Shown piece after piece: positions 1 through 64,000 of a stretch of DNA of 64,000 nt. The first letter of the stretch is position 1. Each line of letters starts with the position of its first letter. The DNA comes from an archaeon (GTDB taxonomy: Archaea > Nanobdellota > Nanobdellia > Woesearchaeales > UBA9642), in assembly GCA_043806035.1 (NCBI GenBank), contig JAZDHK010000023.1:1-64000 (forward strand), read 5' to 3'. The position numbers were made by a program, and so were the translations under genes. Below the pieces are notes generated by a model. That model was not told where the DNA came from. It did not search any database and saw only the letters and a list, made by a program, of their open reading frames with translations.

Positions 1-2
1 TG

Positions 3-401
3 CCGGACAAGTGCGTGTTTGGTTCTGGAATAGGAGGATGTGTGGATTACGGCTATGATGCTGCTCACTCGAGTGCTGACGGCATCGTCATCAACAACTA
101 TGGTGCCGCCATAACATCCTCCGTGTGGAATTTCACCGTTGTGGGAACGACATGTCCTCTTGATCAACGGTCATATTCAATTAACGTGTCTGGGCAATTC
201 TACTCCAACACGGGATCGAACACGGACGTCTCTGTTACCACAAGTTGGCCTGCCGATGAACGCCTAATCGTCGCCATGCAGTGTTCTGGTGGATTTACGT
301 CGGGAGACACGGTAAAGGCAACCATCAGGATGGTGGGTGCGGTTGCAGGAAAGGCATACAATGTTTCTAACGCAGGCACATTCAGCATCAAGATTCCTTA
401 G
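3..401 (+). CDS. Type IV pilin-like protein, 5' end outside the window
   Basis: The frame begins PDKCVFGSGIGGCVDYG, matching the LLPDKCIFGNGIGACVDYG segment of the paralog at 1628-2140. Confidence 0.8.
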   Translation, partial: PDKCVFGSGIGGCVDYGYDAAHSSADGIVINNYGAAITSSVWNFTVVGTTCPLDQRSYSINVSGQFYSNTGSNTDVSVTTSWPADERLIVAMQCSGGFTSGDTVKATIRMVGAVAGKAYNVSNAGTFSIKIP

Positions 402-410
402 GTGGGATGC

Positions 411-962
411 ATGAGAGCGCAGGCAGCGCTGGAGTTTTTGACGACGTATGGCTGGGCAATCATGGTTGTGCTTGTTGCGGTAGCTGCGCTGGCGTACTTC
501 GGCGTGCTGAATCCCAAGCAGTTGTTGCCTGAGAAATGCATTGTTGGGGCTGGCCTGAGTTGTATTGATTATGGTGTCGAATTTAATGCTAATGGCAAAC
601 CCTGGTCCATCAGTGCAATTTTTGTCAACAATTACGGCACAACCATACGGGACATCACCATGCACGTTTACTTGATGAACGATCAATGCTCTGGATCGAA
701 TCCAGCTTTAAATAAATATGCGTTTTATTTTCAGACAGAGACACAATTCAATTACACTTATTTGTACAATGGCAGCGATGCAAATGTTTCTTTGAAAGGA
801 CTCTTGCCTGATGAACGGGCACAGCTCTGGGTCGATTGTAGTCATGGGGGGTCATACGCATCAGGTGCTCAGCCAAAAATACGCCTAGAAATCAGCGTGT
901 TGCTCGATAACAGTAATTATATAAAGCAGAACATGGGAGAGATACAAGTGAATATACCTTGA
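411..962 (+). CDS. Class III signal peptide (type IV pilin-like) protein
   Basis: MRA|QAALEFLTTYGWAIMVVLV: basic-small|Q, E at +5, hydrophobic helix, then a Cys pair. ATG follows GGTGG. Confidence 0.88.
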   Translation: MRAQAALEFLTTYGWAIMVVLVAVAALAYFGVLNPKQLLPEKCIVGAGLSCIDYGVEFNANGKPWSISAIFVNNYGTTIRDITMHVYLMNDQCSGSNPALNKYAFYFQTETQFNYTYLYNGSDANVSLKGLLPDERAQLWVDCSHGGSYASGAQPKIRLEISVLLDNSNYIKQNMGEIQVNIP

Positions 963-970
963 GGAAAAAC

Positions 971-1543
971 ATGCGAGGACAAGCGGCACTTGAGTTTTTG
1001 ACGACGTATGGCTGGGCAATCATGGTTGTGCTTGTTGCGGTAGCTGCGCTGGCGTACTTCGGCGTGTTTAACCCATCTGGACTGTTGCCGAACAAGTGCA
1101 TTTTTGATACTGGTGTGAGTTGCATTGATTATGGTTTTGATAATACAATCACTTTTCTTCCGTTCATAGGTGTTATGTTCTCGAACGGTCAGGGTGTTCC
1201 TCTACAACACATCACAGCGAATGTCAGTCTGAAATCGTTCAGTTGCCCATCGGTATATGTGAAACCACTGTTCATAGCGATTACTGATGATCAGATGACT
1301 ATTGTTGCCAATTACTCCGGTCCTATTCAGTCATCAATCCTTTTGGACTTTGACATGAATGACGTGTTTATGTGGGATGCTGAGAAAGTTCTTCATCTTC
1401 GTGTAGGTTGTCAATCTCCACTATTTGGACCATACTCCAAATTAGAGGGAAGGCAAGACATACGTGTGTTAATCAGCGCAACGCCTGTCGGAAGTTCATA
1501 TGCCAAACAGTTCGATGGCACGATCCGTGTCTTTGCATCATAA
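971..1543 (+). CDS. Class III signal peptide (type IV pilin-like) protein
   Basis: MRG|QAALEFLTTYGW, with a GAGG SD upstream. Confidence 0.88.
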   Translation: MRGQAALEFLTTYGWAIMVVLVAVAALAYFGVFNPSGLLPNKCIFDTGVSCIDYGFDNTITFLPFIGVMFSNGQGVPLQHITANVSLKSFSCPSVYVKPLFIAITDDQMTIVANYSGPIQSSILLDFDMNDVFMWDAEKVLHLRVGCQSPLFGPYSKLEGRQDIRVLISATPVGSSYAKQFDGTIRVFAS

Positions 1544-1627
1544 CTAATTCTGCATTATTTTGTGATGACACCAAACTATATAAACAATGCCTGCTGATAA
1601 TGAGAAATAATGAGAAAAAGAGGTGGC

Positions 1628-2140
1628 ATGAAAGCACAAGCAGCACTTGAGTTTTTGACGACGTATGGCTGGGCATTCTTGGTTGTGCTTGTCATGATTG
1701 GTGCATTGGCTTACTTTGGTGTGCTCAACCCGTCGGGATTATTGCCAGACAAATGCATCTTCGGCAATGGTATCGGAGCGTGCGTGGATTACGGCGTGAA
1801 TGCGACAACAATGGATGTTATTATCATAAACAATTTTGGAAAGACAGTGACTGCAGCGTCATTTAACTTCAGTGTGAGTGGGAATACGGGCTGTTCTGTA
1901 ATGGACTATGGTGCATACAAAGGTCAAACACTTGTGAGTCTGTTTGCAATGGGAACGACCATGATTTCTTTGTTTGGCACGGGCTGGGCTGAGGACGAGC
2001 AGCTCATCTTGCGTGTTCGTTGCACGTCAGGATCGTTCACAGAAGGAAGAATAAAGGAAACGATTAGAATGGAAGGAACGCTCGCAGGAAGCGAATATCC
2101 TGTTTATTCTCAAGGAACGGTATCGCTCACGGTTCGCTGA
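1628..2140 (+). CDS. Class III signal peptide (type IV pilin-like) protein
   Basis: MKA|QAALEFLTTYGW, GAGGTG SD, TATA-like CTATATAAA near 1577. Confidence 0.88.
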   Translation: MKAQAALEFLTTYGWAFLVVLVMIGALAYFGVLNPSGLLPDKCIFGNGIGACVDYGVNATTMDVIIINNFGKTVTAASFNFSVSGNTGCSVMDYGAYKGQTLVSLFAMGTTMISLFGTGWAEDEQLILRVRCTSGSFTEGRIKETIRMEGTLAGSEYPVYSQGTVSLTVR

Positions 2141-2164
2141 TGTTCCTACCATCTGATCAGGGAT

Positions 2165-2178
2165 AAACTTTATATATC
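2165..2178 (+). promoter_or_regulatory. Archaeal BRE/TATA promoter
   Basis: AAAC-TTTATATA about 35 nt upstream of the ATG at 2210. Confidence 0.6.
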
Positions 2179-2209
2179 CTCGGTGCGAGCATTGAGAAAA
2201 GAGGTGTGC

Positions 2210-2656
2210 ATGAGAGCACAAGCATCATTCGAGTTTTTGACGACGTACGGGTGGGCCATACTGGTCATTCTGATCGCTGCGGGAGCCCTTGCGTATTTTG
2301 GCGTGTTCAATCCTGGACAGTACATTCCTAACCAGTGTGAGATAAGCCCTGAATTGAGCTGTGTCGACTACACGGTCACGCATGATTCCGTGCAGTTCAT
2401 GCTCCTCAACAATTATGAGAAGAGCATAGACATAACTGACGTTCTGGCATCGCACTACACCGCAGGGAATTTCACATGCACTCCTTCGACAACAACCTTG
2501 CTTGCAGGTTCGACGGGCGAGTTCAACTGCACGTCGTCAACGTATACGTTCTCACAAGGTGAGAAGGCGGACATCAAGGTGGAGGTCACGTTCAGAAGGA
2601 CAGGAGGCACGCAGGAGTACACGGTGCGAGGCCGCATACTCATGACGGTGGGCTAG
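2210..2656 (+). CDS. Class III signal peptide (type IV pilin-like) protein
   Basis: MRA|QASFEFLTTYGW, GAGGTG SD. Confidence 0.88.
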   Translation: MRAQASFEFLTTYGWAILVILIAAGALAYFGVFNPGQYIPNQCEISPELSCVDYTVTHDSVQFMLLNNYEKSIDITDVLASHYTAGNFTCTPSTTTLLAGSTGEFNCTSSTYTFSQGEKADIKVEVTFRRTGGTQEYTVRGRILMTVG

Positions 2657-2749
2657 CCAGGGTATACTCTGCAGGAAACGTGCAAAAAGCAAAATCTTTT
2701 TAAAGAGAACGGTACTTGTTCCAGTAATTCTGAATTGTTGGGTGATGGC

Positions 2750-3376
2750 ATGGACGTTGTCAAGACGGGAACTACGACTTTGGGCATGATGTGTAAAGAC
2801 GGCATTATTCTTGCTGCCGATCGCAGAGCAACTGCAGGAACGTTTATTGCGTACAAGAAGACAGAGAAAGTCATTCCTATCAATGAGCACATGGCGCTCA
2901 CGACGGCAGGCAGCGTCTCTGATATCCAGCTCATGGTGAAATTGCTCAAGGCGGAGCTCAGCCTGAAAGATATCAGAACAGGCAGGTCAGCGACAGTAGA
3001 GGAAGCCGCCAACTTGCTTGCAGGCATGGTCTACCACAACATTAGGAAGATGAGCATGATGCCGGGCATCAGCCACTTTATCTTTGCAGGCTATGACCAG
3101 AACGGGCCTGCCATGTATGACATCTACCCTGACGGCAGCATCCAACAAGTTGATGAGTTCGTCTGCTCTGGATCGGGAAGCACCTTCGCCTATGGCCTTT
3201 TTGAAGCGCAGTACAAGAAAGGTCTCTCTGCGACGGATGCGCAGGATCTTGCCGTGAAAGCAGTGACCTCTGCACTGCAGAGGGACTCCGCATCAGGGGA
3301 TGGCATCGATGTCGTGCTCATAACGAAGAACGGCATCAAGAAAGTCTTTGACAAGTCCTTCAACCCTGCGCAGTAA
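2750..3376 (+). CDS. psmB: Proteasome subunit beta
   Basis: Short propeptide then KTG|TTTLG, AADRRAT, SGSG, RDSASGDG. Confidence 0.96.
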   Translation: MDVVKTGTTTLGMMCKDGIILAADRRATAGTFIAYKKTEKVIPINEHMALTTAGSVSDIQLMVKLLKAELSLKDIRTGRSATVEEAANLLAGMVYHNIRKMSMMPGISHFIFAGYDQNGPAMYDIYPDGSIQQVDEFVCSGSGSTFAYGLFEAQYKKGLSATDAQDLAVKAVTSALQRDSASGDGIDVVLITKNGIKKVFDKSFNPAQ

Positions 3377-3404
3377 GGATTACGCTACTTTTCGAGGTGA
3401 ACTG

Positions 3405-5297
3405 TTGACTGAAATTATTGATGAAATCCTCAAGGATATTCCTGACGGCAAAGTGTCGTCTGCAGGATTTGAGGGAGCGAATATCGTCCTGTACACTAAG
3501 AACAAGGAGTTCTTCTTCAACAATGAAGGGCTCATCAGGGGCATCGTGGACAGGATAAAGAAACGAATCGAGCTCAGGCCTGATCCCAGTCTGTGCGTGG
3601 AGCAGGAAGAGGCAGAGGCAACCATAAAAAAGATCGTCGGAGAGGATGCAAAAGTAGACAACATCATTTTTGATCCGCAACGAAGCATCGTCATCATCGA
3701 GGTAGAGAAGCCGGGCCTTGCCATAGGCAAGAACGGCGAGCTCCTGCAGGAGATACGGAAGTCGACGTTGTGGGTGCCCATCGTCAGAAGAACGCCGCCC
3801 ATACGGAGCAAGATCATCGAGAACATCAGGGAAGTGCTCTACCAGAACAACGACTACAGGAGAAATTTCCTCAACAAGACAGGCCAGAGAATCTATAATG
3901 GGTGGCTGCGCCAGAAGAAGGAAGAATGGATTCGGCTGAGCTATTTGGGAGGCGGCAGGCAAGTGGGAAGGAGCTGCATACTCTTACAGACTCCAGAATC
4001 GCGCATCCTGCTCGACTGTGGCATTGATCCCGCAAACACGGACAATCCCTATCCTTACTTGGAAGCGCCGGAATTCGATATCAAGGAAGTTGACGCTGTC
4101 ATTGCCAGCCACGCTCACTTGGACCATTGCGGGCTCATTCCGTATTTGTTCAAGTTCGGCTACAGAGGCCCCGTGTACTGCACGCCACCGACGCGGGACA
4201 TGATGTCCCTGCTCCAGTTGGACTTCATCAAAATCCAGCGCGATGAAGGCAAAGACCCCATCTACACGTCTGATGAAGTGCGTGAGATGGTCAAGCACAC
4301 GATAACCCTTGAGTTCAATGAGGTCACGGACATAACGCCAGATGTGCGCATCACGTTTTATGATTCCGGACACATTCTGGGAGGTGCCATGGTGCACATC
4401 CACGTCGGCAATGGCCTGCACAACCTGCTGTATAGTTCAGACATCAAGTACGCAAAGACATCGCTGCTCAGCCCGGCAATCACGCAATTCCCCCGTCTTG
4501 AGACGTTGATGATCGAGAGCACGTACGGTGGCAAGGACAACATCCTGCCTCCGCCGCAGGAGGCGGATGCGTTGCTCGCCGAGGTGGTGAAGAAAACCAT
4601 TGAGCGTCACGGGAAGATTCTCATCCCTGTCTTGGGCAGCGGTAGGGCACAGGAGATCATCGTGCTCATCGAGCGGCTCATCAGGGAAGAAAAAATGCCC
4701 TCCATTCCCATCTTTATTGATGGCATGGTGTGGGACATCACGGCAATCCACACAGCCTATCCAGAATACTTGAACAGCGCCGTCCGCAATCAGATCTTCA
4801 ACAAGGACAACAATCCCTTCCTGATGGAAAATATCAAACGGGTAGGCTCTGCAAAAGAACGGCAGCAGATCATCGAAGATGAGGGAAGCTGCATCATCCT
4901 TGCCACGAGCGGCATGCTGAACGGTGGCCCGAGCGTGTTCTACTTCAGGGAATTGTCAACAAGCGAAAGGAATAGCATGGTCTTCACCTCTTACCAGGGA
5001 GAAGGCTCCTTAGGAAGACGAATCCAGCAGGGGGAGCGAGGCATGACATTCAAGCGCCCGGACGGCAGCAATGAAGTCGTCGAGATCAAGATGGAGATTT
5101 CCAAACTCGAGGTGACGGGTCATGCGGACAGGAAGGAGCTCATGAATTTCGTCAAGAACTGCAATCCTAAACCTAAAAAGATCATCGTGAACCATGGCGA
5201 GTCGAGCAGATGTCTCGACCTTGCAAGTTCTGTGCACAAGCAGTTCAGGATAGAAACTGTAGCTCCAAGAAATCTCGAAGTGATCAGGGTCAGATAG
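3405..5297 (+). CDS. Beta-CASP ribonuclease aCPSF1 (KH-MBL-betaCASP; FttA termination factor)
   Basis: N-terminal KH (EKPGLAIGKNG), GGGRQVGRSC, SHAHLDH, GHILG, ESTYG, GHAD, NHGE. Conserved position after psmB. TTG start after a GAGGTG SD. Confidence 0.95.
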   Translation: MTEIIDEILKDIPDGKVSSAGFEGANIVLYTKNKEFFFNNEGLIRGIVDRIKKRIELRPDPSLCVEQEEAEATIKKIVGEDAKVDNIIFDPQRSIVIIEVEKPGLAIGKNGELLQEIRKSTLWVPIVRRTPPIRSKIIENIREVLYQNNDYRRNFLNKTGQRIYNGWLRQKKEEWIRLSYLGGGRQVGRSCILLQTPESRILLDCGIDPANTDNPYPYLEAPEFDIKEVDAVIASHAHLDHCGLIPYLFKFGYRGPVYCTPPTRDMMSLLQLDFIKIQRDEGKDPIYTSDEVREMVKHTITLEFNEVTDITPDVRITFYDSGHILGGAMVHIHVGNGLHNLLYSSDIKYAKTSLLSPAITQFPRLETLMIESTYGGKDNILPPPQEADALLAEVVKKTIERHGKILIPVLGSGRAQEIIVLIERLIREEKMPSIPIFIDGMVWDITAIHTAYPEYLNSAVRNQIFNKDNNPFLMENIKRVGSAKERQQIIEDEGSCIILATSGMLNGGPSVFYFRELSTSERNSMVFTSYQGEGSLGRRIQQGERGMTFKRPDGSNEVVEIKMEISKLEVTGHADRKELMNFVKNCNPKPKKIIVNHGESSRCLDLASSVHKQFRIETVAPRNLEVIRVR

Positions 5298-5706
5298 TTG
5301 TCAGGAGAGACATGCCTTCTTTCATGAGCGGTTCGTGGGCGAGACGCAACGTATACACGTCATTGCTGAGTAGTCCTACTTTCATCTCAACGCTTCGTTT
5401 CTTTGACAAGGACTCGATCATGATGTCTATTCCTTCCATCTTGTAGAAGTATGTTGTCCGTGAAGAAATAATGTTGCCTTGCCCATTTCGTTCATGCTCG
5501 ATTTTTTTTGCAACGTAGGTTTCCTGCAATGAGCGGGCTGGCGAGTACAGATGAAGAAGCAAGTCAGTGAGATAGTCTTGCATTGCATCAGCATTTTTTT
5601 TCTGGCATCGTGCGCAATAGGTAAGGTGGTGATACATGCTTGCAGCATTTCTTGCACATATAAAAATCATGTGTTTGCATGTGGCAATAGAGGCGGTTTC
5701 CAGCAA
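5290..5706 (-). CDS. Hypothetical protein (start uncertain)
   Basis: Longest ORF in the gap. No motif recognised. Confidence 0.4.
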   Translation of the reverse strand: MLETASIATCKHMIFICARNAASMYHHLTYCARCQKKNADAMQDYLTDLLLHLYSPARSLQETYVAKKIEHERNGQGNIISSRTTYFYKMEGIDIMIESLSKKRSVEMKVGLLSNDVYTLRLAHEPLMKEGMSLLTTI

Positions 5707-5780
5707 TTGTTGTTTTGTTGTTATGAAAATGCGTAAATAATAAATACTCCAACCTATATATCTTAGTTGGTGATTGGTGT

Positions 5781-6080
5781 ATGCAGGTCAAAGACGATTA
5801 TCGCTGTCAAGTGTGCGATACTATGAAGAGCTGTCTCATCTTCACAGAATTCTCTCTGCCGTTCAGCATCTGCCTCGAATGTTATGTCAAGATGAAAGCA
5901 GCAGTCGATGCCGACAAAGACACACGTCCTGATGAGATTTGCAAGCTATGCGACATCAGAAAAGACTGCTTCTCCTTCCGAGAAAAGGCAATCCTGCCAT
6001 TCATCGCGAAGTTCAGGATTTGCCCGGACTGCTTTGCTAAACTAGAAGAGTTCGTAGAGAACAGAATACGCTACTTGTAA
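5781..6080 (+). CDS. Small Cys-rich protein with two tandem zinc-finger-like repeats
   Basis: CQVC..C..CLEC followed by CKLC..C..CPDC. TATA (CTATATAT) upstream. Confidence 0.75.
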   Translation: MQVKDDYRCQVCDTMKSCLIFTEFSLPFSICLECYVKMKAAVDADKDTRPDEICKLCDIRKDCFSFREKAILPFIAKFRICPDCFAKLEEFVENRIRYL

Positions 6081-6116
6081 TAACCTTTTTATACTGATGC
6101 CTACAAGATACTGCTC

Positions 6117-6461
6117 GTGGCATTTCCCAACATCGGCTATCATCATCTCGACGTGCGCAAGAGGATTCACGAGAAGCGGGAACAATACCCCCACCCGAAC
6201 ACGTTCATACGCGCCTACGACAAAGCATTGTCCATCATCGTGCTGTTCGGTCCTCTTCTGAACGTGCCGCAGATCATCGAGATCTTTCTCAATCATAATG
6301 CCCAGAACGTCTCGCTTGTTTCATGGGTGGGATTCTCGCTGCTCTCCATCATCTGGCTTTCTTATGGTATCATCCATAAGGCAAAGCCCATCATCTTCTC
6401 GAACATCATCTTCCTTATTACGAATCTGCTCGTCGTCCTGGGTGTGGTTCTGTACTCGTGA
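6117..6461 (+). CDS. SemiSWEET / PQ-loop family membrane protein
   Basis: Three TM helices, VPQIIEI, VSLVSW, WLSYG, PIIFSN. Confidence 0.8.
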   Translation: MAFPNIGYHHLDVRKRIHEKREQYPHPNTFIRAYDKALSIIVLFGPLLNVPQIIEIFLNHNAQNVSLVSWVGFSLLSIIWLSYGIIHKAKPIIFSNIIFLITNLLVVLGVVLYS

Positions 6462-6508
6462 ACTCCACTGTTCTCAATATGCGCATATCTTCGATGATGT
6501 GCTCACCA

Positions 6509-7123
6509 TCACACCAGCCGCACGTCAACGCCTGACGTGAGCATGTCCTCGAGGTCTTGCTCGTGAGGTGTCAGGGGAATGTTGTTCTTGCGTTTCTCCC
6601 CGATTCTATCAAAGAAGTCTTGCCGTCTGCGTGCTTGTTCATTCTTGTCTTCTTCGCGCGCAGTAAGCATAGCATCACTCAGCCGTTTTATCGCATCCTT
6701 CATGTCCCGTCTCCACGTGTCGACTCTTTCGACAAAGTACTCTGGCAGAAGATCGGGTGCCTGTTCTACCGCGCGTTCAAAGTACTCGCTTGACTGTATC
6801 CTCCTGATGAGCACGGCGTTATCTTCTGGAGTCAGTTTTTGACTGTGTCTGATGAACAGGGCGTAGAGCAATTCATTAGCCGTGAACAATGCATCGATAG
6901 GATTCGCATAGAGCTGTGCAATGTGCCCTCCTGTAATACGGTCGCAGTTCTCCACGTGCAGTGCTTTCATAGCATGTGCGATATTCGGAGAAACCGCATA
7001 CGTCCTGAAACGGACTGGTTTCTTCTCGTACAAAGAACCCCACGTCATGGGTGTTCGCTCCAAGAGCGCTGCAACATCTTTCTGTCGTTGTTCGTAGTTT
7101 TCAAAAAGATCATTCAGTCCCAT
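6509..7123 (-). CDS. Hypothetical protein
   Basis: ATG after a GAGGTGA SD, directly downstream of leuS. Helical, charged C-terminus. Confidence 0.7.
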   Translation of the reverse strand: MGLNDLFENYEQRQKDVAALLERTPMTWGSLYEKKPVRFRTYAVSPNIAHAMKALHVENCDRITGGHIAQLYANPIDALFTANELLYALFIRHSQKLTPEDNAVLIRRIQSSEYFERAVEQAPDLLPEYFVERVDTWRRDMKDAIKRLSDAMLTAREEDKNEQARRRQDFFDRIGEKRKNNIPLTPHEQDLEDMLTSGVDVRLV

Positions 7124-7133
7124 GGCAATCACC

Positions 7134-9794
7134 TCAACTGATGACGAAGGCGGGCTTTCCCGGCAGTGCCATTTTTGCTTTCTTTTCCGTGCTGTCCTTT
7201 GCACGAACGATGATGACGTCGCAGGAAAACTCTCTCTGCAGCGCAGACTGCGCTTCCTTCAGGAAAGATATCTCCTGCATTTCGTCCAGGATGAGTTCAG
7301 GCATCTTCTCGACGAGTTTCGGCAGCAGCTTGGTTATCTCCTGTCCGTGCTTTTTCAAGTCAGAAACCATGATTGTTTTCATGATTTCGTGCACGTGCCG
7401 CGTCCGTTCCCGTTCTGTCTTTACTACGCGATACAGATCGTACTTCCACGAATCCGCAGTAATAATGATTATTTTTTCAGGTCGTTCGATCTTCATGAGG
7501 GAGAGCACGTTGATGATGTCCAGTCGTATGTCTCTCTTGAATGCGGCGCCTTGCATTGCTTCTCTGCTGATGAGATCAGGATTTGCCTGCGGCCAGGAAG
7601 CAATGCTGACAAATCCTTCCTTGCCGAGCGCTTGCCAGCATTCCTCACACACGTGCGGAGCGAAGGGCGAAAGTAATAGCGTGATGCCTTCCAGCACTTC
7701 CTTTTGCGTGCGAGGGCTGCACTGCAGGCGTAGCTTTGCAAATTCGTTCACCAATTCCATGATGGCACTGATGGCCAGGCTGAACTTGATGTCGTCCATC
7801 AACGACGTCACTTGGGCGATGGTGTCGTGCAGTATCGACAGCACGTACGCGTCCTGCACGGAATTCTCGCTGCGAGCATCGTCCGTGACGAGACTGTACA
7901 CTTTTTTGATGAACTTGTGCGTGCCGATAATGCCGGTGTCCGACCATTCCATCTCTTTCTCGGGAAGTGCTCCGAAGAGGATGAAGCAGCGCAGCGTGTC
8001 CGCGCCATACTGGCCTATAGGCCCTGATGGGTCGACGACATTTCCTTTTGATTTGCTCATCGTCTCGCCATGGAGTGTCACCATGCCTTGCGTCAATAAT
8101 TTTTTGAACGGCTCGTTGATGTCATGCAGGCCCAAATCTCGTGTTGCCTTGGTGAAGAATCTGGCATAGAGTAAGTGCAGGATGGCGTGTTCAATGCCTC
8201 CTATGTATTGGTCGACGGGTAGCCAATACTGCACGGCTTCTTTTGAAAACGGTGCATCGGGAGTTTTGTTTGCATAGCGCAAGAAATACCAGGAGCTGTC
8301 AACGAACGTGTCCATCGTATCTGTTTCCCGGCGCGCTGGCTTGCCGCACTGCGGGCAGTCGACGTTGACGAACGAAGGGATCTTGTCGAGTGGATTTCCC
8401 TCTCCGGTGAACGCTGCGTCCTCGGGCAGCTTGACAGGCAGCTGCTCATAGGGAACGGGGACAATGCCGCAATGATCGCAATAGATGATAGGGATGGGTG
8501 TTCCCCAATATCGCTGCCGAGAGAGCAGCCAATCCCTGAGTTTGTATTGCACGGTTCTTTCGCCGAGCTTGTTCTCCTCCAAATATTCTGAGATGCGCAG
8601 GATGGCCTCGCGATTGTGCATGCCACTAAAGTCATCGCTTGCAACCAGTACCCCATCGTCGATGAACGCCTTTGTCATCTTCTCTGCTTTCAGCTCGTGG
8701 TCTTCTGGCTGGATGACCACGGTGAGCGGGAGCTTGTACTTTTTTGCGAACTCGAAATCCCTCTGGTCATGACAGGGAACACACATCACGATGCCCGTGC
8801 CGTACTCCATGAGGACGAAGTTAGCGATGTAGAGGGGAATCTTTTCTTTTGTCAAGGGGTGGATGGCGTATCTGCCGAGGAAGAACCCTTCCTTCTCCGT
8901 TTCATCGGCAGTCCGTGTCGTCTTTTCTTCGAGGATGACTTTCCTGATGAACTGTTTCGCATCCTGCTCAATGGTGCTGTCTTTGATGAGCTCTCCCACG
9001 AGCGGATGTTCTGGAGCCAGGACGAGGAACGTCACGCCGTAGAGTGTATCCGGACGAGTGGTGAAGACGGGCAGTGCTGTCTTTGCATCGTCGAGTGTGA
9101 AGTTGACGAGGGTGCCGTGGCTCTTGCCGATCCAGTTCTTCTGCATGATCTTGACTTTCTCCGACCAGTCCAGCGTGTCGATGTCGTTGAGCAGCTCTTC
9201 TGCGTATTCGGTTATTTTGAAGAACCACTGCTCCAGATTCTTAATCTCGACAGGCGTTTTGCACCGCCAGCACACTCCTCCTATAACTTGTTCGTTGGCA
9301 AGGACGGTCTGGCATTTCGGGCAGAAGTTGATGGGGCTCTTTTTCCTGTACGCGAGGTCTTTCTCGAGAAATTTGAGGAAGAACCATTGGTTCCAGACGT
9401 AGTAGTCTTCGTCCATGCTGGCCACTTGTCTCGACCAGTCGTAGCTGAAGCCCATCTGCTGCTGTTGTTCCTTCATCATCGCTATGCATTGCCTCGTCCA
9501 AGGATCGGGATGCGCATTGTTCTTGATGGCAGCGTTCTCTGCAGGCAAGCCAAAAGCATCATAGCCCATAGGATAGAGAACATTGTAGCCCTGCATGCGC
9601 TTGTACCTTGCAAAGGCATCGCCGATAGAATAATTGCGCACATGGCCCATGTGCAGTTTCCCCGAAGGATAAGGATACATCTCGAGGCAGTAGCATTTTT
9701 TCTTTTTTGGATCGGGCTTGACGTTGAAGATGCCCTTATCAGCCCATGTCTGCTGCCACTTGGCATGCAGTGCGGGAAAGTCCACGTCTTCCAT
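7134..9794 (-). CDS. leuS: Leucine--tRNA ligase (bacterial-type core, archaeal-type C-terminal domain)
   Basis: [55 protein letters not shown]-terminus [12 protein letters not shown]. Confidence 0.97.
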
Positions 9795-9950
9795 GGTGCA
9801 TGACTAGCAACGCACTATTTAAATGTGTTGCTGCTCTTGCGGTAGATTTTGCACTCTCTTTATTTCCCGTTGCGCTGCGTATTGTTTGCCTGCACTTCCC
9901 TGCACAAAGTATATAAATCCAGACGCGTGGGGTGCTGATGAGGTGAGAGT

Positions 9951-11243
9951 GTGACGCATGTCGGCATTGAGCACATTCATGCATTGCAAATTCTTGACAG
10001 CAGAGGCAATCCAACGGTAGAAGTGGTCGTCGGTGCAAGGACATTCCATGGACGGGCGTGTGTGCCATCAGGCGCGAGCACGGGAACGCACGAGGCAGTG
10101 GAGTTACGAGATAACGGCAAGACGTATCAAGGCAAGAGCGTCAACAAAGCAGTCAAGAATGTCAACACGCGCATCCGTTCTGCCCTTCTTGGCGAGAACG
10201 TTCTCAACCAACGAAAGCTCGACAACTCGATGATCCTGCTGGACAGGACGCACAACAAGAGCAAGCTCGGCGCCAACGCCATCCTCGGCGTGAGCCTGGC
10301 CAGTGCCCGATGTGCTGCAGACAATATCGGCCTGCCCTTGCACGAGTACATCATGCATCTCCTGCCCGAGCAATACCTTTCAAAAGAGCCAGTATTGCCT
10401 TTGCCTTTTGCCAATGTCATCAACGGCGGCAAGCATGCGCAAAACAATATGAGCATCCAAGAGTTCATGATTGTGCCTGTCGGCGCAAATTCATTTGCCG
10501 AGGCGACACGCATGGTGAGCGAAACATATCATGTGCTCAAAAAGATTATCATCGAGAAATACGGCAAGAGTTCAGCCAGCGTCGGTGATGAAGGAGGATT
10601 TGCCCCTGCCGTGAAGACTGTCGAGGAGGCGCTCGATCTGTTGACGGAAGCCATCAAGAAGGCGGGCTATCAGAAGAGCATGCGCATAGCATTGGACTGT
10701 GCGGCGAGCGAATTCTACAAAGACGGCATGTATCTCGTGAACAATCGGCAATACACGGCAGACGGCCTTGCGCGGTATTATGAGCAGCTCATCAGCACGT
10801 ATGCTATCATCAGCATCGAGGACCCTTTTGCTGAGGACGATTTTGTTGCATTCATGCACTTCACGGAGAAAGTAGGTAAGACCATCCAGGTAGTGGGTGA
10901 TGATCTGCTCGTGACAAACATCGAACGCATCAAGAAGGCAGTCAATCGCGGCTGGTGCAATGCCCTGCTGCTGAAAGTCAACCAGATAGGCACGCTGACA
11001 GAATCCATCGATGCGGCATTGTACTGCAAGCAGTACAAGTTCGGCGTCATGGTAAGCCATCGGAGCGGAGAGACGGAAGACGCATTCATCTCCGATTTGG
11101 CAGTAGGTCTGAAGTGCGGCATGATCAAGCTTGGCGCTCCCTGCCGCGGCGAGCGGACGGCAAAATACAATGAGCTGCTCCGCATCGAGGACCAATACAA
11201 GGGATGCAGGCTTGCGAAGTTCGATCTGGTGAAAGGAAGATAA
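9951..11243 (+). CDS. eno: Enolase
   Basis: DSRGNPTVEV, PSGASTG, GDEGGF, LLKVNQIGT, SHRSGET. Confidence 0.98.
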   Translation: MTHVGIEHIHALQILDSRGNPTVEVVVGARTFHGRACVPSGASTGTHEAVELRDNGKTYQGKSVNKAVKNVNTRIRSALLGENVLNQRKLDNSMILLDRTHNKSKLGANAILGVSLASARCAADNIGLPLHEYIMHLLPEQYLSKEPVLPLPFANVINGGKHAQNNMSIQEFMIVPVGANSFAEATRMVSETYHVLKKIIIEKYGKSSASVGDEGGFAPAVKTVEEALDLLTEAIKKAGYQKSMRIALDCAASEFYKDGMYLVNNRQYTADGLARYYEQLISTYAIISIEDPFAEDDFVAFMHFTEKVGKTIQVVGDDLLVTNIERIKKAVNRGWCNALLLKVNQIGTLTESIDAALYCKQYKFGVMVSHRSGETEDAFISDLAVGLKCGMIKLGAPCRGERTAKYNELLRIEDQYKGCRLAKFDLVKGR

Positions 11244-11302
11244 TGGCGGCAGTGGTCTTGAGAACGCGTGTAGTCTCGTTGCAGGAATTCTCTTGTAGGT
11301 AG

Positions 11303-11686
11303 TTACGTGAACTTGATCCTTCCCTCGGTGAAGTAGATGCGTTTGGTGTCGTTGCTCTTGCTATAGCTTATGTTGAGGAGGTAGCTTTTTTCGAGCGTGC
11401 AGGGGATGGTGATCCGTGTTGTTTGCCCGTCGCTGATGTTCGTGAAGGTGTTGTTGCCACAGCCGTCTATGCCCACCGTGAGTTCGTCCAATGCTGTGTT
11501 GAGCATGTTGGTGAGCAAGAAACTTACCTGCAATGATGTTGCTTGCGCTTCCGTGCAGGAAAACCCACCATTGATGACGCATTCATCTCGTGAGAAGACG
11601 CCGGATGCATACAGCAGCACTACTCCCACGATGATGATGAGCGCAGCGAAGACATAGCCGTTAAAAAAATCTTTGGAGAGGGTCAT
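11303..11686 (-). CDS. Membrane-anchored surface protein, divergent pilin-like
   Basis: N-terminal TM helix then GVFSRDECVINGGFSC, similar to the pilin Cys loop. Several N-glycosylation sequons. Confidence 0.65.
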   Translation of the reverse strand: MTLSKDFFNGYVFAALIIIVGVVLLYASGVFSRDECVINGGFSCTEAQATSLQVSFLLTNMLNTALDELTVGIDGCGNNTFTNISDGQTTRITIPCTLEKSYLLNISYSKSNDTKRIYFTEGRIKFT

Positions 11687-12021
11687 GCTTTCACGGCATC
11701 GCCAATGCGTGTATCTGTCCTGTACAGTGTTCCTTTTGGCAGTTCCACGACAAGATTTGCTTTGACGCGAGGCGTGTAGTTCGTAAACGGTCTGAAATCG
11801 TGGATGAGATCGACGACCCTGCCTCTCCTGGTGTACAGGACATCAATGGGTGTGAAGACGAAAAGCATCGTCAGCGGGACGATTTTTGGCCTGCGCAAAG
11901 GAAAGAGGTAGGCGTGATCTTTTCGTGCATGATTGAACATCAGGCCGATGCCTTGTCTGAATGGCGTGCTGAAGACAATGTCATGTTTGGAGAGCCGTTT
12001 CTTTCGTGTCGTGTTGAACAT
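11683..12021 (-). CDS. DUF192 (UPF0127) family protein
   Basis: GLMF, MLFVFTPIDVLY, VVELPKG, IGD. Confidence 0.85.
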   Translation of the reverse strand: MFNTTRKKRLSKHDIVFSTPFRQGIGLMFNHARKDHAYLFPLRRPKIVPLTMLFVFTPIDVLYTRRGRVVDLIHDFRPFTNYTPRVKANLVVELPKGTLYRTDTRIGDAVKA

Positions 12022-12025
12022 GTGC

Positions 12026-12826
12026 TTACCCTATGTAATTGGTGGCCATTTTTTCGGTGAGTACCGGCTTGAATTTTGATTTTGGAGGAGTGTTGCCTTG
12101 CAGCTGGTCCTCGACGAAGGTAATCTCCTTGTCCAGATCCTTGAAGCGCACACCCAACGTGTATTTTTTGTCGAGCAGGGAGAGGATGGCCCGTGCTCCT
12201 TTCAGCCCAAGATAAAGTGGGTGCCCGAATGTCTCTGCAAGCAACGTTATTGCGGGAAGTTTTCGTCGTTGCGCGTTTCCCAGGAGAACTCCCGTTACGC
12301 CCATGATGGGTCCGACGATGCCATAAATGCTCTTTTCTGCAGTAGTGTTCTTGGTGAAGCTAGCAACGCTTGCCTTGTCCGTTCCCGAACAAAATACGTG
12401 CGGCTGCTCGGGAACGTGGTCAAGACCGATGCCCCCAATGGTGATGATGAGCTTGGCATGCCACTCGTCGAGAAGGGTGAGTGTTTCCTCGCAGAGCGTG
12501 TAGCAGGCTTCCTCTCTTACGGGTTGCGTGTCCCCTGTCATGAACAAGAAATCTTGCTTGCCAATGCGTTTGTGGTAGAGCGCTATGCCTGGTGTGCTGA
12601 TGAGGTTGTTTTCGCGAATGAACACGGCGCTGGGCAGGTGGTGGCTGAAGAAGCTGACTATTTTTTTTGCTTTGGTGCTCTCAATGAGCATGTCCATGAC
12701 AATCTTGCCCACATTGCCGATGCCGGGAAGTCCCTCTATGAGAATGGGCTTGTCAGGAGTGCTTTTGCCATGGCGGATGATGCGCCAATCACTGCATTTT
12801 TTTTGCTCGTCTCCGATATTCACCAT
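12026..12826 (-). CDS. PAC2-family proteasome assembly chaperone (start uncertain)
   Basis: LIEGLPGIGNVGK, GDTQP, ITIGG, IMGVTGVLLG, C-terminal HbYX-like NYIG. Conserved position after nop10. Confidence 0.9.
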   Translation of the reverse strand: MVNIGDEQKKCSDWRIIRHGKSTPDKPILIEGLPGIGNVGKIVMDMLIESTKAKKIVSFFSHHLPSAVFIRENNLISTPGIALYHKRIGKQDFLFMTGDTQPVREEACYTLCEETLTLLDEWHAKLIITIGGIGLDHVPEQPHVFCSGTDKASVASFTKNTTAEKSIYGIVGPIMGVTGVLLGNAQRRKLPAITLLAETFGHPLYLGLKGARAILSLLDKKYTLGVRFKDLDKEITFVEDQLQGNTPPKSKFKPVLTEKMATNYIG

Positions 12827-12941
12827 ACTTGTCCTCGGGGCTGAATTTTGGTGGTAGTGTGGGAATCCGTTTGTTGCCGCAGGGGCACGCTTCCTGCAGG
12901 GCATAGCTCTTGCAGGCAGGGCATTTGAGGATGTGTTTCAT
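12789..12941 (-). CDS. nop10: H/ACA RNP protein Nop10 (50 aa, absent from the ORF track)
   Basis: Translated by hand: MKHILKCPACKSYALQEACPCGNKRIPTLPPKFSPEDKYGEYRRRAKKMQ. Has the PPKFSPEDKYG signature and lies between aIF2a and PAC2. Confidence 0.93.
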   Translation of the reverse strand: MKHILKCPACKSYALQEACPCGNKRIPTLPPKFSPEDKYGEYRRRAKKMQ

Positions 12942-13717
12942 GACTCGGCCCGGGCGAAGGCATATTTTATTTTTTTCGCTTTTGTCTGTGCTTCCAAGAA
13001 CTCCTGCATATTGATCAATGTTTTTTCTGCTTGCTTGTAGTCGTTGTCCGTTATCTTGAATGAATATTGGCCGCCGCCGAGGTAGCGTATGGTGCAGTTG
13101 GGAATGTGCTGCTCGGTGTCTGCAAGCAGTGTTTTGATGAGCGTGACACCTCCTGTTTCGTACGTTTGCAGGGTGATTGTGCCGTGCATCTCAATCACTT
13201 TTGGCCGCATTTTCTCTGCGATGATTCGCTTGAGCGGTTCATAGTAGTCAGAAGGTATGCCGAGATCTTCGACGATGAGCTCTCCCGTGGATACTTGTTC
13301 GAATGCCTGGAAGGTGTACTGGTAGTTCTTGAATAGGATGGTGCTGATGGTCTGATAGACGTCTTTGACGTCTTTCTTGAGCTCGTGCGCGAGCAGCTCG
13401 ATGATTTTTTCTGCGCGCTGTTCCTGCTTGAGCTCGGACGCTTTTTCTCGACGGTGTCCTTCGCTTACCCTGCGCAGGGAGAGGTCGATGTGGCCTTTCT
13501 CTCTGTTGATGTCGAGCACTTTGCAGATGATGACCTTGCCTTCGGTGACGAAGTCTCTGATGTTTCTGATGCGCCCTGCAGAAATCTCTGAGATGTGGAT
13601 CATCCCTTGCGTGCCGTACTCTTCCAAATGGACGAAGACGCTGTTGTATTGAATGCTGGTTACTTTGCACAGGGTGAGTTCGCCGATTTCTGGGATGCCT
13701 GTCCTGTGCAGTAACAT
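12938..13717 (-). CDS. eif2a: Translation initiation factor 2 subunit alpha
   Basis: S1 domain with GMIHISEIS, KGHIDLSLRRV. Confidence 0.95.
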   Translation of the reverse strand: MLLHRTGIPEIGELTLCKVTSIQYNSVFVHLEEYGTQGMIHISEISAGRIRNIRDFVTEGKVIICKVLDINREKGHIDLSLRRVSEGHRREKASELKQEQRAEKIIELLAHELKKDVKDVYQTISTILFKNYQYTFQAFEQVSTGELIVEDLGIPSDYYEPLKRIIAEKMRPKVIEMHGTITLQTYETGGVTLIKTLLADTEQHIPNCTIRYLGGGQYSFKITDNDYKQAEKTLINMQEFLEAQTKAKKIKYAFARAES

Positions 13718-13903
13718 TTATTCTAGCACCTCAAGAATTCTTGCCCTGACTCTGCACTTGCCGCCTGTCGGCTCCGCAATCACTTTCTCGCAGACGAGGC
13801 AGGTGACGTTCGTCGAACTCTTGCCGAATGCGATTTGTTCGTTCTTGCATTTTGGACAGCGTACTTTGATGAATTTGCTCGTTGATGCATTGATGTTGCT
13901 CAT
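13718..13903 (-). CDS. rps27e: 30S ribosomal protein S27e
   Basis: SKFIKVRCPKCKNEQ..CLVC..EPTGGK. Confidence 0.96.
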   Translation of the reverse strand: MSNINASTSKFIKVRCPKCKNEQIAFGKSSTNVTCLVCEKVIAEPTGGKCRVRARILEVLE

Positions 13904-14241
13904 ACTGCCACCTCACTGCCATGAATCTCAGTCGATTTATAAAGCTATTGGCGAGGTGCAGGATGATTATTGTCATGCCTGCTGTCCTGGTGCAGCTTCG
14001 TTTTGTTTTTGTTGGTCTTAACCGTGATACGGGTACTATTCTAAAATAAAAAAATATTTAAGATGTGGTCTGTTCTCGAAGGCGGTGTTTGTGGTGTGTT
14101 TGCACATGTTTCTGCAGTTGCAGTGCATGTTTTGTGTGATGTCTGGCGTGACAAAATTTTTTATTCACCAAAAGGTGGTAGCAATCATACGGGTATATAG
14201 TAACGTTTATGCACCGTGTTAACTATCGATGGAGTGAGATC

Positions 14242-15252
14242 ATGACTGATGCCCCTGCCAAAAACCTGTACGACCTTCTCGAAGTCAGCCCTCGCGCGCG
14301 GCCAGAAGTTATTACTGCAGCATACAAGTCGCTCATGAACATTTATCACCCGGATAAGCCAACAGGTGATGCACGTGTCGCTAAGTCGCTCAACCAGGCA
14401 AAGGATATTCTGCTCAACAAGGACAAACGCCAAGAGTACGATGTGCAGCGAGAAAATCTCGTCGGCACGACACTCGGGGAGTACACCCTCCTCGGGCTCA
14501 TTGCAGAAGGCGGATTTGGTAAGACGTACAAGGCAAAGCACACCTTGCTCAATGAGCTTGTCTGCATCAAGCATGCCCACTACGTTTCCCCTCAAGATGA
14601 AGAAATTCTCCTCAACGAGGCGAAGGCGATTTGGGACTTGCGGCATTTCAGCATCCCTGCCGTGCGCAACATCCTCAAGATGGACGATGGTAGCCTTGCT
14701 CTGGTCATGAGCTACGTTCCAGGACCGACGCTCGAGCAGATCATCAAGAAAGTGGACAGGCTTGAGCCTGAGCATGTCGCCTGGATAACTGAGAGATCGT
14801 TAAACGCACTCAAGTACTTGCACTACAATGGCGTCGTGCACGGCGATGTTAAACCGCAGAATATCATCATCCAGCCAGAGAACCATACTATCGTACTTGT
14901 CGATTACGGGCTTTCGGTCATACGTCCCTCACCAACGAAGAGCACCAGCCCAGGCTTCACGCCATACTTTGCAGCGCCTGAACAGATTCATGGCAAAACC
15001 TTGCTTCCCGAGACAGACTTTTACGGATTAGGCATGACCATGATCTATGCGCTCGGAGGAGATATCGAGAAGAAACTTGTTCCCAAGAACGTCCCTGATT
15101 CTTTGTGCTCGTTCATCAAGAGCCTCATTGTCTATGATGTCCTGAAACGACCCAATTGGGAGAAAGAAGATTTGGCAGATACCTTGAAGGACATACGCAT
15201 GAAAGAATTCGGCAGGTTGCGTTCAGGCATGAAGCCCATACCTGGCCTGTGA
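14242..15252 (+). CDS. DnaJ(J)-domain-fused Hanks-type Ser/Thr protein kinase
   Basis: LYDLLEV..AYKSL..YHPDK (J-domain HPD), then EGGFG, VCIK, HGDVKPQN, DYG, APE. Confidence 0.92.
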   Translation: MTDAPAKNLYDLLEVSPRARPEVITAAYKSLMNIYHPDKPTGDARVAKSLNQAKDILLNKDKRQEYDVQRENLVGTTLGEYTLLGLIAEGGFGKTYKAKHTLLNELVCIKHAHYVSPQDEEILLNEAKAIWDLRHFSIPAVRNILKMDDGSLALVMSYVPGPTLEQIIKKVDRLEPEHVAWITERSLNALKYLHYNGVVHGDVKPQNIIIQPENHTIVLVDYGLSVIRPSPTKSTSPGFTPYFAAPEQIHGKTLLPETDFYGLGMTMIYALGGDIEKKLVPKNVPDSLCSFIKSLIVYDVLKRPNWEKEDLADTLKDIRMKEFGRLRSGMKPIPGL

Positions 15253-15262
15253 GGGAAAAACC

Positions 15263-15376
15263 ATGAGCATGAAAAAAGCACATGAGACAAGAGGTCTAGC
15301 GTGCATCGTGAACACGCTTGCCTATCTTTGCGCACCCAACCCTATCATTGAAAGAACGAATGAGGTGAAACCATGA
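15263..15376 (+). CDS. Putative 37-aa microprotein (absent from the ORF track)
   Basis: MSMKKAHETRGLACIVNTLAYLCAPNPIIERTNEVKP. GAGGG SD. Fills the gap, and its stop overlaps the vWA start as ATGA. Confidence 0.5.
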   Translation: MSMKKAHETRGLACIVNTLAYLCAPNPIIERTNEVKP

Positions 15377-16347
15377 GTGAATCAGGAGACTATGATCCGG
15401 GGCCATGGAGGGGGCATGATTTTGCATCCGCGAGAAGAAGCTATGACGTGCACGTCGGCAGGAGCTACGATGATGCCAAGGCAGCGAGAAAGGATACGAA
15501 AGCAGTCCTTGAACAACGTGTCAAGACGGACAGCAGCGCAGCGCTCGTCATTGCATGCGATGTCACGGGTTCTATGGGTGATTGGCCTGCGACGATGTTC
15601 TCCAAGCTGCCCTACCTTGAGCATGAGGCGAAGGAATATCTTGGGGATGATCTCGAAATATGCTTTTCTGCAGTCGGTGATGCGTACTCTGACAGTTATC
15701 CGTTGCAAGTGCGTCCCTTCACTAAGGGGACTGATTTGAAAAAGCGCATGGAAGAGCTCATTATCGAGGGCAATGGTGGAGGCCAGACCTCGGAAAGTTA
15801 CGACCTTGCAGCACTGTACTTCCTCCACAATGCAGAAATGAACAAAGCAATCCATCCCGTGCTGATTTTCATCGGCGATGAAGGACTCTATGATTTTGTG
15901 GACAAGCAGCAAGCAAAGAATGTAGCCAAGATCGATCTGGACAAACGGCTCCCGACAAAGGAATTGTTCGATGATCTCAAGAACAAGTATTCTGTCTACT
16001 TGATCCGCAAACCGTACGAGTCGTCAGGAGATAGGATGAGTTCGACGGACATGAGGATTTACAAGCAGTGGGAAACCCTGTTGGGTCCTGACAGAATTTC
16101 CACACTCCCCGAGGCGGGACGGGTTGTTGACGTCATCTTCGGCATCCTTGCAAAAGAGACCAACAGAGTGGATTACTTCCATCAGGAGCTCATCGAACGC
16201 CAGAAGCCGGAACAGGTCGCTGTCGTCATGAAGTCGCTGGAAAGTGTCCACCGACCAGACCCTTTGAAAGCAGATCACCTGCTTCGTTCAGGTAAGTCCG
16301 TAACGATACGAAAGGATGTGGGAAAGCCGAGCAAGGAGTTGCTATGA
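15373..16347 (+). CDS. von Willebrand factor A (vWA) domain protein
   Basis: MIDAS-like DVTGSMG, VGDA, GNGGGQTSESY, IFIGDE. Confidence 0.85.
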   Translation: MSESGDYDPGPWRGHDFASARRSYDVHVGRSYDDAKAARKDTKAVLEQRVKTDSSAALVIACDVTGSMGDWPATMFSKLPYLEHEAKEYLGDDLEICFSAVGDAYSDSYPLQVRPFTKGTDLKKRMEELIIEGNGGGQTSESYDLAALYFLHNAEMNKAIHPVLIFIGDEGLYDFVDKQQAKNVAKIDLDKRLPTKELFDDLKNKYSVYLIRKPYESSGDRMSSTDMRIYKQWETLLGPDRISTLPEAGRVVDVIFGILAKETNRVDYFHQELIERQKPEQVAVVMKSLESVHRPDPLKADHLLRSGKSVTIRKDVGKPSKELL

Positions 16348-17315
16348 AACTTTTTAATTTTAAGCGTCCAGTAGCCCGACTCCCTCCTGCGGAGTTGGAG
16401 CTGCTCGTGACGTTGTGGCCGAGCTTCCCGCACTTCAAGCGGTTTGCCCAAGATAATAGACTGAGCGCCATTCGCCTGAATACGGCGATGGTGGAGAATT
16501 ATGAGCTGACAAGCGAGTTTGCACTGGCGAAAAGCATTCCTACCGTACCTTTGTATTTCGACATCAAGGGGAGGCAGTTGCGCATCGAGGAATCCATCAT
16601 CAAGCCGGATCGGCTCGAGCTCATCCTCAACCATCCTATTGCCGTGCAAACGCCGACGATGGTGCTCTTCAAGGCAGGGGCAGACTATGCATTGCTCAAC
16701 GAGGTGAAGGATGGCAAGCATCTCATCTTTGATGGAGGGCCTGAATATGTTGTCAAGAAGGGAGAGAGCCTGCACATCCGCCATCCCAGTCTTGAAGTGC
16801 AGGGACAGCAGTTCACGCCGTACGAGCTGCAGAAGATTGACACGGCGAAGAAGGCAGGATTCAGAAGATACTTTCTTTCGTATACGGAATCGCAGCGTGA
16901 CGTCGATGAGTTCAGAAGCTACATCGGCAAGGATGCAGAGCTCATGCTGAAGATCGAGAGCAAGAAAGGCCTTGCCTATGTCGAGAATGAGTTCAGAAAG
17001 AATGGCAACACCTATCTCATGGCGGCGCGAGGGGACTTGTTCGTTGAGGTGGACAAGCCGCACGACATCCTCCCTGCAATGCGGGCAATTCTTGCAAAGG
17101 ATCCTGAGGCTGCGGTCGGCTCGAGAATTCTCCTCTCAACCATCCACGATCCCGTGCCATCCTGTGCTGACCTTTCAGAAATCGCATGGCTGTACGACAT
17201 AGGTTTCAGGAAGATGATGCTCTGCGATGAGCTCTGCCTGAAAGAGGAATTGCTGAGCCGGGCAGTGAATGTCTTCGAGGCATTCAGGGAGACGTACTGC
17301 AACACCAAACATTAA
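16344..17315 (+). CDS. Pyruvate-kinase-like TIM barrel protein lacking the C-terminal domain
   Basis: RLN, DIKGRQLR, LKIES, MAARGDL, P.PSCAD, MMLCDE map onto PK motifs. Only 323 aa. ATGA overlap with the vWA gene. Confidence 0.8.
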   Translation: MKLFNFKRPVARLPPAELELLVTLWPSFPHFKRFAQDNRLSAIRLNTAMVENYELTSEFALAKSIPTVPLYFDIKGRQLRIEESIIKPDRLELILNHPIAVQTPTMVLFKAGADYALLNEVKDGKHLIFDGGPEYVVKKGESLHIRHPSLEVQGQQFTPYELQKIDTAKKAGFRRYFLSYTESQRDVDEFRSYIGKDAELMLKIESKKGLAYVENEFRKNGNTYLMAARGDLFVEVDKPHDILPAMRAILAKDPEAAVGSRILLSTIHDPVPSCADLSEIAWLYDIGFRKMMLCDELCLKEELLSRAVNVFEAFRETYCNTKH

Positions 17316-17340
17316 TAAAAGACCATTACGTACGTGCAGT

Positions 17341-17952
17341 ATGGTGAAACGACAACTTCTGCTCATTCATGGTGGCATGACGTTCCGACGAAAGAAAGAC
17401 TACGTGCAGTATTTGAAGACGAGAAAGATAGCTGTCATGAAAAAAAGAAAGTGGAGCGGTGAGTATCTTGACAAAAAGCTCGGCAAGGATTTCAAGATCA
17501 TCCGTCCTCGGATGCCGCTGTGCGAGAATGCAAAATATGCTGATTGGAAGATCCACTTTGAGCGGCATATCCCGTTTCTGAGAAACAATGTCGTCCTGCT
17601 CGGAAGATCGCTCGGGGGGATATTCCTTGCAAAATACTTGTCGGAGAACAAATTCCCCAAGAAACTAGCTGCAGTGTACTTGATCTGCCCTTCATTCGAT
17701 CGTACGCATTCTGTCGAGACATTAACGGGTGGATTCACGTTACGATCCGATCTCTCTCTCATCGGAAAGAACTGCAAAAAACTCCATTTGTTCTTCTCTG
17801 CAGATGATGTTATCGTCCCGCCATATCATGCAGAACAGTACAGGAAGAAACTGCCTTGGGCGAGCATCACTGTCTTTGAGAGCAAGAATGGACATTTCAG
17901 TGTAGAGACATTTTCAGAACTCGTACGATTATTGAAGAAAGATTTGAACTAG
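17341..17952 (+). CDS. RBBP9/YdeN-family alpha/beta hydrolase
   Basis: LIHGG, PRMP, GRSLGG nucleophile elbow, SADDVIVP, GHF. Confidence 0.85.
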   Translation: MVKRQLLLIHGGMTFRRKKDYVQYLKTRKIAVMKKRKWSGEYLDKKLGKDFKIIRPRMPLCENAKYADWKIHFERHIPFLRNNVVLLGRSLGGIFLAKYLSENKFPKKLAAVYLICPSFDRTHSVETLTGGFTLRSDLSLIGKNCKKLHLFFSADDVIVPPYHAEQYRKKLPWASITVFESKNGHFSVETFSELVRLLKKDLN

Positions 17953-18266
17953 ACCAACTCGACTTTCTTAGCTCTAATCCCAGAATTTTGCACGTGCGTC
18001 TTCTTGCATTCCTTGCACGTAAACCTGAAATCTGTTTTTTTGCTGAGCTTTTTGCCGGACATCTTCCTGCTCGCTATGGGTGGTCGGGAGAAAGCGCCCA
18101 TGTTGCCATGTCCTCGCCACGAGCCTCGTGCCCTAAGTCTGTGCTTCGATGCGTGGCTGAGCGGATGCGCCGCATTCTTTCCTTTCTTTTTTGCAATACT
18201 GATCGTGTGCTCGGTATGCTTGTTGCAGAAGGGGCAATGCCGCTTCGTCGTCTTTGGTTTTTTCAC
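17949..18266 (-). CDS. rpl44e: 50S ribosomal protein L44e
   Basis: HCPFCNKHTEH, KLSKKTD.RFTCKECKK. Confidence 0.93.
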   Translation of the reverse strand: MKKPKTTKRHCPFCNKHTEHTISIAKKKGKNAAHPLSHASKHRLRARGSWRGHGNMGAFSRPPIASRKMSGKKLSKKTDFRFTCKECKKTHVQNSGIRAKKVELV

Positions 18267-18311
18267 GATGCGTTGGAAACTACAGGGGCTTTATAAAGGT
18301 TATGCTTGCTT

Positions 18312-18932
18312 TCAGGATGGAGCCGCTTGCTCTGGGCTCAGTTCGGCAAGTCCCTTGCTCACGAGAATATTTGCAATGACCGGAGGGAGCTCTGCCGTAT
18401 CGCCCGGCTGGTAGGGACCGTGCACTTTGCTGTTTTTGCCCAAGAATTGGGGAACTGCTTTGAGAAAGGTGACCGCGGTGTTATCATCCTTTTGCTCTTG
18501 CACAGGGGTGTTCTCCGAGGTTGGCGTCTTTCTTTTTATGTCCAGCATTGCCTGCAGGACGTCCTTGCGTGTATTCGTGAGCACATCCACGAGTTCATTA
18601 TAGAGCGCCTGTTCTTCGGTGAGCAGTGAGGACATGTCCAGAACCATGTCGTCGCTGAGCCGTGCCTTGTGCAGGGCCATGTTTGCAATTTTTCTCTCTC
18701 GGCGCTCATAGATTTCTTTGATGACTTTTTTTATGTTTTGCAGTTGCAGTTTTGCCTGGTCGTCGTCCATGCCTGCCGAGACTTTCTGCTGGATCATCTC
18801 TTGCTTTTGCTCAAGGTAGGTGATGACGTCATCGAAGAATGTGGAATCGAGCTTCTGTAACTCGTCCTTGTTCTTTTCCCTGCGGAGAATGTCGAACAAA
18901 CTCTCGTACGTGATGCGTATTTCTTCTCCCAT
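18312..18932 (-). CDS. GINS family DNA replication protein (Gins51/15-type)
   Basis: LRREK..ELQKLDSTFF, IYERRERKI, C-terminal GPYQPGD..LP..ANILV.KGLAE. Lies upstream of rpl44e as is typical. Confidence 0.85.
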   Translation of the reverse strand: MGEEIRITYESLFDILRREKNKDELQKLDSTFFDDVITYLEQKQEMIQQKVSAGMDDDQAKLQLQNIKKVIKEIYERRERKIANMALHKARLSDDMVLDMSSLLTEEQALYNELVDVLTNTRKDVLQAMLDIKRKTPTSENTPVQEQKDDNTAVTFLKAVPQFLGKNSKVHGPYQPGDTAELPPVIANILVSKGLAELSPEQAAPS

Positions 18933-19033
18933 AATCCCCCCAGCTTCCTTGGAATGCAGTGCTATTTAAGTTTTTTGTGGAAATGTGCTTGCGTGCCGCA
19001 ATGCTTAAATAGGATTGTGTTTTTCTTTGTCAT

Positions 19034-19369
19034 ATGCGAACCTGTCTCGCGTTAGGAATAGCGTCTCTTATCCTGGGCGGCTGTGCCTATCAGCCTCCAA
19101 TGACCGGGACGTACTTGGACATTGACATGCAGGACAGGATTTTGCAGATGGAAGCGCAGTCTGATTCGATGAATGCCGCGGATTCTCTGGAGTATTTTCT
19201 CCCTGACGCCCCTGAGGAGTATATGTTCTTCCTGCAGCCAGGCTATTATGTCTTTCCTTTGGATGAGGGTCAGAATAGGATACTCGAATATCCTGTTGAT
19301 ACTGGCCAGGATAGAATGCTCAACCCTTACGTTCCAGGCATGCCAGACACGATAAAAAGACGACTGTGA
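19034..19369 (+). CDS. Putative lipoprotein
   Basis: Short signal peptide ending in the lipobox LGGC. Confidence 0.6.
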   Translation: MRTCLALGIASLILGGCAYQPPMTGTYLDIDMQDRILQMEAQSDSMNAADSLEYFLPDAPEEYMFFLQPGYYVFPLDEGQNRILEYPVDTGQDRMLNPYVPGMPDTIKRRL

Positions 19370-19411
19370 CGAAACACAAAGATTTATTAATGGTTTCCTT
19401 CTTCTCAGCGC

Positions 19412-20044
19412 ATGGCATTCAAGAAAGGAGATTTCATAGAATTGGATTACACAGGCAGGCTGAAAGAGTCTGGCAAGGTCTTTGATACGACGCTGAAAGA
19501 GGTTGTGGAAAAGGAAGATCTTCCCAAGCAGGAAACGTACGAGCCTGCCATCATCATTCTTGGTGAGCATCAGCTCCTACCTGGACTGGAGGAATTCTTG
19601 GAAGGGAAGGAGCCAGGGACATATGCCGTCGAGCTAACGTCTGAGAAGGCGTTCGGGAAGAAGGACGCAAAGCTGCTCAGGCTCATTCCCATGAAGCTGT
19701 TCAAGAAGGAGAACATCTCTCCTTTTCCGGGGCTTGACGTCACGGTTGACAACAAGCACGGCATTATCAGGACGGTGAACGGCGGCAGGGTCATCGTCGA
19801 CTTCAACCATCCCTTATCAGGGCAGGATGTTGCCTACGATCTTGATGTCAAGCGCGTTGTCGATGACAAGAAGGAGCAGGTGCAGGCCGTGCTCAAGACC
19901 ATGGGACTTTCTGCAGACGTAACCTTGGAGGAGAACAAGGCAGTGATCACCCTCAAGCATGAGTTGACGAAGGAGCTTGAGGAACAGCTTGCTAAGCCCA
20001 TTGAGCGGCTTGCTGCAGTGCAGGTCGAGTTCAAGAAGCAATGA
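19412..20044 (+). CDS. slyD: FKBP-type peptidyl-prolyl isomerase (SlyD-like)
   Basis: LDYTG, VFDTT, PGLEE, AFG, VDFNHPLSG. Confidence 0.93.
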   Translation: MAFKKGDFIELDYTGRLKESGKVFDTTLKEVVEKEDLPKQETYEPAIIILGEHQLLPGLEEFLEGKEPGTYAVELTSEKAFGKKDAKLLRLIPMKLFKKENISPFPGLDVTVDNKHGIIRTVNGGRVIVDFNHPLSGQDVAYDLDVKRVVDDKKEQVQAVLKTMGLSADVTLEENKAVITLKHELTKELEEQLAKPIERLAAVQVEFKKQ

Positions 20045-20123
20045 GTTTTCATTCTCCCGTAACGAAACCTATATATACTCGTACGTTTATTCTCTGGACA
20101 GAGGTAAAAAACCGGGTGGCATT

Positions 20124-21227
20124 ATGGAGACAATCATCAAGACTGCTACTTCTCTTGTAAAACGAGAGCCTAGTCCGAGAAAGGTGAATCCAGCAGACAA
20201 GGAACTTGAAGAGCTCCTGCAGAACCAGCGGGCGACGATAAAAGTCATCGGCTGCGGCGGCGGCGGCAATAACACGATCAATAGGATCTCTGAAGTTGGT
20301 ATCGTCGGTGCCGAAACCATAGCGATTAATACGGATGCGCAGCACTTGCTCTACACGACAGCCGATAAGAAGATCCTTATCGGCAAGGAATTGACGAAAG
20401 GATTGGGTGCAGGCGGCATTCCCAAAGTTGGTGAGGAGGCTGCGCGAGAGAGTGAGCACGACTTACGGAATGCCTTGCAAGGAGCAGATATGGTCTTCAT
20501 CACCTGTGGTTTAGGAGGAGGGACGGGCACAGGCTCCGTTCCCGTCATCGCGGAAATTGCCAAAAAGACAGGTGCGCTTACTGTGGGAGTCGTTACCTTG
20601 CCGTTCAGCATGGAAGGAAAAAGAAGGATCGATAATGCGCTCATTGGCCTTGAAGGCCTGCAAAAGAATGTCGACACCATCATCGTCATCCCCAATGACA
20701 AGCTCATCTCTCTTGCTCCTGACCTGCCACTGCATACGGCATTCAAGGTCGCTGACGAAATCCTGACGAACAGCGTTAAGGGCATTGCAGAGTTGGTAAC
20801 GAAAGCAGGACTGGTCAATTTGGACTTTGCCGATATCAGAACAGTTATGGGCAATGGAGGCGTTGCGCTCATCGGTGTAGGTGAGAGCAATACGGAGAAC
20901 AGGGCGACAGAAGCGGTTGAACGCGCTATTCTGAATCCTTTGCTTGACGTCGACATTACTGGCGCGAACGGTGCACTGATCAACGTTGTCGGTGGTCCAG
21001 ACATGACTCTCAACGAGGCGAAGCTGGTTGTTGAGACAATCTGCAGGAAGCTCGACGAGGATGCTCGTATCATATGGGGGGCGCAATTGTCTGACGATCT
21101 CGAGGGGACAGTGCGCGTGATGCTCATCGTTACCGGAGTGCGCAGCAGTCAGATTCTTGGCAAGAAATCTCCCGAGGACAAGAAGGAAGCGTTCAAGGAC
21201 GAATTGGGCATTGAGTTCGTTGAATAG
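20124..21227 (+). CDS. ftsZ: Cell division protein FtsZ
   Basis: VIGCGGGGNN, INTD, GLGGGTGTG, NLDFAD. Confidence 0.98.
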   Translation: METIIKTATSLVKREPSPRKVNPADKELEELLQNQRATIKVIGCGGGGNNTINRISEVGIVGAETIAINTDAQHLLYTTADKKILIGKELTKGLGAGGIPKVGEEAARESEHDLRNALQGADMVFITCGLGGGTGTGSVPVIAEIAKKTGALTVGVVTLPFSMEGKRRIDNALIGLEGLQKNVDTIIVIPNDKLISLAPDLPLHTAFKVADEILTNSVKGIAELVTKAGLVNLDFADIRTVMGNGGVALIGVGESNTENRATEAVERAILNPLLDVDITGANGALINVVGGPDMTLNEAKLVVETICRKLDEDARIIWGAQLSDDLEGTVRVMLIVTGVRSSQILGKKSPEDKKEAFKDELGIEFVE

Positions 21228-21292
21228 TTGCAGCCATAGAAACCTTTATAAATCTCTCTTCTCAGGAATCACTATTCAAAGAGGTGTTGTTC

Positions 21293-21835
21293 ATGAAGCT
21301 CTCAGCTAAACGTTTGCATAAGAAGGGTTCTCTTGAATTGAGCGTGAATGCGATTGTTGTTCTGGTCATGGCCATTGCAGTCCTTGGCCTTGGCCTTGCG
21401 TTCATCAGAGGGCTTATCCAGAAAGGTCAGGAAAAATTCGATGTCATCATCACGGGAACTGAGCTGGAGAATCCTGCACGCGCGGACAAACCGCTTGTTG
21501 TTGATGCAGAATTGGCAGTGAAGAGAGGTAGCTTTGGAAAGATGGTCGGTAGCGTCTACAATGTGGATACTGCACCCATTAATGTTTCACCCGTCGGATA
21601 TTGTCCAAATGGAACCGTCAACAATTACAGCATAAACATAACTACTGGCAGCATGCTTCCCGTCCCTGATGGTCAGGCAATAGGATTCCGAGCAGGCATA
21701 GCTGTAGACAGTACCGTTCCGATAGGAACGTACACGTGCATCATGGACTTATTCAAGAACTGGACGGACCCATCAACTGGTCCTCAGGTGACGAAATTGT
21801 ACAGTGGTCAGTTCTTCATCTCGGTGAGGCAGTAG
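21293..21835 (+). CDS. Class III signal peptide (pilin-like) protein, duplicate copy A
   Basis: KKG|SLELSVNAIVVLV. GAGGTG SD. TATA TTTATAAA near 21245. Confidence 0.85.
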   Translation: MKLSAKRLHKKGSLELSVNAIVVLVMAIAVLGLGLAFIRGLIQKGQEKFDVIITGTELENPARADKPLVVDAELAVKRGSFGKMVGSVYNVDTAPINVSPVGYCPNGTVNNYSINITTGSMLPVPDGQAIGFRAGIAVDSTVPIGTYTCIMDLFKNWTDPSTGPQVTKLYSGQFFISVRQ

Positions 21836-21844
21836 GTGATTGTC

Positions 21845-22066
21845 ATGAAAAAGCATCTAACCAAACAGGAAGAATTTGAGATTATGAAGCTGGTCCTGGA
21901 CAAGTTTCTCTGGATAGGGGTCTTTATCCTTGGCTTGGGCTTTTACAAGCTTGTTGCGGGAACGGATAGCATCGCGTACGGCTTCCTCATCATGCTTGCC
22001 GGCGTTGTGGTCTTGCTGATATTCAGTATCGTTATCATCAAAGAGTATGAGTTCATTAAGAGTTAA
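21845..22066 (+). CDS. Small two-TM membrane protein, copy A
   Basis: EFEIMKLVLDKFLW, two TM helices, KEYE. Confidence 0.85.
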   Translation: MKKHLTKQEEFEIMKLVLDKFLWIGVFILGLGFYKLVAGTDSIAYGFLIMLAGVVVLLIFSIVIIKEYEFIKS

Positions 22067-22077
22067 GAGGTGTGTTC

Positions 22078-22608
22078 ATGAAATTTTCACCTAAGCGGGT
22101 ACGAAAGAAGGGTTCTCTTGAGTTGAGCGTGAATGCTATCGTTGTTCTGGTCATGGCAATAGCCGTGCTCGGTTTGGGATTGGCATTCATCAGAGGGCTT
22201 ATTCAGAAAGGCCAGGAAAAGTTCGACACTATCATCAGCGGCACAGAATTAGAGAATCCTGCACGAGCAGACCGTCCCTACATAGTGCAGACTGAGGTCG
22301 CCATCAAGAAAGGAGGCTTCGAGAAAATACTCGGTAGCGTTTACAATACGGGATCAGCGCCAATGACGGTAACGCCTTCATTTGAAGGCTGTATAGGTCT
22401 GGCAGACACAGATATAATGGTGACAACAGGTACTGACTTACCCGTTCCCGAAGGTCAAGCCATAGGATTCAGGGCTGGAGTCAATGTAGCAGCAGGCGTT
22501 ACTGCAGGACAGTACACGTGCATTTTCAACATCAACGACACGACGGACACGGCAACACCAGCAGTCCTCTACCAGACAGGGCAGTTCTTCGTGAACGTCA
22601 AGCAGTAG
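22078..22608 (+). CDS. Class III signal peptide (pilin-like) protein, duplicate copy B
   Basis: KKG|SLELSVNAIVVLV, paralog of 21293-21835. Confidence 0.85.
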   Translation: MKFSPKRVRKKGSLELSVNAIVVLVMAIAVLGLGLAFIRGLIQKGQEKFDTIISGTELENPARADRPYIVQTEVAIKKGGFEKILGSVYNTGSAPMTVTPSFEGCIGLADTDIMVTTGTDLPVPEGQAIGFRAGVNVAAGVTAGQYTCIFNINDTTDTATPAVLYQTGQFFVNVKQ

Positions 22609-22617
22609 GTGATTATC

Positions 22618-22839
22618 ATGAAAAAGCATCTAACCAAACAGGAAGAATTTGAGATTATGAAGCTGGTCTTGGACAAGTTCTTGTGGATTGGCGTGTTCAT
22701 TCTCGGCTTGGGCTTTTACAAGCTGGTTGCCGACACGGACAGCATTGCGTACGGCTTCCTCATCATGCTTGCCGGCATTGTCGTGCTCTTGATTTTCAGC
22801 ATCGTCATCATCAAAGAATACGAGTTCATCAAGAGTTAA
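22618..22839 (+). CDS. Small two-TM membrane protein, copy B
   Basis: Differs from copy A at only two residues from the ATG onward. Confidence 0.85.
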   Translation: MKKHLTKQEEFEIMKLVLDKFLWIGVFILGLGFYKLVADTDSIAYGFLIMLAGIVVLLIFSIVIIKEYEFIKS

Positions 22840-22896
22840 TTTTTTTTCTTTTCTAAATGATAAACATTATAAATGTAGTTCTCAGGTAGTATTTGC

Positions 22897-23427
22897 ATGA
22901 AAGGCTTCGAGCTCTCCGTCAACTTCCTCGTGGTGATTATTCTTGGCATCGCCGTGCTTGGCGGCGGCATCATGCTCATGTATAAAGTGTTCAATGCGAG
23001 CATGGACATCAGCACGAAGATCAGCGACCAGAACAGGGATGAGCTCAACTTGCTCATGAGCCAAGGCCAGCTCGTCGCCTGCCCCGTCTCCAAACAGGAA
23101 ATACAAAAAGGAAAGACAGCAATTCTTCCGTTGGGCATTCTCAATAAGATAGGAGTGCCTGCCGAATTCACCATCGTTGTCGATGAGAATATACCCAACG
23201 TTGATGGAGCCACTTTCGGAAGCATTACGGGAGCGCATACGTCCTTCATTTCCGGACCGTACATGCTCGAGCACAACAAAGACCAGACACTAGGCATAGG
23301 CATAGGGATAGACAGGACTGTTCCCAAAGGGACGTATCTGCTGGGAATTAACGTGACGTGCAACATATCTGCTGTCTGCACTCCCATCTACGATACGCCC
23401 AAGCGTGTGCAGATCGTCGTTACGTAA
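22897..23427 (+). CDS. Class III signal peptide (pilin-like) protein
   Basis: MKG|FELSVNFLVVIILG. Related to the duplicated pilins. Confidence 0.82.
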   Translation: MKGFELSVNFLVVIILGIAVLGGGIMLMYKVFNASMDISTKISDQNRDELNLLMSQGQLVACPVSKQEIQKGKTAILPLGILNKIGVPAEFTIVVDENIPNVDGATFGSITGAHTSFISGPYMLEHNKDQTLGIGIGIDRTVPKGTYLLGINVTCNISAVCTPIYDTPKRVQIVVT

Positions 23428-24067
23428 GAAGCCCTTCAATCGCAGCCTTCTGATCCTTAGCAAGAGTCACGCTACTTGCAAGAAGCACGCCTGCAGCGCC
23501 GAGCTTTGCCGCAATCCTGACATCCTCTGCGTTCTGGATGCCTGCTCCCACGAGAATCCTTCCTTTCATGCTTTCGCCGAGCAGCTCGACCGTTTTCGTT
23601 ATGACTTCTGGCTTTGCCTGGCTGACAGAAATCTTCCCCCCTATCAGTTCTGGAGGTTCGACGGCGATGAAATCAGGATTGTACTGAGCCAGCTCTTTTC
23701 CTTTCTCGGGCGTGTTCGCGCAAAGCAGCACTTTCAGCTTGAGTTCATGAGCTCGCGTTATTGTTTTTGCGATGGTCTCATCAGAAATTTGCTTTTCTGA
23801 ATGGTTCAACAACACGCCGGCAGCACCTGCTTCCTTCACCGCTTCCAATGTTATGGATCCCGTGCTTTTTCCCGGCAGTGAAAAATCAGCATGCTGCACG
23901 TACACGGGAATATGCACCGCTCTCGCTGTCTCTTTCAAGTCAATGGCGGGCACGCAGACCAAAAAATCAACGTGCTTTTCCTTGCCTACTTCTTCACAGA
24001 ATTTTGCAAGCGTGATGGCATTGCTACCGCTGCTCTCCTTGTACGTCTTGCAGTTGATGGCAATCAT
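23420..24067 (-). CDS. tpiA: Triosephosphate isomerase (archaeal type)
   Basis: INCKTY, LLNHSE, AVEPPELIG, VGAGI, GVLLAS. Confidence 0.96.
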   Translation of the reverse strand: MIAINCKTYKESSGSNAITLAKFCEEVGKEKHVDFLVCVPAIDLKETARAVHIPVYVQHADFSLPGKSTGSITLEAVKEAGAAGVLLNHSEKQISDETIAKTITRAHELKLKVLLCANTPEKGKELAQYNPDFIAVEPPELIGGKISVSQAKPEVITKTVELLGESMKGRILVGAGIQNAEDVRIAAKLGAAGVLLASSVTLAKDQKAAIEGLLT

Positions 24068-24321
24068 TTTTTCGTACCCGGTTGAAAACTCGGGTCAACA
24101 TTCCTGATAGGTTGCCTGGGCGCCTCTCCGAATGCTTTCCTCTCGCTCGGTGCAGGCCGTTCAGCATAGCCTTTCTTGTTCAGGCATTTCTTGCAATACT
24201 TCTTGCCGTTCGCTTCGAGGATGCAGTTATCGCAGATTGGTGTGCTGCACCAACTGCACAATGCCACGATGGGTTCCCGATGGATGAAACATTTTTGTTC
24301 TGGACTCGGCTTGAATACCAT
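24064..24321 (-). CDS. Small B-box-like zinc-finger protein
   Basis: CFIH..CSWC..ICDNC..YCKKC. ATGA overlap with tpiA. Confidence 0.75.
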   Translation of the reverse strand: MVFKPSPEQKCFIHREPIVALCSWCSTPICDNCILEANGKKYCKKCLNKKGYAERPAPSERKAFGEAPRQPIRNVDPSFQPGTKK

Positions 24322-24470
24322 ACTACCACCTTTGAAAGACATACTGCACAACGCCTTAAATATCTTTTCATTTTAGAGTAGTGCAAACAAACGTTATCGT
24401 GTGTTGCCTGCGCGTCTTCAGCGCAAGGTATTTAAAGAAAGCCGTCCGTGAGTGCAGAAAGAGGGACACG

Positions 24471-25103
24471 GTGTTGCTTTCATTCCAGGAATCATCCATG
24501 TTGCTGAACAAGTACAAGCTGCCATTGGTGCAAAGCACAGTCATCCAGGCACAGACGCCCTACACGTTCTCTTATCCAGTGGTGCTCAAGGCGTTCAGTC
24601 CCAGCATCGTCCACAAGACAGAAAAAGGAGCGGTTGTTCGTGACATCAGGAATGCCGCCGAGCTCGAGTCAGCACGCGTCATGATGAAGGCGCGCCTTGC
24701 AGGGAAGAATCCCACGTTTGTGGTGCAGCCGCAACTCACTGGCGTTGAGCTCATCTTGGGCATGAAGACCGACCCGCAGTTCGGAAAAGTAATCATTTTC
24801 GGCGTGGGAGGCATTCTTGTTGAGCTCTTCAAGGACGTCACGTTCAGGATTGCCCCGCTCAAGAGAAAAGATGCTCAGGACATGCTGCAGGGCATCAAGG
24901 CAAAGAAACTGCTCGACGGATTCAGGAACTTGCCTGCAGTGGACAAGCCAACCCTTGTCCGCCTGCTTATGAAACTGTCTGATCTCGTCATGCACGAAGA
25001 CATCGATGAGCTCGACCTCAATCCCGTCATCGCCTCAGGAAAAAACATATTCATCGTCGATGCGCGAATAATAGTATCTCTCTCCAAGCGAGGAAAACCA
25101 TGA
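24471..25103 (+). CDS. acdB: Acetate--CoA ligase (ADP-forming) beta subunit, ATP-grasp
   Basis: YPVVLK, HKTEKGAV, DPQFG, GVGGILVELFKDV, ELDLNP, VDAR. Confidence 0.9.
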   Translation: MLLSFQESSMLLNKYKLPLVQSTVIQAQTPYTFSYPVVLKAFSPSIVHKTEKGAVVRDIRNAAELESARVMMKARLAGKNPTFVVQPQLTGVELILGMKTDPQFGKVIIFGVGGILVELFKDVTFRIAPLKRKDAQDMLQGIKAKKLLDGFRNLPAVDKPTLVRLLMKLSDLVMHEDIDELDLNPVIASGKNIFIVDARIIVSLSKRGKP

Positions 25104-26458
25104 ATGCGCTCTTCACGCCAGAACACGTCGCTGTCATCGGGGCAAGCAGGGATCCCGAAAGCGTAGGCTACGGCATTCTCAAGAACCTTCTGGAAGGGGG
25201 AACACTTGAGCGTGCAACACCCTTCAACGGCAGCGTCTATCCTGTCAACCCGAACGCGCAGGAGATTCTCGGCAGGAAATGCTTTTCCAGCATCCTTGAC
25301 TTGAAAAAAGTGGACCTGGCCATCATCTGCGTTCCCGCACCGCTCGTCATGCAGGTCCTGCAGCAGGCAGCCCAGAAAAAAACCAAGGCAGCAATCATCA
25401 TCAGTGCAGGATTTGGAGAGACGGGCAAAGCGGGGCACAAGCAGGAAGAAGTGCTCGCTAGGCTTGCCGCAACGAAAGGCATGCTGCTCCTTGGCCCCAA
25501 TTGTCTCGGCATCATCAACACAAGCGCAAACTTGAATGCGAGTTTTGCCCCGGCCATGCCGCACAAAGGAAGCATAGCGCTTGTCAGCCAATCGGGAGCT
25601 CTGGTCGACAGCATTATTGATTGGAGTCTCTCCGCAAAATACGGATTCTCAAAAATCATCAGTTATGGCAATGCAGCAGGACAGTCTCTTCCAGACTTTC
25701 TTTCATACTTGGACAAGGATAAGGAGACAAAAGTGATAACGTGCTATGTCGAGGGTATCAGCGATGGTAAGAAGCTCATGGGCGTCCTTAGAGACATGCA
25801 CAAGCCCGTCGTCATGCTCAAGGCGGGCAAGACGGAAAAGGGCAGCAAGGCAGTCTCGAGTCACACGGGGAGCCTCGCCGGCAGTTACGATATTACGAAA
25901 GCGGCATTGCAGCAGGCTGGCGCGTATGTTGCCGAAACTCTCGAGGAAATGTTTGATGTCGCAAAATGCCTCACCATTCCAAAACTCAGAAAACCTGTAG
26001 CGATCATCACGAACGGCGGCGGTTGTGGCGTTCTTTGTGCAGATGCATGCGAACAACAAGGCATTCCTCTCGCAACGCTTTCCTCGTCAGTGCTGCGCAA
26101 ACTTGATGCTTCAAAAAAGATGCATCCCTCCTATTCTCGTGCGAATCCCCTGGACATTATCGGCGACGCTCGTTCTGAACGGTATGGTGCGGCACTCTCG
26201 GTGCTGCTTAGTGATGCGAGCATCGGTGGCGTCATTGTCATCCAGACCCTGCAGACGATGACGCAGACGCTCAAGGACGCAGAGCTCATGATTGCCGCAA
26301 AGAAATACAATAAACCCATCGTGGCGTGCTTCATGGGGGGAAAATACACGCAGGCAGCAATTGAACTTCTCGAGAAGAATGGCATTCCTAATTATTCTGA
26401 CCCATTCAGGGCGGCGCGGGCGATGGCGGCAATTCTCCTAAAGAACGCAATTCATTGA
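25100..26458 (+). CDS. acdA: Acetate--CoA ligase (ADP-forming) alpha subunit
   Basis: AVIGAS, LGPNCLG, SQSGAL, SHTGSLAG, TNGGG, NPLDIIGDA. Confidence 0.93.
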   Translation: MNALFTPEHVAVIGASRDPESVGYGILKNLLEGGTLERATPFNGSVYPVNPNAQEILGRKCFSSILDLKKVDLAIICVPAPLVMQVLQQAAQKKTKAAIIISAGFGETGKAGHKQEEVLARLAATKGMLLLGPNCLGIINTSANLNASFAPAMPHKGSIALVSQSGALVDSIIDWSLSAKYGFSKIISYGNAAGQSLPDFLSYLDKDKETKVITCYVEGISDGKKLMGVLRDMHKPVVMLKAGKTEKGSKAVSSHTGSLAGSYDITKAALQQAGAYVAETLEEMFDVAKCLTIPKLRKPVAIITNGGGCGVLCADACEQQGIPLATLSSSVLRKLDASKKMHPSYSRANPLDIIGDARSERYGAALSVLLSDASIGGVIVIQTLQTMTQTLKDAELMIAAKKYNKPIVACFMGGKYTQAAIELLEKNGIPNYSDPFRAARAMAAILLKNAIH

Positions 26459-26855
26459 ACAGTCTCTTCTCGTTTTCAAACATGATGATTGAGTCGAGTT
26501 CTTCAGGTGTCAAGAAGATATACGCTTCATTCTCCTCATTGAGCGTTATTTTTGTATCGTTCATCCTTGCAACGAAGATAGCCTTGTCCTGTCCATCATA
26601 GCCGAGCTCTTTAACGAATTTCTCTTCCCACACATACGTCAAGTTCTTTGATGCTTGATGCACGTCGGTGAAATCAGATTTCATTAACCCGAGTTCTTCA
26701 CGCATCTCTCTATAAAACGTGTCAAGCATTTTCTCGCCTGGCTCGCTGCCGCCGCCAGGCAGTGCGTACTGGTTTGCAGGATAGTGTTGCTTGCGCACGA
26801 GCAAGAGTGCTCTGCCCTTGAAGATCATGGCGCACGCGCCCTTGCGATAGTTCAT
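26406..26855 (-). CDS. NUDIX hydrolase
   Basis: Nudix box PGGGSEPGE..YREMREELGL. ATGA overlap with lgt. Confidence 0.88.
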   Translation of the reverse strand: MNYRKGACAMIFKGRALLLVRKQHYPANQYALPGGGSEPGEKMLDTFYREMREELGLMKSDFTDVHQASKNLTYVWEEKFVKELGYDGQDKAIFVARMNDTKITLNEENEAYIFLTPEELDSIIMFENEKRLFNELRSLGELPPSPAPP

Positions 26856-27634
26856 CCTATTTTCCTCAAGCGTGTCAGCATAATTGCAGCGACGATGACC
26901 ATGCCAATGCATGCATACTGCCCCATGCTGATGCCAAATAGCCGAGGGTCTTCTCTCCAGAAATTCTCGACGAACCTGAACAGGCCGTACAGCAGCCAGA
27001 ACAGCCAGAAGACGAATCCTGGCGTATGCAGAAAGGAGTGTTTTGACGCTGTTTTTTTCTTGTTGTGCACGAACAGCAGCGAGAAGAAGATGATGATAGT
27101 ATACGCTGCCTCATACAATTGCGACGGATGCCTGCACCCCTCCGCTCCTTGAAACTGGACACACCACGGAACATCAGTTATTGTCCCCCATAGTTCTCCG
27201 TTGATGAAGTTGGCTATCCTGCCGAGGAACAAGGCGAGCGCTGCGGGGATGACGAGCAGGTCTGCAAGATCGTAAAAGAAGATCTTTTTTTTCTTGCAAT
27301 ACCAATACGTGACGAGCGCTGCCCCGAGAAGCCCGCCGTGAAAGCTCAATCCCCCTTCCCAAATCCTGAATATGCCGACAGGATCGGTGAAGATGGCCGG
27401 CCAGTAGAAGAAGACATAATCAATGACTCTTGCCCCGACGACGACGCCAAGCACCAACCACATGATGTAATCATCAACGTCCTTGAGTTGCATGTGCTTA
27501 ATTTTTCCCTGCTTGACGAAATGCCGCAGCAGGAGATAGGCAAGAATAAAGCCGAGCGCGTAGATGATGCCATAATAGCGAATGCTCAACGGACCGATGC
27601 TGAACAGGACGGGATTGATGTTGTGGATGAACAT
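26852..27634 (-). CDS. lgt: Prolipoprotein diacylglyceryl transferase
   Basis: IRYYG, GAR, GGLSFHGG, GRIANFINGELWG, HPSQLYE, RFVENFWRE, MGQ. Confidence 0.93.
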   Translation of the reverse strand: MFIHNINPVLFSIGPLSIRYYGIIYALGFILAYLLLRHFVKQGKIKHMQLKDVDDYIMWLVLGVVVGARVIDYVFFYWPAIFTDPVGIFRIWEGGLSFHGGLLGAALVTYWYCKKKKIFFYDLADLLVIPAALALFLGRIANFINGELWGTITDVPWCVQFQGAEGCRHPSQLYEAAYTIIIFFSLLFVHNKKKTASKHSFLHTPGFVFWLFWLLYGLFRFVENFWREDPRLFGISMGQYACIGMVIVAAIMLTRLRKIG

Positions 27635-28701
27635 TATCGCTCCAGGATAAAATACCCTAATTCTTTCGTCGCCAGTACGAAGAGCGCGTGGCTGAGGATG
27701 TGCGCTTGTGCAGCGTGTTGATGCTTGTTCTCGAACAGTTGTTCGGGCAGGTATTCTTCAGCGTGATGCAGGACAAACTGGTAGTAGGGCGTTGCCTTCT
27801 TCCTCTCGCCAGTCTTTGCATGGTAGATGGCCATGAGGAAGTTGAGTGCTGGCCAACTTCCCCCTCCTTTCCGGACGTGCACATTCTGCAGCATCATGCC
27901 GTCGTACAGATCGTGCTCGAAGCGCTGTACTCCATTATTCTTAACGAGCGTAGATTCTAACGTGTTGACGAACTGCATGAGTCGCTTGTTCGGCAAGTGA
28001 TAGATGACCAGAGGGTAGATGATGAAGAGCAGGCTTGCATCGACATGCGCATCATGCACGTGCTTGCCATGGCTTCGTGTCAGCATCTCAGGAAAGTCGA
28101 GTTGCTTTTTCATCTGTTCAGCAATCCGCATGTACTTGTCGTGGTGCAGGAATTGGTGTGCGCACGAGAGCCCCCTGCAGCAAGCGGCCAGGCTGTACAA
28201 GAAATTCTCCTCGAATTGGGGGAAGCTGTGGAATTCTCCCCAGATGTCTTTTGCAAGGATGCTGAAATGCGTCTCTTTCCAATCTTCGCATAATGCATCG
28301 CTGAGCTTTCTCACAAGAGGTTTGATCTTTTCTGCGCGATGCGGGGTTTGTTTGTAGTGGTGCCAGATGGCGAACAGCAGCAGCCCCGCCTGGTCGGGCT
28401 GGTAGCCTTGGATGAGTCGTTTGCCTTCTGTCGAGTAGAGGGTGTGAATCCTTCCCGTCTTGCTGATGTCTGCGTTCTTCTTCAGGCACCACATGAAGAA
28501 TTTTTCGGGGATGTCATCGAAGCCGAGGACGTCCGCGGCGAGGCAGGCAAAACTGGCATCCCGGACGGAGACGGTGTGCTTGTTCTGTATGCATTTATGA
28601 TGCTGGAAGTCTTGATGTGCTGAAACAATAGCTCCGTTCTTGAGCGCGTTCTTTTTCAGCACGTGTCTTGTCTTGTGGAGGAGTTGGTTTATTGTGTCCA
28701 T
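27634..28701 (-). CDS. Glycoside hydrolase family 15-like (alpha/alpha)6 protein, possibly degenerate
   Basis: NGAIVSA, VRDA, QPDQ, DIWGE, VDASL, GVQRFEHDLY, LPEQ, LSHA. Confidence 0.8.
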   Translation of the reverse strand: MDTINQLLHKTRHVLKKNALKNGAIVSAHQDFQHHKCIQNKHTVSVRDASFACLAADVLGFDDIPEKFFMWCLKKNADISKTGRIHTLYSTEGKRLIQGYQPDQAGLLLFAIWHHYKQTPHRAEKIKPLVRKLSDALCEDWKETHFSILAKDIWGEFHSFPQFEENFLYSLAACCRGLSCAHQFLHHDKYMRIAEQMKKQLDFPEMLTRSHGKHVHDAHVDASLLFIIYPLVIYHLPNKRLMQFVNTLESTLVKNNGVQRFEHDLYDGMMLQNVHVRKGGGSWPALNFLMAIYHAKTGERKKATPYYQFVLHHAEEYLPEQLFENKHQHAAQAHILSHALFVLATKELGYFILER

Positions 28702-29237
28702 CAGTGCACCTGTTTGGTGAGGCAGTTGCAGGGCTCGGTCGCCTGCGGCATTGCTTTCAGGTCATCAAAGTACACTCTGTTTTCTGGTTTTATCTGCGTG
28801 GCAAAGGGGCAGGTGGTGAAATGGTATCTGCTTGCGTCCTTGGCGATGATGAACTTGTGACTTTTGTTGACTTTGTTCTTGAGACAGATGCACGGTTCGT
28901 AGTTCTTTGCCTGCGCATCGCGCTCCTGTTCGAAGAAGAAGAGATTCTCCTCGAGTATTTTCTTGATGAACGGGCAGTGGATGTGATGATACTTTCCCTT
29001 ATGATATTTGTTGGTCTGCATGCTGACGATGAACTTGTCCTCGAGTTTTTTCTTCTCGATGCCAATGATGGACTTCGGCGCGGCAGGCACATGAGGTTCC
29101 TCTTTTTGCGGCGCAGGCTGCACGATTAAGTCTTTTCTCCTGTAGAGCACGTTGCATTTGCCGCAGAAAAACCTATACTCGTCATTGCCATGCACGTGCC
29201 CCCCACACATAGGACATGCGTGCTCTATCCGTTCCAT
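28701..29237 (-). CDS. Zn-ribbon plus two Ada-like metal-binding repeats
   Basis: CPMC..CGKC, then YH...CPF..KI..EN...F..PCxC twice. Confidence 0.7.
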   Translation of the reverse strand: MERIEHACPMCGGHVHGNDEYRFFCGKCNVLYRRKDLIVQPAPQKEEPHVPAAPKSIIGIEKKKLEDKFIVSMQTNKYHKGKYHHIHCPFIKKILEENLFFFEQERDAQAKNYEPCICLKNKVNKSHKFIIAKDASRYHFTTCPFATQIKPENRVYFDDLKAMPQATEPCNCLTKQVH

Positions 29238-29282
29238 GTGCATGACGGTGTTGTCGTCAGGAACGTTTAAATATGTTGCGCT

Positions 29283-30200
29283 TTAATAGCTTCCTGCTTT
29301 CTTCCCAGAAACGTACTCGTACGCTGCTTTCGCGGCAGTCGCACCAAAACCCGCGGCAGTAATGGTTTGCTTCTGGAAGACAGGCGTGATGTCTCCCGCA
29401 GCAAAAACGCCAGGGATGTTCGTCGCCTGTTTTCTATCAACGATGATGTGGCCTCGCTCATCACAAGGTATGCCGAGATTGCTAAATATTTTACTGTTCG
29501 GCTCGCTGCCTATCTCGATGAACAGACCGTCGAGCTTGAGTGTCTTCCCGTTATCAAGTTTTGCCCACTCCACATTTTTTGAGCCGCCAACTTCAAGAAC
29601 GTTCGTTTTTGTGAGGACGACGAGTTTTGGATTATCCTTGATCCTGTCAAAATTGATCGGTTCTGCGCGGACGTTCTCTCCCCGATAGATGATGGTGACG
29701 TGCTTTGCCATAGTGAGTAATAGCTCTGCGGCAGTGACTGCTCCATCATTCCCGCCTACGACGCCGACGATTTTTCCTTTGTAGAATGCTGCATCGCACG
29801 TGGCACAGTACGCAATACCCCTTCCCGTGTATTCTTTCTCGCCAGGAATGTTGAGCTTTCTCTTGGCACTGCCTGCAGCAATGATGATGCTCTTCCCCAA
29901 GAATTCCTTCCCGCCTTCTGTCTTGACAGAAAAACCATTCTTTTTCTTGCCCACCTTTGTCACGCGATCAAAGACGATGGGCACGTGCCAATGCTCCACC
30001 TGCTCCTTGAACTTTTGCATGAGCTCGATGCCGCTGATGCTCGTGAAGCCAGGATAGTTCTCGACGTTGTGCGCTTCTGTCAACGTCCCCCCATCCATGA
30101 AGCCGATGACGAGTGTCTTCAAATTATAGCGTGCGCTGTAGAGCGCCGCAGGATAACCTGCACTGCCCGTCCCGATGATGATGACGTCATACGTGTCCAT
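29283..30200 (-). CDS. trxB: Thioredoxin reductase
   Basis: IIGTGSAG, VENYPG, CATCD, GVFAAGD. Confidence 0.93.
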   Translation of the reverse strand: MDTYDVIIIGTGSAGYPAALYSARYNLKTLVIGFMDGGTLTEAHNVENYPGFTSISGIELMQKFKEQVEHWHVPIVFDRVTKVGKKKNGFSVKTEGGKEFLGKSIIIAAGSAKRKLNIPGEKEYTGRGIAYCATCDAAFYKGKIVGVVGGNDGAVTAAELLLTMAKHVTIIYRGENVRAEPINFDRIKDNPKLVVLTKTNVLEVGGSKNVEWAKLDNGKTLKLDGLFIEIGSEPNSKIFSNLGIPCDERGHIIVDRKQATNIPGVFAAGDITPVFQKQTITAAGFGATAAKAAYEYVSGKKAGSY

Positions 30201-30253
30201 GCTTGGAAACAACCGCCGAGCGTATTTAAATGTTATGGAGTGCTGACGTGAGG

Positions 30254-30376
30254 GGCCTTGTTGAAAAAGTCCACCTAGCGCAGTCATTCGAGCAGACGGC
30301 TATTGCGATTGCCCTCGAGACGGGCAGTGGTGAACCGTGCTGTACGGAGCGTGGACTAGAGACGTTCAACAAGGCC
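30254..30376 (+). mobile_element. 123-bp MITE, copy 1
   Basis: TIR GGCCTTGTTGAA/TTCAACAAGGCC. 9-bp TSD GACGTGAGG at 30245-30253 and 30377-30385. Homologous to 51392-51514. Confidence 0.9.
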
Positions 30377-30433
30377 GACGTGAGGAACAAACTTTTTAAA
30401 GCATCGCGGAAGAGCAGCAGGAGAGGTGTTGCT

Positions 30434-33400
30434 TTGGGATATGATTTCAAGCACATAGAGGAGCAGGTGGGCAAGCACTGGCAACAGCACCAGAAGGAGA
30501 TAGATGTACTGCTCAAGTACAATCCCGAGAAAAAACTGTATTCCTGGCTGGAAGGACCACCAACAGCAAACGCCCCTCCTGCGCTGCATCATGTCGAAGT
30601 GAGGGTTTTCAAAGATGTCGTCCTCAGGTTCAAGACCATGCAAGGTTATTCCGTGCCGAGAAAGGGCGGCTGGGACTGCCACGGACTTCCCGTCGAAGTA
30701 CAAGTGGAAAAAAAACTCAAGCTCAAGAGCAAGAAAGACGTCATCACATACGGCGTCCCCAAGTTCATTGAAGCATGCAAGAAGGATGTCTTCACGTTCG
30801 TCAAGGACTGGAATGACAACACGAAAAAGCTCGGCTTCTGGGTGGACTTGCCTGATGCATACATGACGCTTGCCACGCCGTACATGGAGAGCGTGTGGTG
30901 GTCGCTCAAAGAGCTCTTCAACAAAAAACTGCTCTATGAAGGATACAAGGTAGTTCCCTACTGTCCGAGATGTGAGACTCCGTTGAGCAGCCACGAAGTC
31001 GCCTTAGGCTACCAGGACATCGAGGAAAAAACAGTCGTTGTCACGTTCTCCTTGAAGGACAAGCTGCCCGGCATGCCAAAAGAGAAGGTGCAGTTGCTCG
31101 TCTGGACAACAACACCTTGGACCCTGCCAGCGAATGCAAGCATCGCCGTGCACAAAGACATCCCTTACGCACTCATCAGCAGTCACGGTACGTATTATGT
31201 ACTGGCGGAAGAGCTCGTCAGCAAATACTTCAAGCATGCAGAAACGATACAAGTATTTCCTGGAGCTGATCTTGTCGGCAAACACTATGAGCCGCTCTTC
31301 CCCTACTTCACGCTCAAGAAAGGATTCTTCATCATGGACGCGGACTACGTCACCGTCAGCGAAGGCACAGGCCTTGTCCATCAAGCGTCGGCGTACGGCG
31401 AAGTGGACTATGATGCAAACCAGAAAGCAGGTGTCGGCTTCATCCATCCCGTGCTGAAGGACGGCACGTTCAGCGACGAAATAACTGACTTCAAAGGCAT
31501 CTTCGTCAAGGACGCAGACCCGCTCATCATTGCAAAACTCGACAAGGACGGCAAGCTCTTCAAAATCCTCGAGTATGTGCACAGCTATCCTTTCTGCTGG
31601 CGCTGCAAAAGCCCCTTGCTCTATTATGCCATGGACACGTGGTTTGTGAAAGTCAGCGAGTTCAGGCAGCAGCTCCTCGCAAAAAACCAGGAAATCCATT
31701 GGTATCCTGATTCTGTCAAGGATGGCAGGTTCGGGAATTGGCTCGAGGGGGCAAAGGATTGGGCATTGTCCAGGAACAAATTCTGGGGGACACCATTGCC
31801 CATCTGGATATGCAATGTCTGCAAGCACCAAGAAGCGATAGGCAGCATCAAAGAGCTCGAGGAAAAGACAGGAGCAAAACACATTACTGATCTGCACATC
31901 ATGTCTGTCGATACCTTGACCATGCCTTGCCCCGCATGCGAAAAGAAAGGAAAGCACACGACGATGCGACGAACTCCCGAAGTCATCGACTGCTGGTATG
32001 ATTCCGGCTCCGCAGCATTCGCACAATTCCACTATCCTTTCGAGAACAAGGAACTCTTCGAGAAACGATTCCCCTATGACTTCATCGTCGAAGCAATAGA
32101 CCAGACGAGAGGATGGTTCTACACGTTGCACGTCCTTGGCGTGCTACTCTTCGACCAGCCTGCCTATAGGAACGTTGCGGTCGGTGGCCTGCTCTGCGAC
32201 GACAACGGCGAGAAAATGTCAAAATCGAAAGGGAACATCGTTTCCCCTGAGGAAACGTTCACCCAGTACGGCGTCGATGCCGTGCGCTTGGCCATGTGCT
32301 CCTATCCTTTGGGTAATCAGATACGCTATGGGCCGAGCGTCTTCAAAGATACGCTTATGCCCTACTTCAACACGCTCTGGAACTGTTTCATCTTCGTGCA
32401 GAACTACTTCAAGAACAACGGGCTGGATGGAAAAATGCAGAGTGACTTGCAGCAGGAGGATCTGTGGATACTCAGCAAGACAAACACACTTATCTCCACG
32501 GTGACGGAAGACCTGGAAAAGCACGAATACAGCCATGCAATCGTAACCATCATGTCCTTCGTCATTGATGACTTCTCTCGAGGATACATTAAGATGATCA
32601 GGGAGCGCACGGCAACAGCGAATAGTGCGGCTGCATTCTCATTGCGATACGTGCTTGAACGCGTCATCCTCATAACCGCACCATTCACGCCATACCTTGC
32701 AGAATGGCTCTATCAAGACTTCATGAAAGAAGGAGGCATGCCCTGGAGCGTCCACGTCCTTTCCTGGCCGAGCAAAGAAGACGACCGTATACTGCCAGAT
32801 ATGGAAAGGCACATGCGGCATGTCCAAGTGCTCATAACGGGAATATTAGGAGCGAGAGAGAAAGCACAGCTCGGCGTGCGCTGGCCCATCAGCAAAGCGA
32901 TCATCGACCTGCATGACAATGACGTGCCCATCAAGGACGCATACGCGGCATTCACAGATATGGTGCACCAGCAGACGAACGTCAAGGAAATACTTTTTGA
33001 GAAGTTCACCGAGCTCGACTATGACTTCAAGCCGAACTATGATGCGCTTGGCAGAGCGCTAGGGGAGCACACGGCAGACGTCCTTACTGCACTTCCCGCT
33101 CAGAAGGGACGCATCCTGAGCGAGCTCAGGCAAGGTAAGGAAGAATTCCTCATTGCAGGCCAACTCATCAAGAAAGAACACTTGCTCATAACAAAGATTC
33201 CCCCAACGCACCTCGTCTACGCTGACTTCACGGAATGCAGTACACTCTACCTTGAAACGACCACGAATGATGCACTGCTTGCCGAAGGGTATGCGCGTGA
33301 ACTAACCCGCAGGATTCAGGAGGCGAGAAAGGAACTCGGCCTCAAAAAAACAGACACGCTCGCCAGCGTTGCTATCATTGGAGAAGATCTGGGTCTTGCT

Positions 33401-33529
33401 CCTTTCTTCGAGGAAATCAAGAAAAAAGTTGGTGCAAAGCAAATTTCTGCAACGCCTTTGCCGCACAAGGACTTTGCAAAAGTGTTCACGATCAAGCAGA
33501 AGACCTTCACCATCAACGTCCAGAAATAA
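30434..33529 (+). CDS. ileS: Isoleucine--tRNA ligase (type 2, archaeal/eukaryal-like)
   Basis: EGPPTAN, ALHH in the HIGH position, GWDCHGLPVE, WTTTPWTLP, DQTRGWFY, KMSKS. TTG start after GAGGTG. Confidence 0.96.
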   Translation: MGYDFKHIEEQVGKHWQQHQKEIDVLLKYNPEKKLYSWLEGPPTANAPPALHHVEVRVFKDVVLRFKTMQGYSVPRKGGWDCHGLPVEVQVEKKLKLKSKKDVITYGVPKFIEACKKDVFTFVKDWNDNTKKLGFWVDLPDAYMTLATPYMESVWWSLKELFNKKLLYEGYKVVPYCPRCETPLSSHEVALGYQDIEEKTVVVTFSLKDKLPGMPKEKVQLLVWTTTPWTLPANASIAVHKDIPYALISSHGTYYVLAEELVSKYFKHAETIQVFPGADLVGKHYEPLFPYFTLKKGFFIMDADYVTVSEGTGLVHQASAYGEVDYDANQKAGVGFIHPVLKDGTFSDEITDFKGIFVKDADPLIIAKLDKDGKLFKILEYVHSYPFCWRCKSPLLYYAMDTWFVKVSEFRQQLLAKNQEIHWYPDSVKDGRFGNWLEGAKDWALSRNKFWGTPLPIWICNVCKHQEAIGSIKELEEKTGAKHITDLHIMSVDTLTMPCPACEKKGKHTTMRRTPEVIDCWYDSGSAAFAQFHYPFENKELFEKRFPYDFIVEAIDQTRGWFYTLHVLGVLLFDQPAYRNVAVGGLLCDDNGEKMSKSKGNIVSPEETFTQYGVDAVRLAMCSYPLGNQIRYGPSVFKDTLMPYFNTLWNCFIFVQNYFKNNGLDGKMQSDLQQEDLWILSKTNTLISTVTEDLEKHEYSHAIVTIMSFVIDDFSRGYIKMIRERTATANSAAAFSLRYVLERVILITAPFTPYLAEWLYQDFMKEGGMPWSVHVLSWPSKEDDRILPDMERHMRHVQVLITGILGAREKAQLGVRWPISKAIIDLHDNDVPIKDAYAAFTDMVHQQTNVKEILFEKFTELDYDFKPNYDALGRALGEHTADVLTALPAQKGRILSELRQGKEEFLIAGQLIKKEHLLITKIPPTHLVYADFTECSTLYLETTTNDALLAEGYARELTRRIQEARKELGLKKTDTLASVAIIGEDLGLAPFFEEIKKKVGAKQISATPLPHKDFAKVFTIKQKTFTINVQK

Positions 33530-33581
33530 TGCAGGATTTCCTGCACTACTTTTATATAGTACCTTGCCCTCATGCAGGAGT

Positions 33582-34151
33582 ATGACGTATTTTGTCATCG
33601 ATGTAGAAACCATCCCTCTGGACATGCAATTGCATGCATCGCTGTCGGAGGAGGACAGGAAAAAGCTGCTCAACCCTATTGATTCTCGCATCATCGCCAT
33701 AGGACTAAGGACGAAAGGGAAGAACATCATCTTCCAAGGGGAGGATGAACAAGCCCTGCTTTTCGACTTCTGGAAACTGTGGAAAGAGCTCAAGCCGAAC
33801 ATGCTCGTCAGGGTAGTTGGCTTCAACCTCGTTGATTTTGACATTCCGTTCCTCGTGGCGAGAAGCTTCATTAATGACGTTGCCATAGTGCCGTTTTCTG
33901 TCAAGGAATTGCTCGACCTTCGCGACAAGATAAACGCATACAGGTATGGGCACAGCAGGGGAAAGCTCAAGGAGTATGCAGTATTGCTCGGCCTGCCGGT
34001 CATGGACGTTGATGGCAGCGACGTTGCGCGATTGTGGCAGGATGGCCAGCACGAGCTCATCAGGGCGTATTTGGAGAGAGACTTAGAAATTACGGATGCA
34101 CTCTACCTCAGAGCTGTCCGCCTCGGCATTGCAGACATCTCAAGATTCTAA
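33582..34151 (+). CDS. DEDD 3'-5' exonuclease, RNase H-like (PolB-exo/YprB-like)
   Basis: IDVET, GFN...FDIPFL, YLERD. Confidence 0.85.
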   Translation: MTYFVIDVETIPLDMQLHASLSEEDRKKLLNPIDSRIIAIGLRTKGKNIIFQGEDEQALLFDFWKLWKELKPNMLVRVVGFNLVDFDIPFLVARSFINDVAIVPFSVKELLDLRDKINAYRYGHSRGKLKEYAVLLGLPVMDVDGSDVARLWQDGQHELIRAYLERDLEITDALYLRAVRLGIADISRF

Positions 34152-34193
34152 AACTATATAAACCACGTCTTCCTGTAAGCGAGGGGTGATACC

Positions 34194-34388
34194 ATGTGTT
34201 GTGAGAAATGTTCGAAAATGGGAGGGTTGCTGTTCTTTCTGTTCGGCATCATCTTCCTGCTGCAAAACCTGAACGTCTGGAATTTTTGGGGAATCCAGTG
34301 GTACACGGTGCTGTTCGTGCTCATGGGCTTGGGCATGATATGCATGGCGAGCTGCAAGGAATGCCAGACGCCAAAGAAAAAGAAGTAA
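34194..34388 (+). CDS. Small two-TM membrane protein with flanking CxxC motifs
   Basis: GGGGTGA SD and TATA upstream. CEKC..TM..TM..CKEC. Confidence 0.75.
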   Translation: MCCEKCSKMGGLLFFLFGIIFLLQNLNVWNFWGIQWYTVLFVLMGLGMICMASCKECQTPKKKK

Positions 34389-34420
34389 TTTTTTAAACTC
34401 TTTTTTTTAGTATAGTCAGC

Positions 34421-34876
34421 GTGGGTACGATATCTAAGGAACAGCCGCTTGCCGAGTTGACGCTACGCAAGTACGAAAAACCAGGCAACCTTACTGATAG
34501 GGAGCTTGTGAAGAAACTCTGCCTTTCCCTCGGGTTATTGCAGGCGGGAGACTCTCGCGATGTCATCGTCGATGTGTTCATGGTCCTGCTTTCGAGAAAG
34601 CAGCTTTCCTCTGAGTCAATCGAACAAAAGGTGGTTGAGCAGCGCACATCTCTCAAGCTGCCTCTTATCGGTATTGCGGGCTCGAATATCAGACGACAGC
34701 TCTTGCGCTTGCGGGAGGCGTTCCTTGTCGAGAAGGTCGCGAACGAATACAGAATTGCAGAGAACGCCAAACTTGCTGATCTGTTCACGGAGAAGATAGA
34801 GCGATACGTACTGCCGTCGATACTCGGCAGAATAAGAGAATATTTAACGGAAGCTGATGAGAGGTTCAAAGGATGA
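34421..34876 (+). CDS. Conserved hypothetical protein, probable winged-helix
   Basis: LTLRKYEKP, LSLGLLQ.GDSRD, SNIRRQLLRLR..LVEK. Confidence 0.75.
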   Translation: MGTISKEQPLAELTLRKYEKPGNLTDRELVKKLCLSLGLLQAGDSRDVIVDVFMVLLSRKQLSSESIEQKVVEQRTSLKLPLIGIAGSNIRRQLLRLREAFLVEKVANEYRIAENAKLADLFTEKIERYVLPSILGRIREYLTEADERFKG

Positions 34877-35388
34877 AATGGTCTGTACTACTAATGCTGC
34901 TTTTGTTCACCGCTATTTCTTGCAAACAGCTAAACAAAACGCAGTTATTGGATACAACTGCTAAACTTACAGAAGATATTGAACGTTGTAACTCACTTTA
35001 TGATTCATCTCTGAGTTGGGATGGATCAGAAGCAGATAAGTGCAAACTGGTAGTTAAGTTGGCATTTGTTACAAAAAAAGACGATCCTGCCTATTGTGAA
35101 AACACATCTGATATAGATAATTATTATCAACAAAGATTCTTCAAGAATGAATGTTATCTTCACTTTGCTATAGCTCAGCGTAATGAAAGTTGGTGTGACA
35201 AGATGGTCCTTGCTTACTGGAAAAACGAAACAGTTCGATGTAAGATAACTATTGCCAACTTCACCAAAAACTACACCTATTGCGATACATTAGCAGGATT
35301 GTATGAAACTGCTCCGGGTGGGGGTTCCCATGCGGGTCCATCATTCTCATTAAAAGACACCTGCTATGAAATTCTCACTAATTCTTAA
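34873..35388 (+). CDS. Putative Cys-rich lipoprotein
   Basis: Signal peptide ending TAISC, repeated C-x(n)-C helical units, AT-rich codons. Confidence 0.7.
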   Translation: MKWSVLLMLLLFTAISCKQLNKTQLLDTTAKLTEDIERCNSLYDSSLSWDGSEADKCKLVVKLAFVTKKDDPAYCENTSDIDNYYQQRFFKNECYLHFAIAQRNESWCDKMVLAYWKNETVRCKITIANFTKNYTYCDTLAGLYETAPGGGSHAGPSFSLKDTCYEILTNS

Positions 35389-35435
35389 TGGTTGCAAGTC
35401 ATGGCCATTTGATGTGAGATTAGCATAAAACTACT

Positions 35436-35960
35436 TTATTTTTCAAGAGATCTCTTGAGTCTTTTAAACGCCTTCGCCCGGTGACTGAAGGTGTTCTTCT
35501 CAACAAGTGTCATCTCCCCGAACGTCTTGCGCGATCCTGCCGGGAGGAAGAGTGGGTCCCAGTGCCAGCCGTTCTTGCCTCGTGGTTTGACGACTTTTCC
35601 GTGAACGCTGTCCTCAAAGAAAGTGAGCGTGTTCTTGTGCCAGTATCCAATGATGGCTCTGTATGTTATGCGGCTGCCCTTGCATAATTCGTAGATTTTC
35701 TGCGTGCCGAGACGGGTAATCATCCATTTTGCCAACGCCCCAGGAAAGCCGTTGAGCGCTTCCAGCTCGACTGATGCATCCTCGACGATAATGGTGCCTT
35801 TGATGTGCTTTCTTGCCTCTGCAATCTTGTGCGTGATGACTTCCCTGCTGTCAACGCTTTGAATCTCCGGCAGGTCTATGCTTTTCTGCACGAGATGAGG
35901 GATGAGCGCTTTCGCTTCTCTGAATTTCTCTTTCTTCGAGGTGATGAAGGTTATTGCCAT
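35436..35960 (-). CDS. rdgB: Non-canonical purine NTP pyrophosphatase (Ham1/RdgB)
   Basis: KFRE, EIQS, VED, LNGFPG, WDPLF, EKN.FSHR. Confidence 0.92.
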   Translation of the reverse strand: MAITFITSKKEKFREAKALIPHLVQKSIDLPEIQSVDSREVITHKIAEARKHIKGTIIVEDASVELEALNGFPGALAKWMITRLGTQKIYELCKGSRITYRAIIGYWHKNTLTFFEDSVHGKVVKPRGKNGWHWDPLFLPAGSRKTFGEMTLVEKNTFSHRAKAFKRLKRSLEK

Positions 35961-36031
35961 GCTGTTCCCAAGTTGAGGTCATTTATATGTGTAATGGCAA
36001 TCCATAAAAAGCAAGGCAGCACTCTTCACGC

Positions 36032-36586
36032 ATGGATCCCGTCTATGACCCGCAGGAGGACTCCCAGCTAATCAAGTGCTTCATCCCCCTGCTACTTGAA
36101 GACACGCCTGGTGCTCTAGTTCTCGATATGGGCACGGGCTCAGGAATTCTCGCCGAGCACGCCACGTACTCTGCAGGAAAGATTATCGCTGTCGACATAA
36201 ACCCTGCAGCAATCGATGCAGTCAGAGACCTCGTCGCTGAAAAACAACTTAAGCAGATCGATGCGCGAGTGAGCGATTTCTTCTCGAACGTTCCCGAACA
36301 ATTTAATCTTATCATCTGCAATCCACCCTACCTGCCAGCAGACCCGTACCTTCCAGATCCCGCGCTCGATGGTGGGCGAGAAGGGCATGAATTCATCGTG
36401 CGGTTCTTGCACGAGGCGAAACAGCACCTTTTGCCGAAAGGTAAGATATTGCTGCTCTTCAGCAGCCTCAGCAATAAAGAAAAAATCCTCGCGGCCTGCG
36501 ACCAGATGCAGTATGCCTATACGGAGCTTGCTGCCGAACCGTACTTCATGGAAACGCTGTATGTTTACGTCTTGTGGAGGGCATGA
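36032..36586 (+). CDS. HemK/PrmC-family methyltransferase
   Basis: VYDPQEDS, DMGTGSG, NPPY, DGG. Confidence 0.9.
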   Translation: MDPVYDPQEDSQLIKCFIPLLLEDTPGALVLDMGTGSGILAEHATYSAGKIIAVDINPAAIDAVRDLVAEKQLKQIDARVSDFFSNVPEQFNLIICNPPYLPADPYLPDPALDGGREGHEFIVRFLHEAKQHLLPKGKILLLFSSLSNKEKILAACDQMQYAYTELAAEPYFMETLYVYVLWRA

Positions 36587-37167
36587 TGGAATTCTTGGCA
36601 AAAGGAAAGCGAGGTGTCGTGCATCGTCTCGTGTGGAAAGGAAAGCAGGCAGTAATCAAGACGAAACGGGAAAGTTCTGCAGTTGATACATTAGTGCATG
36701 AGGCGAACATGCTACAATTAGTGAATACACGCAGTATAGGCCCGCGCTATTTTGCGTTCGAGAACGGCTTGATCATGGAATATGTCGACGGGCAACGCCT
36801 TGACGACTATGTCAGAACGCATCCTGCTCGCACTATATGCACGACACTCAGGACAATCCTCAGACAGTGCAGGACGCTCGATAAGCTGCGTCTGAACAAG
36901 TTTGAACTGCACCATCCGCACAAGCACGTCATCATTACAAAGAAGGGCCCAGTCATGATTGATTTTGAGCGATGCCGATTCTCAGAGCATCCGAAGAACG
37001 TGACGCAGTTCGTGCAATTCCTCACTTCGACCGCATTCGGCGGATTGCTGCGCAGCAGAGGCGTACATGTTTCTCCTGATGTGCGCGAGCAGGCGAAGCA
37101 GTACAAGAACACATATGCTGAGGCGCCATGCAAACGCATGCTCGATGGTATTCATACACGAGCTTAG
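36583..37167 (+). CDS. Atypical (RIO/Bud32-like) Ser/Thr kinase
   Basis: AKGKRG, VIK, MEYVDG, IDFE, PKNVTQ. ATGA-coupled to the methyltransferase. Confidence 0.8.
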   Translation: MMEFLAKGKRGVVHRLVWKGKQAVIKTKRESSAVDTLVHEANMLQLVNTRSIGPRYFAFENGLIMEYVDGQRLDDYVRTHPARTICTTLRTILRQCRTLDKLRLNKFELHHPHKHVIITKKGPVMIDFERCRFSEHPKNVTQFVQFLTSTAFGGLLRSRGVHVSPDVREQAKQYKNTYAEAPCKRMLDGIHTRA

Positions 37168-38078
37168 GTGTCTGGTGCGAAGGGCAGGATGTACTGCTGC
37201 TTGAGCAGCTTGATCATGAACGTGCACTCAATGACTTCCCGCATGAGCTTGGCAGAGAGAATGAGCAGTGTCCTGATCTCCCCTTCCATCTTTGCCTGCC
37301 GCAGCTTGACGAGCTTCTCGCGTATCTCATAGACGTTCTTGATCTCGGCTTTTCCCATGAAGAACAAATACACTTCCTTCAAGAATGCGTTCGTATCCAC
37401 GAGCATGGCCAGCTCTTCCTTGGACATTTTCTTCTTGAGCGCATACCTCGTCATGCGGACGTACGCGTCCCCAATAGCATCGAGCGTGGAGAGCAAGTAG
37501 AAATAGCTGTTCGTCTCCTCTAAGCCTCCATGGCCTGACTGGTTCAGGAAGTAGATACAGAGATTAGTGTGCCTTCGTAGCGTATAGCGTTGCTCGATGA
37601 GTTCCTCGAGGCCTTTGCGATCGTTTGCTTTTGCCAGTCGTGCGAGCTCCTGGCTTTTGAACAGGAGGATGTGGAATGCCTTGTTGAAAATGCTCTCGAA
37701 ATCGTGGCTTTCCGCTTCGGCAATGTTCTCGATGACGATCTTGTCGTTTGTCTTTTCGAGCACGATGAGTCCGAGGCACATGTCCATGCTGCCCTCGACG
37801 AGGGGAATTTGCGCTTTCGTGCATTTCAGCGTGAGTCTTCTGAATCCTATCTTGTAGGCTGAGGCGAGCAGTCGTTTTCTGAGAAATCGGTCGGGGAAGT
37901 TCTTGATGTCCAGCGTGAGATTCTTGTCTGTTCTCTCTTGAGGGCGGATGAGCAGGTCCTTCTCTTTTCTGATGATGTCGACGCTGTCCCCCTTCTTGAG
38001 CTTGAGATGCTCCAGCCAGTCGGAGGGAAGGCTCACGACGAGTGTCTTGTTTGCCAGCCTGATGAGTTTGCGTTCCAT
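37164..38078 (-). CDS. AbrB-PhoU family regulator
   Basis: RKL...TLVVSLP..W...LKKGD (AbrB), followed by a helical PhoU-like region (LDAIGD). Confidence 0.85.
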   Translation of the reverse strand: MERKLIRLANKTLVVSLPSDWLEHLKLKKGDSVDIIRKEKDLLIRPQERTDKNLTLDIKNFPDRFLRKRLLASAYKIGFRRLTLKCTKAQIPLVEGSMDMCLGLIVLEKTNDKIVIENIAEAESHDFESIFNKAFHILLFKSQELARLAKANDRKGLEELIEQRYTLRRHTNLCIYFLNQSGHGGLEETNSYFYLLSTLDAIGDAYVRMTRYALKKKMSKEELAMLVDTNAFLKEVYLFFMGKAEIKNVYEIREKLVKLRQAKMEGEIRTLLILSAKLMREVIECTFMIKLLKQQYILPFAPDT

Positions 38079-38194
38079 GGGCAAGGGAAACATTTTCTCT
38101 TTTAAAAATATTACTGTTTTATATATTGTTATATACTCGTATAAGATTACGGTGCGACGAAACCATTATTAACTCTGTTGCTCTTTTTCAGTTT

Positions 38195-38506
38195 ATGCCG
38201 ACAAAATTTCAGAAAAGAGTCTATGCCCTCTGCAAAAAGATTCCTCGAGGAAAAGTCTCGACTTACGGTGCTCTTGCGAAGAAACTGAGAAGCAGCCCAA
38301 GGGCTGTAGGCCAGGCACTGGCGTGCAACCCGTATGCACCCGTCGTCCCCTGCCACAGAGTCGTGAAGAGCGATGGTTCTATTGGGGGATTCAATCATCA
38401 CACAACAGGAAGAGATATTCAACGGAAGATTGCGCTGCTGAAAAAAGAGGGAGTTGGCATCAGTGCATACAGCGTTCTTCAGTTTGACAGGAAGTGTCAG
38501 AGATGA
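38195..38506 (+). CDS. ogt: O6-methylguanine-DNA methyltransferase (single-domain MGMT)
   Basis: IPRGKVSTYG, RAVG, PCHRVV, LLKKEG. Confidence 0.9.
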   Translation: MPTKFQKRVYALCKKIPRGKVSTYGALAKKLRSSPRAVGQALACNPYAPVVPCHRVVKSDGSIGGFNHHTTGRDIQRKIALLKKEGVGISAYSVLQFDRKCQR

Positions 38507-39021
38507 AAACTGAAGTGACACTGGAACGATTGGAAGAATTCACTACAGCTCTTGAACGAGGCAATGTGCCCTATGTGGTTATCGCAGGATTTGGTCTCGA
38601 TGGAAAAAGAGGGCTGCAAACCAGACCACATCAGGATCTTGATGTACTTTGCTTAAAGAAAGACAAGGACAAAGTGGATACGATACTTTCTTCTCTCAGA
38701 TATGCAGGTCCACTCATGAATGATACCTATAAACTGAAACGTTCAGACGGGAGCAAAATAGATCTCACCTTTCTTACTGAAGAAGGAGACGACCTTATTT
38801 CCTACGGGAAGACACACATAACTCGTTTTCCAAGACAGATGTTTTCTCCACAGAAAGCACATATTGGAACGGTATCGTTCAGTATCGCACCAAATGAACT
38901 GCTCTATGTGTGGGGAAGAGACTGTCCGAAAGGGGATGATGCGAACTATGCAAAAACGTTACCCATTGATGAACAAATCGTGAGTCGTATCAGTAGACAA
39001 AAGCAAGATCATCCTTTATAG
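38503..39021 (+). CDS. Nucleotidyltransferase, ANT(2'')/Lnu(A)-like
   Basis: AGFGLDG..G.QTRPHQDLD, IDL. Confidence 0.75.
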   Translation: MKTEVTLERLEEFTTALERGNVPYVVIAGFGLDGKRGLQTRPHQDLDVLCLKKDKDKVDTILSSLRYAGPLMNDTYKLKRSDGSKIDLTFLTEEGDDLISYGKTHITRFPRQMFSPQKAHIGTVSFSIAPNELLYVWGRDCPKGDDANYAKTLPIDEQIVSRISRQKQDHPL

Positions 39022-40127
39022 ATGAACTCCTCCACGTGCTTTCTCGCCCATTCTCTTTTCTTCTGGTGTTCTGCCAAGAATGCGTTGAGCTTGTCGATGA
39101 GGATATTCTTGAGCTCGCCGGAAAGCAATTTTCCCGAGCGATAGTCGTCATGGATTTCCTTGAGTTTTGCATCATCCTCTTCAAAGAAGCGCAGCCACTG
39201 ATACGCAACATCAACGTCAGGATCACCGCCATGTTTTCTGTGTTCCTCGATCGTCTCCTTCCCCCCCGAGAATGCGTACTTGTTGACCTTCTTCTTCACC
39301 TGTTCTGGAGAATCTGTAGTCCAGATGGCAGTGTTCGGGTCGGAGGCGGACATCTTGCCGTCAACCTCCATGCCGCCAAGGCCTGGCAAGAACACACCGT
39401 GCAGGATGGCCGGCTTGTAATAGCCCAGCTTGGGGAAGACATCCCTGCTCACTCTGAAGTGCGCATCCTGGTCAATGCCCAACGGGATGAGGCAGGGGAT
39501 GTTCTTCTTCTTGATGATGCTTGGCAGGATTGCGGGCACGGCCTGCATCGCCGTATAGAATATTTGGCCGATGTTCCTCTCGTTCGTGAAGCCGAAACTC
39601 GCCTTGACCGTGCTGAACGTTATCTTCTTCGCAATCTCGCATGCAGGCGCATATAGCAGTCCCGCATGTTTCGTGTCGATGAGGAAATGCGTCTTTTTTG
39701 GATTGAAGCCAAGAGCGATGATGTCCAGCATGTTCTCCTGAGTCCACTTTGCCGTATCCTGCAGCGTCAGCTCTTGCTTGAACAGGAATTTTTCCTCATC
39801 AGGGAATTGGAACCATAAGTCTACATCGAACTTGTCCTGCAGCCATTTCGTGAAGAGCCAAGGCACGAGATGCCCGACGTGAATCGGCCCGGAAGGTGCT
39901 CTGCCCGTATAGAGAAAAAACTGCTCTCCTTTGTCATACTGGTCGAGCAGCCAATGCATGTCTCGGTGTGAGAAAAAGATGCCCCTTCTCAAGAAAGGAT
40001 GGAGATCTCCTGCATGCTTCTCTATCCTGTGCAGGAGCTTCTGGTCTATCTTCTGCGTGCCGAATTCTGTGATGAGCTTGTCATAATCGATGCTGCCCTT
40101 GACTTCCCAAGGCGTGATTGTGGTCAT
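39009..40127 (-). CDS. trpS: Tryptophan--tRNA ligase (archaeal/eukaryal type)
   Basis: TPWEV, YTGRAPS, HVGH, GIDQD, KMSAS, AFSGG. Confidence 0.96.
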   Translation of the reverse strand: MTTITPWEVKGSIDYDKLITEFGTQKIDQKLLHRIEKHAGDLHPFLRRGIFFSHRDMHWLLDQYDKGEQFFLYTGRAPSGPIHVGHLVPWLFTKWLQDKFDVDLWFQFPDEEKFLFKQELTLQDTAKWTQENMLDIIALGFNPKKTHFLIDTKHAGLLYAPACEIAKKITFSTVKASFGFTNERNIGQIFYTAMQAVPAILPSIIKKKNIPCLIPLGIDQDAHFRVSRDVFPKLGYYKPAILHGVFLPGLGGMEVDGKMSASDPNTAIWTTDSPEQVKKKVNKYAFSGGKETIEEHRKHGGDPDVDVAYQWLRFFEEDDAKLKEIHDDYRSGKLLSGELKNILIDKLNAFLAEHQKKREWARKHVEEFIYKG

Positions 40128-40336
40128 GGCGCATCAGCGGAACTTGCGATTAATAAATATTGTGCAAATGCGAAGAAATCACTTGTCTCTCTGTTTTTAC
40201 CCTTCTACGTGTTTTCTGTAGAACGTGTCATACATGCTGCAGAGGGGAGTCTATTGGTTCCGTGCGCTAAACCAAAAAATTATTAAACGTGTTATCATTG
40301 TTGGGAGAATACTTTTTGGCTGTCGGGGTGGTGGTT

Positions 40337-41311
40337 GTGAAATTGGGTGATTATGCAATCCTTGTGTGTTTTGTGCTTTTGTGTTGTGTTCTGTCATTGC
40401 CCACGATTGGTGCTCTTGAGCAATCACGGAGTGATGTGTCTACTGACAGGATAACCTCTCCGCTTGATGACATAACCATTACTTCCTGCAATACACACGT
40501 ATATGAGAATGGCACACGGATACTTCTTGAACAGGATATCTATTGTCAAGAGAATGAAGATGGGATTGTTCTCCATGTGGCTTCGTTTCAGATAGATTGT
40601 CAGAATCACCGAATTGTCGGCAGAAGCCTGACCGGTGGTAGAACGAATGCAGGCATTCGCTTGCCTATAGACGGATCATTTATTGATGAGAGCAGGATTG
40701 ACAACTGTGTAATTGAGGGATTTGTTGGTGGTATATGGAAATCACCAGGACTAGATGAGTCACCAATGAACGTCATATTGCACAATAACACCTTGTTCAA
40801 TAATAGTGTTGGCATATATGTTGACAGATACAGGGGAGGCATAACCCTCAGTAATAATACTGTGGTAAATAATATCTATGGGATTAATTGTGCGAACTCA
40901 ATATTACGTGGAAATCGTATTCAAGGAAACACAGCAATCGGCGTTTTAAACCGTGATGGAGATAGTACTTTTCAGGACAATAGAATACATGGTAATGGGA
41001 TCGGAATTGAAAGCTGGCCAGATGTTGCCCTGCAAAATAATTCTGTGCAAGGTAATGGGATAGGATTATTTGTACATGGTGAACCATCTACCAAAACTCC
41101 GCTCTCCATATCGAACAATCTTTTTTGTCACAATAGCGATGTTGACGTGTATTATGCTCATCCATTATCATTCTCTGGTTTTTTTGAGGATAACTATTGT
41201 GATATTCTTCGTTTATCTCTCGATCCGAGAGAGAATGTGATTAGGAAATTTAGTTGTATCCCTTGTGAACAAAGGCAGAATACGGAAAGCAAAGGTCACG
41301 AGCTGACGTAA
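40337..41311 (+). CDS. Secreted right-handed parallel beta-helix (NosD/CASH-like) protein; start uncertain
   Basis: Signal peptide, IDCQNHRIVG, repeated NN.I..N..GI. Confidence 0.8.
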   Translation: MKLGDYAILVCFVLLCCVLSLPTIGALEQSRSDVSTDRITSPLDDITITSCNTHVYENGTRILLEQDIYCQENEDGIVLHVASFQIDCQNHRIVGRSLTGGRTNAGIRLPIDGSFIDESRIDNCVIEGFVGGIWKSPGLDESPMNVILHNNTLFNNSVGIYVDRYRGGITLSNNTVVNNIYGINCANSILRGNRIQGNTAIGVLNRDGDSTFQDNRIHGNGIGIESWPDVALQNNSVQGNGIGLFVHGEPSTKTPLSISNNLFCHNSDVDVYYAHPLSFSGFFEDNYCDILRLSLDPRENVIRKFSCIPCEQRQNTESKGHELT

Positions 41312-41345
41312 CAACGTTTATAAATGCCTTGTGGTGTTGTGAACT

Positions 41346-42119
41346 GTGTTATCTCGTAATCTGGAAAAAGCAAGAGAAGCATTTTTGCATCAGGACAAAT
41401 TATCTTCCCGCCTTGCGCACGAGCAGAAATCGTCAGAGCCGCACAAGCTGCAAGGCAAATATCTCAAGAGCGCAGTGTACGGTGGCATGGATGGCATCAT
41501 CACTACCTTTGCAGTCGTTGCGGGCGTGGGAGGTGCTGCGCTGTCCTCCAGCATTGTGCTCATTCTCGGCTTTGTCAATCTTATCGCTGACGGCCTGAGC
41601 ATGGCCATAGGTGATTATCTCAGTACAAAATCAGAGCGCGAATATCAGAAGGCAGAACGCACGCGAGAAGCATGGGAATTAGACAATTATCCTCAAGGAG
41701 AACGCAAGGAGATGGTGGAAATCTATATGCGGAAAGGCGTAAGCAAAAAAGATGCAGAGCTTGCTGTCAAAGCATTGTCCAAGAACAGAGATGCGTTTAT
41801 CAACATCATGATGGTGGAAGAGCTTGGCATCATCGAAGAGGACACGAGTCCTGTGAAGAATGCGCTCGTCACCTTCCTGAGCTTTGCCGTCTTCGGATTC
41901 GTCCCCTTATTTGCCTTTGTTTTTTCATCCCTCTTCCCCTTGCACGAGTTCCTTGCCGCAATCATACTGACTGGAGCAACCCTTTTTGCGTTGGGCGCAT
42001 TGCGGACAAACTTCACGGGAAGAAACTGGCTGCTCTCGGGAACGGAAATGCTCGTCGTTGGAGGGATAGCTGCTGGAGCTGCCTATCTGATGGGTGTGTT
42101 GCTTGGCGGCCTAGTCTAG
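41346..42119 (+). CDS. VIT1/CCC1 family Fe/Mn transporter
   Basis: VYGGMDGIITTFAVV, ADGLSMAIGDYLS, EELG. Confidence 0.92.
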   Translation: MLSRNLEKAREAFLHQDKLSSRLAHEQKSSEPHKLQGKYLKSAVYGGMDGIITTFAVVAGVGGAALSSSIVLILGFVNLIADGLSMAIGDYLSTKSEREYQKAERTREAWELDNYPQGERKEMVEIYMRKGVSKKDAELAVKALSKNRDAFINIMMVEELGIIEEDTSPVKNALVTFLSFAVFGFVPLFAFVFSSLFPLHEFLAAIILTGATLFALGALRTNFTGRNWLLSGTEMLVVGGIAAGAAYLMGVLLGGLV

Positions 42120-42509
42120 CTTGAAGAGTTCGATGCATTCTGTATTCGGCTTGAGCATGCTTTCCGGCTGTTTTTCATACTGGACTGCAAGGTATTCGTT
42201 GATGAGCGGTCTGATCTCTTCAAGCACTGCTTTCTTGCAATCTTGGAGATTGAACGCTGGTTTGTTCTTTCCTTTTTTCTTCCTGCCTGGCTCTGCATGA
42301 GGGACGGCAATGACTGTGTTGTTTGCAATTGTCACCACGTATCCTGAACGTTCATACCTTCTGCTGTTCCTGTGCATCAAGTGACAATGGAATCCGAAGC
42401 CGTGATTTTCTCTTCGATCAAGATAATATTGTGGTGCGTGATATTCGCCCGAAGGAACGCTGCCATGGACGTGTACGATGTCATAGTCATTAAGAATGTT
42501 GTCAGCCAT
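42111..42509 (-). CDS. Hypothetical protein
   Basis: ORF downstream of the MBL RNase. No motif recognised. Confidence 0.6.
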   Translation of the reverse strand: MADNILNDYDIVHVHGSVPSGEYHAPQYYLDRRENHGFGFHCHLMHRNSRRYERSGYVVTIANNTVIAVPHAEPGRKKKGKNKPAFNLQDCKKAVLEEIRPLINEYLAVQYEKQPESMLKPNTECIELFKLD

Positions 42510-42547
42510 GTTGGCTTATAGCGGCAAGTCTATATTATTCTTTTGGT

Positions 42548-44011
42548 TTAGATTTCGTACTTGACGCCTTTCTTCATGACGATGACCGTCTCTGGAGCAT
42601 AGCCTGCCTCGATGATGCTGTCTCTAAGAGCGTAGCATGCTTCTTTCTCACCGTGCTTGATGAAGATTCCCTTGAACTGCTTCCCTTGCCCTGGAGGGTG
42701 GATATGCTTGAGATGCGCGATGATTTCATCTTTGTCAGCATGTCCGGAAAGGCCACCCATCTTTCGCACTTCTGCGTTGTTCTCGATCATTTCGCCATCG
42801 AAATAGATTTCTTTTGCTCCTCTCTTCAATGCATCTGCTCTCGTCCCAGGACTTGCGTAGCCCGTTAGGAGAACCATGGTTGTCGGATTAGAGATGGTCT
42901 TTGCGAGAATAGGAACTACTCTTCCCATCTCGCACATGCCTGAGCTTGCGATGATGGCATACGGTGGTTGCGCATTGTCCAGCACTTCATAAGTCTCTGC
43001 CATTTTCTTGTGGTGAATGAGCCCGGGGAATTCGAAAGGATTATTGTTCTTTCTTTCGAATTCTTCGAGTGCACGCTCATCGAGATCTTTTATGTGTTTC
43101 AGAATGATCCTGCTGACTGTGTTTGCTGTGGGGCTGCTGCTATAGATGGGCATCTCAGGTAGTCGTCCTTCCTCGTGCAGCCGGTAGAGAAAATTCCACA
43201 GCATGTGTGTTCGCATGATGCTAAATGCGGGGATGATGAGCCTGCCTTTCTGATCGTACGTGTCCTGCACTGCTTTCTCCAATGTGGAGATGGACTCCTC
43301 AAGGGGTCCGTGCACTCTGTTGCCGTACGTGCTTTCGATGACGATATAATCGATGTCGCCAGGAAATTCTGTTTCGGGATAGCGAACGAGCGGAATGTCA
43401 GCAACAGGATGTCCTAATATCTTGTAGTCCGTCCTGCCAAGATCGAATGAGGTAAGCAGTTTTTTTGGTCCTTCTTTTGTGTCAATGGTGAAGAGGATCT
43501 GTGCGCTGCCCGGGATGTGTCCTGCATCATAGAATGTTGCTGTTGCATTGGGAAGTTGGAATTGTTCATGGTAGTCGTGTTGGAGCACTTGTGCCATGGT
43601 CTTGTTGACATCATCAGTGGTGTATTCTGCCTTTTTGAAAGGAACATATTCTCCTTTTTTCGGGCCGAATTGTATTCTCTTGCCTCTGATGGACTTGTTG
43701 TACATATAGACAGAGCCCACGTCTTGCTTGAGCTGCATTTCGGTGATGTCGTATGTCTCTGGAGTGGCATGGATGGGACCGTCAAAGGCTCTGTTGAGAT
43801 TCATGAGCTCTCCTATGTGGTCTAAATGGCCGTGCGTTAAGACTACTGCGTCGATGCTTTTCGGGTTGAATGGCAGCATCTTTGTTTCGTGAGAATAATC
43901 CTTGCCCATATCGATCAGAATGTTCTTTCCGTCAACACAAAGCAGCAGTTTGCTGCCGGGAACGGTCTCTGCCGCGCCGTATTCCGCTATAGTGACTTCC
44001 GGGCCTTTCAT
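42548..44011 (-). CDS. MBL-fold beta-CASP RNase (no KH domain)
   Basis: THGHLDH, AGHIPGS, ESTYG, SSGMCE.GR, SGHAD, HGE. Confidence 0.92.
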   Translation of the reverse strand: MKGPEVTIAEYGAAETVPGSKLLLCVDGKNILIDMGKDYSHETKMLPFNPKSIDAVVLTHGHLDHIGELMNLNRAFDGPIHATPETYDITEMQLKQDVGSVYMYNKSIRGKRIQFGPKKGEYVPFKKAEYTTDDVNKTMAQVLQHDYHEQFQLPNATATFYDAGHIPGSAQILFTIDTKEGPKKLLTSFDLGRTDYKILGHPVADIPLVRYPETEFPGDIDYIVIESTYGNRVHGPLEESISTLEKAVQDTYDQKGRLIIPAFSIMRTHMLWNFLYRLHEEGRLPEMPIYSSSPTANTVSRIILKHIKDLDERALEEFERKNNNPFEFPGLIHHKKMAETYEVLDNAQPPYAIIASSGMCEMGRVVPILAKTISNPTTMVLLTGYASPGTRADALKRGAKEIYFDGEMIENNAEVRKMGGLSGHADKDEIIAHLKHIHPPGQGKQFKGIFIKHGEKEACYALRDSIIEAGYAPETVIVMKKGVKYEI

Positions 44012-44110
44012 ATGTATAACGAATGCACGTTCCTTTTTAAAGCTTTCTAATTGTAACTACTGATTAGTTAATATTTTATCGAGGTGTGTGCTGTGTACAC
44101 GATATTCTGT

Positions 44111-44135
44111 AAAGAAAAAAGGAGGCTCTTCCTCC
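44111..44135 (-). terminator. Hairpin plus U-tract terminator
   Basis: Minus strand GGAGG-AAGAG-CCTCC-TTTTTTCTTT, immediately after the stop at 44136. Confidence 0.6.
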
Positions 44136-44315
44136 TCACCTCTTTTCTCGGAAGGTATTTTGCTCTTGCTGATACCAGCCAGCATAATATTCCTCATAGC
44201 CAAAATCAAAGCCAGTAAATTCTTTGGTAGCTTGTGGCTGAGGTAGGTAGTCTAGTGTGTGTTCTTCTTTCTCAGATGACTGTCGTTCGGGAGGTTGTTG
44301 TGCTGTGTTGTCCAT
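44136..44315 (-). CDS. Putative 59-aa acidic/aromatic protein downstream of tfb (absent from the ORF track)
   Basis: MDNTAQQPPERQSSEKEEHTLDYLPQPQATKEFTGFDFGYEEYYAGWYQQEQNTFREKR. ATG 4 nt after the tfb stop; followed by a terminator. Confidence 0.55.
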   Translation of the reverse strand: MDNTAQQPPERQSSEKEEHTLDYLPQPQATKEFTGFDFGYEEYYAGWYQQEQNTFREKR

Positions 44316-44319
44316 GTGA

Positions 44320-45243
44320 TCACTTCTTCTTCTTTTTCGCTTTCTTGATTTCTTTTTCCAAGTTCAGCTTGTCCAGAAGTTCTTTGTACCTGTTTCTGAT
44401 CGTGACTTCAGTAACGCCGGCGACATCAGCGACCTCTCGTTGCGTTCGTTTCTCGCCGTTGATCAGAGCGGCGACGTACAGGCCTGCTGCGGCAATGCCT
44501 GTAGGCCCTCTGCCTGATGTCAGCTCGATCTTCTGTGCTGTTTCGATGATCTCCACAGACTTCGATTGTGTCTCAGCGCTCAAGTTCAGCGCAGAAGCGA
44601 ATCGTGCTATATAGTCGCTCGGATTGCTCGGAAGGATGGTGATACCTAGCTCTCTAGTAATAAATCGGTACGTCCTGCCTATCTCTTTCTTCTCGATGCC
44701 TGATGCTTCGTTGAACTCATCAAGCGTTCGGGGCACTTCATGACGCCTGCACGCAGCATACAATGCCCCTGCGACGACACTTTCCATGCTCCTGCCACGA
44801 ACGAGCCCTTTCTGCACGGCAAGCGTGTAGATGCGCGAGGCTTCTTCCTCGACACTAGAAGGTAATTTGAGATAAGAGGAGACTCTCTTGAGCTCAGCCA
44901 AGGCCAATTTGAGGTTCCTTTCGATGGCAGTGTTGATTCGGTGCTGCCACTTCCTGAGCCTGAAGAATTTGCTCTTGTTCGCTCCACCTAATTGGTAGAG
45001 GTCTGACTTCTTGCCAACGTCTGTACCTAGTCCTTGGTCGAACTGCGTGTACGTCATGGGCGCGCCGGTCCTTCGCTTCCGGGCAGCAGCTTCTGAGTCG
45101 AATTCTCGCCATTCCTGGTCGAAATCGACCATTTTCTCTTCAACGACGAGTCCGCACTCTCTGCAGGTGATTTCTCCTCTATCTTTGTTCCAAAGCAGAT
45201 TGATACTTCCGCATTCTGGGCATTTCTTGACAAATTGTGCCAT
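44320..45243 (-). CDS. tfb: Transcription initiation factor IIB
   Basis: CPECG..CRECG ribbon, EWR.F, RGRS, PRTLDE, GRGP, TQREVA..VTEVTIRNRY. Confidence 0.97.
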   Translation of the reverse strand: MAQFVKKCPECGSINLLWNKDRGEITCRECGLVVEEKMVDFDQEWREFDSEAAARKRRTGAPMTYTQFDQGLGTDVGKKSDLYQLGGANKSKFFRLRKWQHRINTAIERNLKLALAELKRVSSYLKLPSSVEEEASRIYTLAVQKGLVRGRSMESVVAGALYAACRRHEVPRTLDEFNEASGIEKKEIGRTYRFITRELGITILPSNPSDYIARFASALNLSAETQSKSVEIIETAQKIELTSGRGPTGIAAAGLYVAALINGEKRTQREVADVAGVTEVTIRNRYKELLDKLNLEKEIKKAKKKKK

Positions 45244-45456
45244 GCTTTTACCCCCAACATGAACAATTATGCTATTAGTTATGTTCCAGCACAACTAATT
45301 TTATAAAGGAAATCCGCTTTTACTATATAAACCTTTCGGTTTTTTACAATAGATTTTTAAAACTTGCGCCTATTTCGTAACCACAACAAAGTGATACTTG
45401 TGTTTTGTTTTTTTTGTTTAGGTAGATTTTTATATCAGCTGCATTCCAGCAAAGCT

Positions 45457-46140
45457 ATGGCAAAACTTGTTTTGGTACGGCACGGCCAAAGCGTATGGAA
45501 CCTCGCCCCGAACTTTACAGGATGGGTTGATGTACTCTTGACTCCACAAGGAAGAGCAGAAGCAGAAGCTGCAGGAAAGGCACTCGTCAAAACAAACCTG
45601 ACTTTTGATGCTATCTTCACCTCGACATTGATACGTGCACATGAGACCTTGCTGCATCTTCTCTATCAGCTGCACCTAGAGAAGACACTCATCTTTCATT
45701 CGGAATATCCTGATCTGGAGCAATGGGCACATCATGCTGCCAAGGAAAGCATCCTTCCTGTCTTCAAGGCAAAAGCGCTGAATGAACGCTACTATGGCGA
45801 CCTCCAAGGATTAAACAAGAATGAAACTATCGCAAAATATGGCGCGCAACAAGTACACATCTGGAGAAGAAGCTACAGCACTCCGCCTCCGAATGGAGAA
45901 AACCTTAAGGAAACGTGTGCCAGAGCCATTCCCTACTATCAAGAGCGTATCCTGCCATTGCTTAACCAGGACAAGAACGTCCTCGTCGTAGCGCATGGTA
46001 ATTCCTTGCGGGGCATCATCATGTATCTCGAGAACATTTCCGAGACAGATGTTTCCAACCTAGAAATTCCGTTAGGCGTTCCTATCGTTTATGAGATAGT
46101 TCAGGGAAAGATACTAAATAAAAGTATATTGGAAACGTGA
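45457..46140 (+). CDS. gpmA: 2,3-BPG-dependent phosphoglycerate mutase
   Basis: LVRHGQSVWN, FTGWVD, LNERYYGDLQG, WRRSY, AHGNSLR. Confidence 0.95.
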   Translation: MAKLVLVRHGQSVWNLAPNFTGWVDVLLTPQGRAEAEAAGKALVKTNLTFDAIFTSTLIRAHETLLHLLYQLHLEKTLIFHSEYPDLEQWAHHAAKESILPVFKAKALNERYYGDLQGLNKNETIAKYGAQQVHIWRRSYSTPPPNGENLKETCARAIPYYQERILPLLNQDKNVLVVAHGNSLRGIIMYLENISETDVSNLEIPLGVPIVYEIVQGKILNKSILET

Positions 46141-46162
46141 TGCTTTTCAGTGATTCTGCTCC

Positions 46163-46825
46163 TCAAATTCTCTTGTACTTGAAATAATTATCGACGTCGT
46201 CTTTGCTTAATTCTATGGTTTTGGGAGCTGTTCGCGCACGTTTTGTGCTTGCGGGCTTTCTTTTTGTATAGCCGCTTTTTCGTAGCTGCATGAGCAGGAA
46301 GTAGCCGTAGCCAAGACCTATCGCAAGCCCTGCAAGATGCGCGATGTTCGCAATGCCTGAAGGAACGAAGATGCCGAAGATGTCGATTGCGGCAAAGATG
46401 ATCCCTGCAATCCTGAGCGACATGGGGATGAAGAACAAGAAGAGAACGGGGAGGTCGGGCATGAGGATGATGGTTATGCCAAGGATGCCCATGATGGCGC
46501 CGCTCGCTCCCAACACTGCGTTGTAGAAGAAGACGCTAACAATGGACGCAAAAAGCCCTGCGGCAAAATAGCCGACTAGGAATCTCCTCGTGCCTATCCT
46601 GCGCTCCACTAATGATCCGAACATGAGCAGCGCATACATGTTGAAGAGCAAATGCATAAGGTCGGCGTGCAGGAACATGCTCGTCACGAGAATCCACGGC
46701 CGGGCAAGGACGTCTGAAGAGACGAGCACGAACGTTTGCGTGAAGCCTTTGAACAGCTGCTGGATGATGAACACGAGTATGTTGATAAGCAGTAGCGGCA
46801 CGACGGCATTTCTCAATAATCTCAT
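46163..46825 (-). CDS. Rhomboid intramembrane serine protease
   Basis: TSMFLH..HLLFNM, GASG, AHLAG. Confidence 0.93.
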   Translation of the reverse strand: MRLLRNAVVPLLLINILVFIIQQLFKGFTQTFVLVSSDVLARPWILVTSMFLHADLMHLLFNMYALLMFGSLVERRIGTRRFLVGYFAAGLFASIVSVFFYNAVLGASGAIMGILGITIILMPDLPVLFLFFIPMSLRIAGIIFAAIDIFGIFVPSGIANIAHLAGLAIGLGYGYFLLMQLRKSGYTKRKPASTKRARTAPKTIELSKDDVDNYFKYKRI

Positions 46826-47053
46826 GTCTGCGAGAGCGGGGTGATGGCTTAAAAGCGTTTCGGTCATCATGGGCTCCGTACTCAATCTCTTTTGCATCCC
46901 GCTCCGCACAGAAGAGCATGCAGATGCACGCATACGAGTCGGCACGTAACGGAATTGTTTGTTGATTGCTTCGCTCGGGGATGCACGAGACTCTGAGGAT
47001 GGAGCAGGTCATCGTGACGAAACATAACGCTTATAAAAGCGTACGTTCAAGAA

Positions 47054-47617
47054 GTGGTCGTGTTCAACCTCAAGAACCTCGATGAGCATCTGGACAGCAA
47101 CGAAAAGGTGCTGCTCTTTTTTAGGCCGTCACGAAGAGCGTACCTGCTGCAGTATGCGCTCATCATTCTGCTGATACTGCTCTGTCTTTTCTTGCTCTCT
47201 TCCTCTTTCTTCTTGAGACTGAGCATGCTGCTGCGCTACGCATCCTTCGTCATTTTCATCGTCTGCATCGTCCTGCTCGTACGAGTTGAGTACCGTATCT
47301 GGTCGAGACGCTACGCATTGAGCTCTGATCGTTTGCTCTACAGCAGAGGCATTTTTTCCGAGACGTTCATGAGCGCGAGCTATGCGTTCATCACGGACAT
47401 TCGTTTCCGTCAGAGCTTTTGGGACAAGCTCATGAATACGGGAACTATTGCGGTAGATACTGCGGGGACGGACAGGATAGAGATACGCTACAGAAAAGTC
47501 AACAACCCGCTGGAAGTCAAGCGGATGATCAATGACTTGCAGGGACAAAACATAAAAACAGCTTCTCCCTTACAAAAGCGTGCACAAGGCAATTCTCTAC
47601 GAAAAGAAAGAGCATGA
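47054..47617 (+). CDS. Membrane protein with bacterial PH (bPH_2) domain
   Basis: Two TM helices, RY.LS.DRL...GIF, QSFWDKLMNTGTI.VDTAG. Confidence 0.8.
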   Translation: MVVFNLKNLDEHLDSNEKVLLFFRPSRRAYLLQYALIILLILLCLFLLSSSFFLRLSMLLRYASFVIFIVCIVLLVRVEYRIWSRRYALSSDRLLYSRGIFSETFMSASYAFITDIRFRQSFWDKLMNTGTIAVDTAGTDRIEIRYRKVNNPLEVKRMINDLQGQNIKTASPLQKRAQGNSLRKERA

Positions 47618-48614
47618 TCTCGTCCGCTGCACGGCCTGCCAGAATTACTGCGTTATTGCGAAGGACACGAGCGGCGTTTGCGGCGTGCGGAGGAACATTG
47701 ATGGTGATCTCTGCTTGCTCGTGTATGGGCAAGCAAGCGCTGCAAATGTTGATCCTATTGAGAAAAAGCCGCTCTACCACGTCCTGCCTGGAGAATCTGT
47801 CTTTACGATAGGGACTGTTGGCTGTAATTTCTCCTGCCAGTTCTGCCAGAATTGGGATATTAGCCAGGTGACAAAAGGATTACGGAAAAAGCCACTCGAG
47901 CACACTAAAGAGCTACTCGCTTACGGTTACAAGCTCTCCCCTCAGGACATCATTGACATCTGCAAAAAACAGCGCATCCCTGCAGTCGCTTTCAGCTACA
48001 ATGAGCCTGCAATCTTTTTCGAGTACGCGTATGACACGATGCTGCTTGCCAAGAAGGAGGGCATCAAGACCGTTTTTGTCAGTAATGGGTATGCGAGCAA
48101 TGAGTCCTTGGACAAGCTTGCAGGACTTCTCGATGCAATCAATATAGACCTGAAGAGTTTCAAAGACGAATTCTACAGGAAGCATTCGCAGGCACGCCTG
48201 CAACCCGTGCTGGACACGATCAAACGATGCCACGACCTCGGCATCTGGGTAGAAGTGACGACGCTCTTCATTCCCGGAGAGAATGATGCTGGTCAAGAGA
48301 TGCGTGACATCATAACGTTCATTGCAGGCATCGATGTCAACATCCCTTGGCACATCTCCGCGTTCCACCCTTCGTACAAGATGCTTGACAAGCAACCGAC
48401 ACCTCACGAAACCCTGAAGAGAGCGTATCATTTGGGCAGGGAGAAGCTGCATTTCGTCTATGTGGGAAATGTGCACGATCCAGAACGGAGTGCCACGTAT
48501 TGTCCACATTGCGAGAAGAAGGTCATTGAGCGGCACGGCAGTGCAGTGCACAATAGTTTGAGTAAGCAGGCATGCCCGTTCTGCAACACGGCCATTCCCG
48601 GAATTTTCAAATAG
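47580..48614 (+). CDS. amrS: AmmeMemoRadiSam system radical SAM enzyme
   Basis: DPIEKKPLYH, CNFSCQFCQN, YNEP, AFHP, YVGN. Confidence 0.94.
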   Translation: MHKAILYEKKEHDLVRCTACQNYCVIAKDTSGVCGVRRNIDGDLCLLVYGQASAANVDPIEKKPLYHVLPGESVFTIGTVGCNFSCQFCQNWDISQVTKGLRKKPLEHTKELLAYGYKLSPQDIIDICKKQRIPAVAFSYNEPAIFFEYAYDTMLLAKKEGIKTVFVSNGYASNESLDKLAGLLDAINIDLKSFKDEFYRKHSQARLQPVLDTIKRCHDLGIWVEVTTLFIPGENDAGQEMRDIITFIAGIDVNIPWHISAFHPSYKMLDKQPTPHETLKRAYHLGREKLHFVYVGNVHDPERSATYCPHCEKKVIERHGSAVHNSLSKQACPFCNTAIPGIFK

Positions 48615-48666
48615 AATCACTTTTAAGTAGTAAAATTTATAAATTGGGTGTGTTTTGTTCTGCAGC

Positions 48667-49017
48667 ATGGACCCAATAGCACGTTTTGAACTGGGCATAC
48701 GGCATGTCGCTAGACGATATGCCAACCGAGAAGGATATGGCAATCAGCGCAAAGGACCCAATATTGATATTGGTGAAAAAACTATCCTGCAGGAAATCTA
48801 TGACCTTCCTCGTTCACACTCCAGCTTCCTCCTTCCCATCTACATCGACAGAGCTGCCAAGACGATAACGCTTCCCGGCCCTCTCGACAATACTGGAAAA
48901 CGGGGCAAGCCTCGCGTCTATAAGAACCCCGAAGCGGCAGTGAGAGTATATGAGTGGCTCTGGCTCGAGACGCACAGGCACTGTGCGCTTGAGGAATTAT
49001 CCCTTCTCCCTCAGTAG
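48667..49017 (+). CDS. Hypothetical protein inserted between amrS and amrB
   Basis: ATG with a TTTATAAA TATA upstream. No motif recognised. Confidence 0.55.
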   Translation: MDPIARFELGIRHVARRYANREGYGNQRKGPNIDIGEKTILQEIYDLPRSHSSFLLPIYIDRAAKTITLPGPLDNTGKRGKPRVYKNPEAAVRVYEWLWLETHRHCALEELSLLPQ

Positions 49018-49058
49018 AAACGGAAACACATAAGTACTTGCTCATCTCAAGACAATGC

Positions 49059-49802
49059 ATGGGCGTGCGCAAGCCTGCAGTCGCTGGCACCTTCTATCCT
49101 GGCAGTGAAGAGCTTCTGCGCAGCATGATACATGAGTTTATGCAGGCCTGCAAGAAAATGAAATTCTCGCCAAAAGCGCTCATTGTTCCACATGCGGGAT
49201 ATGTGTATTCTGGAATAGTGGCAGCGGCAGGCTATCACCTCCTCCAGGGAAAAACCTACGAACGAGTCATCCTGCTCGGTCCCAGCCACCGACTCCCTTT
49301 CTACGGAGCAGCATTCGACAGCAGCCAAAGTTGGGAGACCCCTCTCGGCAACGTCCCCGTCAGCAACTTTTACGCGGAACACATCAAGATCCTTCCCCAG
49401 GCGCATGTGAAAGAGCACAGCATCGAGGTACAGCTGCCCTTCCTCCAGTACGTGCTCAAAGACTTCAGCATAGCTCCCATCGCCATGGGCAGCTCAGCAC
49501 CGATACAGGACGACTTGCAGAATGCACTCTCCGACAAGACCTTGTTCGTCGTGAGTTCAGACCTGAGCCATTACCATGACTATGACACGGCAAAAAGCAT
49601 GGATGGGCAGACCATAGACAAAATACGCAAGCTCACCTGTGTGAATTACGAAGAGGCATGCGGCGCGGATGGCATCAACGCACTCATAGCCCTCGCTAAA
49701 AAAAACAAGTGGACTCCTGCACTGGTCGAGTACAAGAACTCAGGAGACACTGCAGGAGACAAGAAACAGGTGGTGGGCTATGCCTGCATCGCATTCTCGT
49801 GA
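49059..49802 (+). CDS. amrB: AmmeMemoRadiSam system protein B (MEMO1 family)
   Basis: AVAGTFYP, PHAGYVYSG, GPSH, EHSIEVQLPFL, SSDLSH, VVGY. Confidence 0.94.
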   Translation: MGVRKPAVAGTFYPGSEELLRSMIHEFMQACKKMKFSPKALIVPHAGYVYSGIVAAAGYHLLQGKTYERVILLGPSHRLPFYGAAFDSSQSWETPLGNVPVSNFYAEHIKILPQAHVKEHSIEVQLPFLQYVLKDFSIAPIAMGSSAPIQDDLQNALSDKTLFVVSSDLSHYHDYDTAKSMDGQTIDKIRKLTCVNYEEACGADGINALIALAKKNKWTPALVEYKNSGDTAGDKKQVVGYACIAFS

Positions 49803-50337
49803 ACACCAGAAAAGCATGCTTGACCTTGCACGAAGAGCAATCATGGCCTATCCGAATAATGAACAGTTGAGGCTGCTCTATCAGGAACGGCACGATTTCG
49901 GCAGAGGTGGCGTGTTCGTGAGTGTCTACGTCGACAACGACTTGCGCGGATGCATCGGCAATCTCGAGCCTCTATCGTTGCAGGAAGGCATCATAGAAAA
50001 CGCTATTCACGCAGCATACCACGACACAAGATTTTCACCCATAACAAAAAAAGAATTGCCCAGCATGAATGTGCACATCAATCTGCTCACCGAGCCAAAA
50101 CCATACGCGTACAAGACGACGAAAGAGCTCCTGGAACGGATCAAGGGGGAAGGCGTCATCATCGAACGTAGAGGCAGGCGAGCGACCTTCCTGCCGAGTG
50201 TCTGGGAACAACTCCCTCTTTCTGAAGAATTCTTGAGTCATTTGTGCATGAAAGCAGGGCTGCCTGCACAGGATTGGAAGGAAAAAGGGTTGAGCGTCAT
50301 GCTCTACCAGAGCGAGGAGTTCAGCGAACGTCCTTGA
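49780..50337 (+). CDS. amrA: AmmeMemoRadiSam system protein A (AMMECR1 family)
   Basis: GVFVS, LRGCIG, DTRF, ATFLPSV, LCMKAG. Confidence 0.93.
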   Translation: MPASHSREHQKSMLDLARRAIMAYPNNEQLRLLYQERHDFGRGGVFVSVYVDNDLRGCIGNLEPLSLQEGIIENAIHAAYHDTRFSPITKKELPSMNVHINLLTEPKPYAYKTTKELLERIKGEGVIIERRGRRATFLPSVWEQLPLSEEFLSHLCMKAGLPAQDWKEKGLSVMLYQSEEFSERP

Positions 50338-50989
50338 CTATTCGTTCCAACAAAGTTCGTCCTTGCTCGCCTAAGGGAATTTTCACTCGTCGCTCGTCAT
50401 AGGGCACTTCTTGCTCTGTGAAAGGAAAGGTGAGCGGAATCTTCCATCGCTGCTGGTATTTCTTGTTCACATGCATGCCTATCTGGAATGCCAGAAGATC
50501 TGCATAGTTGATGAGGGGAATGCTCTTGTCCCCGCCCGCATGCAGTTCGATGTTCTGCAGAGGAATCTTGAAGTTCAGGGCGTGCAAGTATTCTTTGATG
50601 AGCTGCTTGCTCACATATTCCTTGAGATAGAACATGTCGATGAACAGCACGGTCTTTTGTGAGTCATAGCCATTGACGGTGACGAGATGTGCTATCGCTG
50701 CATGCTCGATGAGCTGTCTGCTGAACCTTCCTTCATTGGCACGCATCCAATGATACGTTTGCAATCCTTTCATCTCATCGGGCCGAGGGAGCCGCGGAGC
50801 AGTCTCCAAAGAGCTGCCTGCACTCATGTGTGCATAAAATTCGGTAAGATGATCCCGCGCTTTTGGCAAGGCAGCATATCCCTTGCTTTTTGTCAGTGTC
50901 TTGTCTTCAGTCACTGCAGCGACGACAGTGAGACTGTTCGTTCCGCTTCTGAGCGTGCTCTCATCTATGCCGATGTACGTAAACGTCAT
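50321..50989 (-). CDS. RNase H-fold protein (DUF3800/RNase HII-like)
   Basis: IGIDES, LFID, GDKSIPLINYADLLA. Confidence 0.65.
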   Translation of the reverse strand: MTFTYIGIDESTLRSGTNSLTVVAAVTEDKTLTKSKGYAALPKARDHLTEFYAHMSAGSSLETAPRLPRPDEMKGLQTYHWMRANEGRFSRQLIEHAAIAHLVTVNGYDSQKTVLFIDMFYLKEYVSKQLIKEYLHALNFKIPLQNIELHAGGDKSIPLINYADLLAFQIGMHVNKKYQQRWKIPLTFPFTEQEVPYDERRVKIPLGEQGRTLLERIVKDVR

Positions 50990-51345
50990 GATTTCACGAG
51001 CTGGCTGAGGCAATACTGTCCGTACTGTTCTGTTCCCGGTGTGGACTTGTAATGCACGATCTTGAGACTGTCTGGCGTGCCGGTAACGTAGAATGCATGC
51101 ACTTCATCATACGTATTGTGCAAGTATTTGATTGCTTTGTTGAGCTGCTCTTTTGCCTTCCATCGTTTATGATTGCTGCATTTCACTTCAAATACTAACG
51201 CTTTCCGTTCTGTGGTGCCGAGAAGGTCCATCTCTCCAGAAAGAGATGTCGTATTCGGAGGGTAGTTGAGCTTGTTGAGGATGCTTGTGCACAATCCCGA
51301 TTGCTCAAGCAGCTGCTCGAGGCTGCTGACGAGGAGATCGTGCAT
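50986..51345 (-). CDS. Small PD-(D/E)XK nuclease-fold protein
   Basis: GEMDLLG...VFEVK...KAKEQL. Stop overlaps the next start as ATGA. Confidence 0.7.
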   Translation of the reverse strand: MHDLLVSSLEQLLEQSGLCTSILNKLNYPPNTTSLSGEMDLLGTTERKALVFEVKCSNHKRWKAKEQLNKAIKYLHNTYDEVHAFYVTGTPDSLKIVHYKSTPGTEQYGQYCLSQLVKS

Positions 51346-51391
51346 GAACGTGTACAATGTGCTTTCTCTTTATAATTGTTGCGCTGCGTTG

Positions 51392-51514
51392 GGCCTTGTT
51401 GAACGTCTTCAGTCCACGCTCCGTACCGCAAGGAAAACAGCTGCGCGCCTCGAGGGCAATCGCAATAGCCGTCTGCTCGAATGACTGCGCTAGGTGGACT
51501 TTTTCAACAAGGCC
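51392..51514 (-). mobile_element. 123-bp MITE, copy 2 (inverted relative to copy 1)
   Basis: Same 12-bp TIR. 9-bp TSD GCTGCGTTG at 51383-51391 and 51515-51523. Confidence 0.9.
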
Positions 51515-51567
51515 GCTGCGTTGTGAATCCGCAAGCTTTTTAAACAAATCGTCAGTTCTTTCGCTTC

Positions 51568-51738
51568 ATGGTAACCATAAAATGCAGCTCAAGCCACGTC
51601 CCTATAACAAATGATTCAGGCAGTGCACGATTCCCCTGCCCCAACTGCGGAAAAACAGAGATCATACGCAGCCGAAGAGCGCGGGAAGTGGTCATGAAGT
51701 ACACCTGTCCTGAGTGCGGCTTCGAAGGACCAAACTAG
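51568..51738 (+). CDS. Zn-ribbon protein, DUF1610/HVO_2753 family (absent from the ORF track)
   Basis: MVTIKCSSSHVPITNDSGSARFPCPNCGKTEIIRSRRAREVVMKYTCPECGFEGPN. Conserved position before ef1B. Confidence 0.9.
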   Translation: MVTIKCSSSHVPITNDSGSARFPCPNCGKTEIIRSRRAREVVMKYTCPECGFEGPN

Positions 51739-51753
51739 AATCTCGGTGAATGT

Positions 51754-52032
51754 ATGGCAAAGGTTATTATCACACTCAAAATCATGCCAGCAAGTCCAGA
51801 CACTGATCTGGACAAGCTCGAGCATGAAGTGAAAAAGCACATCGAGCACTTTGCCGGTGAAGGTGATATGAAAGTTGAGATCAATCCCATCGCCTTCGGC
51901 TTGAAAGAGCTCAGGATACTCTTCGTCGCTGACGAATCCAAAGGCGGCACGGACTCCTTGGAAGAGGAAATCGGCAAATTAGAAGATGTCAATTCTGTCG
52001 AAGTCGTCGATGTCAGACGGGCAATAGGCTAA
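51754..52032 (+). CDS. ef1B: Elongation factor 1-beta
   Basis: KIMPASPDTDL, PIAFGLK, V.SVEV. Confidence 0.95.
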   Translation: MAKVIITLKIMPASPDTDLDKLEHEVKKHIEHFAGEGDMKVEINPIAFGLKELRILFVADESKGGTDSLEEEIGKLEDVNSVEVVDVRRAIG

Positions 52033-52042
52033 TGCGTTGGGA

Positions 52043-52417
52043 TTATTCTGCGTCTGTATCAACACCGTCACGGCCAACGATAACTTCAAACTTTGAAGAA
52101 GGTGGACGGGCTGCACTTTCAGTAAGTAGGCTGAGTTCTTTGTGTCCTTGCGGGTCGTTCTCGGCAAGCACGTGTTCTATTCCTTGTCGTAGCTTTCCAT
52201 AAAATTCGTGAACGGTCAATTTGTCCGTGTCGGTAATCTTGAATGAGCCCAAGTTCATAACATGTTCGACAGGGAAGCTGTGTCCGTGATCGAGACTTTT
52301 GTACACGGTAATCCAATTCTCGTTATGATGGTGTGGTCTATAATGATTAGACGCGCCAAAGCAAGATATCTGAATATAGTATCCGCTGGGAATTCGAATG
52401 TCTTCTATGGCCACCAT
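52043..52417 (-). CDS. Hypothetical protein
   Basis: ORF downstream of pyrF. No motif recognised. Confidence 0.55.
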   Translation of the reverse strand: MVAIEDIRIPSGYYIQISCFGASNHYRPHHHNENWITVYKSLDHGHSFPVEHVMNLGSFKITDTDKLTVHEFYGKLRQGIEHVLAENDPQGHKELSLLTESAARPPSSKFEVIVGRDGVDTDAE

Positions 52418-52491
52418 TGATGAGGAGAAACACTCTACCTATTTATGTGTTGTGGTGTACGAAAATGCAGTGCGGCATTTCTGCTGTTTAG

Positions 52492-53184
52492 CTATCGACG
52501 GAGCATGCTAATAAGCTCTTTTGCTTTTTCTCTCGGGTTTTCTGCTTGCGTAATCGTCCTCCCCACGAACGCATGCCAGTGAGGAAATGCCTGTGCGTAG
52601 GCATGGATTTCTCCGCCCTGCACGCCCAGGCCTGGACTGTACAAGACAGGAGAGTACTCAGTCAGGAGTTCAGCATATGCAACTGCCCGCACCAGTTTCG
52701 TTCCAGGAATGACAAAATCCCGAACACCAAGTTTTGCCGCAAGAGAGAATATCTCTTCAGGTGCGGAATCCTTGATGTAGCCACCCTGGCTGATAAAATA
52801 TTTCTGTGCAGTCATGTCCCCACCGACTAAGAGGTGGATGTGTCGTTCCTGAGCTGCCTTCACCCATGCCTCAAGTGTCACCGGTCCGGACAGAGGGAAA
52901 AGAATGACGGCATCGACGCCAAGGATGGAATCCATGAACGGCTCCGCCTGGAACGGTGTGTCCGTCCCTCCTTTTTGGTGATCGTAGATGATGGGCAGTG
53001 CTGTTCTTTCACGAATTTTTGGCAAGAGGCGTTCCATGCCATACCTATTGTTCAGTACAGCACCTACCTTGTAACCGCCTATGCCGTGCAGATCGGTTGT
53101 TTGCTCGATGCAGCGCAGTGCTTCCTCTTCTGTTCGCTGGTCGAGCGCGGGAATGATGCTTTGCCTATAGTGTATGAGTGTCAT
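52492..53184 (-). CDS. pyrF: Orotidine 5'-phosphate decarboxylase (divergent)
   Basis: IPALD, GYKVG, YDHQKGGTDTP, PGT, SPGLGVQGG, VGRTI. Confidence 0.85.
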   Translation of the reverse strand: MTLIHYRQSIIPALDQRTEEEALRCIEQTTDLHGIGGYKVGAVLNNRYGMERLLPKIRERTALPIIYDHQKGGTDTPFQAEPFMDSILGVDAVILFPLSGPVTLEAWVKAAQERHIHLLVGGDMTAQKYFISQGGYIKDSAPEEIFSLAAKLGVRDFVIPGTKLVRAVAYAELLTEYSPVLYSPGLGVQGGEIHAYAQAFPHWHAFVGRTITQAENPREKAKELISMLRR

Positions 53185-54280
53185 GGATATGCCTCACGAA
53201 TTCTGCAGGGCTCTTTTTTGTCTTAACTGCACTGTTCGAGAAGTGCGTCCGCAAAATGTCGGAATTGAAGAGCACGTCCATCCTTGGCAGTTTCGGGATG
53301 AGCTTTTTTTCTGCAAGAACGTGCGTCTCGTAGAATCCGACGATATCTGTACAGTCTCCCTCCATGCTGGCCAAGAATTTCTTGAGCGCAGCATACTCAG
53401 TATTCGCCAGCATGTTCTTCACAAGGTTCTCATTGGAAAGAAAACCAGTCCACAATGGTCCAGCAATGATGTATGCTTTGCCGCAGCGGCAGGTTTCGTT
53501 GTTGCTCTTGCTCGTCTTCATGCTGAGACAGGAACTACAATAGAGGAAATGCTGGTGTTGTTTCAGAACCGTATCCACTTTCGTGTTGCCTTTCTCGCAC
53601 TGGAGGAAGACGCGAAAATAATGGTCGGAAAAATAGCTGAAGACAGGTGTTAAGGCTTTCTCGTGATGCGCGCCCAGGAGTTGTATTTTCCTGATGAGCA
53701 TTCTCAAGCCGAGTTCATGCCGTAGTTCATTGTTGAGCGGCTCTGCCCAGTATTTCCTTCGTCCTGTGTTGAGCCGCGCTCCGCATAGTGCTGCCGTGTC
53801 CGTTGCCGTCACTGCCAGTATTCCTTTTCGTGCGAGCCTGACGATGGCATTGTCCAAGAACGGATTGGGGCTGCCGTACGGATCGATGTCAATGTAATCA
53901 AAGCCGTTGGATTCGAGCAGGGCGAGATTAGCGTCCCTTTCCTGGACGACGATTCTGTCATCATTTTCAAACCCGTTCTGGCGCAGCGTCTCTCGCATGC
54001 GTTCTGCAAAACCTGGAGAAAGATCATTCGCGACGATGCGCCTGATGATGCTGGGCGAGAGTTCTTTGAGAAAACGAACAGTTCTCACTCCGGACGCTGC
54101 CATGAGGTCCATCATCGACATGTTTTTCTTGCCGAGACTGTTGAGCAGCACGACAGAGAGATCCCTGTTCTTCTTCATGACGGGGTTGTAGAATGATATG
54201 TTTTTTGTTGGGATTGATTGCTGCACTATTTTTACTTGTGCCGTGTTCTCTTCGATGACATGCAGGTGTTCTTTTTTCAT
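53165..54280 (-). CDS. trm1: tRNA (guanine-26-N2)-dimethyltransferase
   Basis: FYNP.M..NRD, AASGVR, IDIDPYGSP, VTATD, HYFR, GPLW. Confidence 0.93.
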   Translation of the reverse strand: MKKEHLHVIEENTAQVKIVQQSIPTKNISFYNPVMKKNRDLSVVLLNSLGKKNMSMMDLMAASGVRTVRFLKELSPSIIRRIVANDLSPGFAERMRETLRQNGFENDDRIVVQERDANLALLESNGFDYIDIDPYGSPNPFLDNAIVRLARKGILAVTATDTAALCGARLNTGRRKYWAEPLNNELRHELGLRMLIRKIQLLGAHHEKALTPVFSYFSDHYFRVFLQCEKGNTKVDTVLKQHQHFLYCSSCLSMKTSKSNNETCRCGKAYIIAGPLWTGFLSNENLVKNMLANTEYAALKKFLASMEGDCTDIVGFYETHVLAEKKLIPKLPRMDVLFNSDILRTHFSNSAVKTKKSPAEFVRHIHDTHTL

Positions 54281-54384
54281 GGAGTGGAGTGTATGTGCTT
54301 GTTTTATATGCGTTGTGGGCACAGTCGAGAACGCACTTGTTTATTGATACTACTATTTAGTGGTTAAAATGGAAAGGTTTAAAT

Positions 54385-54403
54385 AGTAGTAAATCTTACT
54401 ACT
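54385..54403. promoter_or_regulatory. Palindromic operator between the TATA box and the RHH start
   Basis: AGTAGTAA-atc-TTACTACT, directly after TTTAAATA (54378-54385) and 7 nt before the ATG at 54411. Confidence 0.7.
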
Positions 54404-54410
54404 TCTTACG

Positions 54411-54575
54411 ATGAAGATAAAAATGTCCATTTCAGTCGAGGAAAGCACGCTTGAGCAAGTAGAGCACATCGTGCAGAACAATCGATTCAGGAATAAGAGC
54501 CATTTCATCGAAATGGCAATCCAAACATATCTTAAGAAAGGGGGTGATGAACGTGTTCCGGAAAAAACAGACTGA
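54411..54575 (+). CDS. Ribbon-helix-helix (CopG-like) regulator, 54 aa (absent from the ORF track)
   Basis: MKIKMSISVEESTLEQVEHIVQNNRFRNKSHFIEMAIQTYLKK...: alternating beta-strand, helix, N-K-S turn, helix. Confidence 0.85.
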   Translation: MKIKMSISVEESTLEQVEHIVQNNRFRNKSHFIEMAIQTYLKKGGDERVPEKTD

Positions 54576-56121
54576 CTCGAAAAGACATGTTGAAACATCC
54601 CTGACCTTAGATTATCGATCGGCTGTGTGGGGTATTGAACGTATCGTCCTCGACACCATTGCAAATCATCTTCCTGCTGACAGCAAAGGCACAAAAGCCG
54701 CGGTGAAGATAAAACAGCAAGGAACCTATAGAGATATTTCTCAGTCAGATTTTTCTCAGCCAGCCGAGGAAGTCGTCTTTGAGGATGACGGCCAAGGCTA
54801 TGACTCTGGTTTATTGACTGTGCTGCAGTCAACGAAAATGAATGAACTGTGTAGCGTTGGCCAGTTTGGAGAGGGACTGAAAATGGTGGCAGCAGCTGCG
54901 CTCCGTAACAATCTCGACTTAGAATACCGTTCAAGAGATTGGTCTGCACGACCATTCATTAAAGAAGAAACTATCGCGGGAACAAGGGTCAAGCGGCTCT
55001 GTTTCTCTATTGATAAACGACCCGCCATGCAAGGATCACAGACCATCATACGCAAACCTTCCCCTGAATTGATGACTGAACTCTCAGTGCTAGAAAGGAA
55101 GGCACTGCCTTTTGCAGAATATAAAACACTCTACACAGAGCCAAAAGGAGGAAAAACCTACCCTGCTCGCATTCTTGAGCTGGCAAAACCTGCTCTTTTC
55201 GTGAAAGGAATCCGCATACAAGATAGGCACAGTATTTTCAGTTATGATCTTGGCATCGAAGACATCACTCCAGATAGATATTTCACTAAAATGGATACCT
55301 TGCTTGATGAGATACAGCGTCTTCTGAACGCAACTGACAATCCTGAAGTGATAGAGCGTGTCTTGGCGAAAGCGGAAGATGAGCCATATGGGGGGTATGA
55401 TGAATTCCGTGCATTTGAGAGTAGAGAACAAGAAAGGTCAGGTTATTTTTGTGGAATGTTTCTTGATACTATTGACCCCATTGTGTTACTTAAATCAGTC
55501 GGGATGAAAAAAACGTTGTTCAATGCATTGAGTGCATACATCAAAGAACCAATACAGACTGAGTCTGTATGGAAGAGGTCATTCACTAAACTGTTCGGCG
55601 ATAACGCAATCCTGGCATCTGATTGTGATGTGACCAACAAGGATGCTGTCGCATTAGGATATATTCCTGTCAAGTTGCACAGAGGCATTGCGCACAAGCT
55701 TATCAAAGAAGATGTCCAGAGCGCTGACCAGCTTGAGATCACGAAAGACTATAAGTGGATAAGCAAGGATGATCTGACTCCTGAAGAGCGAACAATCTAT
55801 GATTGTGCAAATGAAATTCAACAAGTTGTGCTTGAGCAACCGGTTCCTGTCGATCTTCGCGTGTATTCAGGCGTTTACGCCAACACTGGCAGAGAACTCG
55901 AATCCAACACGGGCATCTATATGCCTGCAAAACCACGGGACATCATAGGCATTAAGCGCTCCCAGCTTACCGATCTCGTGAGTTTTGCAGATACGTATCT
56001 TCACGAACTCGGACACAAAGTGACTGGCGAGGGAGACTACAGTAGAAGACACACTGCTTTCTTCACCCGCGCTCTTGCAAAACTCGTTTCTGCTCAACTG
56101 GGCAAGCATGCCAATCTTTAA
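54547..56121 (+). CDS. GHKL-type ATPase fused to a C-terminal HExxH zincin metallopeptidase-like domain
   Basis: LDTIANH, FEDDGQG, GQFGEGLK, QGS (Bergerat boxes). YLHELGH...DYSRRH near the C-terminus. Confidence 0.75.
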   Translation: MNVFRKKQTDSKRHVETSLTLDYRSAVWGIERIVLDTIANHLPADSKGTKAAVKIKQQGTYRDISQSDFSQPAEEVVFEDDGQGYDSGLLTVLQSTKMNELCSVGQFGEGLKMVAAAALRNNLDLEYRSRDWSARPFIKEETIAGTRVKRLCFSIDKRPAMQGSQTIIRKPSPELMTELSVLERKALPFAEYKTLYTEPKGGKTYPARILELAKPALFVKGIRIQDRHSIFSYDLGIEDITPDRYFTKMDTLLDEIQRLLNATDNPEVIERVLAKAEDEPYGGYDEFRAFESREQERSGYFCGMFLDTIDPIVLLKSVGMKKTLFNALSAYIKEPIQTESVWKRSFTKLFGDNAILASDCDVTNKDAVALGYIPVKLHRGIAHKLIKEDVQSADQLEITKDYKWISKDDLTPEERTIYDCANEIQQVVLEQPVPVDLRVYSGVYANTGRELESNTGIYMPAKPRDIIGIKRSQLTDLVSFADTYLHELGHKVTGEGDYSRRHTAFFTRALAKLVSAQLGKHANL

Positions 56122-56145
56122 AAACTAGCAGATGTCTCTTCACAC

Positions 56146-57903
56146 ATGGTCGACGCAGCATGCTTTCGTAGCCCTATCGTCTCTGTGCTTGGTCATGTTG
56201 ATCATGGCAAGTCCAGTGTCCTTGATGCTATCCGCGGGACGAATATCGTCAAGACGGAAGCAGGACAAATCACGCAGGCGATAGGCGCAAGCATTATCCC
56301 GCTTGACGTCATCATGAAACGCTGCAGCAAGCTCCTCAAAGACAAGCCGTCCTTCTCCATTCCTGGATTGCTGTTCATCGACACGCCAGGCCACGCGGCA
56401 TTCATGGGCATGCGCAAGCGTGGAGGCAACCTTGCTGATATCGCCATTCTCATCGTCGACATCAATGAAGGGTTCAAGCCGCAGACGATTGAAAGCATAA
56501 AGATACTGCGTTCCCAGAAGACTCCCTTCGTCGTTGCCCTCAACAAGATGGACCTCATCGCCAATTATCGAAAGCAAGCAGACCTGCTCATGGATGATAT
56601 TCAGCAGCAGCGAGCGGACGTACAGCAAACGCTGGACAATAAGCTCTACACGATCGTGGGACAGTTCTATGAACAGTTCGAGCTGCAAGCAGAACGGTAT
56701 GATCGGTGTGATTTCACCAAACAAGTTGCCCTCGTCCCGTGCAGCGCAAAGCAGGACATAGGCATTGCAGAATTGCTCATGGTGCTTATAGGACTAACGC
56801 AGAAATACTTGCAAGAGTCTCTCGCCTTCTCCGCACAAGGCCCCGCCAAGGGCAGTGTCATGGAAGTCAAGGAATCCCCCGGATTGGGCACGTGCATGAA
56901 CGTCATACTTTACGATGGCAGCCTCGCCGTCAACGACACCATTGTCATAGGCGGGATAGACAAGCCGACCGTGACAAAAGTCAGGGCATTGTTCGAGCCC
57001 TACCCGCTGCACGAGATGCGGGACAAGAAGAGCAAGTACAAGTCCGTCGAGCATGTCTGTGCAGCTACGGGCGTGCGCATTGCCGCCGCCCAGGATGTCG
57101 ATGCCGTCATTGCGGGCATGCCCCTCATGAGCTGCGAAGACACGCCTGAAGCGATAGCTGAGGCAGAGCAGCAACTGCAAGAGACGTTCGAGGAACTGCC
57201 ATTGGAGAAAGAGGGCATCATCATCAAGGCGGACACGCTCGGCAGCCTCGAAGCGCTCGCTGTCCTCTTGAAAGAAAATGCCATTCCCGTACGGGCAGCA
57301 ACTATCGGTGCTGTTTCCAAAAAAGACATCGCTGACGCAGAATCAGAACAAGAACCAACGTTCAGGGTCATTCTCGGCTTCAATGTCAAGGACGAGTCAG
57401 GCCTGCAGAGCGTCAAGGTCATCACGAACGATGTCATCTACCGGCTTATCGATGATGTCGAGCAGTGGCAGCAGTCAGTCAAGGAGAAGGAAGAGGAACG
57501 TGCACTCGACTTGATGACCAGACCCTGCAAGCTGGAGGTGCTGCAGAACTGCATCTTCCGCCAGAGCAATCCTGCCGTCGTCGGTGTGGAGGTGCTCGTT
57601 GGCGTTCTGCAGAAAGGCATGCCACTTATGAAGAACGGCCAGCGTCTTTGCATCGTAAAGAGCATGCAGAAAGAAAAAGAGAATATAGACCGGGCGGAGA
57701 AGAAAGACCAAATTGCCATTTCTCTGCCGGACGTGGTGTGCGGCAGGCACCTCTTCGAAGGCGACGTTTTGTACAGTGACATTCCTGAAGAGCAATTCCG
57801 AGAACTCAAAAAATTCAAGAAACATCTAGCGAGAGATGAACTCGATCTTATGAAGGAGATTGCGGAATTTCATAGAAAAGACAATCCTGTCTGGGGGATA
57901 TGA
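56146..57903 (+). CDS. infB: Translation initiation factor aIF5B (IF-2)
   Basis: GHVDHGKS, ITQAIGA, DTPGH, NKMD, KADTLGSLEAL. Confidence 0.97.
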   Translation: MVDAACFRSPIVSVLGHVDHGKSSVLDAIRGTNIVKTEAGQITQAIGASIIPLDVIMKRCSKLLKDKPSFSIPGLLFIDTPGHAAFMGMRKRGGNLADIAILIVDINEGFKPQTIESIKILRSQKTPFVVALNKMDLIANYRKQADLLMDDIQQQRADVQQTLDNKLYTIVGQFYEQFELQAERYDRCDFTKQVALVPCSAKQDIGIAELLMVLIGLTQKYLQESLAFSAQGPAKGSVMEVKESPGLGTCMNVILYDGSLAVNDTIVIGGIDKPTVTKVRALFEPYPLHEMRDKKSKYKSVEHVCAATGVRIAAAQDVDAVIAGMPLMSCEDTPEAIAEAEQQLQETFEELPLEKEGIIIKADTLGSLEALAVLLKENAIPVRAATIGAVSKKDIADAESEQEPTFRVILGFNVKDESGLQSVKVITNDVIYRLIDDVEQWQQSVKEKEEERALDLMTRPCKLEVLQNCIFRQSNPAVVGVEVLVGVLQKGMPLMKNGQRLCIVKSMQKEKENIDRAEKKDQIAISLPDVVCGRHLFEGDVLYSDIPEEQFRELKKFKKHLARDELDLMKEIAEFHRKDNPVWGI

Positions 57904-58361
57904 TGCTGGCACTCAAGCCAATGAACAGCAAAGATGTCAAGCACGTCAAGCAGCTGCTCAAAGAACAGTTCGGCATAGCTGCACTTCCCGACGGCTTCTT
58001 TTTTATCAACAAGGAGCACAAGCTCTACTTTATCAACAGGGACGTTGACCGTGTTGATTTTGAGCAGCTCAGGATAGACACGCTTGGCATGTATTTTGGC
58101 GAGCTCGAGGAGGATGGCATCAGGCTCAGTATGGATGCCTGCCAGCTGCTCGGCCAAAACGCAAGCAAGAATGTTCTTTTACTTACTGCTGGGCAGCTTG
58201 AGCACTGGGTGAAAGGAGAGACGATGAACTGGGCATCAGACACAAGAGGATTCGTGCTTGTTCGTTATGGGAATGATTTTCTCGGCTGTGGAAAGTTGGG
58301 CAAGGATAAACTCTACAATTATGTCTCAAAATCACGAAAGCTTAAAGTGCTCAATGCCTGA
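57900..58361 (+). CDS. NIP7/RsmF-C-terminal PUA-like RNA-binding protein
   Basis: GMYFG, IRLS, W.KGE, DFLGCGK, NYVSKSR. Confidence 0.75.
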   Translation: MMLALKPMNSKDVKHVKQLLKEQFGIAALPDGFFFINKEHKLYFINRDVDRVDFEQLRIDTLGMYFGELEEDGIRLSMDACQLLGQNASKNVLLLTAGQLEHWVKGETMNWASDTRGFVLVRYGNDFLGCGKLGKDKLYNYVSKSRKLKVLNA

Positions 58362-59520
58362 AGAGCAATCCTTGTGCGTACTCTCTCAAGAACGGCGTGC
58401 TCATGGTGCCGAATGCTGCATCTCCTAATCGTTCTCCAAATGTATCGCCTTGCAGTTTGCTCTCATAGAACGTGTCTGCAAACTTGCCGTGCTGCTTGAG
58501 GATGTGTCCTTCCCTGAGCAGATGAAAGAGCTTCACCCGCTGCATGTTCATCCTGTCTCTGCTGACGAGATCTGCTTCGCGTGATTTTCTGATTATTTCA
58601 TCGACGTCGCTTCTTGTTCTGTCTGCAAGCTGTTGCTGTATCAGGATGTTTTTCTGCTCGGTGAGGAATAGGTCATGATAGTCTTTAGGGAATTTGAAAG
58701 GGTGCCCATAGGCGTGCGTGAACTCTTCCCTGGCAGCACGGCTGGCATGCATGCTCTCCTTGTATTCAGCAGGCGCATGCAACAGGCCATAGATGTATTC
58801 CTGGAGACGTGCGGCGAACGAGCTGACGTAACAGGAGACGTTCGGTTCTTTCGTGAGCAGCGTATCTATCATGAGAAATCCATCCCGTACATTTTTTGTG
58901 TGGAAGGTGCCGCTCTTGTTCAGTGCCTGGTCCATGATGCGTATCTCGTTGAGAATCTGCTTGCCTCGCTTGATGCGTGCGCGCATGTAGTTGTTCGTCA
59001 TGCCAAGTTTTGGATTGACGGCATTGATGGCGTCGGCGAGAGAAAAATAGTAGATTGACTTCCTTCTCGTATAGTATGCTTTGGTGAGTGCCTCTTCGCC
59101 GTCTTCGTATTCGAGAATTTTGTTGGATATGCTCCGTACTGCTCTGGCGAAGAACGGGATGCTGATGCGATGCTCGGAAGGAATAGCCAAGGATTTGAGC
59201 GATTTGCCGATGCGTTCTTTCGTCTGTGGCGTTCCTTCGATGAATGCCTCAGCGTTCTGCATAAGCTCTGGTGAGAGAGGGAATTGTTGGACATCCTGGA
59301 TGTACCGTGCAGTAAATACTGCTGCCGCATCAGGATCGGTGTCGATGAGCTCCCCGTATCGTGATAGGAAGATGTTTCTTTGCAGCGACGGAGATACTGA
59401 TTGTATGCTGTCGATAAGAGGGGTGATACGCGCATCGAGTTGTGCGCGCTGCTCATCCGTGTAGAGCATGTCCTCTATCCGTCGTGGTTGCACCATATCT
59501 TTCATGCGTGTTCGAAGCAT
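58351..59520 (-). CDS. Hypothetical protein (helical)
   Basis: 389-aa ORF with a TATA (TTTATATA) upstream. No motif recognised. Confidence 0.7.
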   Translation of the reverse strand: MLRTRMKDMVQPRRIEDMLYTDEQRAQLDARITPLIDSIQSVSPSLQRNIFLSRYGELIDTDPDAAAVFTARYIQDVQQFPLSPELMQNAEAFIEGTPQTKERIGKSLKSLAIPSEHRISIPFFARAVRSISNKILEYEDGEEALTKAYYTRRKSIYYFSLADAINAVNPKLGMTNNYMRARIKRGKQILNEIRIMDQALNKSGTFHTKNVRDGFLMIDTLLTKEPNVSCYVSSFAARLQEYIYGLLHAPAEYKESMHASRAAREEFTHAYGHPFKFPKDYHDLFLTEQKNILIQQQLADRTRSDVDEIIRKSREADLVSRDRMNMQRVKLFHLLREGHILKQHGKFADTFYESKLQGDTFGERLGDAAFGTMSTPFLREYAQGLLFRH

Positions 59521-59562
59521 GCTTGTCGTATATAAATGTTTCTATTTGTAATCACTATATAG

Positions 59563-60261
59563 TTATAACTTTTTTAGTGCGTCTGGCAATGCCATGATGG
59601 ACAGAATGGTTTTGTCGACGAAGGGATAGTGCACGTCTCGCTGTAATGCTTCCTGTGTCCAGATGGTTTTCATGCCGAGCTGTTTTGCAGGCAGCAAATC
59701 CATCTCCGGATGATCGCCCACCATGGCTATTTCCTGAGGTCGCAGCTGGAGCTGCTTCATGATGAGCCGCCAGCCTGCAGGATCAGGTTTGTTCGCGAAC
59801 ACGTCATCGCTCGTCACAATCTTTTTGAAAAATTGGTCAATGCAGAGCTTCTTGATGCGTTCGAGCTTTATGGGTTTGTAGCCGTCACTGTCGCTGAACA
59901 TGCAGAGCGTGTACTGCGTTGACAGTTCTTGGAGAATCTCTATTGTTCCAGGAAATAACGTGCTGACCTCGAGGATTTTCTTCCAATACGCATCCTCGAG
60001 TGATTTCACTTCAGGAATATCATAGTCTGCGTTGAGCGTATGCAATGCTGTGCTGATCCAGGTCTCCCTGCTCATGTCGATAGGTCGTTTGGTCTTATGC
60101 ACGTACTTAGCCTTGGCTGCATTGAATGCATCAAGAAACGCTTTTTGCGTGAGTCCGTACTGCTTAGCGGCGAGTGAAGCCACCTGTGCATCAGCCTCCG
60201 CTTCTGCAGGGCTCCACCGCTCCAACGTATCGTCAAAATCAAAGATGACTGCACTAATCAT
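59563..60261 (-). CDS. HAD-superfamily hydrolase
   Basis: FDFDDTL, KPDP, VGD...D. Confidence 0.9.
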   Translation of the reverse strand: MISAVIFDFDDTLERWSPAEAEADAQVASLAAKQYGLTQKAFLDAFNAAKAKYVHKTKRPIDMSRETWISTALHTLNADYDIPEVKSLEDAYWKKILEVSTLFPGTIEILQELSTQYTLCMFSDSDGYKPIKLERIKKLCIDQFFKKIVTSDDVFANKPDPAGWRLIMKQLQLRPQEIAMVGDHPEMDLLPAKQLGMKTIWTQEALQRDVHYPFVDKTILSIMALPDALKKL

Positions 60262-60497
60262 AGCATCTCATCGATGGGTGGTTTTTTGCCATCCTTCTTC
60301 TCGACTGCCTCTTTCTGCAGATCAACGCCTAATTCCTTGAGCGCTGAGACGTGCATGTGCATGAGCTGCTCGACAATCTGCAGAATCCGTGCCAGCTCCT
60401 GCCTCTCCTTTGCCAGTGTTGACAATGCGCCTTTATGAAATCCTATCTGCTCCTCTTTTGTTTCCTTGCTCGCTTCTGGTTTGTCTTTCTTCGCCAT
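60258..60497 (-). CDS. Small conserved coiled-coil protein
   Basis: EQIGFHKGALSTLAKERQEL. GAGGAG SD. ATGA overlap with the HAD gene. Confidence 0.75.
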   Translation of the reverse strand: MAKKDKPEASKETKEEQIGFHKGALSTLAKERQELARILQIVEQLMHMHVSALKELGVDLQKEAVEKKDGKKPPIDEML

Positions 60498-60571
60498 AGT
60501 CTCTCCTCAATATGCTTTTTGCACAAAGAGTGACGGCAATATTTATAAAGATGCTTTATTTTTGGGGATAC

Positions 60572-61102
60572 ATGCTGTTGCAACAGATTTCCCAAACCGT
60601 CTTGACGATCATCGTCGCCGTTCTTGTCTTGTTTATGGGGCTTATCCTTGGACTGGTCTTGCGCAAGTTGATCAAGCGTCTCCTAGGCATTCTCAAGCTG
60701 AACGACGTGCTCTATCGTCTTAGCGGTGTTAAGACGAAGATGGACGTAGTGCTTTCTTGGGCAGTCGCCATGGCAGTGTATGCTATTACTATTTATCTTG
60801 TGTTGGGCAAGCTCGGCATTCTTCGCGTTGCGGGAATATTATTTTTTTCCTGCCTTGGCGTGTTGTTCCTGCTCTGGCTGCTCTTCGGTGCCAAAGATGC
60901 AATAACGAATTACTTTGCGGGAAGACCGCTGCGCAAACACCTGCACGTGGGAAGCGCGGTTTCATTCGGGTCTATCAAAGGCATCGTGCAACGGCTGGGC
61001 GCGTGTGAGTGCGTGCTTAGAAGTGGGGACGAGCTGTACGTCGTTCCCTACATCATTGCAGTTTCTCCAGCAAAGAAGAAACGTGATAAATCTGTGTCCT
61101 GA
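60572..61102 (+). CDS. Short MscS-like mechanosensitive channel protein
   Basis: TM helices, KDAITNYFAG, VGSAV...G.V, VVPY. Confidence 0.7.
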   Translation: MLLQQISQTVLTIIVAVLVLFMGLILGLVLRKLIKRLLGILKLNDVLYRLSGVKTKMDVVLSWAVAMAVYAITIYLVLGKLGILRVAGILFFSCLGVLFLLWLLFGAKDAITNYFAGRPLRKHLHVGSAVSFGSIKGIVQRLGACECVLRSGDELYVVPYIIAVSPAKKKRDKSVS

Positions 61103-61304
61103 CGAATCCCTGCAGGTTGTTGTCTTCTGCAAGCGAGTCAAGCAGGGTGAGGCTTTTGTTGACGATGAGTGAGCTGTCTTCCTTCTTGTTTTGCAGGTTT
61201 TCTCTGATTTCGCGCATCCGCTCCCGAACGTTACGGGGAAGGTCGTCATCTGTTTCTAGTTCCTGTAGCGCTTTGAGCAACTCGATAAGGACGTCATGTT
61301 TCAT
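61053..61304 (-). CDS. UPF0147 family protein
   Basis: D..PRNVR, LD.LAED.N...RTQI....S.LE. Confidence 0.85.
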   Translation of the reverse strand: MKHDVLIELLKALQELETDDDLPRNVRERMREIRENLQNKKEDSSLIVNKSLTLLDSLAEDNNLQGFVRTQIYHVSSLLEKLQ

Positions 61305-61308
61305 GGTT

Positions 61309-61617
61309 TCACTTCATCTTGGCAAGAACAGCAGAACGAATGTCCTCTGATTTTTTCTTGAGCTTCTCTTCCTGCTTCTCTATGTTTTTTATGCGTATGA
61401 CCAATAATTCTTTCTTCTCCTGTAATTCCTGACGAAGCTGTGCTGTTGGTGTTTTGACCATGAGGTTGCCGATGATCCTGTAGGCGTCATCTTGCTGTGT
61501 GAGTTCCTGCAGTGCAGATTCTAGTTCTGCCTGCTGTGCCTGGAACTGCTGACGCTGGCCTGACAGATGCTGGATGTTCTGTTCAATCACTTGGAGTTGT
61601 TGGATGTCTTTTTCCAT
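61309..61617 (-). CDS. pfdB: Prefoldin subunit beta
   Basis: Coiled coil around AYRIIGNLMVK. Typical gene context. Confidence 0.9.
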   Translation of the reverse strand: MEKDIQQLQVIEQNIQHLSGQRQQFQAQQAELESALQELTQQDDAYRIIGNLMVKTPTAQLRQELQEKKELLVIRIKNIEKQEEKLKKKSEDIRSAVLAKMK

Positions 61618-61831
61618 GTTCGCTCAGTTGCTCATGCAAGGTGAGGAGCTTCGTTATGGCGTTGCAGGTCGTGCGCAATGCGACTGAGTCCTGCGCTTGG
61701 ATGGTGAAGATAGTCTTCGTTGCGTCATGCAGCACGGCATACGTCGCCCTGTTGCCGATGTTCTTATCCTCTGCGGCAAAACTTTTTGCAATGCTGCCGT
61801 GCGGGTCATCGATGGTGATGGTGGCGTTCAT
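61583..61831 (-). CDS. pcc1: KEOPS complex subunit Pcc1
   Basis: IQAQDSVALR...N. Lies between rpoP and pfdB. Confidence 0.85.
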   Translation of the reverse strand: MNATITIDDPHGSIAKSFAAEDKNIGNRATYAVLHDATKTIFTIQAQDSVALRTTCNAITKLLTLHEQLSEHGKRHPTTPSD

Positions 61832-61965
61832 CGTGCCTTGAGCTTTGTCGTTGTCGTCCTTGTCTTGAAGAGAATCCTGCTGCCGCAGTATGGGCAGCGG
61901 ACGCGCTTCTTGATGTACGTGTCAGCGACGGGTTTGCTGCAGTTGAAGCATTTGTACTCGACCAT
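61828..61965 (-). CDS. rpoP: RNA polymerase subunit P (Rpo12)
   Basis: YKCFNC..VRCPYCGSRILFK..LKAR. Confidence 0.95.
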   Translation of the reverse strand: MVEYKCFNCSKPVADTYIKKRVRCPYCGSRILFKTRTTTTKLKAR

Positions 61966-61975
61966 GGCCCACCTC

Positions 61976-62200
61976 TTACTGAACCTCGAATTTGACGAGG
62001 CTGTATGCTCTGCTCGTGAATTTCGTGTCGCATTTTCTGCAATGCCAAATGCCCGCGGCAACCCGTTTTACCTGGGTTTTCCTACAGTAGGGGCAGAGAT
62101 GCTTCTTGCGCTGCTCTGCCTCGATCTTGCCGAACTTCTCTTTGACTGTTCTGCCGTATCGTGCGCCAAATCGTTTCATTGCCGGATGTTTTGTTACCAT
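61976..62200 (-). CDS. rpl37ae: 50S ribosomal protein L37ae
   Basis: RFGARYG, CPYC, VKRVAAGIWHCRKC. Confidence 0.96.
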   Translation of the reverse strand: MVTKHPAMKRFGARYGRTVKEKFGKIEAEQRKKHLCPYCRKTQVKRVAAGIWHCRKCDTKFTSRAYSLVKFEVQ

Positions 62201-62215
62201 GCACTCACCGTGAAG

Positions 62216-62320
62216 TGGGGCTGCCCAGACTTTCTGCAGTCCTGCATCGCAGGGTTGCGTTCGAACTGGGGTCTTCTGGTCCCAAACCAGAAAGGATGGA
62301 CCAAGCTACCCTACAGCCCC
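62216..62320 (-). tRNA. tRNA-Pro(UGG) with a 30-nt intron in the T-loop (62230-62259)
   Basis: Acceptor stem GGGGCTG/CAGCCCC, anticodon arm TCTGG-TT-TGG-GA-CCAGA, T-arm CCCAG-TTCGAA[30 nt]T-CTGGG. TATA upstream. Confidence 0.92.
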
Positions 62321-62453
62321 TTTTCGTCCCTGAGAACAGCAGTGCTTTTTTAAATGTTGTGCTTTCCCACTATGTGCATTTTTGAGGAGGGTCATGAAAT
62401 GCATCGTGACTGAAAAATACTCTTTGCAGAAAGCAAACACCTGCATGTGGCAA

Positions 62454-64000
62454 TCATACGATTTTCTCGATGTGCCTGCATTTGGGGAAAGTCGAGCAGC
62501 CGTAGAACTGGCCGTAGATGGACTTTCTCAGGAGAAGGTTGCCACCGCACTTCGGGCATTTCTTGACGATCTTTCCTGATGCTACGCCATCTGCTTCCTT
62601 CTGCGCCTTCTTGTCCTCTGATTTCTTTGCAGGACAGTCAGGATTGATGCATGCTTCTCTTTTTCTTCTTCCCGAAATGACGAGCACTTGCGGATAAGAG
62701 CAATGCGCGCACGGTGTAGGCAGCGACTTGATGATGCCGAAGACGGGGATGTTGAATGTCGCCTCGCAATCAGGATATTTGTCGCACGCGATGAATCGTT
62801 TCTTGAACTTCTTGCTCATCATGATACGTAACGTTCCCTGCTTGCATATCGGGCACGGTCCAATATAGCTTTCTTTCTCTCGCGTCTCCTGCAATGCTTC
62901 CTTCAGCTCTTCGCCTATCGCTTTCTCTTTCTTCTGGAAATTGGTGAGGATCTTGGTGAGCGTCTGCTTTGCCTCGTCCAGGACTTGCTCTGCGGTCATC
63001 TGCTTCCGGCGGATCTTTTCCATCTCCACTTCAAAATGCCTCGTCAGTTTGTCATCGACAATCTCGGGCACGTACTTAGTCAGGAGTTCTGCAGTCTTCA
63101 TGCCGAAGTCAGTAACTTTGATGGACTCGTCCTCGATGTAGCCGCGTTGGTAGAGGCTCTCGATGACGGCAGCACGGGTGGATTTCGTTCCTAAATTCCT
63201 CTTCTCGAGCTCCTTGATGACAGATGCTGGCGTGAACCGTTTCGGCGGCTGGGTCATCTTGTCCAGTTTGTCTATGCTCTTTGTCTTGAACACATCGCCT
63301 TCCTTTGCCGCAGGCAATTCTTGCTCCTCAAGTTTCACATATCCTTGATAGAATGCATGCCATCCTTCGATGGTCGTCCTCGTTCCTTTTGCGATGAACG
63401 GCTCGCCAGCAATGTCTATGCTTATGCTGACCGTCTCTCGCTCGGCAGGACTGCTAAAGCAACTCAGGAAACGCTTGACGATAAGATCATATATTTTTCC
63501 TTCCCGCTCCCGGAACACGTGTGCATGCCCAGTAGGATAGATTGCAGGATGTGCGGGATCGGTCTTCTTGCCCTCGCTCGGCTTCAGTGGACTGTGCTGT
63601 TTCAGGAGTTGATCGACGAGCTGCTTGTACTGCGGTTGCTTGGCGAGACTGCTGAGTATTTTCTGGTAGCCAATGCTTGCAGGAAGTTGCTGGCTGCTCG
63701 TTCTTGGATAGGAAATGAATCCTCCCGTGTAGAGTCCTTGTGCGATGTCAAGCGCATCTTTTGGAGGAATTCTGAACAGCCGATACGCTTCTGTCTGCAA
63801 TGAGGTGAGGTCAAAAGGGAAGGGTGGTGCTTGTGTCGACTTCTTCCTATCTATGGCGGTGACCTTGCCATCCTTGCCGCTTGTTTTTGTCAGCACCGCT
63901 TTGCACGTTTTTTCGTCAGTGAATTTATCTGTGGCGTGCTGGGCGATGAGTGCGTGCTTGTTGAGCGTGCCGCGCGCTTCGAGCTGCCAGAACGGCTCCG
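62454..64000 (-). CDS. topA: Type IA DNA topoisomerase, 5' end outside the window
   Basis: PFDLTSLQ, ISYPRT (catalytic Tyr), AHPAIYPT, LGTKSTR, C-terminal Zn ribbons. Confidence 0.95.
   Translation of the reverse strand, partial: EPFWQLEARGTLNKHALIAQHATDKFTDEKTCKAVLTKTSGKDGKVTAIDRKKSTQAPPFPFDLTSLQTEAYRLFRIPPKDALDIAQGLYTGGFISYPRTSSQQLPASIGYQKILSSLAKQPQYKQLVDQLLKQHSPLKPSEGKKTDPAHPAIYPTGHAHVFREREGKIYDLIVKRFLSCFSSPAERETVSISIDIAGEPFIAKGTRTTIEGWHAFYQGYVKLEEQELPAAKEGDVFKTKSIDKLDKMTQPPKRFTPASVIKELEKRNLGTKSTRAAVIESLYQRGYIEDESIKVTDFGMKTAELLTKYVPEIVDDKLTRHFEVEMEKIRRKQMTAEQVLDEAKQTLTKILTNFQKKEKAIGEELKEALQETREKESYIGPCPICKQGTLRIMMSKKFKKRFIACDKYPDCEATFNIPVFGIIKSLPTPCAHCSYPQVLVISGRRKREACINPDCPAKKSEDKKAQKEADGVASGKIVKKCPKCGGNLLLRKSIYGQFYGCSTFPKCRHIEKIV

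What the first reader, a model, noticed from the sequence alone, without database searches (positions are those of the whole stretch)
14242..17315. Candidate new signalling/stress or defence module: J-domain Ser/Thr kinase + microprotein + vWA + truncated pyruvate-kinase barrel
Seen: four co-oriented genes with ATGA overlaps at 15373-15376 and 16344-16347. The kinase has an intact J-domain HPD and intact catalytic motifs (HGDVKPQN, DYG, APE). The vWA has DVTGS. Known: J-domains recruit Hsp70/DnaK, and vWA plus Ser/Thr kinase pairs occur in TerY-type triads, normally with a PP2C phosphatase. Here there is no phosphatase and a PK-like phosphotransferase is present instead. Inference: a chaperone-coupled phosphorylation switch in which the PK-like enzyme is the effector or the phosphoryl/ATP supplier. 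I do not recognise this combination as a described system.
Basis: partly seen in the sequence, partly recalled or inferred. Interest (0 to 1): 0.85.

Follow-up and report, generated by a model that had tools for sequence, protein, structure and literature searches.

The report
Phage-type kinase, vWA, pyruvate-kinase-like module
A conserved three-gene block, of a kind also carried by phages, was inserted into a ribosomal-protein operon of this small archaeon, and it pairs a chaperone-recruiting protein kinase and a metal-dependent adaptor protein with a cut-down pyruvate kinase that probably serves ATP or NAD upkeep.

Summary
All four ORFs, both ATGA overlaps and the quoted motifs are in the sequence. 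Only three genes form a conserved unit: J-domain Ser/Thr kinase, MIDAS-type vWA protein (fold Z 15, no Pfam hit) and a pyruvate-kinase paralogue with A and B domains but no C domain.

- **Conservation:** the triad keeps its order and strand in 16 of 22 DPANN loci, 14 of 15 genome-collection loci (including CPR bacteria) and 21 of 59 IMG/VR phage loci.
- **Micro-ORF:** the 37-aa ORF is found only in this window. It weakly resembles the C-terminus of a fourth gene present in one subfamily.
- **Insertion:** the 4-kb block splits the L44e–S27e operon, which is intact in 11 of 11 relatives.
- **Core pair:** kinase plus vWA is the constant part. Its third partner is either the PK-like enzyme or a divergent PurA-like adenylosuccinate synthetase (35 of 59 phage loci; Bxz1-type mycobacteriophages).
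- **NAD link:** in all 12 J-less archaeal loci the triad sits inside a NAD salvage operon.
- **Copies:** this genome holds all three flavours.

My reading is a phage-type regulatory pair controlling a purine-nucleotide phosphotransfer enzyme. It is not a TerY triad and not a recognised defence system. The mechanism is inferred. The literature searches found no description.

The parts
13904..17948 (.). Inserted block, about 4.05 kb, lying between the ribosomal protein genes S27e (13718-13903, -) and L44e (17949-18266, -)
   Evidence: In 11 of 11 same-family relatives L44e and S27e are adjacent, in the order GINS-L44e-S27e-eIF2alpha-Nop10(-PAC2). No flanking direct or inverted repeats were found. 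GC content is not anomalous.
14242..15252 (+). J-domain Ser/Thr protein kinase, 336 aa, subfamily A
   Evidence: Pfam DnaJ E 1.4e-12 and Pkinase E 6.1e-35. HPD, HGDVKPQN, DYG and APE are present. Conserved tail FGR..S.MKPIPGL.
15263..15376 (+). 37-aa ORF, window-specific; possibly a relic or miniature of the C-terminal motif of the 'G4' gene
   Evidence: No family match. Absent from the other loci examined. It is the only hit of a G4 profile among 1395 six-frame open segments of the window, at E 0.004 with the next best at 1.5. It shares the motif NTLAYLC.P.P.
15373..16347 (+). vWA-fold protein with a MIDAS-like D-x-T-x-S motif, 324 aa, with a disordered K/S-rich C-terminal tail
   Evidence: Model pLDDT 85.4. 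Integrin beta I-like/vWA fold at Z 15.0 and E 7e-8. Invariant D63, T65, S67, G102-D103, E132, G135-G136, E141 and G168-D169-E170. 1810 representative clusters match at E<=1e-3.
16344..17315 (+). Pyruvate-kinase paralogue, 323 aa, with the A barrel and B lid but no C domain
   Evidence: Model pLDDT 93.1. Pyruvate kinases match at E 8e-18, TMq 0.70-0.76. The motifs R-x-N, D-x-K-G-x-x-x-R, K-I-E and A-R-G-D align with the genome's canonical PKs. The genome has two canonical PKs elsewhere.
17269..17952 (+). Alpha/beta serine hydrolase, 227 aa, co-inserted cargo that is not a conserved member
   Evidence: Pfam Ser_hydrolase E 1.2e-7. It overlaps the PK-like 3' end by 47 nt. No homologue was found beside the triad in 15 cellular or 59 viral loci.

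Best explanation
The locus is a horizontally acquired copy of a widespread three-gene module of a kind carried by phages. Two things are shown. The invariant core is a (J-domain) protein-kinase-fold protein followed by a MIDAS-type vWA protein. The third gene is always a purine-nucleotide phosphotransfer enzyme, here a pyruvate-kinase paralogue without the allosteric and tetramerisation C domain, and elsewhere a divergent PurA-like adenylosuccinate synthetase or both. The rest is inferred. The PK-like enzyme uses phosphoenolpyruvate to rephosphorylate ADP or GDP, acting as a private NTP-regenerating step for adenylate and NAD salvage. Having lost the usual allosteric domain, it is controlled in trans. 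The vWA protein binds it, or binds the kinase, through its metal site and tails. The kinase phosphorylates the vWA protein or the enzyme to switch that binding. The J-domain brings in DnaK to remodel or release the complex. In phages the module would serve nucleotide-pool takeover. In nucleotide-scavenging DPANN and CPR cells it would serve salvage.
For: Order-conserved triad in 16 of 22 DPANN loci (4 more are cut by contig ends), 14 of 15 genome-contig loci and 21 of 59 IMG/VR loci. In 35 of 59 viral loci a PurA-like gene (Pfam PF00709, E 1e-42 to 1e-67 in the 8 scanned) takes the PK-like gene's place; L066, L085 and the genome's own C1 copy carry both. Beyond kinase, vWA, PK-like and PurA-like, no neighbour family recurs in more than 8 of 59 viral loci. 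All 12 subfamily-B loci lie inside NAPRTase - nicotinamidase-like - NAD synthase - NUDIX - NMNAT-like - kinase - vWA - (G4) - PK-like - (ADP-ribosylglycohydrolase) - NAD-kinase-like. PK catalytic motifs are retained and the fold is PK A+B. The two canonical PKs elsewhere show this is not the glycolytic enzyme. J-domain with HPD and DnaK in the genome. The own triad-linked PurA-like is 34-40% identical to phage PurA-likes against 27% to the genome's canonical PurA. Phage carriage: 220 GenBank phage records; Catera gp249-gp252; 5 contigs of 318-485 kb without ribosomal protein L2 and with CheckV completeness 79-100%. The insertion into the L44e-S27e operon is shown.
Against: No activity, binding or expression was measured, and every step of the switch is inference. 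In the PurA-type branch the kinase has lost the catalytic Asp and Lys and the glycine loop, so phosphorylation cannot be essential to the core pair. Subfamily B lacks the J-domain and 4 of 17 cellular subfamily-A kinases lack HPD, so DnaK coupling is not universal either. The window copy is not next to NAD or purine genes. Phage loci show no recurrent NAD genes. K+-site residues of PK (the S and H of the FSHG motif) are changed, so the substrate may not be PEP and ADP. The NAD-operon link rests on one Pfam-scanned representative per neighbour family.
Confidence: 0.4

Rival explanations
1. Dedicated chaperone and assembly system. The J-(pseudo)kinase and the vWA protein form an Hsp70 co-chaperone and adaptor pair whose job is to fold, assemble or activate the partner enzyme (PK-like or PurA-like). 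This would be analogous to MoxR-vWA maturation pairs, with DnaK taking the place of the AAA+ ATPase. Kinase activity would be secondary.
For: The J-domain HPD is kept in 9 of 10 aligned PurA-type proteins even though their kinase catalytic residues are lost. The vWA fold with an invariant MIDAS-like motif is shown. The PK-like protein lacks the C domain, which from recalled knowledge mediates tetramer contacts in PKs. vWA is described as a Mg2+-dependent peptide-binding chaperone in passages of PMC9503650.
Against: Subfamily B has no J-domain yet keeps an apparently active kinase, the vWA protein and the PK-like enzyme. Subfamily-A kinases keep all catalytic motifs under conservation, which argues that phosphotransfer matters there.
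Confidence: 0.2
2. Phage counter-defence module. It rebuilds ATP, NAD or adenylate pools that host immunity depletes, and the cellular copies are domesticated or prophage-derived.
For: It is carried by isolated phages and huge phages. In the vWA tree, cellular subfamily-A copies are intermixed with viral ones (quick tree, midpoint root). The archaeal subfamily is linked to NAD salvage genes. Phage NAD+ reconstitution pathways are an established class (abstracts of PMC13464706).
Against: Phage loci carry no recurrent NAD genes. The genes differ from NARP1, NARP2 and NARP3 as those abstracts define them. There are no infection data. The window copy sits in a housekeeping operon, not in a prophage.
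Confidence: 0.2
3. Anti-phage defence system of the host. It would be a kinase-based sensor in the manner of Stk2 or PD-T4-6, with the PK-like enzyme as effector.
For: The kinase domain matches the PADLOC models mad6 (7.4e-41) and PD-T4-6. Distribution is patchy at 16 of 301 genomes with none of 10 same-family genomes. There is evidence of horizontal insertion. This 1.5-Mb genome holds three copies.
Against: The PADLOC hits cover only the generic kinase domain, and the vWA, PK-like and micro-ORF proteins have none. NCBIfam MAD6 scores 96 bits against a cut-off of 460. The module is itself phage-borne in 220 phage records. One subfamily lies in a NAD salvage operon. No nuclease, protease, pore or NADase effector is present.
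Confidence: 0.08
4. TerY-P-type stress-signalling triad in which the PK-like enzyme replaces the PP2C phosphatase.
For: vWA plus Ser/Thr kinase adjacency.
Against: There is no PP2C in the locus and no PP2C_2 match in the 93.7%-complete genome. The vWA protein matches no Pfam VWA family. No Ter genes were seen in any locus. The partner enzyme alternates with PurA-like.
Confidence: 0.04

Closest known systems
TerY-P triad (vWA TerY + Ser/Thr kinase + PP2C phosphatase; recalled from Anantharaman, Iyer and Aravind 2012, not read here)
   Same: An adjacent MIDAS-type vWA protein and Hanks-type Ser/Thr kinase, presumed to form a phosphorylation-controlled binding switch.
   Different: No phosphatase. 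A J-domain is fused to the kinase. The third gene is a PK-like or PurA-like enzyme. The vWA protein lies outside the Pfam VWA families. The system is phage-borne.
Canonical pyruvate kinase (EC 2.7.1.40)
   Same: A-domain TIM barrel plus B lid. The R-x-N, D-x-K-G-x-x-x-R, K-I-E and A-R-G-D motifs align.
   Different: No C domain. Pfam scores 27.1 bits (cut-off 30) and the NCBIfam pyruvate kinase model scores 41.6 (cut-off 432). K+-site residues are changed. It is always linked to the kinase and vWA genes. The genome has two true PKs. Public records nevertheless name homologues 'pyruvate kinase'.
Bxz1-type (Bixzunavirus) mycobacteriophage block, e.g. Catera gp249 'kinase' - gp250 - gp251 - gp252 'PurA-like adenylosuccinate synthetase'
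   Same: A homologous J-domain kinase-fold protein and a homologous vWA protein (window vWA against these phages: 32% identity over 61% of the query, E about 1e-18), in the same gene order.
   Different: The kinase is a pseudokinase. The partner is PurA-like rather than PK-like. gp250 is annotated only as hypothetical.
MoxR AAA+ / vWA chaperone pairs (CbbQO, NorQD, RavA-ViaA; recalled)
   Same: A vWA adaptor working with an ATP-driven chaperone on a specific enzyme client.
   Different: The ATPase would be DnaK recruited through a J-domain. There is no MoxR gene in the window, and an AAA gene sits upstream only in L066.
ArnA/ArnB with the ArnC and ArnD kinases of Sulfolobus (function recalled; the ArnAB structure 8s05 appears at Z 11.7)
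   Same: An archaeal vWA protein working with Ser/Thr kinases.
   Different: No FHA partner was seen. The biological context (archaellum regulation) and the gene order both differ.
Phage NAD+ reconstitution pathways NARP1, NARP2 and NARP3 (abstract of PMC13464706)
   Same: Phage-borne metabolite-pool modules. The archaeal subfamily B sits among NAD salvage genes.
   Different: The gene sets share nothing: ADP-ribose recycling (NARP1), nicotinamide to NAD+ via NMN ligation (NARP2) and a PnuC-like transporter with a NadR-like enzyme (NARP3), against kinase, vWA and PK-like or PurA-like here.

Membership tests
Hanks-type Ser/Thr protein kinase | Pfam Pkinase above the gathering score, with the catalytic HxD..K..N loop, DFG-type Asp, VAIK Lys and APE motif | tested here: met
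   PF00069 at 121.3 bits against 31.7. HGDVKPQN, DYG, the C-I-K Lys and APE are invariant or nearly invariant in 29 sequences.
J-domain (Hsp40) protein | J-domain with the HPD tripeptide, and an Hsp70 partner in the organism | tested here: met
   PF00226 at 47.9 bits against 27.8, with HPD present. HSP70 is on contig C39 at 760.7 bits.
J-domain (Hsp40) protein | Stimulation of DnaK ATPase | not testable with these tools
   This needs biochemistry.
vWA / MIDAS domain | vWA Rossmann-like fold | tested here: met
   VIA Z 15.0, rmsd 3.4, 196 residues aligned to the integrin beta I-like domain. Foldseek E 7e-8.
vWA / MIDAS domain | MIDAS D-x-S-x-S motif, and membership of a Pfam VWA family | tested here: inconclusive
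   The variant D-x-T-x-S is invariant. No Pfam VWA family matches the window protein, and 2 of 35 relatives reach VWA_CoxE at E 0.019. No PDB chain matches the family profile by sequence. Metal binding was not tested.
TerY-P triad | PP2C phosphatase encoded with the vWA and the kinase | tested here: not met
   No phosphatase in the locus. PF13672 gives no match in the 93.7%-complete genome. PF00481 and PF07228 were not searched.
Pyruvate kinase | A+B domain fold and catalytic residues | tested here: met
   Foldseek E 8e-18, TMq 0.70-0.76. Motifs align with the two canonical PKs of the genome.
Pyruvate kinase | C-terminal regulatory domain, and family score cut-offs | tested here: not met
   The protein has 323 aa and ends after the A domain. 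Pfam scores 27.1 against 30, and NCBIfam scores 41.6 against 432.
Known anti-phage defence systems (PADLOC-DB 2.0) | Matches to the system's specific component models | tested here: not met
   Only the generic kinase domain matches (mad6, PD-T4-6, MkoA). The vWA, PK-like, micro-ORF and hydrolase proteins give 0 families. NCBIfam MAD6 scores 96 against 460.
PurZ / Z-genome cluster (for the linked PurA-like genes) | NCBIfam PurZ model at its cut-off | tested here: not met
   30-57 bits against a cut-off of 300 in the 5 PurA-likes scanned. They are also far below the PurA equivalog cut-offs.
MoxR-vWA chaperone system | An adjacent MoxR-type AAA+ ATPase | tested here: not met
   None in the window block. 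An AAA gene lies upstream only in L066.

The most novel reading that the evidence does not exclude
A previously unrecognised system shared by phages, DPANN archaea and CPR bacteria. An Hsp70-recruiting kinase or pseudokinase and a MIDAS adaptor form a portable controller that is plugged onto dedicated purine-nucleotide enzymes: a PEP-driven NDP-rephosphorylating PK paralogue and/or a divergent PurA-like ligase. This would give viruses and nucleotide-scavenging episymbionts private control of ATP, GTP and NAD supply, possibly as a counter to NAD- or ATP-depleting immunity. A bolder variant is that the PK-like and PurA-like enzymes act on a non-canonical nucleotide.
Probability: 0.3. Interest if true: 0.85.

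Novelty: new variant of a known kind. Interest (0 to 1): 0.72.

Why it matters
- **Unstudied phage genes:** the work ties together genes present in more than 200 isolated phages, including the Bxz1-type phages of Mycobacterium smegmatis, as well as huge phages, DPANN archaea and CPR bacteria. It turns 'hypothetical' proteins such as Catera gp250 into a testable module.
- **Annotation risk:** public records name the PK-like paralogues 'pyruvate kinase'. Metabolic reconstructions of DPANN and CPR genomes may therefore credit or double-count a glycolytic step that these proteins may not perform.
- **A new regulatory arrangement:** an enzyme that has lost its allosteric domain appears to be controlled in trans by a kinase, an adaptor and Hsp70.
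- **Gene flow:** the module links phages with ultra-small episymbionts that have the same nucleotide-scavenging lifestyle.
- **Tractability:** phages of M. smegmatis mc2155 carry a homologous block, so the module can be studied at the bench.

Tried and rejected
- **Complex prediction:** kinase, vWA and PK-like were folded together with alignments A3, A1 and A2, with vWA as the scored partner. The result was no verdict (median score 0.17, mark 0.32, runs 0.00, 0.51 and 0.17). It counts neither for nor against binding.
- **Fusions:** a search for longer proteins containing the vWA gave one weak hit (594 aa, 33% coverage), so there is no Rosetta-stone support.
- **DnaK co-occurrence:** HSP70 is in 248 of 301 genomes of the phylum sample and in the 15 strong triad holders. 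That is too common to discriminate. The 248 include the unpublished genomes G243 and G244, and no other claim rests on them.
- **Insertion ends:** no terminal repeats flank the insertion.
- **Sequence profile against PDB:** 0 hits at E<=1.
- **Micro-ORF as a conserved member:** rejected.
- **Alpha/beta hydrolase as a member:** rejected.
- **Ordinary glycolytic PK:** rejected, because the genome has two canonical PKs.
- **PurZ identity of the linked PurA-likes:** rejected.
- **G4 gene:** no Pfam or NCBIfam family matches. The Atlas gives only a lead to BPL_N / amidotransferase-like clusters at 0.90.
- **vWA tree:** the careful search did not finish in 300 s, so the quick IQ-TREE tree (SH-aLRT support, midpoint root) was used. 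The direction of transfer is therefore not established.
- **Literature:** eight searches and passage look-ups in PMC10892097 and PMC9503650 found no description of the module. Only listings, abstracts and matched passages were seen, and supplements were closed. Subscription-journal papers are not covered. The TerY-P, MoxR-vWA, ArnAB, DnaK-motif and PK-residue statements are recalled.
- **Not used:** The look-up of sequencing runs and read laying, so there is no expression evidence.


Full report
**1. The observation**

The region holds four co-oriented ORFs on the + strand:
- 14242-15252 (336 aa; a longer frame starts at 14209)
- 15263-15376 (37 aa)
- 15373-16347 (324 aa)
- 16344-17315 (323 aa)

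The two ATGA start/stop overlaps sit at 15373-15376 and 16344-16347 when the bases are read directly. Purine-rich Shine-Dalgarno-like motifs precede each start, including 14242.

The first protein has a J-domain with HPD (Pfam DnaJ, 47.9 bits against a cut-off of 27.8). It also has a complete Hanks-type kinase domain (Pkinase, E 6.1e-35) with HGDVKPQN, DYG and APE.

The third protein matches no Pfam, NCBIfam or PADLOC family. Its AlphaFold model (pLDDT 85.4) is nevertheless a vWA domain. The closest structures are integrin beta I-like domains, at Foldseek E 7e-8 and VIA Z 15.0, rmsd 3.4 over 196 residues. D63-x-T65-x-S67 is invariant in 35 relatives.

The fourth protein folds with pLDDT 93.1 as the A barrel plus B lid of pyruvate kinase (E 8e-18, TMq 0.70-0.76) and has no C domain.

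**2. What is conserved**

The genome (G000, 1.5 Mb, 93.7% complete) carries two more paralogous sets, on contigs C26 and C1.

| Collection | Loci examined | Result |
|---|---|---|
| DPANN phylum sample | 301 genomes | 16 have the vWA protein (one only weakly); none of 10 same-family genomes do |
| DPANN vWA loci | 22 | 16 show kinase, vWA and PK-like in that order and strand; 4 are cut by contig ends; 1 lacks the kinase; 1 is a weak vWA hit only |
| Genome collection | 15 | 14 have the full triad, including Saccharibacteria, Falkowbacteria and a Bdellovibrionota bin |
| IMG/VR | 59 | 21 have the full triad |

Five of the IMG/VR triad records are 318-485 kb. They lack ribosomal protein L2 and have CheckV completeness of 79-100%. 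One is classed as a provirus and four as linear. The best GenBank phage hit of the window vWA is a 485-kb uncultured phage (44% identity, full length).

The vWA family has 1810 representative clusters at E<=1e-3 in 1.84 billion proteins, 1388 at E<=1e-10 and 521 at E<=1e-30. Every named homologue among the 120 listed is 'hypothetical' or 'uncharacterised'.

The 37-aa ORF and the downstream alpha/beta hydrolase are not found beside the triad elsewhere.

**3. The micro-ORF**

Some J-less loci carry a fourth gene of about 290 aa, here called G4, between the vWA and PK-like genes. It has no Pfam or NCBIfam family. G4 appears in seven J-less loci, and in five of the 12 J-less loci that were later fetched with wide flanks.

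G4's C-terminal motif (LNTLAYLC.P.P) recurs in the window's micro-ORF. A G4 profile searched against all 1395 six-frame open segments of the window finds only that segment, at E 0.004, with the next best at 1.5. I read the micro-ORF as a relic or a miniature of G4, and not as a core member. Whether it is expressed is unknown.

**4. An insertion**

In 11 of 11 same-family relatives the order is (GINS-)L44e-S27e-eIF2alpha-Nop10(-PAC2), with L44e and S27e adjacent. In this genome about 4.05 kb lie between them on the opposite strand (13904-17948). This stretch holds the kinase, the micro-ORF, the vWA gene, the PK-like gene and the hydrolase. There are no terminal repeats and no GC anomaly. The block was therefore acquired in this lineage.

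**5. The third partner alternates**

In 35 of 59 viral loci the kinase-vWA pair is followed by a PurA-like adenylosuccinate synthetase (PF00709, E 1e-42 to 1e-67 in the 8 scanned) instead of the PK-like gene. L066 and L085 have both.

The same arrangement occurs in isolated phages. tblastn of a viral-type vWA hits 220 GenBank phage records: 201 Mycobacterium, 10 Rhizobium and 6 Vibrio. In Catera and Capablanca the order is Ser/Thr kinase, hypothetical protein (the vWA), a small ORF, then 'PurA-like adenylosuccinate synthetase'.

The genome's own C1 copy is pseudokinase, vWA, PK-like, PurA-like. That PurA-like protein is 34-40% identical to phage PurA-likes but only 27% identical to the genome's canonical PurA on C5. 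These PurA-likes reach neither the PurA nor the PurZ cut-offs. No other neighbour family recurs in more than 8 of 59 viral loci.

**6. Kinase states**

- **Subfamily A** (this window, CPR bacteria, huge phages) has a J-domain plus intact catalytic motifs. HPD is present in 13 of 17 full-length cellular and 18 of 20 full-length viral proteins.
- **Subfamily B** has no J-domain but has intact motifs.
- **The PurA-linked branch** (10 proteins aligned, including Catera gp249 and the own C1 copy) keeps the J-domain (HPD in 9 of 10). It has lost the catalytic Asp and Lys (H-G-A-x-x-P) and the glycine loop, so these are pseudokinases. The catalytic-loop pattern was found in none of the other PurA-type kinases.

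**7. NAD context**

All 12 subfamily-B loci fetched with wide flanks lie in one operon:

NAPRTase – isochorismatase/nicotinamidase-like – NAD synthase – NUDIX – NMNAT-like – kinase – vWA – (G4) – PK-like – (ADP-ribosylglycohydrolase) – NAD-kinase-like

This rests, with one representative per family scanned. The NAD-kinase assignment is weak for some members. The four other loci, three of subfamily A and the C1 copy, are not in this operon.

**8. The PK-like enzyme**

Aligned with the genome's two canonical PKs (404.5 and 315.3 bits), it keeps R-x-N, D-x-K-G-x-x-x-R, K-I-E and A-R-G-D, and has a Ser at the Thr proton-donor position. It changes the S and H of the FSHG motif and lacks the C domain. 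The residue roles are recalled.

Homologues number 1396 at E<=1e-3, and where they carry a name they are called 'pyruvate kinase' or 'hypothetical protein'.

Three of the four above-cut-off Pkinase matches in the genome are triad kinases. No PP2C_2 phosphatase was found in the genome.

**9. Phylogeny**

A quick IQ-TREE of 83 vWA proteins, midpoint-rooted with SH-aLRT support, separates:
- a phage PurA-type clade (32 rows, support 100)
- the two triad-plus-PurA copies (98)
- subfamily B (12 rows, 100)
- subfamily A (36 rows, 97)

Within subfamily A, huge-phage and CPR copies are intermixed. Fifteen of the 16 archaeal copies fall in one subclade of 16 rows (98), together with one viral copy (L056). 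This is compatible with phage-mediated spread. Without a reliable root the direction is not shown.

**10. Interpretation**

*Shown:* this is a conserved, mobile, phage-associated module. Its core is a kinase-fold protein plus a vWA protein. Its third member is a purine-nucleotide phosphotransfer enzyme.

*Inferred:* the PK-like enzyme regenerates NTP from PEP for adenylate and NAD salvage. It is controlled in trans by the vWA protein, the kinase and DnaK.

Because the PurA branch uses pseudokinases and subfamily B lacks the J-domain, neither phosphorylation nor Hsp70 recruitment can be the single universal mechanism. The chaperone-and-assembly rival and the counter-defence rival both remain open. 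A host defence role and TerY-P membership are poorly supported.

**11. Novelty**

Eight literature searches and two passage look-ups found no description. Kinase-vWA pairing as such is known (the TerY-P triad and ArnB, both recalled). The new elements are:
- the J-domain fusion
- the PK-like or PurA-like partner
- the NAD-operon embedding
- the distribution across phages, DPANN archaea and CPR bacteria

Noticed in passing
window 12026-13903 and 17949-18932 (- strand): The conserved archaeal operon GINS51 - L44e - S27e - eIF2alpha - Nop10 - PAC2 is split between L44e and S27e by the inserted block. It is intact in 11 of 11 relatives.
   Followed up: yes
G000 contig C26 (L002 / L109): A second copy in the same genome. 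It is the J-less subfamily-B triad inside a NAD salvage operon (NAD synthase with a CN-hydrolase domain, NUDIX, NMNAT-like, NAD kinase).
   Followed up: yes
G000 contig C1 (L003 / L115): A third copy: J-domain pseudokinase - vWA - PK-like - divergent PurA-like. The PurA-like is closer to phage PurA-likes than to the genome's canonical PurA on C5.
   Followed up: yes
L103 (Mycobacterium phage Catera 148907-152623) and L104 (Capablanca): Bxz1-type phages carry kinase-like gp249, unannotated vWA gp250, 88-aa gp251 and PurA-like gp252. RefSeq labels gp252 '2-aminooxy adenylosuccinate synthetase', although it scores only 57 bits against the PurZ cut-off of 300.
   Followed up: partly
L013, L015, L016, L018, L021, L022, L023 (gene between vWA and PK-like): The G4 family of about 290 aa has no Pfam or NCBIfam match. 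It ends in a K/S-rich tail similar to the tail of the vWA protein. The Atlas gives a lead to BPL_N / amidotransferase-like clusters at 0.90.
   Followed up: partly
window 16344-17315 and its homologues: Public records name these C-domain-less paralogues 'pyruvate kinase', which could mislead metabolic reconstructions of DPANN and CPR genomes.
   Followed up: partly
L030 4002-5948: A Nanoarchaeota single-cell genome has two tandem vWA paralogues between the kinase and the PK-like gene.
   Followed up: no
L047, L051, L056 (between kinase and vWA): Three viral loci have 1.3-1.9 kb of extra coding sequence inserted between the kinase and vWA genes. Its content was not identified.
   Followed up: no
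L027 2496-3437, L028 1690-2649, L032 2854-3798: A PhoU plus MazE/AbrB-like regulator gene lies upstream of three subfamily-A triads.
   Followed up: no
vWA residues 299-324 (window 16267-16344) and kinase residues about 320-336: Both proteins have conserved short C-terminal tails. The vWA ends K-[ST]-x-x-L-[LIV] in most of 35 sequences. Subfamily-A kinases end S-x-M-K-P-I-P-G-[LF]. These could be docking or phosphorylation motifs.
   Followed up: no
window 9951-11243 and 19977-21227: Enolase and FtsZ flank the wider region. The window is ordinary DPANN chromosomal context.
   Followed up: no
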